Below are positions 1 to 64,000 of a DNA stretch of 64,000 nucleotides, piece after piece. Under the pieces are notes generated by a model. It was not told the origin of the DNA. It made no database searches and worked only from the letters and a program-made list of their open reading frames with translations. The stretch is taken from assembly GCA_963762565.1 (NCBI GenBank), contig CAVXLD010000001.1:1056001-1120000 (forward strand), written 5' to 3'. The translations under genes were made by a program, and so were the position numbers. Position 1 is the stretch's first letter, and each line of letters starts with the position of its first letter. This DNA is from an uncultured Verrucomicrobiae bacterium (GTDB lineage: Bacteria; Verrucomicrobiota; Verrucomicrobiia; Chthoniobacterales; JAFAMB01).

Positions 1-1
1 A

Positions 2-3000
2 AAAATACTCTTAATCGGCTCCGGCCCGATCGTGATCGGGCAAGGCTGCGAATTTGACTATTCCGGGGTTCAGGCTTGCAAAGCACTCTCGGAAGAAGGT
101 TACGTGGTGGTCCTGATTAACTCGAATCCGGCGACCATCATGACGGACCCCGAGTTCGCGCACCGCACCTACATCGAACCGATCACCCCGGAAGTCGTTG
201 AACTGATTATTAGTAAAGAGAGGCCGGATGCGCTCCTCCCTACCCTGGGAGGACAGACCGCCCTGAACACCGCGATGGCGCTCCACGGCCAAGGTGTACT
301 CGATCGGTATAACGTCCGTTTAATCGGCGCAAACGCCGACGCTATTTCCAAAGGAGAAGACCGCCAGCTTTTTAAGGATGCAATGCTCCAGATCGGGTTA
401 GATGTCCCGCGCTCTGGTGTCGCCCACAATCTAACCGAGGCCCAAGAAGTATCGGCGACTATTGGTGGCTTCCCTCTTATTATCCGCCCAGCGTTTACGC
501 TCGGTGGCGCGGGAGGCGGGATCGCCTACAATCGGGAAGAGTTTGAAGAAATCGTCCATCGCGGCCTGGACCAATCCCCGGTCAAAGAGGTGTTGATCGA
601 GGAGTCGCTTCTTGGATGGAAGGAATTTGAAATGGAGGTCATGCGTGATCGCGCGGATAACTGTGTGGTCATCTGCTCCATCGAGAATCTCGACCCGATG
701 GGGATCCATACCGGTGATTCGATCACGGTCGCACCCGCACAGACGCTAACGGACAAAGAGTACCAGCTCATGCGCGATGCTTCCTTCGCGGTGATCCGGG
801 CTATCGGCGTAGAAACCGGCGGTTCAAACATTCAATTCGCAGTGGATCCCAAGACCGGCCGGATGGTGGTGATCGAGATGAACCCGCGCGTCTCTCGATC
901 TTCGGCGCTCGCATCCAAAGCCACCGGGTTTCCTATCGCAAAAATTGCAGCGAAATTGGCCGTCGGTTACACGCTGGATGAGATTCGGAACGATATCACC
1001 CGGGAGACCCCAGCCAGTTTTGAACCGGTCATCGACTATTGCGTTGTCAAAGTGCCCCGCTTCACATTCGAAAAATTTCCGCAGGCGGATCCGATTCTGA
1101 CCACCCAGATGAAGAGTGTCGGTGAAGCCATGGCGATTGGACGCACGTTCAAAGAAGCGCTCCAAAAAGCTCTGCGATCCCTGGAGATTGGCCGCTTCGG
1201 TCTGGGAGCGGACGGCAAAGATGTCGAGCCACGAACTGAGGCTGGCGATTGGGACCTTACTGAAATCCAACGCAAATTGGTGAGCGCATCCTGGGACAGG
1301 ATCTTCTACGTTCGATGGGCTTTCTTGGCAGGTCTGGATACCGCTAAAATACATAGCCTTACCAGAATCGACCCGTGGTTTCTGGAAAACATCTATCAGA
1401 TCGTTGCGGCCGAGGACCAAATCAGATCGGGCAAGTTAAACCTCCACAAAGCCAAGCGCCTCGGATTCTCTGATCGCCAAATCGCCTTCCTTACGGGTCG
1501 GTCTGAGACCGATGTCCGCGAGGCACGAATCAAGCAAGGGATCACGCCTACCTATCGTTTGGTGGATACCTGTGCCGCCGAATTCGAAGCTTATACTCCG
1601 TACTACTATTCGACCTATGGCGAGGAAAATGAGTTGCGGCCCACCGATCGTCGCCGGATCCTGATCCTGGGCGGTGGCCCAAATCGTATCGGCCAAGGAA
1701 TCGAGTTCGACTATTGCTGCGTGCACGCTGCCTTCGCTTTGAAGGAAGAAGGTTTCGAGACAGTTATGGCCAACTCAAATCCGGAGACTGTCTCGACCGA
1801 CTACGATACCAGCGACATGCTTTTCTTCGAGCCACTCACTCTTGAAGACGTGCTGGCCATTTATCGCGCCCTCGATTGCTGGGGCGCTATCGTCCAATTC
1901 GGAGGACAAACCCCACTGAACCTCGCCGCCGCCTTACAAGCCAACGGCGTTAATATCATCGGGACTCAACCACAAAACATCGAAGTGGCCGAAGATCGCA
2001 AGCATTTCTCTGCCATGCTCCGACGCCTCGGCCTCAACCAACCGCCGAGTGGAACGGCAACCGATGAAACCGAGGCCGTTAAGGTAGCTCGCGTGATCGG
2101 ATATCCGGTTTTGGTGCGGCCTTCTTTTGTGTTAGGCGGACGAGCAATGGAGATAGTCTACGGAGAAGACGATCTGCGTCGTTATATTCGCACGGCGGTC
2201 GAAGCGAGCCCGGAGCGACCCGTATTGGTAGACCGGTTTTTGGAGGACGCCATTGAGGTCGATGTCGATTGTATCGCGGACGGCGAGACCGTGGTGATTG
2301 GCGCGATCATGCAGCACATCGAACAGGCTGGGATTCACAGCGGAGATAGTGCCTGCGTCATACCTGCATTCTCGCTCTCTTGCCAAGTGCTCACTGCCAT
2401 CGAGGGCGCAACCAAGGCCATGGCTAAGGAACTGGAAGTCCGCGGCTTGATGAATGTGCAGTTCGCGGTCAAAGCGGAAGAGGTCTATGTATTGGAAGTT
2501 AATCCCAGAGCTTCGCGGACTGTACCATTTGTCAGCAAAGCCATCGGTGTACCGCTCGCTAAACTGGCGGCAAAAGTGATGGCCGGCAAAACCTTGGCCG
2601 AGCTCGGGTTCACCAAAGAGATCATCCCCAAACATTTTTCCGTCAAAGAAGCGGTGTTTCCCTTTATCCGCTTCCCCGGGATCGATATTATCCTGGGGCC
2701 GGAAATGAAAGCGACCGGGGAAGTGATGGGGATCGCTGACGATCTAGGGGTCGCATACGCCAAGTCGCAGATGGCCGCGCAGCCACCGCTGCCTGAAAAG
2801 GGTAACCTCTTCGTGAGTGTGAAAGATAACGACAAACCGGAGATCGTGCCGCTAGCCAAAGAATTGGTGGAGCTTGGGTTCCAACTTTTTGCCACAGCCG
2901 GAACCGCAGTCGCCATCGCGGCAGCCGGCATTCCGGTTCGCCATCTGTTCAAGATTTCTGAAGGCCGTCCACATGTGCTCGATCTGATGAAGAACGGAGA

Positions 3001-3199
3001 CATCGATCTGATCATCAACACACCGAGCGGGAAGACCCCAAGAAAAGATGAGATTAGAATTCGTAGTCTGGCGGTCGCTAACCGGATCCCGATTTTGACC
3101 ACCATTAGTGCGGTTGAGGCTAGTATCCGGGCAATTCGCGGCATCAAAACTAAGGGCATTAACGTCCGTTCACTGCAGGAATATCACGCCGATGCGTAG
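2..3199 (+). CDS. carB: Carbamoyl-phosphate synthase large subunit (5' end lies outside the window)
   Basis: Frame is open from base 2 ([22 protein letters not shown]); duplicated ATP-grasp halves ([21 protein letters not shown]) and a C-terminal MGS domain. Confidence 0.98.
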
Positions 3200-4064
3200 C
3201 ATGACCGGATACGGTCGGGGACGAACCGCCAGTGACGAATGCAAGATAGTGGTAGAACTGCAGGCGCTGAATAAACGCCAGACCGAGATCGTACTTAGCT
3301 TACCGGCAGCGTTTTCCTCGCTGGAGACCGATCTTAGGGCAGCCATCGACCGGAAGATTCATCGTGGCAGAATCAACGCTAACATCTCCGCGCAATTCAT
3401 CAGCAGCGAGCTCGCTCCCAACTTGAATAGGCAACTAGCCAAGGCCTACCTGGAAACATTTATTACAGTTCAAAAAGAGCTGGGTTTATCAGGAGAGATC
3501 AGCATCGATACGGTGTTGCGCGCTCCGGGGGTCCTGGACACACCACAGCAACGGCAATTGAAAGCCGCGACTCGCCAGGCCGTTCTGGCGGCCCTGGAAA
3601 TCGCTCTCCAACAGTTGCTGGTCATGCGGGCAAAGGAAGGTGCTCATCTACTACGAGACCTGACCCGACGCATAAAAACTCTCCGCGCCAATCTCGATAA
3701 AATTCGGAAACTACAACCGCGGGCAGCTGAACGATTCCGAAATTCCTTACGAGACCGAGTAAAGGCGCACGGAGTGGACATTCCACTCGACGACGACCGT
3801 TTAGCTAAGGAAGTCGCCTTTTTCGCTGAACGTTCCGATTTTTCCGAAGAAGTATCGCGGCTGGAGTCTCATATCACTCAATTCTTAGGTACTGCCAATT
3901 CCGATGACGCCATCGGCCGGACCCTGGAATTCCTCTGCCAAGAAATCGGTCGGGAACTCAACACCCTGAGCGCCAAAGCCAACGACGCCGAAATCTCTCA
4001 GCTGGTTGTCCACTCGAAAGCCGAATTGGAAAAGATCAGGGAACAGGTGTCTAACGCGGAGTAG
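3192..4064 (+). CDS. yicC: YicC/YloC family endoribonuclease
   Basis: [10 protein letters not shown] start overlapping the carB stop; C-terminal [21 protein letters not shown]...[11 protein letters not shown]. Confidence 0.93.
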
Positions 4065-4072
4065 TCCAAGAC

Positions 4073-4309
4073 CTGGAGGGGAGCCGCTTTGTAGGTTGCT
4101 AGTTCTGCAAGCAGGCAGCAGGCGGCTCCCGGGAACGTTCTATCAAGCCCGCCTGTTCTATCCGCCTCCAGATATTCTTCTTTCTACCCTCGCAAGCCAG
4201 GGGCGATTCCACGCGCTGGATCGTTCGCGGGAGCCGCCTGTCTGCCCCGAAGGCTTTCGGTGGCAAGCAACTGATAGACTTGCCATGCTACAAAGCGGCT
4301 CCCCTCCAG
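4073..4309. repeat. REPIN-like element with perfect 22-bp terminal inverted repeat CTGGAGGGGAGCCGCTTTGTAG
   Basis: Arms at 4073-4094 and 4288-4309; inner IR CAGGCGGCTCCCG/CGGGAGCCGCCTG; related copy at 21880-22200. Confidence 0.85.
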
Positions 4310-4441
4310 TCCAGGGGGCGATCAACTTCAATTTGCCGCGCCGTACGCAACGTACGATCTTAGGACTACGCCTGATTCGCGCGATACTAACCACGACCTT
4401 TGACTACTAGCTCCTAGATTCTAGCTCCTAGCTCCTCTCTC

Positions 4442-4978
4442 ATGACCATCGTCCTTGGCATCACCGCTTCAATCGCTGCTTACAAAGCTGCTGATCTCGC
4501 TAGCCAACTTCGTAAGGCGGAATGCGAAGTGCATGTCGTGATGACACACGGGGCGACTAAATTTATTACGCCTCTTACCCTTCAGACCCTTTCTCGAAAT
4601 CCCGTAACCACCGACATCTTTGATGAGAAGGCCGGCTGGCAGCCAGGCCACATCGAGTTAGCCGATCGGGCCGATCTGTTGCTAATCGCTCCAGCCTCCG
4701 CGGATATCTTGGCTAAACTCGCTTACGGATTCGCTGATGAAGCTCTGACCGCCATCGCTTTGGCGACCAAAGCCCCGGTGCTGCTAGCGCCGGCAATGAA
4801 CGGAAAGATGTGGTTGCATCCGGCCACTCAAAATAACGTGGCGCTGCTGCGCAGCCGCGGCGTCGAATTCATCGGACCGGAAGAAGGAATGTTAGCGTGC
4901 GGCTACGAAGGCATCGGCCGCCTTTGGCCGGTCCAAGAAATCGTGGACAAAGCGCTAGCCATGCTGAAAAGCCGATAG
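4442..4978 (+). CDS. coaC: Phosphopantothenoylcysteine decarboxylase (CoaC flavoprotein domain only)
   Basis: GITASIAAYKA, HIELA, APASAD, APAMN, LACGYEGIGRL motifs; 178 aa with no CoaB domain. Confidence 0.9.
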   Translation: MTIVLGITASIAAYKAADLASQLRKAECEVHVVMTHGATKFITPLTLQTLSRNPVTTDIFDEKAGWQPGHIELADRADLLLIAPASADILAKLAYGFADEALTAIALATKAPVLLAPAMNGKMWLHPATQNNVALLRSRGVEFIGPEEGMLACGYEGIGRLWPVQEIVDKALAMLKSR

Positions 4979-4986
4979 GGAAATTT

Positions 4987-5104
4987 GGTGGGGCGAGGCT
5001 CCCGAACGTCGAAAACCGCTTCGCAAAGGATTTCGGCTTTCTCCTTAGACATAGCATGCCACACCGTTGCGCCCGCCGAGCCGGTCCCAGCGCCTCGCCC
5101 TACC
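4987..5104. repeat. GTAG/GTGG-type REP inverted pair
   Basis: GGTGGGGCGAGGC...GCCTCGCCCTACC; same family as 19590-19801. Confidence 0.7.
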
Positions 5105-5123
5105 AACCTCCCCATCATGCCCC

Positions 5124-6746
5124 CTACTTCCACTGCTCCTTCAGTTTCGCTTCCTCGGCTGCTCGATCTCGGTCAGCGCGCGCCTTCTTTAGGCGCCATT
5201 CCGCCAGCCGGTACTTCCATTGTTCGCGGATTGCCCCTGAAGAATTTCTGATTTGGGATTCGATACTCTGTCTCTCAAGATTCAAGGCCTCGTCGTTCGC
5301 TTTCAGCTGCGAATCCAAAAGCTGAAACGCTTCTTTTTTGCTTTTCGCTTGTTCGGCTTGAGGTGAAGCCGAAGAAGAAGGGGTAACGGCTGCGCTCGCT
5401 CTCTTTGTAGCGACTACCGAGCGGCTCAACGTCCGCACCGGCTTCGGTTGTTCATGAACCGGAGTTGGCAATGGACTTTGTTCCGCGTTAGCCGGCGGAA
5501 TCATTGGTTTTTCTTCCGAACCGCTAGCCGATGTTTCAGGTGTCGGCGATGGCAGAGATGGGTTCCCGCTACTCTGGTTCGACTCCGGGGCAGGCGTCGA
5601 CGCCGGCGACGGGGTCGGTGCCGGTGTTGACCGAGACGCTAACTGAACAGGGTGCGGTGTGCCAGTCGGAGGATTCGGGGTGTTGACCGGAGTTGCCGGC
5701 GTGACGCTCGCACTATTCGCGGGTGTCGGCGCGGGCGATCCGCCGGAGTTTGAAACCGGTGCAACTTCACCAATCATTGGTCCGAAGTTGATTTGCACGC
5801 TGGCACGTTGGCCTTCCATCAGGTCCACTCTTCTGGTTTTGTCAGGCGCATTCGGTGCACTCAAGAGAAGCTTGTGATTACCGGGTGCGAGAAAAAGCTG
5901 CGCCGGCGGGTGTCCGTAGTCGACGCCATCTACGATTAGGACCGCATCGGTGCGGTCACTGCTGGCCAGTAAAGTCCCGTAAGAATGTTTGAAGTGAAAC
6001 GAGACTACCCTTTCTGCGTCGGGTACCAAGGTTTGCACCACGGGGACAAGCGTGCCGAAACGAGACGTCACTTCTACCGGCTCGGTCGGCAGATTTGCTG
6101 TCAGTGGCGCAGTACCCAGTTTCGATCCGCCGACAAGGATTGTTGCCCCGGCTGGATCACTGGTCAGTTCAACACTTCCGCCTTTGAACTTGCGACTGAC
6201 CTCAATTGGCTCACCGGAGTTGATGTCGACCGACTGCGCATATTCAGGCCAGCCCGGCTGAATCAGTTTAACGCCGTATCGTCCTAACGGCAGGTTCTCG
6301 ATCGTGTCCGGCGTAAGGCCAGCAATGGTTTTCTTGTCCGGTCCAACCACTAGATAAGAAACGCGGGGCGGGTCAGTGACCAGCCTGAGTTTCCCCAATA
6401 GCTTTGCAAGTGAGCGAACCCCTAAATCGACGAAGGCGCCTGTCCGGATCGTGAGCTCGATCGGGCAGGATTGATATCCGGGCGCGGTTATTTCAATAAC
6501 TTGGTCGCCCAATGGTAAGACGTACCGCTGCAAAGGAGTGTGACCAAGTTCGCGACCTTTCCAACGAACGATCGCATCGCTAGGCACCGAAGATACTGAA
6601 AAGGAACCAGTAGCAGATTGCGTCTGCCAGAATGTGAAGATCCACTGCGACAATTCGAATCCGAAAAAACAAAGAGCAACAATGGCGAGAATGCCAAATA
6701 GGAACGTCCATTTCTTGCGCGCCGTCCTCGTTCGTTCGCTTTTCAC
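5124..6746 (-). CDS. Membrane-anchored PEGA-repeat protein with Pro/Thr/Ser-rich linker and coiled-coil C-terminus
   Basis: GTG start after GGAGGAGG; N-terminal TM helix; repeated S-x-P-x-x-A...G-x-T-P motifs typical of PEGA. Confidence 0.8.
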   Translation of the reverse strand: MKSERTRTARKKWTFLFGILAIVALCFFGFELSQWIFTFWQTQSATGSFSVSSVPSDAIVRWKGRELGHTPLQRYVLPLGDQVIEITAPGYQSCPIELTIRTGAFVDLGVRSLAKLLGKLRLVTDPPRVSYLVVGPDKKTIAGLTPDTIENLPLGRYGVKLIQPGWPEYAQSVDINSGEPIEVSRKFKGGSVELTSDPAGATILVGGSKLGTAPLTANLPTEPVEVTSRFGTLVPVVQTLVPDAERVVSFHFKHSYGTLLASSDRTDAVLIVDGVDYGHPPAQLFLAPGNHKLLLSAPNAPDKTRRVDLMEGQRASVQINFGPMIGEVAPVSNSGGSPAPTPANSASVTPATPVNTPNPPTGTPHPVQLASRSTPAPTPSPASTPAPESNQSSGNPSLPSPTPETSASGSEEKPMIPPANAEQSPLPTPVHEQPKPVRTLSRSVVATKRASAAVTPSSSASPQAEQAKSKKEAFQLLDSQLKANDEALNLERQSIESQIRNSSGAIREQWKYRLAEWRLKKARADRDRAAEEAKLKEQWK

Positions 6747-6809
6747 GCACCCGTCCTCCTCCAATAGATTGTTTTGCGAGCTCTCTTCGAGAGCCTCCTA
6801 AGCAAACAA

Positions 6810-6840
6810 AATAGGAGGAGATTTTCAATCTCCTCCTATT
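6810..6840 (-). terminator. Rho-independent terminator of the PAKK microprotein gene
   Basis: Perfect 14-bp stem AATAGGAGGAGATT / AATCTCCTCCTATT with a 3-nt loop, followed by TTGTTTG on the minus strand. Confidence 0.8.
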
Positions 6841-6862
6841 CACACGAGATGTTAGATTATAG

Positions 6863-6970
6863 TTACTTCTTAGCAGCTGCTTTCTTGGCAGGCGCCTTCT
6901 TTGCGACCTTTTTCGCAGGAGCCTTCTTTGCAGGAGCCGCTTTCTTGGCCGGAGCTTTCTTAGCTGGCAT
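6863..6970 (-). CDS. 35-aa Lys/Ala/Pro histone-H1-like microprotein MPAKKAPAKKAAPAKKAPAKKVAKKAPAKKAAAKK
   Basis: Translated by hand (below the ORF-track cutoff); purine-rich RBS GAAAGGGGGG 7 nt before ATG; synonymous codon variation between repeats; downstream terminator. Confidence 0.85.
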   Translation of the reverse strand: MPAKKAPAKKAAPAKKAPAKKVAKKAPAKKAAAKK

Positions 6971-7309
6971 CAGTTATCCCCCCTTTCATTCCGCAGTTGC
7001 GGAGGATAAGAAATTCACAACTCGCTTGACTAACGAACAATCGCTTAATCGTCAATCAGAAATTGATAGATCACGCGAATTTTTGCGCGATGAGTTTGAG
7101 CAAAACAAGGGCGCAACAGAACCGATTTGCGCTTTCCGAGTCACCCGCCAAGAACGGCATCGGCCCGCGAAGCCGCTCCAGCACTCGATCTACAAGCTGT
7201 CCAATCGCGCAAATCGATGTAGCCGGAATCGTTGACGATTCCGGTTTTGAGGAAATGCATGCAATTCCTTCGTCTTCGCATCAAAGTATCGAACTTCTTA
7301 GCAAACACG

Positions 7310-8083
7310 ATGAACACCTATCTTCGCGCTGCCATCGATGCGGCTAAAGCCGCCGGCTCTTTGATCCGAGAAAACTTCATGCAACCTCTTCAGGTCAATG
7401 CTGCGGAAGCGCACGACCTCAAATTGGAGCTGGATGTGCGGGCCCAGGAAGTGATCACCAAGTCGTTGTTACGCGAATTCCCTAATACCAGCGTACTCGG
7501 CGAAGAGGGATCTGCCGAGACAACCAACTCCGAAGGAGATTGGATTGTCGATCCCATCGATGGAACCGTGAACTTCTTCTATAGCATTCCGCATTTCTCA
7601 GTCTCGATTGCATTTCGACGAGCTCAGCAGATCGAGATCGGAGTCATTTATGATCCCATCAAAGATGAACTGTGGCGAGCCATCCGCGGAGAACCGGCTT
7701 ACTTGAATGACAGCTTAATTCAGGTCAGCAAACGGACCTCGATCGGTGAGTCGATACTGTCAGTCGGTTTCTCAAAAACGCCGGCTGCTATCGACCTAGG
7801 ACTCAAGAGCTTCAGCGTCTTAGTAACCAAAGCCCGCAAATGCCGAATGATGGGAAGCGCCGCTCTAGATCTCGCTTACGTGGCCAGCGGACGCTTCGAC
7901 GCCTATATAGAACAAAGCGTCAATCTTTGGGATATTGCCGCGGGTTGGTTGCTGGTCGAATCCGCTGGCGGTCAGGTCTCCGTTAAACCCAGTCCACTCG
8001 ATGAAAAGAAAATTGCGGTGATCGCTTGGAACGGAAACATTGATCTGAACGAGCTCCAAGGCTCTCTTCCAAAAACAACTTAA
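7310..8083 (+). CDS. suhB: Inositol monophosphatase family protein
   Basis: GEEG, WIVDPIDGTVNF, GSAALDLAYVASGRFD, WDIAAG motifs. Confidence 0.92.
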   Translation: MNTYLRAAIDAAKAAGSLIRENFMQPLQVNAAEAHDLKLELDVRAQEVITKSLLREFPNTSVLGEEGSAETTNSEGDWIVDPIDGTVNFFYSIPHFSVSIAFRRAQQIEIGVIYDPIKDELWRAIRGEPAYLNDSLIQVSKRTSIGESILSVGFSKTPAAIDLGLKSFSVLVTKARKCRMMGSAALDLAYVASGRFDAYIEQSVNLWDIAAGWLLVESAGGQVSVKPSPLDEKKIAVIAWNGNIDLNELQGSLPKTT

Positions 8084-8085
8084 TT

Positions 8086-8601
8086 ATGGTCCGCAGCGGT
8101 ATTGGTTACGACATTCATCGACTGGTCGAAGGCCGAAAGCTGGTTTTAGGCGGAGTCGACATCCCTCATACCCACGGTTTAGACGGGCATTCAGATGCTG
8201 ATGTCTTAACGCACGCGATCGCGGACGCGCTGCTCGGCGCTGCCGGCGACAGAGATATCGGTCATCACTTTCCGAATTCGGATGAATCGATAAAGGGAAT
8301 CGATAGCCAGGAAATACTTCGGCGAGTGCAGGCTATTTTGACGGGAAAGAGCTTTGCCATCGTCAACATTGATTCCTCGCTCATCGCGGAAGAGCCCAAG
8401 ATCGGTCCACACATATCCGCGATGCGCGAACGCTTATCTCGGACTCTAAACATTCCGGCCGATCGCATTGGGATCAAAGCAACCACTAACGAAGGCCTGG
8501 GCTTTATCGGACGCGGTGAAGGGATCGCCGCGATGGCCATCGCCACATTAGAAAAGATAGAAGCGCGTTTCCCGGCAGACGCCCCGCGCGCTGTCGCGTG
8601 A
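8086..8601 (+). CDS. ispF: 2-C-methyl-D-erythritol 2,4-cyclodiphosphate synthase
   Basis: GIGYDIH, GHSDADV, DIGHHFP, KATTNEGLGFIGRGEG. Confidence 0.97.
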   Translation: MVRSGIGYDIHRLVEGRKLVLGGVDIPHTHGLDGHSDADVLTHAIADALLGAAGDRDIGHHFPNSDESIKGIDSQEILRRVQAILTGKSFAIVNIDSSLIAEEPKIGPHISAMRERLSRTLNIPADRIGIKATTNEGLGFIGRGEGIAAMAIATLEKIEARFPADAPRAVA

Positions 8602-8771
8602 GAAGTGAGAGGTGAGAGGTGAGAAGCCAGATGAGCGTGGCAAGTGATCGACAATTAATGATTGCTGAAAGGCCGAGACCGTGAATTTCTTTCAAACCAC
8701 AACTGATGCCGCCACCCCCCTGGCGCCAATCACGTCTCACGTCTCACCTCTCACTTCTCACACTTCCAAGT

Positions 8772-10175
8772 ATGATTCGGTTTCTTAATAGCCTTTCGCG
8801 AGAAGTAGAACCGTTCCAACCGCTCGATCCGGCCGGAAAAGTGGTTACGCTGTATACCTGCGGGCCGACGGTTTATTCGTTCGCCCATATCGGCAACTTC
8901 CGCACGTATCTGTTCGAAGACCTGCTGCAGCGGCATCTCGAAGCGAGGGGATACACCGTTATGCGGGTGATGAATATCACGGACGTCGACGATAAAACGA
9001 TCCGGAACAGCCGGACCGCCAATATTCCGTTAGCCGAGTTTACCAAAAAATTTACGACCGCGTTCTTCGAGGACACGCGGACTTTGCGGATTAAAGACGC
9101 TAACTTCTATCCCGCTGCTACCGACCAGGAAAACATCGCGGAAATGATCGCGATGATCGATTTCCTAGTTAAGAAGGAGGTCGCTTACCAAGCAGAAGAC
9201 GGATCCGTCTATTTTCGGATCAACCGGTTCCCAGACTACGGACATCTCGCTCATCTGGATCTAGATGAACTGCGCCCTTCCGGCCGGATCCAGAGCGATG
9301 AATATGAAAAGGAAAGTCTAGGCGATTTCGCGCTTTGGAAAGCCTGGGATGAGGCAGATGGCCCGGTTGGTTGGGATAGTCCTTGGGGTCGCGGACGCCC
9401 TGGCTGGCACATCGAGTGCAGCGCCATGGCGACTCGGATTCTTGGTCCTGAAATCGATATCCATTGCGGCGGAGTCGACAACCTGTTTCCTCATCACGAA
9501 GCGGAGATCGCTCAGTCAGAGAGTTGCACTGGGAAAAAGTTCGTCCGCTATTGGCTGCACAGTGCTCACCTCTTGGTCGAAGGCCAGAAGATGTCGAAAT
9601 CTCTCGGCAACTTCTACACGATCCGCGATTTGATCGCCCGCGGTTTCACCGGACGGGAAATCCGCTACGCCCTACTCCGCGTGAATTACCGGCTCCAACT
9701 GAACTTCACTTTTGATGGCATGGTCGAAGCGCGCCAGTCGCTGTTACGCCTCGATGAGTGGATTCAACGATTAGGCGATCTCGCGGGCAACGCGCTTCCG
9801 GAGAAGGAGTATGCGCCTGCCAACTCTGATTCCTTTTTTGCGGCCCTAGACGATGACCTGAACATTTCGGCAGCACTAGCAGAGCTGTTCAAACAGATCA
9901 GGACAACCAACCAGCTAATGGATGCGAACGAACTCCAGCCAAGCCAGGCGGCTGCTCTTTTGCAATGGTGGGAGAATGTCAACCAGGTGCTTCAAGTCCA
10001 CTCTGACCAAGAAGTCGTTCCGCCTGAAGTCCAGGAATTAGTGAAACAGCGAGCCGAAGCCAGAGCCGCGAAAGGCTGGCAACAAAGCGACGCGCTCCGT
10101 CAGAAGATCGCCGAACTGGGTTGGACAGTAAAGGATACGAAGGACGGCCAAAAGGTGACTAAAACAGTGAAGTAG
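8772..10175 (+). CDS. cysS: Cysteine--tRNA ligase
   Basis: CGPTVY, HIGN, GRPGWHIECSAM, KMSKS. Confidence 0.98.
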   Translation: MIRFLNSLSREVEPFQPLDPAGKVVTLYTCGPTVYSFAHIGNFRTYLFEDLLQRHLEARGYTVMRVMNITDVDDKTIRNSRTANIPLAEFTKKFTTAFFEDTRTLRIKDANFYPAATDQENIAEMIAMIDFLVKKEVAYQAEDGSVYFRINRFPDYGHLAHLDLDELRPSGRIQSDEYEKESLGDFALWKAWDEADGPVGWDSPWGRGRPGWHIECSAMATRILGPEIDIHCGGVDNLFPHHEAEIAQSESCTGKKFVRYWLHSAHLLVEGQKMSKSLGNFYTIRDLIARGFTGREIRYALLRVNYRLQLNFTFDGMVEARQSLLRLDEWIQRLGDLAGNALPEKEYAPANSDSFFAALDDDLNISAALAELFKQIRTTNQLMDANELQPSQAAALLQWWENVNQVLQVHSDQEVVPPEVQELVKQRAEARAAKGWQQSDALRQKIAELGWTVKDTKDGQKVTKTVK

Positions 10176-10577
10176 TTCCCGGTTTACGGTTGTTTCTCTC
10201 GTCGTCGTCCTCGTCCTCGATTTGTGCGGGTAGCGCGTGCCTGGGTTCTGGGCGCGCCCAAACAAGAAGGCGTGGCACGGATGGGACCTATGAGACCAAT
10301 GGGACGTATGGGAGTACGCGCTTTGCCCAAACACGAAAGACGAACCTTTCACTTTTCACTTCTCACTTTTCACCATTGGTTATCTCGCCGCCTCATTGAT
10401 CCTGAATCCGTCTCGAAGCATTTTGCCACGCAGCTCGAGATTCGGGTTAAAAGCCGGCGCGGCTGGCAATTTCCATGGACCAGTTTGGTCTCCCTTGACC
10501 GGCACCTAGACGTGAGGCCAGAGAAAGTCACTCGAGGAGCCAGTTCGGGAGGTGCACCGACAAAGTTCGGAAACGAC

Positions 10578-10700
10578 CTGATCAGCAGTCCCATTCCAAT
10601 GCCCTGAGGCCTCGTAGTATAGAAGGCATCGAAAAGACGGTTGAGAGCGCTCGGATCCATACCTGCACCCGAATCTCGTACTGCGATCAATACATGGGTT
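10578..10700 (-). pseudogene. Remnant of a sensor histidine kinase HATPase_c domain
   Basis: IAVRDSGAGMDPSALNRLFDAFYTTRPQGIGMGL carries the G1, F and G2 boxes; flanking sequence is unrelated. Confidence 0.75.
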
Positions 10701-10871
10701 CGTGCAGCGCCAGCCGAGCTTTCACTAGCGAACTTGCCTTTGTTCGCTTCATCGGGAATCTCAGGTTACCTACAACTCTCCCAAAGCCGAAAGGAAGTCG
10801 TCTTTTGGCTCTCGACCGTTGTACGGGTCAAGGCTTTGGACCGCAAAGGCCGCCACGTCAACGCCGTATTG

Positions 10872-12659
10872 CTACTTTTCGGGAATCGATTGACCGGACC
10901 TCATTAGCCATGGAGCCTCGCCGGCACGACGAATGCGAAATCCATCACGCAGTCCCTGGCCGCGTAACTCCAATCGCGGATCGAAGCGGTTCGCATCAGT
11001 AGCGGGCAATGGCGCATCATATATTTGGTTTGTTGTCTTAGGGATCCAGACTTTCAGTCCAGAATAAGCCTCGACCTGAATCATTTCAGCCTGACCCGAA
11101 TAATTCGGTATATTCTTATGTTTTTGATAAAGTTCAGGGAGCCCTGCAGTTAGCGCGTAAACAGACAATCCAGCGATTGCGCAGCCGATCATCCAGGCCG
11201 TGGTCCCCTGCATGTCAGCTGCGATGAGGGCGGCCAGAGCGATTGTCACGCCGACCAGCCATACGACGCCATCATTGAATCTCGGGTCAGGAGCAGTGAA
11301 AAACCAGAACGGCAAAGAAAATGCAAGCGGAACACCAAATAGGCCAACATTTGCGTATACCGTCGGTTCCAATCTTTTCTTCCTAGCGAGGAGAAACGCA
11401 AAAACGCCCACAGTAGAGAGCACCGCAGATTCGACAAAAATTGGATTTTTAGTAAGCGTGAGCAACCAGGGACCGATCCAGTCAGCACGCCCCAAAACCC
11501 CAACGTAGGACACGAATGGTAAGCGTGCCCAGCCGTAGACCCAGTCACGCTCATCCCTTACTGTCGCCTCTGGCACTGTCCAATCGAACGGCAACTTGCC
11601 GATGGTCGCTGGGAAAAACGGATATCCGCTTGTCAGATAGCCTCGCCAGAGCCATGGCAGAACGAGAAGTCCATAGCTTAAGAGAATCATCGCTATCAAC
11701 CTAAAGTGATTCGGTTCGCGCGCTATGTCTCCCGTCTGCTGCGCCGAAGAACGGACCATCCCAGCTGATTTCCAAGCTTTCCATGTCACCACCGCAAACA
11801 CCCCAGCTGCGAAAGCGGCATAACTAAGCTTCAGCTCTGCTGCCACGGCAGCACAGGCTACTGGCAAGATATAGTCCTTTGGTTCCAAATCTAGAGCATT
11901 GGAAGAGCAGACCCGCCAAAAGAACCAGGCTGACAAGAGAACCACCACAGTTGCTGCAAAATCCGGGTTGGGCGACGACAGACAATCTGATACCGATAGA
12001 ACAACCAATTTAGGTAATAACAGAAGACTGAGCCAGGCAGTCGAGTTGACCCTGTTAGCATCGGCATGTGTCAAAAAGGACTGAGAAACGTTAGCCGCGA
12101 GGATGGCGAAAATTATCGAATTGGCGAACTGCCGCGAGACCTCAACAGAAAATGGCCACGAGAGGAATGCAGCGAATGGAAACATCGCCGTGTTGAAGCC
12201 GAGGCGAGTGTAAAGGTTCGCCAGGCCCGGGACCGAACCATATTCCGCTGCCCAACGAACCGCATTAAAATGGTAAAGACCTATGTCGTAGCATGTCGCC
12301 AGATTTAGCGCATTTGCTGCAACTATCGGTGACGTTGCGCAGCAAATGATTAATCCTGAAAAGTTGGTGTGTTGGCAAACGGATTTCCAAGTCTGGTACA
12401 GACTTCTTCGTCGGGCAATCGCAATAAGTAGCAACCCAAGCGTTAGCCACCCAAACGCCCCGTGCCCTACACCGCCAAGGAAGCTAGCGAGTATCGAGAA
12501 AACAGAGATTATCGCTAGACCGACCGCACCTACCTCAGGTGCCTTCCATCGTGCCCGCGGATTGACTGTAGCCACAGCCACTAGTCCGGCAAAAAAAAGC
12601 AGGGACAAATAAACGGACAGAACGACCGCGGACTCGAATAGCAACACTGGTTTTGCCAT
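10872..12659 (-). CDS. Polytopic membrane protein (LIC_10190-like, possibly GT-C-fold glycan modifier)
   Basis: 595 aa with many TM helices; YDIGLYH...PGLANL..RLGFN, SSPNPD, SGYPFFP, APDPRF motifs recalled for this family. Confidence 0.7.
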   Translation of the reverse strand: MAKPVLLFESAVVLSVYLSLLFFAGLVAVATVNPRARWKAPEVGAVGLAIISVFSILASFLGGVGHGAFGWLTLGLLLIAIARRRSLYQTWKSVCQHTNFSGLIICCATSPIVAANALNLATCYDIGLYHFNAVRWAAEYGSVPGLANLYTRLGFNTAMFPFAAFLSWPFSVEVSRQFANSIIFAILAANVSQSFLTHADANRVNSTAWLSLLLLPKLVVLSVSDCLSSPNPDFAATVVVLLSAWFFWRVCSSNALDLEPKDYILPVACAAVAAELKLSYAAFAAGVFAVVTWKAWKSAGMVRSSAQQTGDIAREPNHFRLIAMILLSYGLLVLPWLWRGYLTSGYPFFPATIGKLPFDWTVPEATVRDERDWVYGWARLPFVSYVGVLGRADWIGPWLLTLTKNPIFVESAVLSTVGVFAFLLARKKRLEPTVYANVGLFGVPLAFSLPFWFFTAPDPRFNDGVVWLVGVTIALAALIAADMQGTTAWMIGCAIAGLSVYALTAGLPELYQKHKNIPNYSGQAEMIQVEAYSGLKVWIPKTTNQIYDAPLPATDANRFDPRLELRGQGLRDGFRIRRAGEAPWLMRSGQSIPEK

Positions 12660-12711
12660 TCACGAGACTGCCTAAGAGCAAGGTGCGAAACAAGTCAATT
12701 CGGCAGCCAGA

Positions 12712-12830
12712 ATCCGTTGAACTACGGGGACGGGTGCTGCGCGCATGAACAATAGCCAATAGCCGATAGCAAAGTGCGTCGCGTTGCCGGAACAATAGCG
12801 GGCGCTCCGCGCATAATCAATAGCCGATAG
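12712..12830 (-). repeat. Inverted copy of the upstream flank plus first 20 nt of the tRNA-Arg(CCT) gene
   Basis: 12712-12731 is the exact reverse complement of 52307-52326; a further ~100 nt align with 52200-52306. Confidence 0.88.
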
Positions 12831-12840
12831 TCCTTACGAT

Positions 12841-12902
12841 CGACGGATCGAAGTATTTCACCACGGATCAGAAGCTTGTGTGTTCGAGTCACGCCGGGTC
12901 CA
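12841..12902 (+). pseudogene. Degenerate tRNA-Arg(ACG)-like relic
   Basis: CCACGGA-TCAGA-AGCTT-GTGTG TTCGAGT CACGC-CGGGTCCA: anticodon loop, T arm and 3' acceptor strand are recognisable; 5' half decayed. Confidence 0.6.
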
Positions 12903-13040
12903 TGATTGAATACCAACGAGCTGCAAATTGATCGCGATGCGAATGTGGAAATCGACTCGGCCATTTTTTTGAATGCGCTGAGTTCCTGTCCGGGATTTGA
13001 TTTAAGCATACTCTTTATACGCGCACGATCACTGAAAAAC

Positions 13041-13086
13041 GTGCCTCTTAATCACTGAGTTGTGGGTTCGATTCCTGCACGGTGCA
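13041..13086 (+). pseudogene. 3' half of a tRNA-Lys(CTT)-like gene (possible att scar)
   Basis: GTGC CTCTTAA TCAC TGAGTT GTGGG TTCGATT CCTGC ACGGTGCA; no matching 5' acceptor strand or D arm. Confidence 0.7.
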
Positions 13087-13088
13087 AA

Positions 13089-13319
13089 TTAAGTTCCAGC
13101 TTGACCAAGCCAAGGAATATCGAAACTCGTCGACACGAATAAGCCAGGCAAAAAAAACGACGCTAGGCTCAAAGTGGATCGAGTGCCTGACGGCAGAAAG
13201 CTAGCCGCGACCCAACCTACGAGCCCAAGCTCCACCATCAGAATCAGTAAAACTGCTAAGCTCTCAGCGACAGGTGCGTAGTGCGAGATGATCGATGCCA
13301 GGGACGGCGCTAAAAGCAT
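13089..13319 (-). CDS. Small hydrophobic hypothetical protein or fragment
   Basis: 76-aa ORF with ATG start and two hydrophobic segments. Confidence 0.3.
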   Translation of the reverse strand: MLLAPSLASIISHYAPVAESLAVLLILMVELGLVGWVAASFLPSGTRSTLSLASFFLPGLFVSTSFDIPWLGQAGT

Positions 13320-13428
13320 GCCGGAGAGCTTTCTGGTAGCCGAATCGCTTTGTCAAGGCGCGCTCGGGATGCGCTAAGCAATAACAAATGCTAGCGCTTT
13401 TATGATTGATAAGGGCTATGATTTGCTG

Positions 13429-14115
13429 ATGACCTTCCCCGCGGCAAGTTTCTTGGATCTCTCAAAGACGGAACACGCTGCGTTGTTTCAAGAATCGATG
13501 CCGGTATGGGAACCGCTGAAGCAGATCGGTGATTATCTGCAACGTTTCCTTCAACCGAAGATGAACGGAGTAATACTCGGCGCTCCTTACATCGGAGACC
13601 GGGTTTTCATCGGTGCGGGCACCGTTATCGAGAATGGAGCCACTCTGCTGGGTCCGGCCTGGATAGGAAGTGATTGCCGGATTCGGTCAGGTTGTTACAT
13701 CCGTGAGAACGTGATCGTCGGAAACGGAGTGGTGCTGGGTAATTCTTGCGAATTCAAAAACTGCATTGTGTTTGATGAAGCCCAGATTCCGCATTTCAAC
13801 TACGTCGGCGACTCAATCCTTGGCTACAAAGCACATGTCGCCGCCGGCGTTATCCTTTCGAATGTCCGCCTGGATCGAGCAGAAATATCGGTCAAATATC
13901 AGGCGAACAAGATCCCTACCGGATTAAAAAAGTTCGGCGCCATTATCGGTGACAAAGCTGAGATCGGTTGCAACGCCGTAATCAGCCCAGGTTCAATCAT
14001 CGGTCGTGGTTCTCTGATCTACCCTCTAACTCATTTCAGCGGCGTCTTGGCCGAAAATACGATCCTGCAGAACCACCAAAATCTGCGTATCATTCCGCGG
14101 GACTTGTTAGGATAA
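13429..14115 (+). CDS. GlmU-like left-handed beta-helix (hexapeptide) acetyltransferase
   Basis: Hexapeptide repeats, PHFNYVGDSILG, TGLKKFGAIIGD. Confidence 0.88.
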   Translation: MTFPAASFLDLSKTEHAALFQESMPVWEPLKQIGDYLQRFLQPKMNGVILGAPYIGDRVFIGAGTVIENGATLLGPAWIGSDCRIRSGCYIRENVIVGNGVVLGNSCEFKNCIVFDEAQIPHFNYVGDSILGYKAHVAAGVILSNVRLDRAEISVKYQANKIPTGLKKFGAIIGDKAEIGCNAVISPGSIIGRGSLIYPLTHFSGVLAENTILQNHQNLRIIPRDLLG

Positions 14116-14381
14116 GAAGCGTTTAGAGCTTCTCCAATCGTCCTCGTCCTCGAAACCAAACGTAACCGGAGCCGCCGAAGCCCCGCACCCCCCGGCACCG
14201 AGGATAGAACCACCGCGCTCATAAATCATATAGGTCGTATAGGTCCCATAAGTCCTATCCGTGCCCTCGCCCCTGACCCCATCGAGCCCGAGCACAGCCT
14301 GCCGCGCCGCAGGCTTGGCGGAGGCGGGGCCTGCCGCGCCGTAGGCTTGGCGGAGGCGGGAGCAAGAATAACACCCCCCTC

Positions 14382-15479
14382 TCATCGAACGCCCTTCGTC
14401 TTCAGCAGCCCCTCATACACCTCTTCAATCCTCTGCATCTGGCGTTCAGGAGAAAACTCCCGCTCCATCAGCCGTTCAGCCGCTGAACACATCTCTTCAA
14501 TTCGATCAGATGAATTCAACAAGGAGTGAACGGCCTCCGCCCATTGCATCTCATCGGCTTCAGGAGGCAAAAGTAACGCCTCGGATTCGAGCCGGCTACG
14601 TTCGGCATTATTACTCACGATAGCCGCCGGTACTCGGTGCGAAAACGCCTCCAGAACCACCATCGGAAGATCTTCCCAATCAGAAGTGAGGACTAACAGT
14701 GCAATCTCCGCGAAAAAACCGTCGAGATTAGGAAGGACGCCAGGCCACACGATTCGTTCGGCTAAACCCAGCTGCTGAGCCTCGCTTTTTAGCTCTTCCG
14801 CCAACGGTCCATCGCCAGCGAGGATGAATCGGTAATTAGGATCTAACTTGCTCAGCTGGGCCGCCAATCTGAGGAACTTGGAAAAGTTCTTCCAGTCTAC
14901 AAGCCGCCCAGCTGCGCCGATCAGTTTGTGCTTTGGACGCCGGATAATCTCGCGAGGCCGAGCCACCGCGTTTTTCAAGACCAAGACCTTTTCGATCGGA
15001 ATTTTTTCCCGTTGGACCAGCTGGTCTTTGATAACCCGGGAAATTACTAGAATAGCATCGGCACACCGATTGGCTAAACCATCCCACCAGCGAACCGGCG
15101 CCCAGTCAAAGCGAAATCGGTCGTAAGAATGATCGTGAGAAATAACGACGGGCACTCCGAAAAGCTTCGCCAACATTTTCCCGGTCCAATTCGAAACAAA
15201 CAAATGACAATGAATGATATCAAACCGCCGGGAAGCAATTAACCATGGCAACGTCAAACCGTAAGCCGGCAACCATCTAGACGGAGATAGACAGATAACT
15301 TCACAGCCGAGCGCTTGCATGCGCGGAAGAAATACGCTTCGGTTGTTGCCGTGAAGTGCGGCCACAACCACTTCAAACCTAGCCTGGTCTCGTGACGCCA
15401 GAAACTGGCATATCGCGGTTTGCGCTCCGCCCAAATCAAAGCTGTCAATCAGATGAAGAACGCGAATTCTACGGTCCAT
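14382..15479 (-). CDS. Glycosyltransferase family 4
   Basis: LHLIDSFDLGGAQ, GRLVDWKN, AGDGPL, SDWEDLPMVVLEA. Confidence 0.92.
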   Translation of the reverse strand: MDRRIRVLHLIDSFDLGGAQTAICQFLASRDQARFEVVVAALHGNNRSVFLPRMQALGCEVICLSPSRWLPAYGLTLPWLIASRRFDIIHCHLFVSNWTGKMLAKLFGVPVVISHDHSYDRFRFDWAPVRWWDGLANRCADAILVISRVIKDQLVQREKIPIEKVLVLKNAVARPREIIRRPKHKLIGAAGRLVDWKNFSKFLRLAAQLSKLDPNYRFILAGDGPLAEELKSEAQQLGLAERIVWPGVLPNLDGFFAEIALLVLTSDWEDLPMVVLEAFSHRVPAAIVSNNAERSRLESEALLLPPEADEMQWAEAVHSLLNSSDRIEEMCSAAERLMEREFSPERQMQRIEEVYEGLLKTKGVR

Positions 15480-16404
15480 GCTCCGCTCGGAAGAGACGAT
15501 AGTAGGTGCGGATGCGGCGACCGATCGCGAGCAGCCCCAAACGAAACAGAGTAAACGGCAAACGCGGATCCTGTCGAAACGCCGGCAAAAAAATTCCGGC
15601 TGCAGAGCCCAACCTGCGTTTCAAAACCTGAATCATCACGTCCGTAGATACGCATTCTCGGCGCCATTGTCCTAAAATTTTGCGTTGTTCATCCGTAATA
15701 TTTGGCTTCGCCAATAAATTCGCGACCAATGCTAAACCTTCGTGTTGAGCCTTAGACAATGTGGTGTTCCCCGCATTCATAGTCAGGGAGCCGTCATGCC
15801 ACCGATAGCGGTAAACAATGTTTGCCACAGGCGCGTCCGGTATATTCGCCAGAGCAGCTCGCATCAACAGATCGCGGTCCGAGGCAATAGCATACGCGAG
15901 ATCGAAGCGACCAACTTTATCGAAAACCGAGCGCCGAAATATTCGCGCGTTAATGTTCGGGAAGCCCAGGGTCACGTTCCGAAAGCTAAGCTGGTTTTGC
16001 TTAGGATTGTCATAGCAGTGCATTTTGATTTCCCGGCCTGCATCGGTCTGCCGGAAGATCTCGCACCCGCCCGAAATAATTTGCGTTCCTAACGCGTTCT
16101 CGAAAATCTTTCGGGCTAAGGCCAGCGTTCCCGGGGTCAACAAGTCGTCACTGTTGAGAAAGATCACTGCGTCCCCAGTGGCGCGCTCCAACCCTTTGTT
16201 GAATGCATCGTACACCCCACGATCCTGCTCGGATAGCACTCGGAGATGAGGATAACCGCGCACGATATCGAGCGTTTTATCCTTGGAACCACCATCGATT
16301 ATCCAATGCTCAACGTCGTCGTATTTCTGGGCCAGAACACTTTCGATCGCTTCTGCGATGAAGTTCTCCCGATTCAAACAAGGGGTAATGACGGTGAATC
16401 GCAT
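15469..16404 (-). CDS. Glycosyltransferase family 2
   Basis: TVITPCLN, IIDGGSKD, GVYDAFNKG, FLNSDD. Confidence 0.93.
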   Translation of the reverse strand: MRFTVITPCLNRENFIAEAIESVLAQKYDDVEHWIIDGGSKDKTLDIVRGYPHLRVLSEQDRGVYDAFNKGLERATGDAVIFLNSDDLLTPGTLALARKIFENALGTQIISGGCEIFRQTDAGREIKMHCYDNPKQNQLSFRNVTLGFPNINARIFRRSVFDKVGRFDLAYAIASDRDLLMRAALANIPDAPVANIVYRYRWHDGSLTMNAGNTTLSKAQHEGLALVANLLAKPNITDEQRKILGQWRRECVSTDVMIQVLKRRLGSAAGIFLPAFRQDPRLPFTLFRLGLLAIGRRIRTYYRLFRAEHGP

Positions 16405-16600
16405 TCAACCCGGCACGCTAACTCGCCTTAGGCTCGTCAGCGAATAGCAAATAGCAGATAGCAAATGTGACCCCGAACGGCCAAGCGGTGTTCACGGCAT
16501 CAATTTGCTATCTGCTATTTGCTATTTGCTATTCCGAACGAGCCCGGCGGCTGCCCATGCGCGTCAACATAAGGGCCCAGGCGTTGGCCGGCCCCTGACC

Positions 16601-16723
16601 GGGAGGGCGCGCGTCCTCGCGCGCCGCAAAGACGTGCCAAGCTTACAGACGTATTCCGATCACTCGATCGACAAACACGCTCGGCTTCGGGAACAACGGA
16701 TCGCGGGGACGCGATCCCTCCCA
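16601..16723. repeat. REP doublet GGGAGGGCGCGCGTCCTCGCGCGCCG ... CGGATCGCGGGGACGCGATCCCTCCC
   Basis: Related copies at about 18366-18544, 24376-24459, 25619-25800 and 47542-47666. Confidence 0.8.
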
Positions 16724-16762
16724 GCGCCGGGTCCGGCACGTGCCTAGCAGCTGCCGGACGAG

Positions 16763-17311
16763 TTAGGCCTTGCTCGGAATCATTCCGCTCTGCCGAGCAT
16801 AATTGAAGATTCCGCCGGCTTCGATCACCGGACGAACATCGCCCATCGGCTTTAAAGTAAAGACTCGATCGCCCACCGTGAGCGTATCGTTGTCAAAATC
16901 GAGAGTGGCGATATCACCGGTGCGACAGACATCGATCAATCGTTCGCGCGTTTCGTAAGGATAAAGCTCACCGGTCGCAACGCTGTTTCGGAAAAAGATC
17001 CGGGCATAGGATTCAGCTACGACTGCCTCAACCCCGGCAGCTCCTAACGCAATAGGAGCGTGTTCCCGGGAACTACCACAGCCAAAATTTCTCCCGCCAA
17101 TGACAATCTTAAACTCTGCTTCGGTTCTCCCTTCCGGTATGAACCGCACCGGATATAACTCGTCCGGAAGGCCAACCATCGCATAGGAGCCGAGCTTCTT
17201 ATACTCTTCCTCAATGGTTGGTACCAAGGTCAGATACTGCGCGGGGATAATTTGGTCGGTATCGATGTTATCTCCGACTACATAAACTGGGCTGGTCACT
17301 ACTTTAGCCAT
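16763..17311 (-). CDS. leuD: 3-isopropylmalate dehydratase small subunit
   Basis: DNIDTDQIIPA, NFGCGSSREHA, SYARIFFRN. Confidence 0.93.
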   Translation of the reverse strand: MAKVVTSPVYVVGDNIDTDQIIPAQYLTLVPTIEEEYKKLGSYAMVGLPDELYPVRFIPEGRTEAEFKIVIGGRNFGCGSSREHAPIALGAAGVEAVVAESYARIFFRNSVATGELYPYETRERLIDVCRTGDIATLDFDNDTLTVGDRVFTLKPMGDVRPVIEAGGIFNYARQSGMIPSKA

Positions 17312-17333
17312 TGTACAATTACGAAACGGATCT

Positions 17334-17557
17334 CACCACGGAGACACAGAGAACACGGAGAGGTGAATCATCCGCAGATTACACAGATTACGCAGATTTC
17401 GTTTTGAAGCCGATCATAGCCTGCAGTCAAAGTGAGCCGCGGCAAACCCTAAGATGTCTTTAACACACCGGCGATCCTCAACCTTGAACCGTAATCTGTG
17501 TAATCTGCGTAATCTGCGGATTTTTTATTCCTCTGTGTTTTCTGTGTGTCTGTGGTG
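17334..17557. repeat. Long imperfect inverted repeat built from CACAGAGA and CGCAGATTA 8-9-mers
   Basis: CACCACGGAGACACAGAG..CCGCAGATTACACAGATTAC mirrored at 17491-17557; same family at about 29278-29500, 31330-31508 and 39913-40071. Confidence 0.8.
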
Positions 17558-17559
17558 CG

Positions 17560-18192
17560 AATTTCTTAGCTCCAAAACTCGCCCCATCAGATCCGATGTA
17601 CCGATTACCGAGAGTATAACGTCCTTAGCCACACCCTAGGTGGTATCTCACCTTCCAAATAGAACCTTATCGGCTCCGGCCCTTGATCAGCCCTTCCAGT
17701 CCGAGAAAAATCCTGCGTCCGTGTTCCTGATACCAGGTTCACCGGACGCATTCCCAACCGGGCAAACGGTATCACACGACCTCGCCCGGGCGCGCACGCC
17801 ACACGGGGCAGTTATCCGCATGGCATCACCTTGGCAGCAACTCCGTACTGGCCTTCAATGACCGATCTGGGTTTCCACTTCCATGTCTCCATTAATCCTC
17901 AACCACATCATAGAAGTAGGGTACCCTGCTCTTTCGCGAAATCGCGGAGAATGTCGACATTCCGATTCGAGAGCCGGTCAGAAGTGAAAATGTAGTGATC
18001 CGGGATAATCACGATTTTCGCGGGATCCCAAACCTTTGCCTCTTGTCCAAACTCACGCTTGAACACCCCAATACTCCCTGGCCCGCAGACATCGTGTGTC
18101 AGCAAAATGTCGGTCTCGACCCAAACATTATCACCGGGCTCAACCCGGGGTCGTCCGCTTGCGCGCGCCAAAATTTTCTCGGTCAACGTCAT
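17560..18192 (-). pseudogene. leuC: 3-isopropylmalate dehydratase large subunit, frameshifted and 3'-truncated
   Basis: Clean MTLTEKILARASG...PDHYIFT for about 90 codons, then LeuC motifs (PYFYDV, RPGEV, NTDAGF, AKDVIL) scattered over different frames; C-terminal half absent. Confidence 0.85.
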
Positions 18193-18553
18193 AGGAGAAG
18201 GAGCCAAGCTTTGCTCGACCCACCCTCGAGATCAAGTGGAAAACCACAAGTAACTTGTGGAAATGCAACTTTTGGAGCGTTGCCTCGCTTGCGAGGCCGA
18301 AGGGGTCGCCAATCAATCTTGACGTGATGGCCTTTGACCACTTTAGCGAACGCAAAAAACCGACGGGGAGGGATCGCAGCCTGTCCGACATAGCCTTCTG
18401 TCGTGCGTCTTTTCTTCTCAGCGCTGGCGACGTCGGATCCTCGCGATCCGTTGTTCTCGAAGCCCACGACAGACCCAATCCAACGTCTGACTAGGCCCGA
18501 AGACGCAGACCTTTTCGCGGCGCGCGAGGACGCGCGCCCTCCCCAATCACCTT

Positions 18554-19576
18554 TCACTTTTCACCTTTCATCTCTGCCCCACCCGCATCCTTCGCAGGCA
18601 CCAAAACCGCCAACGCCCCCGGCCGTACGCCAAACCTGACCGGTGTCGTGCCAATCAACACTCCATCGATATGCACTTGCTGCCGAGTCCGGCAAAACAC
18701 CTCGAGGCGACGAGTTTCAAACGTCTCTACCTTCGGATGGAGCCGATAGGTACCTCGGCTGATCGACCAGAGATGAAGCGCGAGCTCACGCTTACTGAAG
18801 TCCCGGTAAACTGCGATGGTCAAAAGGCCGTCATCCATCTCCGCCCCGGGGCATACGGTAAGATTAGTTCCATAAAACGGCCCATTCGCGACCGCCAAAA
18901 ACGAGCATCGCAACCGAACTCGATTATTGGACTTTCGAAAGCGCCGTCTTCGACGCTGGAGCGGAACAGACCCTTTTTTGAAAGACGCCTGGTAGGCCTG
19001 GCTCACCGGCCGATCAAATTTCAGCTCAACGGAAATCTGATGATGAAGCAGCGCAGTTCGCAGCGCTTGGAAAATTGCTAGAAGACGCCCCCTCTTTATC
19101 TCTTCTCCAATAGGAAACATCTCGGCATCGACACCAACACCGGCTGCTTCGAAAAAGAGATTGTGCTCATCTGCAGTCCCAACATCAATCCGAGTTAAAA
19201 CTCCGCTCTGGACGACGGCACAAGCAGCCAACGGATCGGAGGCGAGTCCCAGACTCAACGCCAGGTTGTTGAATGTGCCGACCGGAATGATGGCCAACGG
19301 AATATCAGTGCCAACCAGTTCTGAAGCCACTAGCCGAACGGTGCCATCCCCACCGGCAACCAGCACGAGATCCGGCTGTTTAGCGAGCGCCTGCCTAATT
19401 GTATCCGGCTTTGTGTCCTCAGTCTCGATACCGTGCTCTTCAACCGCCGGGATTGAAGACGAAATTTGTTCCCGAACCGACGCCAGGATCTGCTCGGTAG
19501 CTTTCCCACTAAAGCGGTTGTGGAAGAAAACCGCGCGCCGGTAGCGAGGGGTGTTAGCGGCTGCGGGGGTGCTCAT
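18554..19576 (-). CDS. Diacylglycerol/lipid kinase family protein (YegS/DgkB-like)
   Basis: AGGDGTV, IPVGTFNNLA, NGPFYG, DDGLL, HIDG. Confidence 0.9.
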   Translation of the reverse strand: MSTPAAANTPRYRRAVFFHNRFSGKATEQILASVREQISSSIPAVEEHGIETEDTKPDTIRQALAKQPDLVLVAGGDGTVRLVASELVGTDIPLAIIPVGTFNNLALSLGLASDPLAACAVVQSGVLTRIDVGTADEHNLFFEAAGVGVDAEMFPIGEEIKRGRLLAIFQALRTALLHHQISVELKFDRPVSQAYQASFKKGSVPLQRRRRRFRKSNNRVRLRCSFLAVANGPFYGTNLTVCPGAEMDDGLLTIAVYRDFSKRELALHLWSISRGTYRLHPKVETFETRRLEVFCRTRQQVHIDGVLIGTTPVRFGVRPGALAVLVPAKDAGGAEMKGEK

Positions 19577-19589
19577 GGGGGCAATCAAT

Positions 19590-19801
19590 GGTAGGGCGAG
19601 GCTCCCGTACGTCCCTAGCTGATTCGCGGAGCGATTGATCGTCCCTCACCAAAACGGGTTGATATGCTTATGGGCGGGCCGAGCCAAGGTCACGCGCAAC
19701 ACCAAGGCTCGGCGCGCGTATCGGCCCAACACCACTTGACCACCGTGAGAAACCTATTGCTTCGCGAAACGTGACCGGCCGATCGGGAGCCTCGCCCTAC
19801 C
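19590..19801. repeat. REPIN-like element with perfect 18-bp IR GGTAGGGCGAGGCTCCCG
   Basis: Arms at 19590-19607 and 19784-19801. Confidence 0.85.
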
Positions 19802-19825
19802 ACGCCACCAATCACTAATCACCAA

Positions 19826-20374
19826 TCACTCTCGTCTCTCCTGCGACTGGATCGCATAAGAATTGTCCATGACATTGACGATCTTTATGCCTGGAATAAT
19901 TCGGTCGGTCGCATAGTCCAGGTTGCCGTCAGGCCCAATCACCGCGATCCCGAAGTCTCCCACCCGATAGGCATCTGCCGCCGACAACGGATCCGGTAGA
20001 ACCACGAAGGGTACGTCTGAACCTGTTATCACCCCGGTTTCTTTCGTGAATGCCACGAAAAACAGGGCTTTGCGCTCGATCAGAGACTTGTAAAATTTGG
20101 TGATATTCTTGACCTGCTTCTTGAATTCCTTCTGCTGCGGGTCAGTCGCAAAGATCAGCACGACCGGCTGTCCCTGCACGTCTTTCAGACGCTTAACTTT
20201 GCCGTTCACGCTGGCCCAAAGGAATTCAGGGGCTGGACGAGGAACATTAGGAACTACGTTTTTCTGCTTCCCTTTTGCAGAAGGGGAAGCCTGCGCCGGT
20301 GGCGGTGCAGCTTGTGCAGGTGCAAAGCTTGCCAGCAGACAAATCACTAAAACTGCGATTCGCCCCGACTTCAT
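19826..20374 (-). CDS. Exported hypothetical protein, possible Cys-less thioredoxin-like fold
   Basis: Signal peptide; APEF...LKDVQGQPVVLIF and VIGPDG patterns; overlaps the frr stop. Confidence 0.65.
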   Translation of the reverse strand: MKSGRIAVLVICLLASFAPAQAAPPPAQASPSAKGKQKNVVPNVPRPAPEFLWASVNGKVKRLKDVQGQPVVLIFATDPQQKEFKKQVKNITKFYKSLIERKALFFVAFTKETGVITGSDVPFVVLPDPLSAADAYRVGDFGIAVIGPDGNLDYATDRIIPGIKIVNVMDNSYAIQSQERRE

Positions 20375-20931
20375 ACTCTCATTATATCCATTTCTTTGGT
20401 TTCTAACTGTTGGTCGACCTCCTTGACGTATTTGTCCGTTAATTTCTGAACCTCTTCTTCCAGATCACGGCGATCGTCTTCCGTGATCTCGCCTTCTTTC
20501 TCGATCTTTTTTATTAGATCGATCCCGTTCCGGCGAGCTCCCCGAACTCGCACCCGAGCTTCCTCCGCCATGTGCCGAGCTCCCTTGACCAGATCCTTGC
20601 GCCGTTCCTCGGACAGTTCGGGAATCGGAAGCCGGATGATTTTCCCATCCACGGCGGGAGTAATTCCGAGTTTGGACTCGTTGAGCGCTTTCTCGATGTC
20701 TCGAGTCACACTAGCGTCAAAGGGTTGAATAACGAGCAAACGCGGCTCGGGAGTGGAGATGAGAGCCAGTTGTTTCAGTTTCATCGAAGCCCCGTAGGCG
20801 TTCACGTCGAGATTGTCCACCAGGGCCGGGGAAGCCTTCCCCGTCCGCAGAGAGGCGAATTCGTGATTCATGTAGTCGACGCTCTTCTCCATTGCCTCTT
20901 CAGTTTCCAATAGAATGTCATCGGGAGTCAT
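20371..20931 (-). CDS. frr: Ribosome recycling factor
   Basis: LRTGKASP, IRLPIPELSEERRKDLVK. Confidence 0.97.
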   Translation of the reverse strand: MTPDDILLETEEAMEKSVDYMNHEFASLRTGKASPALVDNLDVNAYGASMKLKQLALISTPEPRLLVIQPFDASVTRDIEKALNESKLGITPAVDGKIIRLPIPELSEERRKDLVKGARHMAEEARVRVRGARRNGIDLIKKIEKEGEITEDDRRDLEEEVQKLTDKYVKEVDQQLETKEMDIMRV

Positions 20932-20997
20932 AAGAACGATTTAAGCAGCCAGGTTTATAAGTTCGGCCAGTGGCCGGCCCTCGGCCCATCCGCAGCC

Positions 20998-21741
20998 TCA
21001 ATCGGCCGTCACCAAAGTACCTACCTTTTCGCCCCGCACCACTCTGTTGATGTTCTCCGGCCTCGCCATATCGAACACGATGATCGGGATGCGGTTGTCC
21101 ATACAGAGGCTGAAAGCCGTCGAATCCATCACCTTCAGTCTTTTCGTAATCGCTTCCGTAAAGCTCACGGTCTCATAACGCTGAGCGTTTGGATTCTGTC
21201 TGGGGTCGCTATCGTAGACCCCGTCCACTTTCGTCGCCTTTAAAATGATTTCGGCCCGGATCTCACTCGCCCGAAGCGCCGCAGTCGTGTCAGTAGAAAA
21301 AAATGGGTTCCCGGTACCTGCCCCGAAAATGACGACACGTCCCAACTCCAAGTGCCGGATAGCCCGGCGAAGTATAAACGGCTCAGCCACATTCGCCATC
21401 TCGATGGCGGTTTGCAGCCGGGTCGGCACCCCCAGTAGCTCCAACGAGCTCTGTAACGCCATCCCGTTGATCATCGTTGCCAACATCCCCATGTAATCTG
21501 CCGTTGTCCGATCCATTCCGCGATGGCTGGCGGTCAATCCTCGCCAAATGTTGCCTCCGCCGATCACCACCGCGACTTCGACACCGAAATCGCGCACTTG
21601 TTGTATCTGTTTAGCGATACCGGTAACGATATCTGGCGAAATAGTTTCAGTGCTACCCGGCTCCCGCAGCGCCTCGCCGCTTAACTTCAGAACAATTCGT
21701 CGATATTTTGGCTGCCCAGAGCCCGTCTGAGAAGTGGACAT
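20998..21741 (-). CDS. pyrH: UMP kinase
   Basis: [36 protein letters not shown]. Confidence 0.98.
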
Positions 21742-21879
21742 TAAAAAGTGTCATAGGCCTTAGAGGAGTCTCCGGAGGAAGTCAAGAAAAGGAGCTAGAA
21801 TCCAGGAGCCAGGAGGCATCTAACGAAACGGCGAAGGGGCGAAGGGGCGAAACGGCGTGTGGGCGAAGCCCAGCGTCCC

Positions 21880-22200
21880 GGAGGGGAGCCGCTTTGTCAT
21901 GTGCCCTATGACTTCACGTCGTCTGTTTCGGCGCTCCATCCGGGCGAAAAATGTCGCAACAGGCGGCTCCCGGGCATGACCCACCAGTTTGCAGCTCTAT
22001 CGGTCAGGCAGAAACGAATCGTAAGGCCTGGGGTGAATGCATCGCGCTGGGTAATTCCCGGGAGCCGCCTGTTTTTCCGCACGTTTCGGTCGGATAGCGG
22101 TTGAGACCAATCCCGCAAGGGTGGCGAGATAGGCGCCAAAGCGGCCCACCCGGTGTAACCTTCCGAGTCTAAACAAAGGGGCGAAGTCTGGCTCCCCTCC
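21880..22200. repeat. REPIN-like element related to 4073-4309, flanked by inverted GGGCGAA/TTCGCCC heptamer runs
   Basis: GGAGGGGAGCC...GGCTCCCCTCC termini; inner IR CAGGCGGCTCCCGGG. Confidence 0.75.
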
Positions 22201-22274
22201 AGACGCTCGGTAATTCGCCGACACGCCCATTCGCCCATTCGCCCACACGCCCTTTCGCCCACACGCCCATTCGC

Positions 22275-24467
<2,193 letters not shown>

Positions 24468-24665
24468 TTAAAACGCCAAGCGAAGTGGCCAATTTTAGCC
24501 ACCCAGACCAAAGTAAACTTTCATGCGGTAAGGCTGCACGCCCAGTACGAGAAATCGGACTGAAGACGCTCCAATCAGTGCTCCACCGCTCCAATACTCC
24601 GCCACTCCGCCACTCCACTAGTCCGCTCGCCACGCCCCCTCGGCAAGACCTACTCCCGCCGACCC

Positions 24666-24681
24666 TGGCACACCCCTTGCT
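24666..24681 (+). promoter_or_regulatory. Sigma-54 (-24/-12) promoter
   Basis: TGGCAC-ACCCC-TTGCT is an exact match to TGGCAC-N5-TTGCW, in an intergenic position. Confidence 0.8.
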
Positions 24682-24691
24682 ATCTAAATTT

Positions 24692-24810
24692 GAAACGAGC
24701 GGTCATAAAAGGGGCGCTGGCTCGGTTGGAAGGGAAAGGTTACCGGGAGTCTGGGGGGGAACGCCGGAAACCTTAGGGAGAGCAAAACCAACCGAGCCGT
24801 TTCCTTTTTC
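24692..24810 (+). ncRNA. Candidate structured small RNA (GGA-rich long stem-loop ending in a U-tract)
   Basis: Perfect 11-bp helix 24719-24729/24788-24798; inner helix 24736-24746/24764-24774; purine-rich internal loops; begins about 12 nt after the sigma-54 motif. Confidence 0.6.
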
Positions 24811-24957
24811 GTCCTCACGGACACTGCTTACTGCTCACCACCCCTCATCAGTAACCACCCCCCTAGTTTCTCTCTGCTGTTGGCACAGCCGCGAACCTGG
24901 TGAAGGTTACGGATCTGTTTCACCCGCGTTCTACCGGCGTCATCCCCTCCCTACGAT

Positions 24958-25446
24958 ATGGATTCCACTGACTTCGAAATCCTTGCGCTAATTCAAAACG
25001 ATGCTCGGGTCGCACACGCCACGGTCGGCGAGCGGCTTGGTCTCACCGCGCCGGCAGTTCACGCGCGGATAAAGCGCCTCGAACGCGAAGGAATCATCAA
25101 GGGTTATCTCACCTCCATCGATCCGATCGCGGTCAACCAAAACCTGCTGGCCTTTGTCCGAGTCACGAACAACGCGAAGGTTGGCGACGAAGAGCGGTTC
25201 GAGAACTTCGTCTGTCAGGAACCGAACATTCTCGAGTGTCACGATATCTCCGGTGAAGATAGCTATCTCTTGAAGATCAGGGTCGAGTCCCCTTCCTCAT
25301 TGCGACACCTTCTCTTGCGAATCCGAGATTTCCCCGGTGTCGAACGAACCGTAACTTCGATCTCCCTATGTACGATAAAAGAGATGGGAGGTCCGCCGCT
25401 GCCGGCACCAGTACCCGAAGCATCCGGGGTGATTGGTGAGAAGTGA
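24958..25446 (+). CDS. Lrp/AsnC family transcriptional regulator
   Basis: N-terminal HTH (DFEILALIQNDAR...RIKRLEREGII); ECHDISGEDSYLLK. Confidence 0.95.
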   Translation: MDSTDFEILALIQNDARVAHATVGERLGLTAPAVHARIKRLEREGIIKGYLTSIDPIAVNQNLLAFVRVTNNAKVGDEERFENFVCQEPNILECHDISGEDSYLLKIRVESPSSLRHLLLRIRDFPGVERTVTSISLCTIKEMGGPPLPAPVPEASGVIGEK

Positions 25447-25863
25447 AAGCTGAAAAGTGAAAAGTGATAGGTGAAAGGCGAGCGGCCAAAGCGATTCAGG
25501 AAAGTTCAGACAGCTCCCAGCCGCGAAGCGGCTTAAGACTATAGCCCGCCCCTCGCTACGCTTTGGCGCGCTTCGCGGCAAGATTAGTCACCGGCCCGCT
25601 CTCGCAGGGCGCAAATCGGGGAGGGCGCGCAGCCTGTCCGACATAGCCTTCAATCGTGGCCCTTTTTCTTCTGACCGCTGGCGACGTCGGATCCCCGCGC
25701 GCCGCGAGGACGTGACATAACCCAAGGGGTATTTCCGTCCACGATCGCAACACGTCCTCGGCTTCGTTGACAACGGATCGCGAGGACGCGATCCGTCCCG
25801 GGCGTTCGCCCGCTAAACCACCTCTCACCAATCACTTCTCACGAATGACGCCGCAGACCGGCG

Positions 25864-26361
25864 TCATTCCAATTGCAGCGCCACCGTCTCGTCCGCCCTG
25901 GGCCCTAACTGGTTCCGCATGATAATCCTGGCGCAGGTGTTCCAATGCAGGATGGCGTCATCGTTTTTCGGTGGACGCAACGCTTCCGCCTTTTCGAACC
26001 ATCCCATCGCTTCACGCAAGAATTCGTAAGCGTCATGCCCCGCGCCGGGATACCCCTGCTGGAGTTGCGCCTTGGCCCGGCGCTCACAGAGAATACCGGC
26101 ATAATACTCTCTAGCGTATTCATCCTTTAACCGGCCAAGGACGTGCTGAGCCTCGGTCACACCCACCGCATACCCTTTTCCGAACCGATCGGTTAAAGCT
26201 AGTAACAACATCACCAGAGCGTCCTGATTCTCCGGCTCGATCTCGAGCACGTCATGACAAATGCTTTCGGCTTCAGCCGGCTGATTGAGCAATCGGTATC
26301 GTAAAGCCTTTTCCAATGCCGCCGAGACAGCCTCTTTGGAAAGTCGTTTTAATTCAAACAT
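25864..26361 (-). CDS. Conserved hypothetical helical (TPR-like) protein downstream of sdhB
   Basis: 165 aa; KALRYRLLNQPAEAESIC...DAILHWNTCAR; co-oriented with the sdh operon. Confidence 0.75.
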   Translation of the reverse strand: MFELKRLSKEAVSAALEKALRYRLLNQPAEAESICHDVLEIEPENQDALVMLLLALTDRFGKGYAVGVTEAQHVLGRLKDEYAREYYAGILCERRAKAQLQQGYPGAGHDAYEFLREAMGWFEKAEALRPPKNDDAILHWNTCARIIMRNQLGPRADETVALQLE

Positions 26362-26525
26362 ACGCTGCGCTGGGTTTTAGGTTTAAGGTTAGAGGTTTTA
26401 AGTTGTAGGTTTTACGTTCTACGCTTCTCGTTGGGTTGCACTTTAGCTTGGTCCTGTGCGCCATCGTTCATTCCAAGGCGGATGTTGAGTCGCAGACTCA
26501 CAACCTAAAACTTACAACCTAGAAC

Positions 26526-27272
26526 CTATAACTTAGAACGTATAACTTTAAGTAGCCGGCCTAATGGATCGTAAAATTCGTCAACGACGCGCTCTTTAAG
26601 CGGAATAATCGCGTTGTCCGTGATCGTGATGTTCTCCGGACAGACCTTGGTGCAACACTTCGTGATATTGCAGTAACCGATTCCGCCCGCTTTCTTCAGT
26701 TCAGGCAGCCGATCTACCGTATCCAGCGGGTGCATCTCCAGGGCAGCGACGAACACTAGAAACCGCGGACCCACAAACGAATCTTGCTTACCATGATCCC
26801 TCAACACGTGGCACACATCCTGGCAAAGAAAGCACTCGATACATTTCCGAAATTCCTGTACCCGATCGATATCTGCTTGCGCCATGCGCCAGGTGCCATC
26901 CGGTGCGTCCGGCGGGCGAGGATTAAATTCCTTAATCGTTTTCTTAACCCGGAAATTCCAGGAAACATCCGTCACTAGATCCCGGATCACCGGAAACGCT
27001 TTCATCGGTTCGATGGTTACCGGTTCATCCAAGGGCAACTCATCTAACCGCGTCATGCACATCAGCTTCGGCCGGCCGTTGATTTCCGACGAACAAGACC
27101 CGCATTTACCAGCTTTACAATTCCAGCGGCAAGCCAAGTCGTTCGCCTGGGACGCTTGAATATTGTGAACCGCGTCCAACACCACCATCCCCTCAGAAAC
27201 TTCCGTCGTATAATCAACGAACTTCCCTCCATTCGCATCCCCACGCCAAATCCTGAAAACCGCCGTCTTCAT
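26526..27272 (-). CDS. sdhB: Succinate dehydrogenase/fumarate reductase Fe-S subunit
   Basis: CKAGKCGSC, CIECFLCQDVC, CNITKCCTKVCP. Confidence 0.95.
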   Translation of the reverse strand: MKTAVFRIWRGDANGGKFVDYTTEVSEGMVVLDAVHNIQASQANDLACRWNCKAGKCGSCSSEINGRPKLMCMTRLDELPLDEPVTIEPMKAFPVIRDLVTDVSWNFRVKKTIKEFNPRPPDAPDGTWRMAQADIDRVQEFRKCIECFLCQDVCHVLRDHGKQDSFVGPRFLVFVAALEMHPLDTVDRLPELKKAGGIGYCNITKCCTKVCPENITITDNAIIPLKERVVDEFYDPLGRLLKVIRSKL

Positions 27273-27442
27273 TTTTGTGCTCCGAAGGTTTATCCCTCTG
27301 TTCCTTTGCGACTTTGCGTCTTTGCGTGAGATTTTGGCTTTCTTTGGTCGCGGCTATTCATTCGCGTCGATTCGTGTCCATTCGCGGTTGTTTTGTTTTC
27401 GGCTTTGGTCGGGTTGCACGTCGCTGCGTCCATTCGCGGTCC

Positions 27443-29269
27443 TCATTTCATCTCCTCGATAACCTGCTTCAATTCCGCCGGCATCTCCGGGATCGGCTCC
27501 CGCCTCACCTCCATCGATCCATCCCCAGCTTTTCTGACCACAATCGTGACCTTACCTTCAGCCGCGTCTTTGGCCGGAAAATCATCCCGAAAATGGCCGC
27601 CCCGGCTTTCTTTACGCTCAATGGCCGCTCGGGTAATCGCTTCGGAAACGGTTAACAGATGTGTCAGGTCCAGCGAAGTATGCCACCCGGGGTTATACTC
27701 CCGATGGCCACGAACAGACACTTTGTCGGCCCGTTCCTTAAGGCTACCCAATCTATCGAGCGCTTGCGTCATTTCAGCCTGGCGCCGGACAATTCCCACC
27801 AACGTCTGCATGGTGTCCTGGAGATCGTGTTGGACTTGATAAGGGCCTTCTCCGTTAGCTCCAGGGTCGATCGCCCGATCAAACGGCGCTAACGCTTGCT
27901 GGGCTGCTTCCTCGATCTGGCTATCATCGATCGCAGCCGGCTTTTGTTGCTGAGCAAACTTCGCCGCGAACTCACCCGCCAGTTTTCCGAACACCAAAAG
28001 ATCAGACAATGAATTGCCACCCAACCGGTTCGCACCATGTAAGCCGGCGGCCACTTCGCCCGCCGCAAATAATCCGGATACATTGGACATCTGCGTCTCG
28101 CCGTCCACCCGCACTCCGCCCATGATGTAATGGGTAGTCGGCCCTACCTCCATCGGTTCCGTGGTTATATCGAGATTAGCCAACTGCATGAACTGATGAT
28201 ACATGCTCGGCAACTTTTTCTTAATATGTTCGGCTGCGTTCGGGAGCTTCTCTTTGATCCAAGCGATATCCAGAAACACGCCGCCATGCGGGCTGCCCCG
28301 ACCATTCTTTACCTCGTCCATGATACAACGCGACACGTGATCCCGGGTTAAGAGTTCAGGAGGCCGCCGCGAATTTTTGTCGCCTTGGGTGTAACGCCAG
28401 CCTTCTTCCGGATTGTCGGCTGTCTGCGCTCGATAAGGTTCTGGAATGCTACCAAACATGAACCTTTTTCCTTGGTTATTGAGCAAAATGCCCCCTTCAC
28501 CGCGGACACCTTCAGTCACCAGAATCCCCATTACGCTGGGCGGCCAGATCATCCCGGTTGGATGAAATTGCACATACTCCATATCGATCAATTCCGCCCC
28601 CGCATGATAAGCCAGGGATTGGCCATCGCCGGTATATTCCCAGGAGTTACTCGTGATTTTGTACGCTCGCCCCACGCCGCCCGTAGCTAGTACTACTGCT
28701 TTTGCCTTGAACAGCTTGAACCGGCCGCGCTCCCGGTCATAGCCAAAGGCGCCCGCGATCTGTTCACCATCCTTCAGCAAGGTGACGATGGTGTGCTCCA
28801 TATAAACTTCGATCCCTTGATGGATGCCGTGATCCTGTAAAGTCCGGATCATTTCTAATCCGGTCCGATCACCGACATGGGCCAAACGCGGATAACGATG
28901 CCCACCAAAATTGCGTTGCAAAATTCTGCCGTCAGCCGTCCGATCGAAAACCGCTCCCCAAGCCTCAAGCTCACGAACCCGAGCGGGCGCTTCTTTAGCG
29001 TGCAACTCCGCCATTCGCCAATTATTGACGTACTGGCCGCCCCGCATGGTGTCCGAGAAATGAACCCGCCAGTTGTCACGATCATCAACATTGGCCAACG
29101 CCGCTGCAATCCCGCCCTCTGCCATCACTGTATGCGCTTTGCCAAGCAACGACTTACAAACCAGCCCCACCTTGACCCCGGCCGCCGAAGCTTCAATAGC
29201 AGCTCGCAGCCCAGCCCCCCCAGCGCCGATCACCAGCACATCGTATTCAAACGTTTCGTAGTTAGTCAC
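27443..29269 (-). CDS. sdhA: Succinate dehydrogenase/fumarate reductase flavoprotein subunit
   Basis: GAGGAG, KAHTVMAEGG, QFHPT, HYIMGG, HGANRLGGNSL, ESRGGH. Confidence 0.96.
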   Translation of the reverse strand: MTNYETFEYDVLVIGAGGAGLRAAIEASAAGVKVGLVCKSLLGKAHTVMAEGGIAAALANVDDRDNWRVHFSDTMRGGQYVNNWRMAELHAKEAPARVRELEAWGAVFDRTADGRILQRNFGGHRYPRLAHVGDRTGLEMIRTLQDHGIHQGIEVYMEHTIVTLLKDGEQIAGAFGYDRERGRFKLFKAKAVVLATGGVGRAYKITSNSWEYTGDGQSLAYHAGAELIDMEYVQFHPTGMIWPPSVMGILVTEGVRGEGGILLNNQGKRFMFGSIPEPYRAQTADNPEEGWRYTQGDKNSRRPPELLTRDHVSRCIMDEVKNGRGSPHGGVFLDIAWIKEKLPNAAEHIKKKLPSMYHQFMQLANLDITTEPMEVGPTTHYIMGGVRVDGETQMSNVSGLFAAGEVAAGLHGANRLGGNSLSDLLVFGKLAGEFAAKFAQQQKPAAIDDSQIEEAAQQALAPFDRAIDPGANGEGPYQVQHDLQDTMQTLVGIVRRQAEMTQALDRLGSLKERADKVSVRGHREYNPGWHTSLDLTHLLTVSEAITRAAIERKESRGGHFRDDFPAKDAAEGKVTIVVRKAGDGSMEVRREPIPEMPAELKQVIEEMK

Positions 29270-29596
29270 AAAAATTTCACCACAGAGACACAGAGGACAC
29301 GGAGATAAAATATCCGCAGATTACGCAGAACCTGTCGCGCCATAGCGTAGCGGAGGCGGATAACGCAGATTACGTTTAAAGGTTAGAGCAACGCCTCCGA
29401 GATAACCACACCGCTCGTCGTGCCTAACGGTGTAGGTCGCCTCTGCGACTATGCGACCTTCAAACGAAATCTGCGTAATCTGCGTAATCTGCGGATATTT
29501 AAACAATCTGTGGAACGTCTCCTCCGGTTCTCTTTGTGTTTGTGTAGTGAGGCCTATTCGCGTCAATTCGTGTCCATTCGCGGTTAAAATCTGTGG

Positions 29597-30409
29597 TTAA
29601 AAGATTCGCCAATCGTGCCAGATGCCCATTGAGCAGAGGCGGATGTATAGGTCGGTGAAGCCGACCCAAAACAAGCTCATCCAGGCCCAGAGCATATGGC
29701 GCTGGTTCAAGCAACTCACACAGGCGTAACATTTCGCGTTTACCGGGTGTTTGGAGATTTGATCTAAAAACCCACCAACCAAATGGCGGAGCGAATGGCA
29801 GCCAAAGGTGTAACCGCCCAGCAACACTACGTTGAGGGTGAGCACTATCGAACCGACCCCAAGACCGAAATGCCGGGCGCCAGATGCGTCAGCGAACCAA
29901 AACCCGCTCCAAGCGTCATGCGCCAGAATCAGAATAAAGATGATCGCGATGTAGAGAAAGTACCGATGGATATTCTGCAGGATCAGCGGAAACGCGGTTT
30001 CCCCTGGGTACCCAAGCCGCGGTTCACCGACCGCACAAGCCGGCGGATCGGCCCAGAACGCTTTGTAATAGGCGCCTCGATAATAATAACAGGTGAGCCG
30101 GAAACCAGCCGGCGCCCAGAGCACTAAGAGAGCCGGTGAAAACAAGAGCCACGAAGGCCACCAACCCGGCTTTGGCCCAAAGATCGCATGTGGTGAATTG
30201 CCAAAAAGTTCGGGTGAATAAAACGGCGACAAATAATTTGCTCCGTTTTGATCCAACCAATAATGGTTCCCCTGAAACGCAGCCCAGGTTGAATAAACCA
30301 GAAAGGCGCCCAACCCGAGAAACACAAATAGCGGCTGGGTCCACCACGCGTCACGCCGCATGGTAGCCCCAAATGCACGTCGCTTAGATGGAACCGTTGC
30401 CGAGGACAT
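29597..30409 (-). CDS. Sdh1-type membrane anchor subunit (Rv0249c-like)
   Basis: YLSPFYSP, FRLTCYYYR, QNIHRYF, GCHSLRH, RHM motifs with several TM helices; first gene of the operon. Confidence 0.85.
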   Translation of the reverse strand: MSSATVPSKRRAFGATMRRDAWWTQPLFVFLGLGAFLVYSTWAAFQGNHYWLDQNGANYLSPFYSPELFGNSPHAIFGPKPGWWPSWLLFSPALLVLWAPAGFRLTCYYYRGAYYKAFWADPPACAVGEPRLGYPGETAFPLILQNIHRYFLYIAIIFILILAHDAWSGFWFADASGARHFGLGVGSIVLTLNVVLLGGYTFGCHSLRHLVGGFLDQISKHPVNAKCYACVSCLNQRHMLWAWMSLFWVGFTDLYIRLCSMGIWHDWRIF

Positions 30410-30689
30410 CAAAGTTTGCCCATGCAGCTCTTGATTAGTTTGTTCGGGTGACTGCTTGTAACTGTACATATCGGCGACCTGCCCCCTTTTCAAGTTCCTT
30501 TACCGTTTACCGTTCGGCGTTTAGCGTTTGGCGTTTTGGCGTTCCAAATCGTACTCGTCCTCGTCGTCGTCCTCGTCCTCGAAAGGGGTGGCCACCGTGG
30601 AGCGCTGCCTCGCTTCCGCCTCCGCAAGGCCTACGGCGCGACAGGTTCGCGAGGCCGTGGTGAACAAGGAGACATCATTGCATAATGCC

Positions 30690-31295
30690 CTTGGCCGGGT
30701 TGCACGACAATCGCTCGGCACTTTCATGCGGGAACGAATCTTCGAGCCGCTCGGAATGAAAGATACCGGCTTTTACGTACCCAAGGAAAAAATCGATCGT
30801 TTACCCGAGTGCTACGGCTTCAATCATCAGACCAATACACTCGGCGTGTATGATGATCCGGCCAACAGCACTTAGGGATCCGAACCGCCTTTTGAATCCG
30901 CCGGCGGCGGCTTGGTATCAACGATGGATGATTACTTTGCCTTTTACCGGATGCTCCTGAACAAAGGCCAGCATGGAGACAAACAAATCCTCTCCAGAAC
31001 CGTGGTAGAACTCATGACTTCCGATCAGATTACCGCCGAACAACGGGTCGGAGCAGAACTGTTCTTTGGCGATTATCGCAGCTGGGGCTTCGTCATGTCT
31101 GTCGATATTTGGCGCGACCACCTATTCCACAACCCAGGCCGATTCGGTTGGGACGGCGGCACCGGTACGACGGCATACGTAGATCCAGCCGAGGACATGA
31201 TCAGCATCCTTTTCACTCAACGCATGATGGAATCACCGGAACCGCCGAAGGTATTCACGGATTTCTGGACCCTCGCCTACGCATCACTCGCATAG
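30690..31295 (+). pseudogene. Serine hydrolase (beta-lactamase family) 3' remnant with in-frame TAG
   Basis: FMRERIFEPLGMKDTGF, GGGLVST, FGWDGGTGT in one frame; TAG at 30873-30875; N-terminal half with SxxK is missing and replaced by repeats. Confidence 0.85.
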
Positions 31296-31517
31296 ACTCC
31301 CACAGCAACCCCAAAGCCCGAGTTTAAGATCCGCAGATTAACGCAGATTACGCAGATTACTCGAAGGGTTTGATATCACCGGGGGCGGATAAACAAAATG
31401 TAAAGGTTTGCGACGGTTTTCGTCGCCGACCGCTTAATCCGACCAAAGAACGAAATCTGCGTAATCTGCGGATCTTTACATCTGTGTTCTCTGTGTCTCT
31501 GTGGTGAAACTCTTCAG

Positions 31518-32165
31518 CTAGTGGGTTAGCACCTTGAACGCATGGGTCCATAGGTTCTGGCGAAACCCAGGTAGACACCAAAGGATACACAAAGGTTCTA
31601 TCGCTCGGGCCGAGATGATCGTACCACAGTCGAACGGTTCCCAGCCAAACTGCCGGATAACGCCAGACACCACTTTCTTGGCTCCTTCATCGTTTCCACA
31701 CAGAAACATGGTCGGGACGCCTTGTTCGTAATGCGGGTTGATCATTTGACCGCTGCCGACGCTGTTAAACGCTTTCACCACGTGTGTGTCTGGGATCAAT
31801 GCCTGTAGCTTTTCCGCAGCTGATTCGTTCGGACCAGTAGTGAATCCCAGGACGCCCTCAACCGGAGGCGCGTCCGTTATTGGATTAGTGGCGTCGATCA
31901 AAGTCTTTCCTTTGAGATTGGCCGGGCCAGCCAATTGGATAACCTGTTCCACGACTTTCCCTAAAACCGCCAACACGATGAGCTCTCCAAAGCCAGCGGC
32001 CTCCGCAAAAGTGCCCGCCGTTGCTCCCGGCGTTTGCGCCACCCAGTTCGCTACTTCCTTCTTTTTGGGGTCCCGTGTCCCCATCATCACTTGATGACCA
32101 TGTTTCAAAAAGCCCGCTCCCAAAGTTTGCCCGACTTCTCCTGAGCCTAATATTGCCACTTTCAT
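31518..32165 (-). CDS. NADPH-dependent F420 reductase-like dinucleotide-binding oxidoreductase
   Basis: ILGSGEVG, IDATNP, VVKAFNS, ARAIEPL. Confidence 0.88.
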   Translation of the reverse strand: MKVAILGSGEVGQTLGAGFLKHGHQVMMGTRDPKKKEVANWVAQTPGATAGTFAEAAGFGELIVLAVLGKVVEQVIQLAGPANLKGKTLIDATNPITDAPPVEGVLGFTTGPNESAAEKLQALIPDTHVVKAFNSVGSGQMINPHYEQGVPTMFLCGNDEGAKKVVSGVIRQFGWEPFDCGTIISARAIEPLCILWCLPGFRQNLWTHAFKVLTH

Positions 32166-32580
32166 ATTTGGTTTCTACAGCAAGGACACCAAGTTCACAA
32201 AGGGGCGTTGCACAACCAAGCGCAGACAAAACAACCGCGAATGGACGCGGATGGATCCGCTTCGGTCGGAACCCGTGGAGCGCTGCCTCGCTTGCGAGGC
32301 CGTGGTGAACAAAGGAACGCGCGATGCATGTCACATTTCGGTCTGCGCTCTGCGTCGCTACCTCTGCCTCTTCACACGCTAGAGCGCAGGCGGCCGATCC
32401 GCGTGTCTCGTCCTTAGACCTGCTTCCCGCCGCCATACCAAGAAAAAGGGCCTCGCGCAGTCGTCGCAGCGGACGCAGAGGTAAAGAAGAGGGAGTCCTG
32501 CAAAAAATCTGAACCTGTTAATAGCAGCTCTCGCCGGCCGACCGCTTAAAGCTAAGAACTAAGTCTACCTCTGCGCGAGG

Positions 32581-33522
32581 TCACTCGTCTGGATATTCTT
32601 CCACCTGAAGCGTTAGCGCCCAGAACTCTTGCAGTCTTTGCGCCGCGAGATTCAAGCCGTTCCATTCCTCGTCGTACAAAACGGTTTCTAAAACTTCCTC
32701 GTTAGCCCGGCTAAACGGGTTTCGCATGACGAGATAGATCGTAGCCGAGCCACCGCCCCGCGCAGGAGACAGCCGGACTAGCTTGATACCGGTGCAACGA
32801 TTGCTTTCCCAAAACACCGCGGAGCCCGGGAGATACCAACCAAGTTTTTGGCGAAAGCCGTCACGCCAGCAGACCAATTGGTTCGTCGATAAGCGTCCTT
32901 TTCGCCAAGCCGGGAAAAGGCCCGATCCGCCGTAGCGAAACGGGTGCGTAGCCAGCGACCGATCCGCCCGGTGCGGCTGCGAAAATTCCAGTCGGTCCGT
33001 TAATGGTAGAGACATTAAGTAGTTGTATTCGTCCGCCATAAGAGGTGTCACCGGATCGATCTGAACTCGGAAAGAGCATTTCTCCCACAGCCCGGGATGC
33101 CTTTGATAGAGTGGATTGTAGCCGCGGGTCTTCTCCCGAATAAACGTTGTCAGTTCCAAGCTTGCGCCGCCGAATACCCAATTGTGTGACCACGTATTCA
33201 CGGCAGCCCCGATCTCCGGAGTTCCGAACAACGCCGAGAACCGTTCCAATGCCAAGTGATGGTTCGCGAGTGCCTTGCCGGTAAAATCGAAATCACAACA
33301 GAACTCAGCCGGCGGCACCAACGTAGTCGGCGTGTGACAACGGACAAAATATCTTTCCCTGTTTTCCGGAAAGAGAGGTGACGGCGGTAAATAGATCGCG
33401 TCGATAAAATCGTACCATCGCCTTACACCATATTGCTGCCCCAGCTGCTCGACCGTTCGGGCACCATCAACCGCGGTCAACCCGCGTTCCCGCAAGAATC
33501 GAAGGAAACACTCTTCTGTCAT
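32581..33522 (-). CDS. Hypothetical protein
   Basis: 313-aa ORF with GGAG RBS; no recognised motif. Confidence 0.65.
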   Translation of the reverse strand: MTEECFLRFLRERGLTAVDGARTVEQLGQQYGVRRWYDFIDAIYLPPSPLFPENRERYFVRCHTPTTLVPPAEFCCDFDFTGKALANHHLALERFSALFGTPEIGAAVNTWSHNWVFGGASLELTTFIREKTRGYNPLYQRHPGLWEKCSFRVQIDPVTPLMADEYNYLMSLPLTDRLEFSQPHRADRSLATHPFRYGGSGLFPAWRKGRLSTNQLVCWRDGFRQKLGWYLPGSAVFWESNRCTGIKLVRLSPARGGGSATIYLVMRNPFSRANEEVLETVLYDEEWNGLNLAAQRLQEFWALTLQVEEYPDE

Positions 33523-33594
33523 TCCGACTCCTTTTTTTGCGCCTTTTCGCGGCTATTCCATCCGCTTTGTGAGATTTTTTGTGCCTCTTTGCGG

Positions 33595-34491
33595 CTATCC
33601 CGAATTCATTTTCGCGTTCGCCAGCACAAACTTCCTAAACTCTTCGACCACCGCAGGCGCCGGCTTTTTGCGCCAGACCAAAGCAATCTCAGAGATCGGA
33701 ACCTTATCGCGGACCTTACAGCCGGTGACCGCCGCCCTGCTGTTCTTCACCGCGGACGCCGGTAACAATGAAATACCCGCACCCGAAGCCACCAATGAAA
33801 TCAAGGTCGGCATCTCACCAGCCACCTGCGATACTGCCGGAATCACCCCAGCTTGGTTAAGAATTCCTAAGACGAAATCGTGAAATCCAGGGGCGTGCGC
33901 CCGAGCGTAGAGAACATAGGTCTCATTAGCGGTGTCGCGAAGACGAACAGCGGACCTAGGGGCCAGAGCATGAGATGACGGAACAACGAGCACAAACTCT
34001 TCTTGATGGATTGGCGCTGCCTCCAGACTTGGCCCCAGGTTAAACGGCATCCGTAAAAACCCAAGATCAATTGAGCCTTCCTCCAGCATGGGACCTTGAT
34101 CAGCGGTGAGGATGTTGCGCAGTGAAAATTCAACCAGCGGATTCAGCTTCCGATATTGATTGATCAGGTTGGGAATCAGGTAGGTACCGGCGGTGGAAAC
34201 GAAACCCAGCCGCACCACCCCAAGCTTGCCTTGCGCCGCCAACCGTGCGTTTTGGATTGCCTGTTCCAATTGCGCAAGCCCGCCAGCAGCTTCTCTTTGA
34301 AACGCCGCCCCCGCCGTGGTTAAGGACGTTTTTCGTCGATCCCGTTCAAAGAGTTTCACTCCGATCTCGTGCTCCAGCGCCTGGATCTGCAGGGTCAAAG
34401 CCGGCTGGCTCAGATGCACAATCTCTGCCGTGCGACTGAAATTCAGTGTCTTAGCCAGCGAAAGAAACGAACGAATGTGTCGAAGTTCCAC
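33595..34491 (-). CDS. LysR family transcriptional regulator
   Basis: LNFSRTAEIVHLSQPALTLQIQALEHEIGVKLFER. Confidence 0.96.
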   Translation of the reverse strand: MELRHIRSFLSLAKTLNFSRTAEIVHLSQPALTLQIQALEHEIGVKLFERDRRKTSLTTAGAAFQREAAGGLAQLEQAIQNARLAAQGKLGVVRLGFVSTAGTYLIPNLINQYRKLNPLVEFSLRNILTADQGPMLEEGSIDLGFLRMPFNLGPSLEAAPIHQEEFVLVVPSSHALAPRSAVRLRDTANETYVLYARAHAPGFHDFVLGILNQAGVIPAVSQVAGEMPTLISLVASGAGISLLPASAVKNSRAAVTGCKVRDKVPISEIALVWRKKPAPAVVEEFRKFVLANAKMNSG

Positions 34492-34780
34492 GCTGAAACT
34501 TATTTGGTTTGTCTATAACCCGCTACACCGAAAACGCGGTCGGCACCCGTGGAGCGCTGCCTCGCTTGCGAGGCCGTGGTGAACAGGGAGACATCGTTGC
34601 ATAATGCCCCGGCCGCGCAGCGCTCTACCGTTCGGACCAAGAATGCTAGCCAGGAATGTGCTGAAGTCCCACGTTCGGAGCTTATTTGGTCTACTTATAA
34701 GTCGCTACATGGAATTCAATTTCAAAAGCGCTGCAGCCACGCCGATTAACAGACCATCAACTTAATTTGGAGAGTCTAAT

Positions 34781-35557
34781 ATGATATTAAATCGCTTCAG
34801 AAATTGGTTACTGTTAGCTGCTAGTTCCTTTGTGCTGGCCGGTTCCGCTCTTGCCGGGTCTTCGACCAAAAACGTCGTGCTGGTGCATGGCGCCTTTGTT
34901 GATGGATCAGGCTGGCAACCTGTCTACGATATCCTCGTACACGATGGATACCACGTGACTCTAGTCCAGGAGCCACTCAGCTCTTTGGAGGACGATGTTG
35001 CCGCCACCCGCCGTATCCTCGATCGACAGGATGGTCCTACCGTCTTGGTTGCCCATAGTTACGGCGGCACCGTTATCACGGAGGCGGGTAATCATCCTAA
35101 GGTCGCAGCGTTGGTCTATATAGCTGCTCATGCGCCGGATGTGGGCGAGACCGAAGCTGGCAACGGCAAAAATTTCCCCAACGGCAGCCGGCCGCTGGTA
35201 CAGACTTCCGATGGCTACCTCTTGCTTGATCCGAAAAATTTTCCTGCGGATTTCGCGGCTGACCTGCCGGCTGCGCAAGCCGACTTCATGGCACACGCTC
35301 AAATACTCACTGCGGCTAAGGTCTTCACCACGCCCGTCACCAGCCCGGCCTGGAAGGTCAAACCCAGCTGGTACATGGTGGCTCAAAAGGATAAGACCAT
35401 TAATCCTGACTTGGAACGGATGTACGCCGAGCGCGCTCACAGCCACAAAGTTGAGGCCGAAGGAGCCAGCCATGCGGTTTATATTTCGCACGCCAAAGAA
35501 GTAGCCGCTCTGATCGAAGAAGCTGCCGGTCAGGCCCGTGTCGCCGGCTCTCATTAG
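34781..35557 (+). CDS. Exported alpha/beta hydrolase
   Basis: Signal peptide, VLVHGA, AHSYGG nucleophile elbow, ASHA. Confidence 0.92.
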   Translation: MILNRFRNWLLLAASSFVLAGSALAGSSTKNVVLVHGAFVDGSGWQPVYDILVHDGYHVTLVQEPLSSLEDDVAATRRILDRQDGPTVLVAHSYGGTVITEAGNHPKVAALVYIAAHAPDVGETEAGNGKNFPNGSRPLVQTSDGYLLLDPKNFPADFAADLPAAQADFMAHAQILTAAKVFTTPVTSPAWKVKPSWYMVAQKDKTINPDLERMYAERAHSHKVEAEGASHAVYISHAKEVAALIEEAAGQARVAGSH

Positions 35558-35823
35558 TCGACACAGAAGATCACAAAGACCACGGAGACAAAAGATGTGC
35601 AGCACACGTGGAGCGTGCCTTGCTTGCAAGGCCGCAGCGGTTGGCACCGTGGAGGGAGCCAGCAGGCGCCAGCCGTGGAGCGTGCCTCGCTTGCGAGGCC
35701 GACCTTCAGCGTGTGACATCTTCCAACGTTTCGGTCGCGGATCGAGCGGCCTCTCCTATTCACAGGAAGTTGTCGAGCGAGTCCACCAGGACTTACAGAC
35801 GCGCTGAGGTTGAAATAACCAGC

Positions 35824-36408
35824 TCAGTGTTCGCTACCGATCGCATTGTCTACGCATCGAGTCAGCTCCTGCTGCAAAAGCCGGCGCGCTCTGCTTAAAC
35901 GCGACATGACGGTTCCTAACGGTATGTTAAGTGCAGTTGCTATTGTCTTGTAAGACCAGCCCTCGAACTCAAAAAGAGCCAAGGTCTCACGAAACTCCGC
36001 TGGCAGCCGCTTCACGGCTTGCTCGATCAGATGGGCCTCCCTTTCCCGATACGGCTCGGATGGCGCCACTAACACTCGCGTAGCGTGGATCTCATCGTCA
36101 AATGGAACCAACTTCTCTTCCGATCGACGCTTTTTTTTGATCCAGCTGTAGGCTGTGTTGCGGACAATGGTCAGCAGCCAAGCGCGCGCGTTATTCCCGC
36201 GAAATCTCGAAAATCCCTTTAGCGCACGAATGTAGGCGTCTTGGACAATATCCTGTGCATCCTGATCTTCACCGGCGATCCAATGGGCGAGATTATAGGC
36301 CGCGTCTAGGTGAGGCAGAAAAAGCTCTTCGAAATGAGACCTGTGTTCTGAAGAAGTCGTTCCCAAGACATCCCCAAGGTTTAATACTGAAGTTGATGCC
36401 GGGAGCAA
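35824..36408 (-). CDS. ECF sigma-70 factor (start uncertain)
   Basis: HLDAAYNLA, DIVQDAY, AWLLTIVRN, GTVMSRLSRAR. Confidence 0.93.
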   Translation of the reverse strand: MLPASTSVLNLGDVLGTTSSEHRSHFEELFLPHLDAAYNLAHWIAGEDQDAQDIVQDAYIRALKGFSRFRGNNARAWLLTIVRNTAYSWIKKKRRSEEKLVPFDDEIHATRVLVAPSEPYREREAHLIEQAVKRLPAEFRETLALFEFEGWSYKTIATALNIPLGTVMSRLSRARRLLQQELTRCVDNAIGSEH

Positions 36409-36658
36409 ACGTTCCTGATGCTCCCGATGTCCGCTAGAGAGCAGACAATTGGTTTTGAAGTCTAAGGACTGCTAGATGGTATCGAACAGATTCATACTTC
36501 TATGGATACTTTTTACGGGGATTCTTTGTTGAAGGCTTTTCTTAAGTGGCCCCGGTTTAGTTACAGGTATTACATGGCGCAATAGCCGTGTCAAACGGTC
36601 CTCGGCAGCGATTGGCCAAGCGCCAGCCCGTTTCTCGTCGTGCTAAATTCACGATCCG

Positions 36659-36685
36659 GGAATAACCCTGCAGCAGGCGAAGTCT
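36659..36685 (+). promoter_or_regulatory. Possible ECF-type promoter GGAATA-N17-GTCT
   Basis: Pattern match upstream of the gene divergent from the ECF sigma factor. Confidence 0.35.
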
Positions 36686-36749
36686 TTTTATTTGAGGAAA
36701 CGAATGTCAACATCCTTGCAGGCGTTGCCTCGAATAAACCGTTGCAATT

Positions 36750-37364
36750 ATGAAAGTCTCAGATGTTTTTTGTCGGCTGCTGCCGGTAGCGATTCTTGTT
36801 ATGTCACCGTTCACCGTAGCGCGTGCGATGCATGGTGGTGGCGGAATGGGAGGTCACGGATTGGGAGGTCATGGAATGGCATCACATTCTTTCGGCAGTC
36901 GTGGATCTAGCCGTTTTGGTGCAAACCGCAATTTCGCATTTTTTCATCACGATTTCGATCACGGCGGCCGATTTTTCCGTGATCGCGATGATTTCTTCTT
37001 CCGGCACCGTTTCTTCGTTGGTTTTGACTTCGCGGCATTTGGATTCCCTGGCTGGTGGTACCCTTATTACGACTCGTATCCGTATCCCGATGCCTACTAT
37101 GGCGACTCGGCTTCCTACAGTGACGAACCATCGTCATACGGCGGCGACCCTGCATCGTATGGAACCCAATATTGGAGTAACCTAGCGATTTCAGTGCAGA
37201 CGAAACTCGCCCAGCAGAGTTACTACCATGGGAGCATAGATGGCGTACTTGGACCGGCCAGCCAGCTAGCAATCAAAGAGTATCAAGCCGCGCATAAAAT
37301 CCGAGTCACGGGCAGGATTGACCCCAAATTACTAAAGTCGTTAGGCATTAGTTATAAGGCGTAA
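36750..37364 (+). CDS. Exported Gly/His/Phe/Tyr-rich protein with C-terminal peptidoglycan-binding domain
   Basis: Signal peptide; VQTKLAQQSYYHGSIDGVLGP...AIKEYQ...VTG. Confidence 0.85.
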   Translation: MKVSDVFCRLLPVAILVMSPFTVARAMHGGGGMGGHGLGGHGMASHSFGSRGSSRFGANRNFAFFHHDFDHGGRFFRDRDDFFFRHRFFVGFDFAAFGFPGWWYPYYDSYPYPDAYYGDSASYSDEPSSYGGDPASYGTQYWSNLAISVQTKLAQQSYYHGSIDGVLGPASQLAIKEYQAAHKIRVTGRIDPKLLKSLGISYKA

Positions 37365-37545
37365 AAACGAGTCGGGATCGAGACCAATCAGAAGGTGCAG
37401 ATCTCGTCCAGGCGGGGACAGGTGACCGCGAAAGTATTCATCAAGCGCACTCACTTTCCCCGCCTTCTGCGTCCTTTGCGTCCCTTGGCCGACGTAGCTA
37501 AAGGGGGAGATGGGGCGAAGTCTGCTCCGCGCGAGGCTTCTAGTT

Positions 37546-38514
37546 TTATGTCCTTTTGAACTGTGCGTAAAGGGCATCAAAACATTCGAAGCCTTTGCTG
37601 AGGATCTGCTGATCGGTCAAACCTTGCTTTGCCCAACCCTTGAAGATTTGTTCAACTCCGAAGCCTTCGACCCGGTGAAACTTTTCATCCTCCAGATCCG
37701 CGTCGTGGATTAGCTCCGCGATTCTCAAAACCGCGCGATCCCGAATGGCGAATCGTCCGATAAACGTTTCGAACGTACACGCGTCGGCGTGATGGCTGAA
37801 CTCAACTTCAAACATGTCGTACGGTATCGCTTCAGGAGCTGCTGCCGGCGTATTAGCGAAGACGAACTTCGCGTCCCGGTCGATAAACTTAGTAATTAGC
37901 CAGGCCGAGCCCACCCGATCGATTTCGGGTCGAGGCCGCGTGACCCAGGTTTTTCCGCGAAAATCCTCGACTCGAAGCCGAGCCTTGGTTTCTGTTTTTT
38001 TTTGGTGAGCTCCTAGTAATTCGGCTTTCTGAAGCAGAGCTCGTATGTCTTCACCGCGTGTGCTCTGGAAGTAGTCTATCTCTTGGATCTCCTGAAAGCT
38101 TCTGCGGACTTTTTCTAACTGACCTTCAAAGGCCTCAGCGAGCATTTTGCGAGCTTTTCTTTGCTTAATCAGCTGAGTTAAGGGCTGGATAATCTCGTCG
38201 TAGTCACGAGCACGAGCCTCATTGAACAAAGCGACCACCGCCGCGTACGGCATTCCCTCGATGTCCTTAACGCGCACCAGAGTGGCTTCACCGCCGCTGT
38301 CATCAATTTCTTTCGCCAGCCACTGAAACCGCTCGTAGTGAGCCGGCTCATCCGGGAGCACGTAGGTGGAGGTTTTAAGTTGGACGGCGCCAAATTTCTT
38401 TAACCGGCGCCAAACCTTAACCCGTTCACTGGCGTGCTTGGCGGGTAGATTGAATAGTAAAAAGAGCCAAGCGGCCGAGGTCTCAGACGAAATTGATCTT
38501 TCTTTCTGTGACAC
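37546..38514 (-). CDS. chrB: Chromate resistance protein ChrB
   Basis: RVKVWRRLK, WVTRPRPEIDRVGSAWLITKFID, FSH...CTFE. Confidence 0.88.
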   Translation of the reverse strand: MSQKERSISSETSAAWLFLLFNLPAKHASERVKVWRRLKKFGAVQLKTSTYVLPDEPAHYERFQWLAKEIDDSGGEATLVRVKDIEGMPYAAVVALFNEARARDYDEIIQPLTQLIKQRKARKMLAEAFEGQLEKVRRSFQEIQEIDYFQSTRGEDIRALLQKAELLGAHQKKTETKARLRVEDFRGKTWVTRPRPEIDRVGSAWLITKFIDRDAKFVFANTPAAAPEAIPYDMFEVEFSHHADACTFETFIGRFAIRDRAVLRIAELIHDADLEDEKFHRVEGFGVEQIFKGWAKQGLTDQQILSKGFECFDALYAQFKRT

Positions 38515-38718
38515 GTATAACAGCCGGCATAATGGAAACCGGATACGCTGTCAACGGTTTTGGATCTATCCTTTTTCTTCTGCGTCCTTTGCGCCCTCTG
38601 CGTCAGGCCTTCATCTTACGCTATCTTATTTGAATTCCTTATTACAGGACGCAAAACAAACAATTTCCATTATCTGAGGCCCTGCCGGTAATTGAGGCAT
38701 CAGCAAACGAATAGCCCA

Positions 38719-39192
38719 ATGAAGACACCACCAGAATCTAACCCAACGACGAGTTCCGCCGGAACCGCGAATGATCTGTATGTCACCAAAGTCACCGCCT
38801 CCGGAGGCCGTCACGGCCACATCCGCAGCCACGACGGGCTGCTTGATCTGAAGCTGGCCCTGCCCCGTGAACTCGGCGGCAAGGGAGATGCCACTAACCC
38901 GGAGCAACTTTTTGCCGGCGGTTATGCCGCCTGCTTCGAAAACGCGCTTCTACGCGTGAGTCGTGAGGCCGGGCTGAGATTCGCCGACCCAGACGTCGAA
39001 GTCACTGCTGAAGTTGGTATCCGTCGCAACGACTCCGGCACTTTCGTGCTGTCCGCCGCACTCGTGATCACGATCACGGGAGTGGACCAGAAAAAGGCCG
39101 AAGACCTGGTTGAGTCCGCCCACAAAATCTGCCCCTATTCCAACGCTATTCGGGGCAACGTCGACGTTAAGACCACCGTTTCGGTTCGCTGA
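38719..39192 (+). CDS. ohr: Organic hydroperoxide resistance protein
   Basis: GGRHG, TNPEQLFAGGYAACF, AHKICPYSNA. Confidence 0.95.
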   Translation: MKTPPESNPTTSSAGTANDLYVTKVTASGGRHGHIRSHDGLLDLKLALPRELGGKGDATNPEQLFAGGYAACFENALLRVSREAGLRFADPDVEVTAEVGIRRNDSGTFVLSAALVITITGVDQKKAEDLVESAHKICPYSNAIRGNVDVKTTVSVR

Positions 39193-39244
39193 GCACACTT
39201 GCTCTTCATTGAGCACACTTGCTCATCACTGAGCAAACTTGCTC
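39190..39244. repeat. Three 20-bp-period palindromes TGAGCA-N4-TGCTC (putative operators)
   Basis: Units start at 39190, 39210 and 39230, between ohr and azoR. Confidence 0.8.
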
Positions 39245-39265
39245 TTTAATACGAGGCATCAAACG

Positions 39266-39898
39266 ATGTATTTACTTAACATCCAATCGTCGCCGCGCCG
39301 GTCCCGGTCCGCTTCCATCGCAGTCGCTGACGCGTTTGTTGAAACGTACCGTCAAGTTTGTCCGGAGGTCATCGTGGACACGCTGAACGTTTGGGAAGAG
39401 AACCTCCCGGAGTTCGATCAGGAAGCCATCGGTGCAAAATACAAAGGAATTAACAAAGAACCGATGAACGAGGCCGAACAAAAAGTTTGGGATCGAATCC
39501 AGAAGCTGGTTGCACGTTTCAAACGCGCAGATCGCCTCGTGATTGGTGTGCCAATGTGGAACTTTGCTTATCCCTATAAGCTCAAGCAACTGATCGATCT
39601 AGTGGCCCAACGTAACATGCTCTTTACCTACGACGGCAGAACGTACGGCCCATTGCTGCAGACGCCGCGCGCGCTGTTGATCCTCACGCGGGGCGGCGAG
39701 TACGCCGAAGATTTGCCAACCCCGCCATCGCGCTTCGACCACCAGAAAAGCTACTTTGAGTTCTGGCTGCCATTGATTGGGGTTCGGGAAGTAGAGACTT
39801 TAGTGGTGGAGCGGACGTCGTGGGCTGGGGAGGAAAAAGGGAAGTATAGTGTCGAGCAAGGCAAGGAAGCGGCCAGAAAGTTAGCCACGCATTTCTAA
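39266..39898 (+). CDS. azoR: FMN-dependent NADH-azoreductase (flavodoxin_2 fold)
   Basis: IQSSPR..SAS, PMWNFAYPYKLKQLID, TRGG. Confidence 0.85.
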   Translation: MYLLNIQSSPRRSRSASIAVADAFVETYRQVCPEVIVDTLNVWEENLPEFDQEAIGAKYKGINKEPMNEAEQKVWDRIQKLVARFKRADRLVIGVPMWNFAYPYKLKQLIDLVAQRNMLFTYDGRTYGPLLQTPRALLILTRGGEYAEDLPTPPSRFDHQKSYFEFWLPLIGVREVETLVVERTSWAGEEKGKYSVEQGKEAARKLATHF

Positions 39899-40079
39899 GC
39901 AAGTAAGAAAACAACCGCGAATGGACACGAATAAAACCCTGAGCTCAACCGCAGATGGACGCGGATTTACGCAGATAGATTTTCGGACCGAGCGCTCATT
40001 TTGCTGCATTTTATCTGCGTCTATCTGTGCCTGTCACGCCGTAGCTTGCGGAGGCGGATCCATTCGCGGTTAAGAAAGT

Positions 40080-41738
40080 ATGGCTCACCAATCATCACAG
40101 GCTCTATCGCAGTCTTGGACCACCCGGCGCGACGAAAAGCGTCGTCGTCTCGAAAGTATCCGGCCCTGGATGCAAGGCCCGATCTTGTCACCCAGTAAGA
40201 TCGTCGACGCCCTCGAGTTGTTGATTAAGAGCAGAGATCGCGTTGTCCTGGAAGGCGACAACCAAAAGCAAGCAGACTTCCTTTCCCGATCGCTGGTGAA
40301 AGTCGATCCAACGAAATTCCAGGACTTACACCTGATCATTTCAAGCATTAGCCGGCCGGAACACCTCACGCTTTTTGAGCTCGGTATCGCGAAGAAAGTC
40401 GACTTTTCTTTTGCCGGGCCACAGAGTCTGCGCCTCGCCCAGTTATTGGAGGACGGCAAGGTCGAGATCGGAGCAATCCATACCTATGTTGAACTCTATG
40501 CCAGGTTGCTGGTCGATCTCATCCCGGATGTGGTGCTGGTCTGTGCCGAACAGGCTGACGAACAAGGCAATCTTTACACCGGACCCAACACAGAGGATAC
40601 GCCTGTCATCGTCGAAGCAGCGGCTTTTCACGACGGCATCGTCATCGCGCAAGTTAACCAGATCACTGACTCATTACCGCGCGTCGACATTCCCGGTTCA
40701 TGGGTGGATGTGGTCGTTCAGGCCGACCGCCCTTTCGCGATAGAACCGTTATTTACCCGGAACCCACGCCAGATCGATGACCTGCAAATTCTGATGGGAA
40801 TGATGGTGATCCGAGGGATCTATGAACGCCACAACGTCCAGTCTCTCAATCACGGCATCGGTTTCGGTACCGCCGCGATCGAGCTACTCCTCCCCACGTA
40901 TGGTGAATCGCTGGGGCTAAAGGGAAAAATTTGCCAACATTGGGCGTTGAACCCGCACCCAACGCTCATCCCGGCGATCGAAAGCGGTTGGGTCAAGAGC
41001 GTCCATTGCTTTGGGAGCGAGGTCGGTATGGATGATTATATCGCCGCTCGCCCCGACATTTTCTTCACTGGCAGAGATGGACGGCTCCGCTCAAATCGGG
41101 TCCTTTGCCAGTTAGCCGGCCAATACGCGGTTGATGCCTTTATTGGATCCACTCTCCAAATGGACGGAGACGCGAACTCTTCAACGGTGACAAAGGGTCG
41201 ATTGGCCGGTTTTGGCGGTGCACCAAATATGGGGCACGATCCTCACGGCAGACGTCACGCTTCGCCAGCCTGGCTCGATCTTATCCCTTCGCCGAGCCCG
41301 GTTGCTCGTGGACGCAAGCTCGTGGTCCAAGTTGTTGAAACCTTTCATAGCGGCGCTTCTCCTGCATTCGTTGAGACGTTGGATGCGGTTTCTGTCGGCC
41401 AGAAGGCTGGGATGCCAATAGCTCCCATCATGATCTACGGCGATGATGTCAGCCACGTGGTGACCGAGGAAGGAATCGCCTACCTCTATAAAGCGGATGG
41501 CCAAGAAGAACGCCGGCGCGCACTTGCCGCCGTTGCCGGTGTCAGCCCGATCGGTCTAAAAGCAAAACCGGAAGAAACTGCGGCTTTGCGCAAACGAGGG
41601 ATCGTCGCCTATCCCGAGGACATTGGTGTGCATCGTCTTCAGGCGAATCGTTCACTGCTGGCAGCGCGAAGCATGGAAGATCTTGTGGCCTGGTCAGGCG
41701 GCCTCTACCAGCCTCCGGCGCGATTCAAGAGCTGGTAA
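40080..41738 (+). CDS. mdcA: Malonate decarboxylase alpha subunit
   Basis: LEGDNQKQADFL, NHGIGF, GFGGAPNMGHD, YQPPARFKSW. Confidence 0.97.
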   Translation: MAHQSSQALSQSWTTRRDEKRRRLESIRPWMQGPILSPSKIVDALELLIKSRDRVVLEGDNQKQADFLSRSLVKVDPTKFQDLHLIISSISRPEHLTLFELGIAKKVDFSFAGPQSLRLAQLLEDGKVEIGAIHTYVELYARLLVDLIPDVVLVCAEQADEQGNLYTGPNTEDTPVIVEAAAFHDGIVIAQVNQITDSLPRVDIPGSWVDVVVQADRPFAIEPLFTRNPRQIDDLQILMGMMVIRGIYERHNVQSLNHGIGFGTAAIELLLPTYGESLGLKGKICQHWALNPHPTLIPAIESGWVKSVHCFGSEVGMDDYIAARPDIFFTGRDGRLRSNRVLCQLAGQYAVDAFIGSTLQMDGDANSSTVTKGRLAGFGGAPNMGHDPHGRRHASPAWLDLIPSPSPVARGRKLVVQVVETFHSGASPAFVETLDAVSVGQKAGMPIAPIMIYGDDVSHVVTEEGIAYLYKADGQEERRRALAAVAGVSPIGLKAKPEETAALRKRGIVAYPEDIGVHRLQANRSLLAARSMEDLVAWSGGLYQPPARFKSW

Positions 41739-42896
41739 ATGAAAACGCTTTACCAAAAGTCTTCGCCAACCCTAAAACGCCTCCCCGCTCCCGAACCCAA
41801 CGGGTCGCGACCCGTGGAGCGCTGCCTTGCTTGCAAGGCCGAGGGGTCGCCACCCCTGGAGCGCTGCCTTGCTCGCGAGGCCGAGGGGTCGCCACCCGTG
41901 GAGCGCTGCCTCGCTTCCGCCTCCGCAAGGCCTACGGCGCGACAGGTTCGCGAGGCCGATGAGGGGTCGCCACCCCCGGATCTTTGTGCCCTGCTAGCTG
42001 CACTCGCCAGACAAGCTCTAATCGCCGAAGCAGAGCTCACCCCGAAACCGGGTCTGGTCGATCGGCGTGGATCAGGAGCACACAGCGATCTTTCGCTCGC
42101 TATGATGAGAAGATCGGCACTCGCCATCGAACCGTTCATTCGCCACATGGCTTTCCAATCACTGGACGAACCTCCTACTGCACGCCTCCGGGCGACACTC
42201 GCTGCCACCGGCCGCGCGGCAGAAACCGCTATGCTACGGGTTACCAATGGAAGCAACACTCACAAGGGAGCGATTTGGACTCTAGGTCTGCTAGCCGCAG
42301 CCGCGGCTATCCGATTTAACTTCGATCCCATTGCTATCGCGAGAACCGCGGGCCGAATCGCCTCCTTCGAAGATCCGTATGAATCAGCGCCAAACGCTCC
42401 CGCGGGACGAACGCCAAACGCCGAACGCCAAACGCCAAACGCGCTCTCACACGGCCAACTCGTTGCGAAGAGATTCGGCGTCACAGGGGCGCGGGGTGAA
42501 GCTATTAGCGGCTTCCCGCATATCGTTGAGATCGGACTGCCGATGTTGCGCGCCGGACGAAGAGTTAGCGCTCCAGAATCGATCGCTCGCCTCGACGCGT
42601 TGCTCAGTATCATGGCTCGGCTTACTGACACCTGTTTGCTTTACCGAGGTGGTGAGACGGCGCTGCAGGCTGCCCAACAAGGGGCCGCGGCGATTATTGC
42701 CGCCGGCGGCGCAGGTTCGAGCCGCGGACAGAAATTCTTGTTCGCTTTGGATAAGCGATTGATTGAACTAGGCGTTTCCCCTGGCGGAAGCGCCGATCTG
42801 TTAGCAGGCACTCTCTTTCTTGATGCCCTTGAACAAGGTCAAACCCGCATAGCGATTTCAGGTAACTCGGAGCAGAACTTTGTGTCTTTGTGGTGA
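41739..42896 (+). CDS. mdcB: Triphosphoribosyl-dephospho-CoA synthase with in-frame repeat insertions
   Basis: LTPKPGLVD, NTHKGAIW, GARGEA, DTCLLYRGG, SPGGSADLL. Confidence 0.92.
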   Translation: MKTLYQKSSPTLKRLPAPEPNGSRPVERCLACKAEGSPPLERCLAREAEGSPPVERCLASASARPTARQVREADEGSPPPDLCALLAALARQALIAEAELTPKPGLVDRRGSGAHSDLSLAMMRRSALAIEPFIRHMAFQSLDEPPTARLRATLAATGRAAETAMLRVTNGSNTHKGAIWTLGLLAAAAAIRFNFDPIAIARTAGRIASFEDPYESAPNAPAGRTPNAERQTPNALSHGQLVAKRFGVTGARGEAISGFPHIVEIGLPMLRAGRRVSAPESIARLDALLSIMARLTDTCLLYRGGETALQAAQQGAAAIIAAGGAGSSRGQKFLFALDKRLIELGVSPGGSADLLAGTLFLDALEQGQTRIAISGNSEQNFVSLW

Positions 42897-42902
42897 AATC
42901 CT

Positions 42903-43196
42903 ATGGAACAATTCGAGTTTAATTATCCGGCTAAACGTAAAGCCCCAAAACGAGCCCACGTCGGCGTGGTCGGTTCCGGTGACCTCGAAGTGTTGCTAGA
43001 GCCGGCGGATGGCGACACCGCTTCGGTGCAGGTCCGGACCAGCGTCGACGGTTTCAAGATTACTTGGAAAGCCGTGCTAGATCGCTTTTTCGGCCAATAC
43101 GACGGCGCGGTCCATATCGAGATCAACGACGCGGGAGCTACTCCCGGCGCCGTGTCTTTGCGGCTCCAACAAGCGGTGGAAGCGAGTGAAGCATGA
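42903..43196 (+). CDS. mdcC: Malonate decarboxylase acyl carrier protein (delta subunit)
   Basis: GVVGSGDLEVLLE, INDAGATP. Confidence 0.95.
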   Translation: MEQFEFNYPAKRKAPKRAHVGVVGSGDLEVLLEPADGDTASVQVRTSVDGFKITWKAVLDRFFGQYDGAVHIEINDAGATPGAVSLRLQQAVEASEA

Positions 43197-44179
43197 GTAA
43201 CTCGGCCGAGGAAGCTAACCGGGGAGACGGAGAACCTGTCAGCCATAATGAGGGGAATGCGCGACGACGGCGGAAGTCTGCCCCAGTCTTTTCGCAAGAA
43301 TACCTTCAGCGCCGCAGCTTTATCGAGCTCAACGCGCGTGAACGCGCCAAATCTCTTTTCGATTCAGGGACCGCCCGCGAATTAGCCGGTCCCTTCGACC
43401 GGATCGAGTCACCCTGGCTTCCCCTGCAAGGGGTAACCCCGCAAGCGGATGACGGTTGTATCGTGATGCGAGGAACCATTGAAGGGCATCAGGGAGTCGT
43501 CATCGCTTTCGATGGCGCTTTTCAAGGAGGCGGGATCGGTGAGGTTTCAGGGGCTAAACTCACGGCCGCTCTCGATCTGGCTTGTCGCGATAGCCAGGAG
43601 GGTGCCTCCACCAGCGCCGTATTACTCCTTGAGACAGGCGGTGTACGCTTGCAAGAAGCCAACCTCGGCTTAGCGGCTGTCGCCGAAATCATTTCTTCAA
43701 TCATCGCGCTGCGCCAATACGCACCGGTTATCTCGGTGATTGCCGGACCTGTCGGTTGTTTTGGAGGAATGTCGTTAGCTGCAGGCCTTTCCAGTTATAT
43801 CGTGATGACGCCAGAAGGCCGGCTTGGATTGAATGGTCCGGAGGTCATCGAACAAGAATCTGGCGTTGAAGAGTTCGATGCCAGCGATCGTTCGCTCATC
43901 TGGTCTATCTACGGTGGCCAACAACGTTATAACCAAGGTCTCATCGATGTTTTGGTCGATGACGATGCCGATCAAATGATTGCGACAATAAAGGACCTGA
44001 TCGCGAAAGGCGTTCCAACAGTTCATCGGAGCCAACAAATCGATCTGTACCTATCTAGCATCGCTGCGCTTGATCCTTCCACCCAGTGGGATCCCAGCGA
44101 GTTCTCGTGGAGCGCTGCCTCGCTTGCGAGGCCGACCGGTCGGGACCACGGACCGGCTAACGAAGAGGAGAAACACTGA
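43193..44179 (+). CDS. mdcD: Malonate decarboxylase beta subunit
   Basis: GPFDRIESPWL, ETGGVRLQEAN, GCFGGM, GLNGPEVIEQE. Confidence 0.95.
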   Translation: MSNSAEEANRGDGEPVSHNEGNARRRRKSAPVFSQEYLQRRSFIELNARERAKSLFDSGTARELAGPFDRIESPWLPLQGVTPQADDGCIVMRGTIEGHQGVVIAFDGAFQGGGIGEVSGAKLTAALDLACRDSQEGASTSAVLLLETGGVRLQEANLGLAAVAEIISSIIALRQYAPVISVIAGPVGCFGGMSLAAGLSSYIVMTPEGRLGLNGPEVIEQESGVEEFDASDRSLIWSIYGGQQRYNQGLIDVLVDDDADQMIATIKDLIAKGVPTVHRSQQIDLYLSSIAALDPSTQWDPSEFSWSAASLARPTGRDHGPANEEEKH

Positions 44180-44530
44180 TGAGCAACTTCACTGGAATCC
44201 GCGGACGAACGCAGTGGAGCGCTGCCTTGCTTGCAAGGCCGATCGGTCGGGACCACGGACCGGCTAACGAAGAGGAGAAACACTGATGAGCAACTTCACT
44301 GGAATCCGCGGACGAACGCAGTGGAGCGCTGCCTTGCTTGCAAGGCCGACCGGTCGGGACCACGGACCGGCTAACGAAGAGGAGAAACACTGATGAGCAA
44401 CTTCACTGGAATCCGAGGACGAACGCAGTGGAGCGCTGCCTTGCTTGCAAGGCCGACCGGTCGGGACCACGGACCGGCTAACGAAGGGGAGAAACACTGA
44501 TGAGCAACTTCACCGGAATCCGAGGACGAA
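44107..44530 (+). repeat. 107-bp tandem repeat, about 4 copies, spanning the mdcD end and mdcE start
   Basis: Units start at 44107, 44214, 44321 and 44428, with few substitutions. Confidence 0.95.
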
Positions 44531-45348
44531 TCTGGTTCAAAGCCCTAACCGCCCAGGAAACCCCGATGCCTGGCGATCCCCCTTCAGTGCTGGTGGCTGA
44601 CGCACTAATCGGCAATGACAACGCCCGGTTTCTTTGTGTCGTGCCCGACCCTGATAGCCGATTTCCTTGTGCACGCCACGGTGAGGTCGGCCTCGAACAA
44701 GCATATACCTTAGCCGCCCGCATCAGGGAAGTCATCGGCGCCGACAACGCCGGGAGCGCCGGCAACGCCGCGAACGGAAGTAAGAAACGTCCCATCATCG
44801 CGATCGTCGACATGAAAAGCCAGGCCTACGGCCGGCGCGAAGAAATCGCCGGGATACATCTCGCTGCGGCTGCAGCGGCAGACGCCTACGCCACTGCCCG
44901 ATTCGCCGGTCACCCGGTCACCACTCTGATCGTAGGCCAAGCCATCTCCGGCGGTTTCCTAACCCATGGCTACCAGGCTAACCGGCTTCTGGCTTTTGGT
45001 GATAACGAAGTATTGATCCACGCGATGCACAAAGAAGCTGCCGCCCGGATCACCCGGCGCACGATCGGGCAACTGGAAACACTGGCGAAAACCGTTACCC
45101 CGCTTTCTTACAACATTGCCGACTACGCCAAGCTTGGCCTGCTCTTCAAATTGCTACACGTTTCGAATCCAGAGAATCCATCTGCAGAAGAAATCTCGTT
45201 AGTAAGAACCGAGATAATCGCAGCGATCCGAGACGCTCGCCAAGGGTCATTCGACCTTCGCAACCGGGTTGAATCGGAAGAGGCCCGCGTCGCTCGCAAA
45301 GCCTCCAGGTTAGTGCGAGCCCGGCTGGAAGAAGAGTGGAACCAATAA
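44500..45348 (+). CDS. mdcE: Malonate decarboxylase gamma subunit
   Basis: GEVGLE, SQAYGRREE, SGGFLTHGYQANR, AAARIT. Confidence 0.95.
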   Translation: MSNFTGIRGRIWFKALTAQETPMPGDPPSVLVADALIGNDNARFLCVVPDPDSRFPCARHGEVGLEQAYTLAARIREVIGADNAGSAGNAANGSKKRPIIAIVDMKSQAYGRREEIAGIHLAAAAAADAYATARFAGHPVTTLIVGQAISGGFLTHGYQANRLLAFGDNEVLIHAMHKEAAARITRRTIGQLETLAKTVTPLSYNIADYAKLGLLFKLLHVSNPENPSAEEISLVRTEIIAAIRDARQGSFDLRNRVESEEARVARKASRLVRARLEEEWNQ

Positions 45349-45357
45349 GCCGGCGAC

Positions 45358-45588
45358 ATGATCGCAGCGCTGACCAATGCGTTAGTACCAATCTTTGCAG
45401 GGCTGCTCCTCGGATATTTGGCCGGCCGCTGGAAGTTCGTCGACAATCAAAACGTCCGTACGCTCATTACATTTGTAATGAGCATGGCGGTGCCCTGTTC
45501 GCTCTTTTCTGCGAGCTTGATTTGCACCTATCTCGCAGGATTGTTCACCATGGCGGGTTGGATGGTGCTACTCAGCCATATGGCTTAG
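45358..45588 (+). pseudogene. mdcF: AEC-family (MdcF-like) malonate transporter with a large internal deletion
   Basis: AEC-type N-terminus (ALVPIFAGLLLGYLAG...AVPCSLF) joined to one last helix; 76 aa versus roughly 300 expected; operon position. Confidence 0.7.
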
Positions 45589-45595
45589 GAGCCTC

Positions 45596-46267
45596 ATGAA
45601 CCTTTCGTACATTCGTCCGGATTACCTTCTCAAAATTGATACCACCGCAATCTCATTCCGCGACAGGTCGTTCCATGAAAGCGTCCCGGCATCGGTCAGG
45701 CGTGAACTTGAAAAAACTAAGCTGGTCGTTGTCCGTCGAGGCGCCGTGACGGAGAACTGGGTGCCGATCGGTATCCGGGGGCACCAACGTTTCCAAAGAT
45801 GGGCTGCTTGGTATCCGCCTGACGCTATTCGGGAAATAGTTAAACCGATGGATCTATTAACTCAGGTTGAGAGCGTGAACGACCTAAACGTCACGCCGGC
45901 TCGCCGCGCGTTGCAATCATTGATGAATTCCTGGCAATGGTCCACTAATCCCTGGGGACCGGCTGGCAGCCTTGGTTTTGAGCTGGCTACCGGACAGCAA
46001 ACTACGACGATGACAAGCGATCTCGACGTTGTGATTTATGCTGATTGCCACTTGCCGCGCAGAGACGCTCAACGTCTGCTCGCCTCTGCTGATGATCTCG
46101 AGGTACACGTCGATATCCGGATTGAAACCCCAACATGCGGTTTTTCCCTAACCGAGTACGCCACCTCCCCAACAAAAACGATCCTGCTCCGAACAGTCGC
46201 CGGCCCAGTTCTCGGCACTGATCCCTGGGACGAAAGCCTCTGCAATACCGCCAGGGTAATTCGATGA
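45596..46267 (+). CDS. mdcG: Malonate decarboxylase holo-ACP synthase
   Basis: VVVRR, GIRG..R.QRWA, GSLGFELATG, SDLD, ETPTCGFSL. Confidence 0.92.
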   Translation: MNLSYIRPDYLLKIDTTAISFRDRSFHESVPASVRRELEKTKLVVVRRGAVTENWVPIGIRGHQRFQRWAAWYPPDAIREIVKPMDLLTQVESVNDLNVTPARRALQSLMNSWQWSTNPWGPAGSLGFELATGQQTTTMTSDLDVVIYADCHLPRRDAQRLLASADDLEVHVDIRIETPTCGFSLTEYATSPTKTILLRTVAGPVLGTDPWDESLCNTARVIR

Positions 46268-46548
46268 GATTCACGCCGATTCTGTATCCCTTCTTTTCTT
46301 TGCGCCTTTGCGTCTTTGCGTGAGATTTTTCTTGTTTGGTTGCGGCTCGGACAGATGGCAATACTCCACGACTCTAACACTCCACCACTCCGCGCGGCCG
46401 AATTTGAGGACAGCCTGTCCGACGAAGCCCAAGCTCTGCATTGTCGACCGCTCAAGTCGGCCTCGCAAGCGAGGCGCGCTCCACTACCAGGACGTGGGCG
46501 AAGTCGGAAGGACGAGAACGAAGCTCTTCGCAAGGCGCGTCCGACCCC

Positions 46549-47475
46549 ATGAGCGCCGCTCTGCTATTCCCTGGCCAAGGATCGCAAACACCGGGCATGC
46601 TGCACCAGTTACCCGACCATCCCGCAGTCCATCAAACGCTCGAAGAAGTCAGCACCGAACTCGACTACGACGTCCGCACATTGGATTCGCCGGAAGCCCT
46701 ACGCTCAACCGTACCCGTCCAGCTGGCGCTTCTGACCGCCGGAGTCGCCACCGCCCGGGCTCTAGAATTAGAAGGTGTCATCCCGGAAGCAGTCGCGGGT
46801 CTATCCGTGGGAGCATTCGGAGCCGCGATCCATGCCCAAGTCCTAACTCTGGCCGATGGAGTTAGATTAGTAAAACAACGTGCCGAATTGATGGAACAAC
46901 ATTCGCCGGAAGGTTACGGCCTGACTGCCATTGTCGGATTAAAAGAAGACCAGGTCACCGCCCTAATCATGGAAGCAAATACCCCTGATGACCCGGTCTA
47001 CCTTGGCAATGTGAATTCAGCCGACCAAATCGTTATCTCCGGTTCCACGACCGGAATGCGGAAAGTAGCAAATGCAGCCTTGCAAGCCGGTGCTCGCAAA
47101 GTCGAACGATTAGACGTCGCCGTCCTTTCCCACTCGCCCCTTCTGCAACCCGTTGCTGAGACCCTGGCGAGAACTCTTCAAAACATCTCGTTACGTTCTC
47201 CTCGAATGTTGTATATCGGCAATGTAACCGCCAGGGCATTGCGTAACCCAGAAGACATTGCCGCCGACCTTGCCAAGAATATCGCGCACGGTGTCCGCTG
47301 GTACGAATCGATGATCGTCCTTGAGGAATTAGGCTGTACATTGTTTATCGAAACCCCACCGGGTCATGTCCTAACCAATCTCGCCAAACAGTCCGTCCCT
47401 GACGCCAAGAGCATCGCCCTGGCCGACACGTCGCTTTCTTACGTAGTCCAACAGGCTCGCCGGCACGCCGGATGA
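46549..47475 (+). CDS. mdcH: Malonyl-CoA:ACP transacylase (epsilon subunit)
   Basis: FPGQGSQ, GLSVG, SHSPL. Confidence 0.92.
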   Translation: MSAALLFPGQGSQTPGMLHQLPDHPAVHQTLEEVSTELDYDVRTLDSPEALRSTVPVQLALLTAGVATARALELEGVIPEAVAGLSVGAFGAAIHAQVLTLADGVRLVKQRAELMEQHSPEGYGLTAIVGLKEDQVTALIMEANTPDDPVYLGNVNSADQIVISGSTTGMRKVANAALQAGARKVERLDVAVLSHSPLLQPVAETLARTLQNISLRSPRMLYIGNVTARALRNPEDIAADLAKNIAHGVRWYESMIVLEELGCTLFIETPPGHVLTNLAKQSVPDAKSIALADTSLSYVVQQARRHAG

Positions 47476-47690
47476 GTGCGCATGAGCGTGTCGGCGTTTG
47501 GCGTTTGGCGTTTGGCGTTCGGCGTTTCGGGCCGGAGGCCCGGGAGGGATCGCGTCCTCGCGATCCGTGGTTGCCGAAGCCGAGTACCTGTCATAACCGC
47601 GGAAGATAAATACACCTCTAGGTGATGGCACATCCTCGTGGCGCGCGGGGGCGCAGGCCCTCCCCAAATTGGACGCGCCTAGCGCCTCGG

Positions 47691-47981
47691 CTATCGGCTA
47701 TTGGTCCTGCGCGAAGCGCCCGACATATAACTCAAGAAAAACAGAGTAACCCCGACCACCATACCCGCGAACAGCACGATAGTGAGAGCGAGGAAAGCAT
47801 CTCGCAAGACGCTGTGCGTTAGCATGGTTGTGAATACAGCAGCGGTCACGTAAAGCAGGCCACTAATAGTGAAAAACAACAACAGCGATAACGAATGCTT
47901 TTCCGTCACTGACAGGGCTCGCACAGAGATCGGATTACGACGCCCAACGGATTGAGGTTTCCTATCAAGTAGTGCGTTCAT
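47691..47981 (-). CDS. Small two-TM hypothetical membrane protein
   Basis: 96 aa with two hydrophobic helices; preceded by a sigma-54-like promoter. Confidence 0.6.
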   Translation of the reverse strand: MNALLDRKPQSVGRRNPISVRALSVTEKHSLSLLLFFTISGLLYVTAAVFTTMLTHSVLRDAFLALTIVLFAGMVVGVTLFFLSYMSGASRRTNSR

Positions 47982-48015
47982 AAAATTAACTTTTTTGCTT
48001 CCGATTGGCCTTAAT

Positions 48016-48029
48016 GCACACGGCGTGCC
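48016..48029 (-). promoter_or_regulatory. Sigma-54-like promoter GGCACGCCGTGTGC
   Basis: GG-N10-GC spacing with GGCACG; divergent from a sigma-54 activator gene; 35 nt upstream of ATG 47981. Confidence 0.6.
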
Positions 48030-48163
48030 CAAATCGGATGAACATCCGAACCTGCTGACAAGCAACGACTTGCGAAATTAGCGAGCAGTATCTCGCCCGA
48101 CAAATCTTCACCCAGAGTAACGAAAACTCGTGAAAATTTACGAAATTGTGTAACGTAAACAAC

Positions 48164-48240
48164 CCAAACGCCAAACGCCAAACGCCAAACGCCAAACGCC
48201 AAACGCCAAACGCCAAACGCCAAACGCCAAACGCCAAACG
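48164..48240 (+). repeat. Perfect heptamer tandem repeat (CCAAACG)x11
   Basis: Counted directly; ends 4 nt before the ATG at 48245. Confidence 0.97.
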
Positions 48241-48244
48241 CCCC

Positions 48245-49846
48245 ATGAACGTTGAGTTTCTCAAAGATGTCGCGCTTGCCGTTGCTCAGGAGCAGCATCT
48301 TGAGACGGTCATGAACATGATCGCTGAAGGGATCGGCCAAGACCCCAAGGTTGCTTTGGTCCGGCTCTGGCTCCTCCGACCAGGCGATATATGTGCCGAA
48401 TGTTATGTGCGGTCGCAGTGTCCCGACCAAACTCGTTGTCTGCATTTGGTGGCTAGTGCCGGCAAATCACTGGATCAAAAGGAAAGTTGGACCCGGCTCA
48501 ATGGAGCCTTCCGCCGATTCCCGCTCGGAGTTCGCAAGGTCGGGTTCATGGGCAAATCAGGCGAATCAATTCTGATCCCCGATCTTGCCGTCGACCAAAA
48601 ATGGGTCACAAACCCTGATTGGGTGAAGCGGGAAGAGCTCCGGAGTTTTGCTGGTCACCCTTTAAAGTTTCGGGAGGAAGTACTGGGTGTGCTGGGCGTC
48701 TTCAGCCGCACGCGGCTGACTGAGAACGTGTTCGGTTGGTTACGTACGTTCGCGGATTCAGCAGCCGTCGCCATCACCAATGCAAGAAGGTTCGAAGAGA
48801 TCGATCGGTTACGGGCCAAACTGGAATTAGAGAACGAATATCTCCAGACCGAGATTAAAGAAATCTACGATTTCGGAGAGATTGTTGGCCAATCAGCCGC
48901 GTTGAAAAAGGTGCTGGAGCAAATCCAGCTGGTTGCCGGCACAAATGCAACCGTTCTGATTCTAGGCGAGTCAGGGACCGGCAAAGAGTTGATCGCCCGG
49001 GCAGTGCACGAGCGGAGTTCGCGAAAAGAGAGACCATTTATCAAGGTCAACTGCGCGGCTATCCCGGAGAAATTGTTCGAAAGCGAATTCTTCGGCCACG
49101 TTAGAGGCGCTTTCACCGGCGCCGATAAAGACCGGATGGGCCGGGTTCAGCTGGCAGACGGAGGCACCCTTTTTCTGGACGAGATCGCTGAGATACCCAT
49201 CGGTCTTCAAGCCAAGCTTCTCCAGGTATTACAGGAACAACAATTTGAACGGGTCGGAGAAGCCCGGTCCCGAAAAGTAGATGTCCGCATCATTGCTGCC
49301 ACCAATCGCGATCTAGAGAAAGAGATCGAAAATGGAAACTTTCGAAGTGACTTATTTTATCGGCTCAGCGTTTTCCCAATAAAAACGCCACCCCTGCGGG
49401 AACGCCGCGAAGATGTCCCGCTACTGGCTGTGCACTTCCTCAAGACGTGTGCAAAGCAGATGAATATCCAGGCGCCGAAACTGACCAAGGGCCACATTGA
49501 ACGGTTACAGGCGTACGATTGGCCCGGGAATATTCGTGAGCTACAAAACGCCATCGAACGCGCCGCCATTTTCGCCCAGACCGGCGCACTCCAGTTCGAA
49601 TTTCTCTCACTCGAGGCTCCGAAATCAGACGTTTCAATGAAGAGTGTTCCTTCCGCCCCCACCCCGAAACCTGACTCCATCATTTTGACCGAGGCTGAAC
49701 TTAAGAAGCGCGAACGCGAAAGCATCATTGCTGCTTTGGCCCAGGCCAACGGCAAAATTTCCGGCCCACGAGGCGCCGCAGAATTGCTCGGTATGAAACC
49801 GACAACTTTGGCCTCCCGAATCAAGGCCCTTGGCCTGAAGGGCTAA
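48245..49846 (+). CDS. GAF-domain sigma-54-dependent activator (FhlA/HyfR-like bEBP)
   Basis: [29 protein letters not shown]-terminal HTH. Confidence 0.95.
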
Positions 49847-49956
49847 AATCGTCGTCGTCCTCGTCGTCGTCCTCGTCCTCGATCGGACGTTTCTCTCCCA
49901 GCGCAACGAACTACCGGGTACTACTCGGCTATTGGCTATCGGCTATCGGCTATCGG

Positions 49957-50997
49957 CTATTCGCGCAGCGACCGGCTATTGGCCCTGCGCGTAGCGCCCG
50001 CCCACGCCTTGAGAACAAAACAGACGCTGCCGACAACCAATACTCCTCCGGTCATACCCGCAATACGGCCGATCACGGGATCGATTGTGTCCGGCGTACT
50101 ATTCCCAGTTACCATCGCCAGAATAAAGGCCACGCCTGCCTGAGTACCGACATAAGAGAAAGGTCCCGTACTAAGATGTAACCGGGAAAAAATAAAAATT
50201 CCCCCAAAGAGAATAACGGACCACGCCAAAACCGACGAAGTCGCAAACTCAGCCGCTACCAGTCCAACAGCCCCTCCCAGAAGACATCCAAGAACTCGCT
50301 GAGTCACTCGATTTTGCGCGTTGGCGATATTTCGATCGATCGTCACTAGGACGGTAACGATCGCTTGCACCAGACTCGGAAGATGTAACCAGGACCAAAG
50401 CAGGGTCGTAATTACTGGAACCGACCCGCCCACCACGATTAGCATTTTTATTTCTCTCGGAGTTAAACCGCTTGGAGATCCCGCGCTGATCGGTTCCGTC
50501 TCCTCGACGCGGGCACTAAGCCCCAACAACGGTCGGAGCACACGTGCGCACAGCCACGCGGCAACGACCCCTGAAATGATCTCGTAAAGCCGATACTGTG
50601 CGGTTTCGTAGATCGAGCCGGGATCAGCAATATCAATAACCAGGAGTATGAACGCGGTAGCCGATCCGATAATCCACGCATAAGAAAATCTGCTTCGAAA
50701 CCGCATCGACATGCCAATCGCGCCGATTAGAAACAGGGCCAATGCTTGCCAGACCGGTTCGCCTTCAGTGACCGAAGCACAGATGAGGCCCACAAAATAG
50801 CCGGCTAAAGTCCCAGCAACTCGCATTATCGCCTTGAGAGAAGACTGATGAAAATCCGCGCTGGAGATAACCCAGGCGGATATCACACCCCACCAAGGAT
50901 TGTCACAATGAAAGAAAAAGACGAACATCGCCGCCAGCCAGCAGGATGCGGCCGTGATAATACTGTGCCGGAAGTCAACCGTTTCTATCCCGCTCAT
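49957..50997 (-). CDS. FUSC-family inner-membrane exporter
   Basis: DNPWWGVISAWVI, RVAGTLAG, RVLGCLLG; ATGA overlap with the upstream gene. Confidence 0.85.
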   Translation of the reverse strand: MSGIETVDFRHSIITAASCWLAAMFVFFFHCDNPWWGVISAWVISSADFHQSSLKAIMRVAGTLAGYFVGLICASVTEGEPVWQALALFLIGAIGMSMRFRSRFSYAWIIGSATAFILLVIDIADPGSIYETAQYRLYEIISGVVAAWLCARVLRPLLGLSARVEETEPISAGSPSGLTPREIKMLIVVGGSVPVITTLLWSWLHLPSLVQAIVTVLVTIDRNIANAQNRVTQRVLGCLLGGAVGLVAAEFATSSVLAWSVILFGGIFIFSRLHLSTGPFSYVGTQAGVAFILAMVTGNSTPDTIDPVIGRIAGMTGGVLVVGSVCFVLKAWAGATRRANSRSLRE

Positions 50998-52031
50998 TTC
51001 TGGATCCACCAAACCGTTGCATTCGATCCCAGGAACAGATCTTTTTTGTCTGGTAAATCGCTGAGATCGATTCCCACCGGAAACCGTCGGGCGAGTCGAA
51101 TCCATTCCGTCGCCGGTTCCACATAGGGCAACACGTTAACCGCGTTCGCGGAGCGGGCGACACCCGGGGCAATACTACGAAGATGGCCGGTATAAATCCG
51201 CCAGGGGTCGGAGCCCATCGACACCCAAACCGGTTGTCCAATCTGGAGTCCGCTGAGATGTCTCTCCGGCAGGTTCGCCATAATCCGCCAATTGTCGGCG
51301 GTTACAATCGCCAGTACGGATTTGCCAACCTCAAGAAAACTTCCCGGTCGGATCTGAAATGGCGCTACCCGGCCGCGAGCCGGTGATTTGATCTCTGTCT
51401 TGCTCAGCTCCCATTCCGCCTTGGCTACGGATGTCTCCGCCCGCTGCACTTCCGCGTTCTGGACGGCAATATCCTGTTCGGCAACAACTCTGGCAGCCCG
51501 CGTGTGAGCTAGATCGGCTTCCGCTACCTTAAAACTGCGCTGAAGATTATCGACCGTCTCTTGGGAAACCACGTTCTCTTTGAGGAGCTGGAGACCACGA
51601 TCCCGGTTGATGGTCACATCGTCGAACGTCGCTTTTTTGGCCTCGATATCATTTTGCGCCAATGCCAACCGATCTTTCGCTCCGCTCAGGTTCGCCTGGG
51701 CCAATGCCAGAGCCGCTTTCTCTCGATCGAGCTCAATTTGATACGGCTGAGGATCGATCGTGAAAAGAACATCTCCTTTCTCGACAGATTGATTGTCGGT
51801 CACCGCAAGCCGAAGCATGGGACCGCTCACTTGAGGAGCCACCGCAACGATATCAGCCGTCACGTAGGCATCCCGGCAAATGACCAAGAACGTCGTACAA
51901 AATTCGTAGACGAGATAAACCAAAACAAGCCCCAAGGCCGTACCGATCAACGGATGTCGCTTCAACCAAGCGATCAATCCACTTAAACGATTCTTTAAGA
52001 ATGCTGGCACGCGTCGACGCAGTTCCTCCAA
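50994..52031 (-). CDS. HlyD family membrane fusion protein
   Basis: DAYV, VAPQVSG, KGDVLFTIDP, WIRLARRFPV. Confidence 0.92.
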   Translation of the reverse strand: MEELRRRVPAFLKNRLSGLIAWLKRHPLIGTALGLVLVYLVYEFCTTFLVICRDAYVTADIVAVAPQVSGPMLRLAVTDNQSVEKGDVLFTIDPQPYQIELDREKAALALAQANLSGAKDRLALAQNDIEAKKATFDDVTINRDRGLQLLKENVVSQETVDNLQRSFKVAEADLAHTRAARVVAEQDIAVQNAEVQRAETSVAKAEWELSKTEIKSPARGRVAPFQIRPGSFLEVGKSVLAIVTADNWRIMANLPERHLSGLQIGQPVWVSMGSDPWRIYTGHLRSIAPGVARSANAVNVLPYVEPATEWIRLARRFPVGIDLSDLPDKKDLFLGSNATVWWIQK

Positions 52032-52306
52032 CGAATTCCCCGGGCTCGTTGACTAGGCCTGTTCTATTCTCCTCCCAAAAACCCAACAAGCCCAAAGTCA
52101 GACGATGTGTGGAGCGCGCCTCGCTTCCTCCGTCGCTAAAGCTTTGGAGGACAAGTGCGAGGCCGACTTGATGGGCAGTCGCTCAATCTCCCCCATTGGC
52201 TATCGGCTATTGGCTATTGATCATGCGCCTCGCTGGGCTATTATTCCGGCCACGCAACGCACTTGGCTATCGGCTATTGGCTATTGGTCATGCGCGTAGC
52301 GCTGCC

Positions 52307-52378
52307 GTCCCCGTAGTTCAACGGATAGAACGGAGGTTTCCTAAACCTTAAATGTGGGTTCGATTCCCGCCGGGGACA
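52307..52378 (+). tRNA. tRNA-Arg(CCT), CCA not encoded
   Basis: Cloverleaf GTCCCCG/CGGGGAC, GTTC/GAAC, GAGGT-TTCCTAA-ACCTT, GTGGG-TTCGATT-CCCGC; upstream TTGATC-N16-TATTAT at 52217-52244. Confidence 0.96.
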
Positions 52379-52693
52379 TGATCAACGCCGACAGCGCCGT
52401 GATCGCCGTCAACGCCGGGAACTGCTCGATTAGTGGCCCTGGTGTCGACTTGCCGACCGACCCTTTGGCTATTGGTCATGCGCCTAGCGCCTTGTGGGTT
52501 CGCTCACTTTCGTGGCATCCAAGTTCGCGAGCTGCACGGCCCTTTCAGCCGGCGTAGCGAGCGGCATGCGATACCCAGCCATGGCGATCCGGCGCAAAGT
52601 CTATTTAACTATTGACCTGTCCCTAGTCCGGTTTTCTCCTTACTGCTTGTCGCGAACCGTGCGCGAAAGTGAGCTATTAGTGGTGAATACTCG

Positions 52694-54434
52694 ATGCTCA
52701 AACGATTATCTCTGTTAAATTTCAGATGCTTTGAGGATCATGAGATACCTGTTCGCTCGCGTACTATCATCGTAGGTCAGAATAACGCTGGAAAATCTAC
52801 AGTTGTCGAAGCTCTTCGCCTGGTATCACTGGTAACGGAAAGAGCCGGCGGGCTCCATTTCAAAGCGCCGCCGTCTTGGGCTGATTTACCGCGACGTTGT
52901 CGGGGACTGTCTCCATCCCTTCAAAGCATCGAAATTCGCAAAGAATCACTTTTTCACCGTTATGGAAGCCCGCCGGGCCTGATCAAGGCGGAATTTACTT
53001 CAGGGACGAGGATCGAGCTGTCGATCGGCCCCGAGGCTGCGATCTATGGGACAATTTACGATGAGAAGGGGGCTGTGATTTCGTCGTCCCAAAAGTTAAG
53101 ATCTGCTGGCATCCCTTCGATCAGTATTCTTCCACAGATTTCACCTTTAGCCGAATCTGAAACAATCCTTGGGAGGGAGTATGTTCGCGCCAATTTGGCG
53201 ACAGCCCGATCGTCCATTCACTTCAGGAATCAGCTGCACTATTATAGCGAGATTTTTCCTGAGTTTCGAAAGTTGGCGGAGCAATCGTGGCCAGGGCTTA
53301 AAATTCAACCTTTGGATTCCGGAAGAGGCATGCCGGCCCTTGATAACTTGAATCTAATTGTGAGAGACGGCGATTTTTCGGCGGAGGTCTCGTGGAGGGG
53401 GGCATGGAATGCAGATGTGGCTCCAAACGATGTGGTTCTTAGCCCGGACGGCGAATTCGAGAACTATCATTCTCGATGAACCGGACGTTTATATGCACGC
53501 CGATTTGCAGCGCCGCCTGATACGCTTGCTGAAGCTGGATGAGTCACGACAAATTATCATTGCCACTCATTCCGCCGAAATCATGGCCGAGGTTGAGGCA
53601 GATGAGGTCCTCCTAGTGGATCGAAAAAGGAGAGCTTCATCCTTTGCAGGATCTATGCCGACCGTCCAAAAGATCCTGGAGCACGTCGGCAGTGTTCACA
53701 ATTTGGCCTTTGCGAGGCTCGCTAATTCTAAAGTGTTGCTTTTGGTAGAGGGGAATGACGTCCCTTTCCTGAAGCGATTCCAAGATAAGATTTTCCCTCA
53801 AAGTAGACGGCCGATTGACACGATCCCGCATATACCGCTGGGGGGATGGTCTGGATGGCAATATGCGTTGGGAGTGGCAAAGTTTCTGAGGTCCGCATCA
53901 GACCACCGAGTCGCTCCAATTTGTATCCTCGACCGCGATTTTCACACCAGCGAAGAAATCGATACTCGATTAAAGCAAGCCAAAGAAGCGAACATAGAAC
54001 TGACGATTTGGAATCGGAAGGAGATCGAAAATTACCTTCTTGTCCCGGAAGCCATCGCCAGAGTTCTATGTAGGCGTTCGAAACGTGTCAAAGGAGTTGA
54101 CGCTGCCGAAATCGAAAAAGCGCTCGACGAAATTGCTGAGGGCATGAAGGACGACGTGCTCGATCGCTTTATTGAGTCCTTTCACGCAATTGATAAGGCG
54201 TCCGGCCCGGCAATGGCCAGCAAGCGCGCTAGAGAATACGCTCGCGAGAATTGGAACGGTTCTGGCCGATTGCGGCTGGTTGGTGGTAAGGAAGTTATAA
54301 GCGCTTTATCCGCTTGGGCACAGAATCGGTACAGCGTCTCGCTTTCTCCATTGGCAATCGCAGCTGAGCTTCGGCGAGAGGAGATAGACGAGGCGGTCGT
54401 TTCACTGATCTCTCGGATCGAGCAGCTCAATTAG
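52694..54434 (+). pseudogene. ABC-type ATPase fused to a TOPRIM nuclease (OLD/PARIS-like), split by a one-base frameshift in a G6 run
   Basis: Walker A GQNNAGKST in the first ORF; IILDEPD, IATHS, LVEGND, ILDRDF, EIENYLL in the second; frames join at 53397-53402. Confidence 0.85.
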
Positions 54435-54537
54435 CGTGCGCGCCACAGTTCAGGGCATCCAGACTGGACTATCGACGTGTTTCCACTTCAGCTCTTTTTT
54501 CGCGGAGCGCTCTTTGTATGATAGTTTTTGAGCAGAA

Positions 54538-54682
54538 ATGGCGAAGAAGAAGAGTCCGCGCACGGCTGCTCTTGGCAGGCTAGGAGGCCTCAAGGGTGCG
54601 GCAAAAGGGATAAGGCTATGCCGACGCCAGGACTCCCGGCCAACGAACCGAGGCCGCAAGAAACGCAGTAAAAATCAGATGA
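54538..54682 (+). pseudogene. Decayed small basic protein of the LGRLGGLKGG...ARW type found in mobile elements
   Basis: MAKKKSPRTAALGRLGGLKG, then TPGQRTEAARNAVKIR* in a shifted frame. Confidence 0.55.
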
Positions 54683-54739
54683 GTCGAGGAGGGCCATGAA
54701 CCTAAGCGTAAACCCAATCCTCGCCAGAAAAGACATTTT

Positions 54740-55118
54740 ATGAAGCCGATCGTGATCCAACTTCAAGAAGATCTCACCATCGGCAATAAGACGATTGCCG
54801 AGCAACTTAGAACCGCAAAATTAATATCAGCAAAGCTTGAATTGCCATTAGTCGAAGATTGGATCCAACACGAGTTGGAGGGCTACCCACCCGACCCAAG
54901 GAAGTTGCCCAAATATCGATTTATTAGTGGCGGAGAGCTACAGTTCCGCAATCCGATGCACGGATGGATTCCGGCTATGGGAACGTCAGTAATTACCGTG
55001 CCTATCTTTCAACCGGTGGCGGAAATTGAAGCCTACAACGAAGGGGATCACTTATACCTCCAACCGGCAACTAAGTATCGGCTCACCGACCTACATGGAG
55101 ACGGTGGTTTGATGACAA
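54740..55118 (+). pseudogene. AbiTii-like N-terminal domain gene truncated by a repeat/IS junction
   Basis: IAEQLRTAKLISAKL...WIQHELEGY...LPKYR...NPMHGWIP; reading frame runs into the GGCCGAGAAACAGGGG motif. Confidence 0.7.
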
Positions 55119-55164
55119 GGGCCGAGAAACAGGGGGGGCCGAGAAACAGGGGTCGCGTCTATAC

Positions 55165-55874
55165 GGGCTGTTGCCCAATAGGTGCACTATTTGAATAAAG
55201 TTGCAGAGGGAATTCGTAGATTTTCGGTCGGTCTAGCTTGACGGAAGTATGATGGATTGGCTGCGTAGAAGCTTAATGAGGCGACGAACTAATTGCGCGA
55301 GAGAGTCGGCCAGCTCAGGGTCGGCCTGAGAGAGGTGTCTAGTGAGTTTTCTGAGATTCTGCACCGTGGCGATGAGCAAATCTTGGATAGCTTGCTTCCA
55401 AAGGCCGCGCCAGCGTGAGCGCTTCAACCCGTGACAATTAGCAGCATCGGCAAAACTGCGTTCCATGAGATGTTGGCGGCGTTTGAGGTCGCGCTTTGCC
55501 GCCTTGGAATTAGCGATCTTGCGCGCTTTTTCTATCAGCTCCTGGTCGCGATGCCGATGAATGGTGCGACCCGTGCGGGAGCGGGTACAGAAGGCTCGTA
55601 GTTTGCAGACCAGGCAAACCCCCATGGCAGTCACATATTCCCAGGTTAGGCGCTTTGGGTGCAAACGCCGGGGCTTCATGATCTGATTGGCCGGACAGCG
55701 GTAGGTATTGCTGTTTGGGTCGTAACAAAACTGTTCTTCAGAATAGATCCCTGCGCTAGAGCCCTTCCCTTTGATGGAGTCTCCTAAAGGCTTCACATGC
55801 GCCCGAATCCCTGATTTTTGACAACCAATCAGGTTGCTGACATTACCATAGCGGGCATCAGCAATCACGGTTCG
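55165..55874 (-). mobile_element. IS1182-family element, diverged 3' fragment
   Basis: Right end GGGCTGTTGCCCAAT at 55165; C-terminal transposase closely similar but not identical to 56353-57822. Confidence 0.88.
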
Positions 55875-55901
55875 GGCCGAGAAACAGGGGTCGCGTCTAT
55901 A

Positions 55902-56246
55902 GGGCGTGTTGCCCAATTAATAACCATTATAGTATTGCTTTGCTGGTTACAGATTTGATAGTGTATTGTTCCCATGATGGACGAAGAAGACTCGCAGGTT
56001 CCGATCTGGAGCTATCGGGTCAATTTAGATAAGCGGGTGCGGGACGATCATCCACTGCGGCGGATCAGGGCGGCGTTAGATTTGAGTTTTGTGCGTAAGG
56101 AGGTAGCGCACACTTATGGGCGAAGAGGCAACAAGTCGGTTCCGCCCGAAGTGATTGTCCGGATGATGTTGTTGTTGTTCTTGGATGATATCAAGAGCGA
56201 GCGGGAGCTGATGCGCATCATCCCTGAACGGCTGGATTACCTTTGG
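55902..56246 (+). mobile_element. IS1182-family element, 5' fragment
   Basis: Nearly identical to 56281-56625, including the left end GGGCGTGTTGCCCAAT. Confidence 0.9.
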
Positions 56247-56280
56247 CCAGCGAGGCCGAGAAACAGGGGTCGCGTCTTTA

Positions 56281-57892
56281 GGGCGTGTTGCCCAATTAAT
56301 AACCATTATAGTATTGCTTTGCTGGTTACAGATTTGATAGTGTATTGTTCCCATGATGGACGAAGAAGACTCGCAGGTTCCGATCTGGAGCTATCGGGTC
56401 AATTTAGATAAGCGGGTGCGGGACGATCATCCACTGCGGCGGATCAGGGCGGCGTTAGATTTGAGTTTTGTGCGTAAGGAGGTAGCGCACACTTATGGGC
56501 GAAGAGGCAACAAGTCGGTTCCGCCCGAAGTGATTGTCCGGATGATGTTGTTGTTATTCTTGGATGATATCAAGAGCGAGCGGGAGCTGATGCGCATCAT
56601 CCCTGAACGGCTGGATTACCTTTGGTTTCTTGGCTATGGGCTAGACGATCAGATTCCCGACCACAGTGTGTTGAGCAAGGCGCGCAAGCGCTGGGGTAAA
56701 GAAGTGTTTGTCTCGCTATTTAGCCGGGTAGTGCAGCAGTGCGTGGAGGCTGGTCTGGTAGAAGGCCGTAAGATCCACGTGGATGCGAGCCTAGTGGAGG
56801 CCGATGCCAATCTGGGTTCAGTTAAGCCCCTGTCTGCGGAGACGCTCAATGCCATCGAGCAAACTGCCAAAGAGCAAGTGCAAAAGCTCGATGAACCCGA
56901 CCAAGACCAAGATCCGCCATCAGGGGACAGCGGCAGCGGCGGTTCTGCCATTGGCCAATACTCCAAAACCAATCGCCAGTTCCGCAGTACGACCGACCCG
57001 GATGCGACTCTAGTTCGACACGCCGGCCTAAAGAGCCGCTTACGCTATAAGACTCATCGAGTAGTCGACGATGCCCATGAGATCATCACCGCCGTAGAGA
57101 CCACCACCGGTGCGGTCGACGAAGCCTCGCAACTGTTGAGGCTCATTGAAGCTCATGAAGATACTACCGATCAAGCAGTGCGAACTGTGATTGCTGATGC
57201 GCGTTACGGCAGCGTCAGCAACCTGATTAGCTGTCAAAAAGCGGGGATTAAAGCCCATGTGAAGCTGCTGGGGGAGTCGATCCGAGGTAAGGGACGAAGC
57301 GAGGGCATTTATTCCGACGAGCATTTTAGATACGATGCACAGACTAATACCTATCTCTGTCCCGCCAAGCAGATCATGAAAGCCAGGCGCTTACACCCCA
57401 AGCGCTTGACCTGGGAATATGTCACCGCCAAGGGGACCTGTTTAGTGTGCAAGCTGCGCGCCTTGTGCACTCGTTCCCGCACCGGACGCACCATTCACCG
57501 CCATCGGGATCAAGCCTGGTTAGAAAAGGCTCGCAAAATTGCTAACTCCAAGGCTGCTAAAGCCGACCTTAAACGCCGCCAACATCTCATGGAAAGGAGC
57601 TTTGCCGACGCCGCCAATCGTCATGGGCTCAAGCGTTCTCGTTGGCGTGGACTTTGGAAGCAAGCTATCCAAGACTTACTCATTGCTACGGTACAGAACC
57701 TGAGAAAACTCCTCAGGCATCTCTCCCAAACCAACCCTGCGCTAGCCTATCGCCTTACTCAGTTGCTCCGCTGGCTCACCCGGCTCCTTCACCCGATTTC
57801 AACCTCCTTCTTGCCAAGCTAACCCTTCGCCAAACCTTCCAATTACTAACCCAAAATCCTCATACTAATTAGGCGCTATTGGGCAACAGCCC
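56281..57892 (+). mobile_element. Complete IS1182-family element
   Basis: Terminal IRs GGGCGTGTTGCCCAAT / ATTGGGCAACAGCCC; flanks CTTTA / CTATA (probable 5-bp target duplication). Confidence 0.9.
56353..57822 (+). CDS. IS1182-family DDE transposase
   Basis: DDHPLRRI, SERELM, IPDHSVLS, VDAS, TDPDA, ADARY, YLCPA, ERSFADA..HGL. Confidence 0.92.
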   Translation: MMDEEDSQVPIWSYRVNLDKRVRDDHPLRRIRAALDLSFVRKEVAHTYGRRGNKSVPPEVIVRMMLLLFLDDIKSERELMRIIPERLDYLWFLGYGLDDQIPDHSVLSKARKRWGKEVFVSLFSRVVQQCVEAGLVEGRKIHVDASLVEADANLGSVKPLSAETLNAIEQTAKEQVQKLDEPDQDQDPPSGDSGSGGSAIGQYSKTNRQFRSTTDPDATLVRHAGLKSRLRYKTHRVVDDAHEIITAVETTTGAVDEASQLLRLIEAHEDTTDQAVRTVIADARYGSVSNLISCQKAGIKAHVKLLGESIRGKGRSEGIYSDEHFRYDAQTNTYLCPAKQIMKARRLHPKRLTWEYVTAKGTCLVCKLRALCTRSRTGRTIHRHRDQAWLEKARKIANSKAAKADLKRRQHLMERSFADAANRHGLKRSRWRGLWKQAIQDLLIATVQNLRKLLRHLSQTNPALAYRLTQLLRWLTRLLHPISTSFLPS

Positions 57893-58064
57893 CTATATAC
57901 AATACACAGAACGAACGGCTGTCTTGGTGGTAAAGAGATTCGTACGAACGGCTGTTTGCATCGACTATTCGGACAGCCTCACACCACTTCGATCAGTCCT
58001 GCCGTAGGTGCTGAATCATGGTTTCTGTCGGTCGGGGTTTAGTGTAAGGTATAGACGCGACCCC
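57893..58064. mobile_element. Remainder of the 180-bp MITE/REPIN-like element interrupted by IS1182 (left IR at 56266-56280)
   Basis: Closely matches 62099-62268 and ends in TATAGACGCGACCCC. Confidence 0.85.
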
Positions 58065-58172
58065 AATTCAAAGGCACTCTAATCGATAAAGTCTTGCGCA
58101 GAGACGCAAACGACGGACAAAAAATGACTGATTTTTGATCAGGACAGAACAGAGGTAACAGAGGTAGCTACC

Positions 58173-60560
58173 ATGCGACGCCCCTCAGGTCATTTTTCAC
58201 CTTTCACCTTTGATTTCTCACTGGTGGCCGAACTGTTAGTGACGGTCACGCGCTCAGGCAGCGCGTTGCTCGCTTTGCTCTGGGCTGCCTCTATCCAGCA
58301 CGCGAATGCCACCGGTTTCTACGGACCCCAGGTCTACCTGGACGATGGTGGAGCGAATTTAACGCGAGCGCCGGAGTTTTACTGGGATGTCGAGGTTAAA
58401 CGACTGGCACGAAGCTTCAAGCCGGCCGAGAAACGGATTCCGATTCGTACCAGCGATGGCCAGGAGGTCGTCCCAGGCGAAGAGAACACCAAGGAAAGCA
58501 TCGACGCCTTGGGCGCCGAGATGACAGCGAATGCCGATACTCAGGATTTCGCAACCGCTCTTAAAGAGAACCGAATCAAACCGGCTGATCCGGTACAGGC
58601 AACGGCCAAGCACGAAGCAGCGCGGACGTTAATCACGACCGCCAATGATAAAACCACTGATCCTCTGCCGGAAGAATTTCCCTCTGAGTTCGCCGATTAT
58701 GACAAAGGGGCATTCGCCTATAAGCGAGGCCAATGGGATGAAGCGCGCGCCGCCTGGCAGACATTGCTGAATCGGCCGGCCGAGGAACGGCATTACCGCT
58801 CGGTTTGGGCGGCGTTTATGCTCGGGAAAGCCGCGTTGAAAGCGGGAGATCCGCAAGCTGCGAAATGGTTCGAGCTAACCCGAGACCTGGCTAAGGCCGG
58901 ATTTGCGGACCCACTGGGATTAGCCGCCGATAGTTACGGATGGGAAGGCCGCAGTGAATGGAAACAGAATCATCCGGCGAAAGCAGCTCAACTTTTCTTG
59001 ACCCAACTGGCGCTGGGAGATGATGGCGCCGTGGTATCGTTGAAAGCCTTGGTACCCGACCGTCTTCCAGTGGACGGATTTGTAAACTATGGGTCGGCAT
59101 CTGAGGAAGATTCGAGCCAGTGGAGTGACGAGCGCCGGAAAGCAGAAGCCGAAAAGACGCTTGTGGCTCTCAAGGAAGCGGCGAAGGATCCGTTGCTACG
59201 GGAATTAGTGACGGCGCATATCTTGGCGGCGGTTGATCAAAGCTCGGATTCGCAGAGCGACGCCCAGTCTGAAGGCAAAGGGCAAACACCTGACCGCTTT
59301 TCTCGCTGGCTTTCAGTAATCGCCGAAGAACATATCGAGCGAGTCGAGAATGCTGACTATCTGGGCTGGGTTGCCTATGGCAACGGCGACTACAAGGCGG
59401 CCCAGCGGTGGTTGAAACTGGCCGATCCCAACAGTCCGGTGGCTCTGTGGCTAAGTGCAAAGCTACTTCGTCGCGCCGGAAAATTGGATGAAGCCGCCAA
59501 AGCCATGGCGCAGGCGCAACAGGCCATTGTCCCGATCACCAACTATACCGGATGGACTTGGCGGGCAGATGATACCGGCGGAGAGGGTCATTGGTCTTTT
59601 GGGGAGTCGGCCAGCGGTGATCTCGGCGCGTTGCAGCTTGAGCAGGCGCAGTTTACTCCCGCACTCGAAAGCTTCCTCAAAGGCGGAGGGAAAGATCCCT
59701 CTTTCGCCGGAGAATTCTCTTATGGAGGACTCTGGGATGATGCAGCCTTCGTCGCGGAACGGGTTTTGAGCACGGATGAACTAAAAGCGTTTGTCGATCG
59801 CCAACCAATTCCTAAAGGAACTCCCGCCGAAGGCAGCGACGACTTTCCCATGGTCCGCCTCCGCTATTTACTGGGACGCCGGCTCGTTCGCGAGGATCGA
59901 TATAGAGAGGCAACTCAGTACCTGAAACCACCTTATGACAAAGTCTTGACGGAATATGTTCAGGCGCTCGAGGCCGGTGCGAACGAAAAATTGCCAAAGC
60001 TCGAACGCGCCCGGTCATGGTTCACAGCCGCCTGGCTAGCGCGTTATGACGGCATGGAAATAATGGGAACGGAGGGCGCACCCGATGGTTTTTCCGAAGG
60101 AGGCGATTTTGAAATTCCGGACGTGGCGAAGCAACAGCAAACTGGCTTCTACGTGGACGCGATCGACGGGGCCGATGAGAAAACGCCAAAACATCCGATT
60201 GTGCTTAAGCCGTCGAAGGAAGAGCTGCAGAGGCTAGCTAAGACGAAAACCAGCCCGGATTTACGATTCCACTATCGCGTGGTCGCTGGGGCTTTGGCCA
60301 TCCGTGCCGCCGACCTTTTGGAAGACAATTCCGAGGAGCTCGCCGACGTCCTAAATACGGCAGGACAATGGGTCAAAGATCGCGACGAGAAGATCGGCGA
60401 TCGCTATTTTCAGATCCTGAAGGCACGTGCTCCCAAGACAAAGATCGGGCGATTAGCGGTCGCCAAACATTGGTTTGTGGATGAGACCGGTCCTTGGTCG
60501 GAAGAACAAACAGCGGCCGAAGAGAAATTACACAAGGACCTTGGCATTACGAAGGATTGA
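58173..60560 (+). CDS. Large exported helical-repeat (TPR-like) hypothetical protein (start probably near 58239)
   Basis: Signal-peptide-like segment ending ANA; WAAFMLGKA, LGRRLVREDRY, RFHYR motifs. Confidence 0.75.
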   Translation: MRRPSGHFSPFTFDFSLVAELLVTVTRSGSALLALLWAASIQHANATGFYGPQVYLDDGGANLTRAPEFYWDVEVKRLARSFKPAEKRIPIRTSDGQEVVPGEENTKESIDALGAEMTANADTQDFATALKENRIKPADPVQATAKHEAARTLITTANDKTTDPLPEEFPSEFADYDKGAFAYKRGQWDEARAAWQTLLNRPAEERHYRSVWAAFMLGKAALKAGDPQAAKWFELTRDLAKAGFADPLGLAADSYGWEGRSEWKQNHPAKAAQLFLTQLALGDDGAVVSLKALVPDRLPVDGFVNYGSASEEDSSQWSDERRKAEAEKTLVALKEAAKDPLLRELVTAHILAAVDQSSDSQSDAQSEGKGQTPDRFSRWLSVIAEEHIERVENADYLGWVAYGNGDYKAAQRWLKLADPNSPVALWLSAKLLRRAGKLDEAAKAMAQAQQAIVPITNYTGWTWRADDTGGEGHWSFGESASGDLGALQLEQAQFTPALESFLKGGGKDPSFAGEFSYGGLWDDAAFVAERVLSTDELKAFVDRQPIPKGTPAEGSDDFPMVRLRYLLGRRLVREDRYREATQYLKPPYDKVLTEYVQALEAGANEKLPKLERARSWFTAAWLARYDGMEIMGTEGAPDGFSEGGDFEIPDVAKQQQTGFYVDAIDGADEKTPKHPIVLKPSKEELQRLAKTKTSPDLRFHYRVVAGALAIRAADLLEDNSEELADVLNTAGQWVKDRDEKIGDRYFQILKARAPKTKIGRLAVAKHWFVDETGPWSEEQTAAEEKLHKDLGITKD

Positions 60561-60567
60561 CGCACCA

Positions 60568-61881
60568 ATGGAATGGTGGGCCCCGCACCCTGTTCGCCGG
60601 CTTACCTTAGCGTTGATTCCGATGGCGCTAGGATTATGGGGCTTGCTCGGTTGTCACCGGTCACTCACAACCGCTATCGGACCTTTGCCCCAACGCGGGT
60701 ATCTTTGGCAGCGGGCATGGAGTCCAGCGGTCATGGCAGCGGTGCAGGAAGCCAGCAACCACATGGATGGAATGGTCATCATCGGCGCCGAAATTCTGTG
60801 GAATGGTTCAACACCGGAAACGATCCGGGCAAACATCGATTGGCCAACTCTCAAGAATGCCGGGAAGCCGATTGCACTAGCGCTGCGCGTTGCGCCTTAC
60901 CCAGGCCCTTTCTCGAAAGATGATTCCACAATCAATTACATCGGCGACGTAGCTAAATCTCTACTTACGAGCGCAACCGCTCATGGATTAACCGTCTCTG
61001 AATTCCAACTAGATTTCGATTGTGCTCAAAAGAAATTGAGCGGCTATAGCCTCTGGGTGGAGGCGGTGCGGACTGCTGTCCGACCCACCCGCTTTGTGAT
61101 CACTACTCTTCCGGCTTGGCTCAATGAGCCTGCTTTCGCGCCATTGGTGCGGCTTGCTGATAGTTATGTGCTTCAAGTTCACTCAGTTCCGATCTCATCC
61201 GGAGCTGGTGAGTCTTTTTTGTTAGATACTGACCTGGCACGGCAGTGGACCAAAACGGCCGCTAAGCTCGGAATCCCATTCTCCGTCGCGTTGCCGACTT
61301 ACCGTTGCTTGGCTGGATATGACAGTACGGGGAAATTGTTAGGAGTCGCCATGGACAGCGTCGACCTGGCTTGGCCGCCCGACACCCGCACGATCGAGTT
61401 TTCTACCAATTCGGATGATACAGCGACACTAGTCAAGGAATGGCTTTCCGCCCGGCCGGCGGAACTGAAAGAAGTAATCTGGTATCGAATACCGGTAGCA
61501 ACCGATCAGCGGAATTGGCGCTGGCCGACTCTGACGGCGATCATGGCGGGCCGAAAGCCGGCCCACAGTCTGCAGGCTGTCCAGCGTGGTGATAACCCAG
61601 TCGATCTCTCGATCAAGAACATGGGTGAGGCGGATAAACAAATTGGCGCTAAATTAACTGTGACCTGGACCGGCGCATCCATCGTTGCATTGGACGCATT
61701 GCCCGGCTGGACGGTTGCCGCTAGCAGAGAGCACGCAGTGTTTACCCGGGTAGAAAAAATACCTTTCGAACTGCCACCCGGCAGCGAGCGCAGCATCGGA
61801 TGGCTTCGCTTTGACCGGGTCGCAAATGCAACCTGCTTGGCGGAGGAATCTTCCCCCGATCGACGATCTCATGACAAATGA
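60568..61881 (+). CDS. DUF3142-like putative lipoprotein
   Basis: Lipobox LLGC; YLWQRAW, QLDFDC, ITTLPAW, VLQVH, ALPTY. Confidence 0.78.
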   Translation: MEWWAPHPVRRLTLALIPMALGLWGLLGCHRSLTTAIGPLPQRGYLWQRAWSPAVMAAVQEASNHMDGMVIIGAEILWNGSTPETIRANIDWPTLKNAGKPIALALRVAPYPGPFSKDDSTINYIGDVAKSLLTSATAHGLTVSEFQLDFDCAQKKLSGYSLWVEAVRTAVRPTRFVITTLPAWLNEPAFAPLVRLADSYVLQVHSVPISSGAGESFLLDTDLARQWTKTAAKLGIPFSVALPTYRCLAGYDSTGKLLGVAMDSVDLAWPPDTRTIEFSTNSDDTATLVKEWLSARPAELKEVIWYRIPVATDQRNWRWPTLTAIMAGRKPAHSLQAVQRGDNPVDLSIKNMGEADKQIGAKLTVTWTGASIVALDALPGWTVAASREHAVFTRVEKIPFELPPGSERSIGWLRFDRVANATCLAEESSPDRRSHDK

Positions 61882-62060
61882 TGAAAACATTACTACGAGA
61901 CTTATCCCTTCGGCTTTTTGTGGCCTTCGCTTTTGCCACGTTCGCAGTTAATGCTCGAGCTGGGGCCGTGGCCTTTGACGCATCAGGCAATCTCTTCGCA
62001 GTAGAGCATTGGCGTTCCATCGCGAAGTTCACCGGCGACGGAATACAGAGCACCTTCGGG
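61878..62060 (+). pseudogene. Truncated exported NHL/beta-propeller-like gene
   Basis: Signal peptide, then VAFDASGNLF...IAKFTGDG.QSTF; cut at the repeat junction. Confidence 0.6.
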
Positions 62061-62088
62061 GGTCGAGAAATAGGGGGAGGGAGAAACA

Positions 62089-62268
62089 GGGGTCGCGTCT
62101 ATATAATACACAGAACGAACGGCCTTCTTGGTGGTAAAAAGATTCGTACGAAGGGCTGTTTGCATCGACTATTCGGACAGCCTCACACCACTTCGATCAG
62201 TCCTGCCGTAGCTGCTGAATCATGGCTTCTGTCGGTAGGGGTTTAGTGTAAGGTATAGACGCGACCCC
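62089..62268. mobile_element. Intact 180-bp MITE/REPIN-like element with perfect 15-bp IR GGGGTCGCGTCTATA
   Basis: IRs at 62089-62103 and 62254-62268; second copy at 56266-58064. Confidence 0.85.
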
Positions 62269-62713
62269 AATTCAAAGGCTCAGGTCCAAAGCCTGCTTCA
62301 ACCTCTAAAGGCGGTCACTAGAGCGCAACTGGACTAAATAGCCTGTTTCCCAATCCGATCAGCACAGTACGGAAAGATCACAAAGGACACAAAGACAGAA
62401 AAATCTCACGCAAAGCAGACTTCGCCCCATCTCCCCCTTTAGCTACGCCGGCCAGGGACGCAAAGATGGGTCACTGTCACATAGATCTCATGAGTCCCAT
62501 GGTCCGATCCGCATTCGCCGCTCTGCGCGCTATCGCGAACTGAGGACGGATCTTGAACCTGTTTAGCATTCTGTGGCTGGGTGAGACTAAAGGTGAAATA
62601 GACAACAGAGATCTCCGTTGTTTCCTGTTTAAGTGTGTCTTATGCCGTTGCGTCCTCGGGCGACGCAGTCCGGCGGCTGCCGGCAGCCGCGTGGCAGCGC
62701 GGCAGCCGCGAGA

Positions 62714-63985
62714 TCAAAGGTCCCTTTCGGCGAGCTTGCGAAACGCGTCGGGAACGGAGCGGGACATTCCCAATGCGACCGATCCGTATCCAATCGCGTC
62801 CCATCCGAAGCGATCGCGGATGGTGTCCACAGCCCAATCGGCGGCCCAGCGCGCCATACCTCTCTTGCTGCCGGGGCGGCGCGACTCCTCCGCAAGCCCA
62901 AGTGGAAGCTCGAGCTGCAGCTCCGGGCGCTCCTCGAGATTCGATACAGAGATCGCCAGGAGCGAGATAGTCTTCTCACACGGATGCTGCGCGAGGACCG
63001 TGCGCACCAGTTCCTCTGCGATCTCGGCTAGGATTGCCGTCGTCGAAGTCGGCGCGTCGAGTGTTATGGAACGGCTGACGGAGCGCAGGTCGGCGAAGCG
63101 AACCCGGACCGTCACCGTTCGGCCGGGCCGGGAATTGGCCCGAAGCCGGCTGCAAATCCTGTCCGCGAGATGGCGCAGCGTCGGCCGAAAAACGCACTCT
63201 TCAGCAGCCTTGCGGCCGAGCGCTGACTGTGCGCCCGCCGATCCGGCCCGCCGATGACTCTTGATTTCCCGTGGATCACAATTCCACGCGAGCGCCGCGA
63301 GCTTCTCCCCCGCTGCGGGACCAAGCAACTGCGTGAGCGACCGTTCCGATGTTCGCGCCAGTTGTCCAATGGTACACACACCGAAGTCGGCCAGCCGGGC
63401 CTTAGTGACCGGGCCCACGCCCCACATCAGTTCGACGGGCAGATCGCGAAGGAAGTCCAGTTCCGTGCCAGGATCGACAACCACCAGCCCGTCGGGCTTG
63501 GCCGCTTGCGAGGCTATCTTCGCCAAGTGCTTGGTGCACGCCACGCCAACTGAGATCGGAAGGCCAAGCTCCGCCCGAACACGGCGCCGGATTGCTCCTG
63601 CAATTTCGGCCGGCGGACCAAACAGATGGGTGCAGCCCGCAACGTCGGCGAAGGCCTCATCGATGGAAATCCGCTCAACGAGAGGCGTAAAATCATTAAT
63701 TACCTTGATGACCGCATCGCCCAGCCGTTGGTAGTCCTGGAAATGGCCGCCAACAAAAACGAGCTGCGGGCAGAGCTCACGCGCCCGTCTGCCTGGCATG
63801 CCCCCGCCGACCCCGTAGGCCCTGGCTTCGTAAGAAGCAGCGAGCACGACTCCGCCACCGACAGCGATAGGCTTGCCGCGCAACGATGGGTCGAGCAACT
63901 GCTCGACCGATGCGTAGAACGCATCCAGGTCCGCATGAAGGATCGTTGCAGTCGTCTCCAGCTGTTCTTCGTTCACCAAGAGCAA
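62714..63985 (-). CDS. dinB: DNA polymerase IV (Y family)
   Basis: ILHADLDAFYASVEQ, ASYEAR, SIDEAF, AKIASQAAKPDG, WGVGP. Confidence 0.95.
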   Translation of the reverse strand: MLLVNEEQLETTATILHADLDAFYASVEQLLDPSLRGKPIAVGGGVVLAASYEARAYGVGGGMPGRRARELCPQLVFVGGHFQDYQRLGDAVIKVINDFTPLVERISIDEAFADVAGCTHLFGPPAEIAGAIRRRVRAELGLPISVGVACTKHLAKIASQAAKPDGLVVVDPGTELDFLRDLPVELMWGVGPVTKARLADFGVCTIGQLARTSERSLTQLLGPAAGEKLAALAWNCDPREIKSHRRAGSAGAQSALGRKAAEECVFRPTLRHLADRICSRLRANSRPGRTVTVRVRFADLRSVSRSITLDAPTSTTAILAEIAEELVRTVLAQHPCEKTISLLAISVSNLEERPELQLELPLGLAEESRRPGSKRGMARWAADWAVDTIRDRFGWDAIGYGSVALGMSRSVPDAFRKLAERDL

Positions 63986-64000
63986 CTATATCCTAGGCAA

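Follow-up and report, generated by a model that had tools for sequence, protein, structure and literature searches.

The window analysed here, a 64,000-nucleotide stretch of an uncultured verrucomicrobial genome of 6.1 Mb (G000), contains an intergenic spacer bounded by two genes that are both identified by Pfam: ligA, encoding the NAD-dependent DNA ligase, on the minus strand (22275..24278), and a gene for an Lrp/AsnC regulator with a C/U-rich start region on the plus strand (24958..25446). An earlier note, made from the sequence alone, had placed a sigma-54-dependent small RNA between these two genes; the location holds, with the refinement that ligA is a divergent neighbor whose start requires correction. 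The open frame of ligA extends to 24443 and is over-long at its 5′ end; judged by the N-terminus of the protein, the likely start is 24278, which gives a spacer of approximately 680 nt. The predicted small RNA (sRNA) occupies the plus strand at 24692..24812, with a length of ca. 120 nt; its 5′ end follows from the usual distance to a -12 promoter element and its 3′ end from a T-tract, and the assignment is based on the fold and on covariance-model matches in relatives. The Lrp gene lies outside this RNA gene. All sequence features described in the earlier note (promoter box, helices, U-tract and GGA motifs) were recovered where it had placed them, and the element occurs as a single copy in G000. 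Other repeats are also present in the ligA-Lrp spacer. A search for sequencing runs with words of this stretch returned 19 DNA runs and a single RNA run, a soil metatranscriptome; its contigs cover the repeat at 24375-24404 and, inside Lrp, positions 25096-25300, and not 24470-25080. A small-peptide reading was considered as well; in G000 the TTG-started frame within the RNA is 16 codons long, and among relatives a variable hairpin changes its length out of frame.

Immediately upstream of the sRNA, a sigma-54-type promoter on the plus strand (24666..24681) consists of the -24 element TGGCAC (24666-24671) and the -12 element TTGCT (24677-24681), separated by five bases. The sigma-54 consensus combines a GG dinucleotide at -24 with a GC dinucleotide at -12, spaced by exactly ten bases, in a TGGCAC-N5-TTGCW-like context; the promoter claimed in the earlier note is thus an exact match, and its box is conserved across the order. 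A GG-N10-GC box was found in the same relative place in 27/27 loci of the window's family, in 31/31 loci, in 17/17 loci of other families and in 23/24 further loci; it stands on the same side and at the same distance in 71 of the 72 loci examined. The covariance models were built without the promoter box, and the loci were found independently of it. The strict consensus TGGCA[CT]-N5-TTGC[AT] occurs seven times in G000, against ca. 11 occurrences expected from base composition. The genome check proposed earlier for rpoN had a positive outcome in G000 (one Sigma54_DBD match), and rpoN is present in 39/43 genomes of the window's family and 147/151 genomes of the order. G000 also yields 14 strong matches to Sigma54_activat in frames of 377-585 amino acids, corresponding to about 14 full-length activator genes; the nearest activator gene within the window is located ca. 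24 kb from the RNA, and none adjoins the RNA in the 17 loci of other families. Judging from this promoter, transcription of the sRNA probably depends on RpoN.

In the predicted rod-shaped fold of the RNA, an internal loop is enclosed by a basal helix and by a second, long helix with covariation, and a variable hairpin rises from this loop. In the basal helix P2a, the 5′ strand AAAGGGG (24708..24714) pairs with TTCCTTT (24801-24807), including two G-U pairs; in the main helix P2, GGCTCGGTTGG (24719..24729) and CCAACCGAGCC (24788..24798) form a perfect 11-bp helix; and in the inner helix P3, AAGGTTACCGG (24736..24746) and CCGGAAACCTT (24764..24774) form 10 pairs and one A/A mismatch. Between the helices, all on the plus strand, lie the left internal loop AAGGGA (24730..24735), the apical loop (24747..24763) with a run of seven G at 24753-24759, and the right internal loop AGGGAGAGCAAAA (24775..24787), which reads GGGGGGAAA in most relatives; the G-run of each loop is kept in most or all of the homologs. 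The 3′ strand of P2a continues into a T5 tract (24805-24809), so that positions 24801..24809 form a terminator-like end with counterparts in the T-runs of homologs. The long hairpin and U-tract of the earlier note are borne out, with the mismatch in the inner helix as an added detail. Among 63 parsed homologs, 38 have a T-run of at least four, and 51 a T-run of at least three, within 25 nt past P2; a simple terminator was not seen in the 25/63 whose T-run falls below four, and the simple terminator scan left the hairpin of the window unflagged. The minimum free energy is -45.4 kcal/mol (z = -2.18), a stability equaled by 6 of 200 shuffled sequences; the reverse strand folds too (z = -3.03).

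Covariation among homologs was measured on two alignments. When 31 sequences were aligned with plain MAFFT, pairing was found in 84.2% of cells, compared to 32-46% with slid partners; double changes occur in 17/27 pairs, and the covariation was matched by 0/500 shuffles. In an alignment of 43 sequences, which was fitted to the model and therefore leans towards it, 85.8% of cells pair, compared to 30-45% with slid partners; compensatory double changes occur in 25/27 pairs, and the observed value was matched by 0/500 shuffles on any of five measures. Within these 43 sequences, P2 is paired in 94.9% of cells with compensatory changes in 12/14 pairs. The stem sequence of P3 varies among genera while the hairpin is retained, with double changes in 7/7 modeled pairs and 80.4% of cells paired; P2a has double changes in all six modeled pairs, and it is the weakest helix since only 70.6% of its cells pair. 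Many G-U pairs fit the plus strand only, as they would become A-C on the other strand, and the model scores the reverse strand at ca. 33-35 bits, compared to 83-93 bits for the plus strand.

These strand-specific features bear on the question of whether the element acts at the DNA level, as a protein-binding palindrome or a dispersed repeat that happens to be accompanied by a sigma-54-like box. Such a reading could appeal to the strict promoter consensus, which by itself is not above chance, to the folding of the reverse strand, and to the other repeats in the spacer; yet the element is present in a single copy, its compensatory changes include many pairs that would be lost on the opposite strand, the reverse-strand scores are far lower, and the box keeps its side and distance in all loci but one. 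A DNA-level element is hardly credible against this evidence. The box or the fold taken alone is within chance; the element is judged to be real because promoter, structure and copy number are conserved in relatives. The observation is confirmed, and the element very probably represents a previously uncatalogued sRNA gene that soil Verrucomicrobia transcribe from a dedicated sigma-54 promoter.

Covariance-model matches were obtained in 27/43 genomes of the window's family and in 66/151 genomes of the Chthoniobacterales, and in 0/146 genomes of other orders of the Verrucomicrobiota. The 27 RNA-bearing genomes of the family have one locus each, and genomes of family f6 have two to three loci, including a tandem pair. 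Predicted lengths in relatives range from 80 to 137 nt (median 112), and sequence conservation ends at the T-tract. When 185,579 species genomes were scanned with a pattern that required the promoter together with family-type arms, and that therefore undercounts, 32 loci were returned, of which 28 (one of them weakly) were confirmed by the model, all in metagenome-assembled genomes of Verrucomicrobiota. Pattern loci under the names Planctomycetaceae (two loci), Proteobacteria and Coraliomargarita, with locus L076, were unconfirmed by the model and are seemingly chance matches in coding sequence or in a long palindrome.

In a search of the window against Rfam 15, one tRNA alone reached its gathering score; within positions 24300-25100, searched up to E = 10, the sole match on the element was narK (E = 8.9), by way of the promoter-like box, and 11 homologous loci had no match at E ≤ 0.1. 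No Rfam family was matched, including GlmY/GlmZ, Qrr, CrcZ, RsmY/Z, 6S and Y RNA; the novelty of the RNA stands after this check, and the proposal of an undescribed non-coding sRNA behind a sigma-54-type promoter is upheld, with promoter and structure conserved across the order. Chthoniobacterales are known almost solely from soil metagenomes; literature searches on sigma-54 small RNAs of Verrucomicrobia and on noncoding RNA in Chthoniobacter returned only unrelated papers, and none on regulatory RNAs of the Chthoniobacterales. Taken as a whole, the element is very probably a stand-alone gene for a structured sRNA of ca. 120 nt that is transcribed by sigma-54 (RpoN), so that it requires an enhancer-binding activator, and that is, among the genomes searched, confined to the order Chthoniobacterales. 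The order thereby gains a well-supported RNA family with a defined promoter class, a covarying structure and a clear phyletic range, and the family model is ready for use in an RNA family database and in genome annotation.

The gene neighborhood addresses the suggestion of the earlier note that the RNA could be an attenuating leader of the Lrp gene. In this reading the RNA would be the 5′ leader or attenuator of whichever gene lies downstream (here Lrp), with hairpin and T-tract serving as a regulated terminator. It is compatible with the position of the RNA 145 nt upstream of Lrp on the same strand, with a same-strand Lrp gene downstream in 12/27 loci of the window's family, and with the pyrimidine-rich Lrp start region in genera g1 and g8, which is complementary to the G-runs of the RNA (a pyrimidine tract precedes the Lrp ATG in 5/5 g1 and 4/4 g8 loci, and is absent in three g4/g5 loci). 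Against it, in 8/27 family loci the first Pfam-matched ORF on the downstream side is convergent, as is the closest ORF on that side in 11/17 loci of other families (10 of them Pfam-supported); the genes downstream range from autotransporter, Na/H exchanger, LysE, uricase, NusA and malic enzyme to P-type ATPase, glyoxalase, RNase HII and a PilT-like ATPase. Conservation stops at the T-tract, and a separate conserved block between RNA and Lrp (cctggtgaa in g1, atctggtgg in g8) looks as if Lrp had a promoter of its own. The leader reading is already contradicted for most loci, and it is very unlikely to hold. On the upstream side, ligA is the divergent neighbor in 27/27 family loci and in 7/17 loci of other families; no protein gene is a conserved neighbor of the RNA in the other families. 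With downstream genes that change from locus to locus and frequently run convergently, the RNA is very probably a stand-alone sRNA gene and not an Lrp leader, with its own promoter and its own terminator, independent of its neighbors.

The sponge function envisaged in the earlier note, sequestration of CsrA/RsmA by repeated GGA motifs, requires separate treatment. The six GGA motifs within 24728-24779 are present as claimed; 52-nt regions of this kind occur twice on the plus strand of the 64-kb window and four times on both strands. The suggested search for csrA found two CsrA genes in G000, while FliW, Hfq, ProQ and Ro60 were not found in this genome. A Y-RNA/Ro reading was rejected, as G000 has no TROVE protein. 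Within the window's family, CsrA is present in 35/43 genomes, including 10/10 genomes of high quality; among RNA-bearing genomes outside this family, a CsrA match was obtained in 4/53 and none in 49/53. By family, RNA and CsrA are distributed as 14/15 vs. 0/15 genomes in f16, 8/8 vs. 0/8 in f5, and 11/15 vs. 1/15 in f6; at the genus level, g6 has the RNA in 2/2 and CsrA in 0/2 genomes, and g11 the RNA in 0/3 and CsrA in 3/3. In the 43 aligned homologs, GGA occurs in the left loop of 21, in the apical loop of 13 (24 with two stem bases included) and in the right loop of 34 sequences; the apical loop of genus g4 is without GGA.

CsrA sequestration is therefore disfavored as the general role of the RNA family, because, beyond the window's family, 49 of the 53 genomes with the RNA lack a CsrA match and because G-runs, not GGA, are the conserved element. 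A narrower version, in which the RNA sequesters CsrA/RsmA at least within the window's own family, has more in its favor: CsrA is present there, six GGA fall within 52 nt in G000, the right loop of family members reads GGGGGGAAA, with GGA in 34/43 homologs, and with two CsrA genes and no FliW, a CsrA antagonist would otherwise be missing from G000. Even so, the uncoupling of RNA and CsrA in g6 and g11 and the g4 apical loop count against this version, as do the candidate sites, which number just three to four and lie in several cases in internal rather than hairpin loops; it is improbable.

The conserved feature of the RNA is, as predicted from the fold, a set of exposed single-stranded G-runs in three loops, and not GGA. 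A G-run of at least three is found in the left loop of 34, the apical loop of 43 and the right loop of 37 of the 43 homologs; the apical run reaches at least four G in 42/43, and is shorter (four to five G) in genus g4. Predicted mean unpaired probabilities are 0.70 in the left, 0.75 in the apical and 0.68 in the right loop, compared to 0.34 over all bases. In several families, a further GGGGAAA linker is located past the 5′ hairpin.

A possible counterpart to these G-runs appears at gene starts of G000. ORFs of at least 250 amino acids have 57/833 C6 runs in the 30 nt before their starts, compared to 16/833 G6, 82/3292 A6 and 78/3292 T6 runs, with ca. 7 expected; 45 of the 57 C6 runs end 0-15 nt before the start. 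By Pfam, the 57 ORFs include 9 solute-binding proteins, 12 other nutrient transporters, 3 LacI and 1 AraC regulators, 6 sugar enzymes and 7 organic-acid/acyl-CoA enzymes. Nutrient-uptake and catabolism classes thus account for 38/57 ORFs, compared to roughly 9-13 of 57 random control ORFs (with no solute-binding proteins and no LacI), in a comparison where the classes were defined after the list had been seen, gene starts follow a crude ORF rule, and first genes of operons are possibly over-represented among sites with an upstream spacer. An SD-like motif precedes 137/703 ORFs with unambiguous start, so that the C-run sits where a weakly used SD would be. In other genomes, Peripla_BP_4 genes with a C-run of at least five within 36 nt of the start amount to 10/26 in G016, which belongs to another genus, 1/2 in G039 and 1/2 in G074; the RNA-bearing families f16 and f6 have only two Peripla_BP_4 genes in the genomes looked at, from which it follows that the regulon, if real, must differ among families. 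Peripla_BP_4 genes are absent from three RNA-less genomes.

The connection between G-runs and C-runs would be one of complementarity only. In a duplex test on the 57 start regions, the native loops reached -24.5 kcal/mol and flank-shuffled loops with the G-runs kept -24.76 ± 0.71 kcal/mol, with 122/200 controls at least as good; the sequence CCCCCCAG, which complements the G000 apical loop, shows no enrichment at starts (0.17, compared to 0.10-0.24 in other C6 contexts); a crude count of runs followed by ATG gave no asymmetry (173 for C6, 169 for G6); and the ligA start regions have no conserved C-run. Pairing of the exposed G-run loops with C-runs at translation start regions is accordingly a serious possibility that falls somewhat short of an even chance. 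If it takes place, the sRNA would be made when a sigma-54 activator (enhancer-binding protein) fires, and its G-run loops would act as seeds on C-runs 0-15 nt upstream of many start codons; in G000 the target mRNAs would mostly encode periplasmic solute-binding proteins, transporters of sugars, peptides and organic acids, catabolic enzymes and LacI/AraC regulators. A regulon for nutrient uptake and catabolism would have its translation altered, most likely by occlusion of the ribosome-binding region. Such pairing would explain why many transporter genes have C-runs where ribosomes bind, an odd feature of these genomes, and it would point to nutrient ranking in polysaccharide- and sugar-using soil bacteria. 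On a more speculative level, the RNA could be central to a nutrient-choice circuit that operates after transcription and is found in Chthoniobacterales alone, in which a sigma-54 activator senses nutrition and induces a multivalent, Hfq-independent sRNA whose three G-run loops clamp SD-replacing C-runs before dozens of uptake and catabolic operons; catabolite repression would then have a verrucomicrobial counterpart that works by direct G-run/C-run kissing and not by Hfq/Crc or CsrA.

The same loops could alternatively be the repeated sites of a decoy or sponge for a protein other than CsrA, or for the ribosome, if that partner recognizes G-rich single strands and is titrated in the manner of CrcZ or GlmY. 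Three to four exposed, repeated G-runs per molecule, joined in several families by the GGGGAAA linker, suit such a role, as do the several copies in f6, which are common for titrating RNAs; the flank-shuffle test, in which no pairing beyond the runs emerged, fits motif recognition and short seeds equally. This decoy lacks a candidate partner (searches of G000 for Hfq, ProQ, Ro60 and FliW were negative) as well as a conserved protein-gene neighbor in the other families, and it leaves the strand-specific C-runs at uptake-gene starts unexplained; titration of this kind is a rather unlikely, minor contender.

If G-run/C-run pairing is correct, the closest mode of action is that of GcvB, an enterobacterial Hfq-dependent sRNA with a G/U-rich seed and C/A-rich targets, lrp among them; in both cases, a G-rich seed would act on pyrimidine- or C-rich stretches shortly before the start codons of many mRNAs for transporters and periplasmic binding proteins. 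According to two papers, GcvB is a master regulator acting on amino-acid transport and metabolism, and many of its targets are ABC transporters (PMC9299463; PMC4474525). In contrast to GcvB, which uses one linear seed, depends on Hfq and is controlled by GcvA/GcvR, the new RNA has three separate predicted loop seeds, a sigma-54 promoter and a host genome (G000) in which Hfq was not detected; its candidate regulon leans to sugar uptake and catabolism instead of amino acids, and the two RNAs share no similarity in sequence or structure (no Rfam match). The Pseudomonas sRNAs CrcZ and CrcY likewise depend on sigma-54 and repeat a short motif; they control the translation of mRNAs that serve to take up and catabolize less-preferred carbon sources and that have a motif at the ribosome-binding region; CrcZ titrates Hfq/Crc by means of A-rich motifs that mimic the mRNA sites. 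The CrcZ motif copies the mRNA site, whereas the G-runs of the new RNA complement C-runs of mRNAs; Hfq was not found in G000, and there is no homology. With CsrB, RsmY and RsmZ, which have GacA-type promoters where the new RNA has a sigma-54 promoter, it shares several single-stranded GGA sites in one small RNA; it differs in that CsrA is absent from most RNA-bearing genomes, GGA is not the conserved unit, and the sites are far fewer.

The nearest precedents for the gene organization are GlmY, NrsZ, Qrr1-5 and an RpoN-dependent sRNA of Campylobacter, which the respective papers describe as stand-alone sRNA genes with a -24/-12 promoter that need an enhancer-binding protein, some sigma-54-dependent sRNAs being multi-copy per genome (PMC3045617; PMC4253122; PMC10162802; PMC11187230). 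All of these belong to Proteobacteria or Campylobacterota and to Rfam families of their own, none of which matches the new RNA; relative to these examples, the sRNA of the Chthoniobacterales comes from another phylum. As a candidate activator site, a TGGC-N8-GCCA dyad with a T-rich center (24486-24501 in the window) was found in 13/48 upstream regions, against 0.2 expected; it is nearly limited to the window's family, and in G000 it recurs beside only one other sigma-54-like box, for which chance could account.

The long spacer at 24279-24957, between the divergent ligA gene (NAD-dependent DNA ligase, - strand) and an Lrp/AsnC gene (24958-25446, + strand), holds all the features that the earlier note had listed from the sequence, at the positions given there. 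On the + strand these are a sigma-54-type box TGGCAC-N5-TTGCT (24666-24681), followed by a predicted hairpin RNA (24692-24812) with a basal helix (24708-14 with 24801-07), a perfect 11-bp main helix (24719-24729 with 24788-24798), an inner helix of 10 pairs and one mismatch (24736-24746 with 24764-24774), six GGA motifs (24728-24779) and a T5 tract (24805-24809). Taken alone, these features are weak evidence. The fold has a z-score of -2.18, with 6 of 200 shuffles folding equally well, and the opposite strand folds likewise; matches to the strict sigma-54 consensus number 7 in the 6.1-Mb genome, against ~11 predicted from composition. The GGA density is unusual, with just four comparable regions when both strands of the 64-kb window are counted, and the element is present in a single copy in the genome.

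The ligA frame is open up to 24443, 55 codons (24279-24443) beyond the conserved N-terminus that starts from the ATG at 24278, and its adenylation domain begins at residue 127 in the window frame versus ~72 in relatives; automatic annotation may over-extend this gene. What looks like a REP-type element, a dispersed short repeat of ~31-47 nt at 24373-24421 (within 24360-24470), sits in the ligA 5' region; it has 254 blastn-short matches across the genome and a weak chrB-a-like Rfam match (E = 0.48), and contig depth in soil metagenome runs rises to ~1980 at 24368-24469, versus ~5 in the flanks. A short tandem or dispersed motif of the CCACTCC/CCGCCACTCC type occupies 24576-24636; parts of it match many sites in this and same-genus genomes at 79-93% identity, and on the - strand it forms one of the window's four GGA-dense regions.

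A stretch with 74-78% identity is present in four of five same-genus genomes; its borders are the promoter box and the T-tract, with ligA upstream on the opposite strand and Lrp downstream. Three covariance models were built successively, the first from the transcribed part alone and none including the promoter. The first found exactly one locus in each of 27 of the 43 genomes of the window's family, including the window's own; the second found the RNA in 35 of the 151 Chthoniobacterales genomes sampled for the order, in none of 146 genomes belonging to the phylum's other orders, and in none of that sample's four genomes from RNA-less families of the same order. The third, for which the training set was 43 sequences drawn from several families, brought the total to 66 of the 151 order genomes. 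By family (f1, the window's own, to f16), its counts were 12/15 genomes in f1, 8/8 in f5, 11/15 in f6, 4/15 in f7, 6/15 in f8, 5/15 each in f12 and f13, and 14/15 in f16; f2, f3, f4, f9, f10, f11, f14 and f15 together gave 0/37. Genomes of f6 have two or three loci each, as dispersed copies except in G150, where a tandem pair ~45 nt apart (locus L134, G150:C326:22190-22610) has a sigma-54 box at the first copy only and may give rise to a dicistronic sRNA precursor. To name RNA bearers, one genome per species was scanned with a pattern, which yielded 28 confirmed loci, all in MAGs labelled Verrucomicrobiota, Verrucomicrobiae, Chthoniobacterales or Chthoniobacteraceae; five unconfirmed loci, four of them from other taxa, all look like chance matches.

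The predicted structure is conserved through compensatory change. In a plain MAFFT alignment of 31 sequences, scored against a hand-written structure, 84.2% of cells form standard pairs, versus 32-46% after a shift of the 3' partners by 1-3 columns; two-sided changes occur in 17 of 27 pairs, and the observed covariation score was reached by none of 500 shuffles. The corresponding values from the model-guided alignment of 43 sequences, which is biased towards the structure, are 85.8% paired versus 30-45% slid, with double changes in 25 of 27 pairs; here the main helix is 94.9% paired and 12 of its 14 pairs covary. The stem of the inner hairpin differs in sequence from genus to genus, yet the hairpin forms in every one. 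Frequent G-U pairs and the much lower model scores of the reverse strand together fix the RNA strand. No Rfam family matches the window element or 11 homologues, so that the description of the element as an undescribed sRNA is borne out; with its conservation, promoter and structure, it is very probably a real, uncatalogued sigma-54-type sRNA family of the Chthoniobacterales. An additional 5' hairpin (CGTTCG...CGAACG) is found in many lineages, not all, and is unclear in the window's genome. Downstream of the RNA, loci of genus g4 (e.g., L036, L035, L038, L049) share a conserved tgcgaattaa-ggggcgtcgcgc-type block after ~15-25 nt, and those of g8 and related genera a ttgacc...tacactttt block.

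A GGCA[CT]-N6-TGC box (equivalent to GG-N10-GC) is found 40-64 nt before the main helix in 27/27 family loci. It is also present in 31/31 loci once four more were added, in 17/17 loci of other families, and in 23 of 24 additional loci, several of which have a slightly degenerate -24 element. The sigma factor gene rpoN, which the earlier note had suggested looking for, was found in the window's genome, in 39/43 family genomes and in 147/151 order genomes. Since the box is conserved, rpoN is widespread, and the window's genome encodes ~14 full-length enhancer-binding proteins, transcription of the RNA is very likely sigma-54-dependent. One sigma-54 enhancer-binding protein gene (570-aa frame) lies at ~48881-49381 (C1:1104881-1105381), ~24 kb downstream of the RNA. 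A dyad, TGGC-N8-GCCA around a T-rich centre (24486-24501), recurs in most loci of the window's family, 95-385 nt (mostly ~100-205) upstream of the sigma-54 box; it occurs in 13 of 48 upstream regions versus 0.2 expected, and could be an activator site or a ligA control site. Loci of f12 and f13 show similar TGGCGAT...TTTG blocks.

The gene neighborhood speaks against an attenuating leader of the Lrp gene, one of the roles initially suggested. Lrp follows on the RNA's strand in just 12 of 27 family loci; elsewhere in the family the next gene encodes an autotransporter, Na/H exchanger, LysE, uricase, NusA, malic enzyme or P-type ATPase, and is often convergent. Among 17 loci of other families, 11 have a convergent ORF as their nearest downstream neighbor, and the products include glyoxalase, RNase HII and a PilT-like ATPase; with the downstream gene so variable, the leader reading is not supported. 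The divergent upstream neighbor is ligA in 27/27 family loci and in 7/17 loci of other families; as the RNA and ligA do not overlap, and the start regions of ligA have no motif in common with the RNA, this adjacency is read as retained gene order.

The proposal that the GGA motifs sequester CsrA fares no better as a general role. CsrA is widespread in the window's family (35/43 genomes), with two copies in the window's genome; outside f1, only 4 of 53 RNA-bearing genomes have it, a distribution that does not support the sponge as a general role. CsrA and the RNA occur, respectively, in 0/15 vs. 14/15 genomes of f16, 0/8 vs. 8/8 of f5, 0/15 vs. 5/15 of both f13 and f12, and 1/15 vs. 11/15 of f6. 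Moreover, what is conserved in the single-stranded parts is the G-run rather than GGA. A CsrA role particular to the window's family stays at low odds: CsrA is the only known global RNA-binding regulator found in the window's genome, where FliW, Hfq, ProQ and a Ro60-type protein were not found.

Outside the helices, the parts retained by selection are three G-runs. At least three G are present in the left internal loop of 34/43 homologues, the right internal loop of 37/43 and the apical loop of 43/43 (at least four G in 42/43), and the runs are predicted to be unpaired with a probability of 0.68-0.75, versus 0.34 for the average base. In the window's genome, runs of at least six C are concentrated on the coding strand just upstream of start codons; with starts assigned by a simple ORF rule, 57 of 833 are no more than 30 nt away from the start codon of an ORF with at least 250 aa and not contained in a longer frame, where uniform placement predicts ~7 (e.g., C1:396001, C1:541251, C5:340785, C12:390117). 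The corresponding counts for other runs are 16/833 (G), 82/3292 (A) and 78/3292 (T). Forty-five of the 57 C-runs end 0-15 nt before the start, the usual Shine-Dalgarno place; a Shine-Dalgarno-like motif precedes only 137 of the 703 ORFs whose start is unambiguous.

The 57 genes are strongly biased in function, in classes chosen after the data were seen and in a set that may over-represent first genes of operons, as genes with an upstream spacer. Nine encode solute-binding proteins (periplasmic or extracellular) and twelve encode other transporters of nutrients, among them LamB porin, a MalK-type ATPase and carriers of sugars, peptides and short-chain fatty acids; six encode sugar enzymes, seven encode enzymes for the use of organic acids and acyl-CoA, three encode LacI regulators and one an AraC regulator, together 38 of the 57. 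Among 57 random ORFs without an upstream C-run, ~9-13 fall into the same broad classes, none is a solute-binding protein or LacI regulator, and the remainder is mostly housekeeping. A run of at least five C within 36 nt of the start precedes 10 of 26 Peripla_BP_4 genes in a genome of another genus (G016) and one of two in each of two genomes of other families; three RNA-less genomes have no Peripla_BP_4 genes and thus offer no contrast.

These patterns suggest, tentatively, that the exposed G-run loops would pair with C-runs just upstream of the start codons of uptake and catabolic mRNAs, in a manner resembling the described control of transporter mRNAs by GcvB, and similar in logic to the sigma-54-driven CrcZ circuit of Pseudomonas. 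As a caveat, the tie between RNA and C-runs is drawn from complementarity; native loops pair no better than loops with shuffled flanks in a duplex test, the exact complement of the window's apical loop is not favoured at starts, and a crude motif count gave no asymmetry. Confidence is high for the identity of the family. Given complementarity as the basis, classes defined post hoc and the simple ORF rule, the pairing mechanism is a possibility at somewhat less than even odds, and a decoy role with a partner other than CsrA, which comes next, is unlikely. The window's Lrp gene itself belongs to the C-rich minority, with a pyrimidine tract (e.g., catcccctccctacgat) immediately 5' of the ATG in place of a Shine-Dalgarno sequence; a further conserved block (24880-24957; loci L029-L032, L034, L040, L046 and L047) lies ~60-70 nt before the ATG and reads cctggtgaa in genus g1 and atctggtgg in g8.
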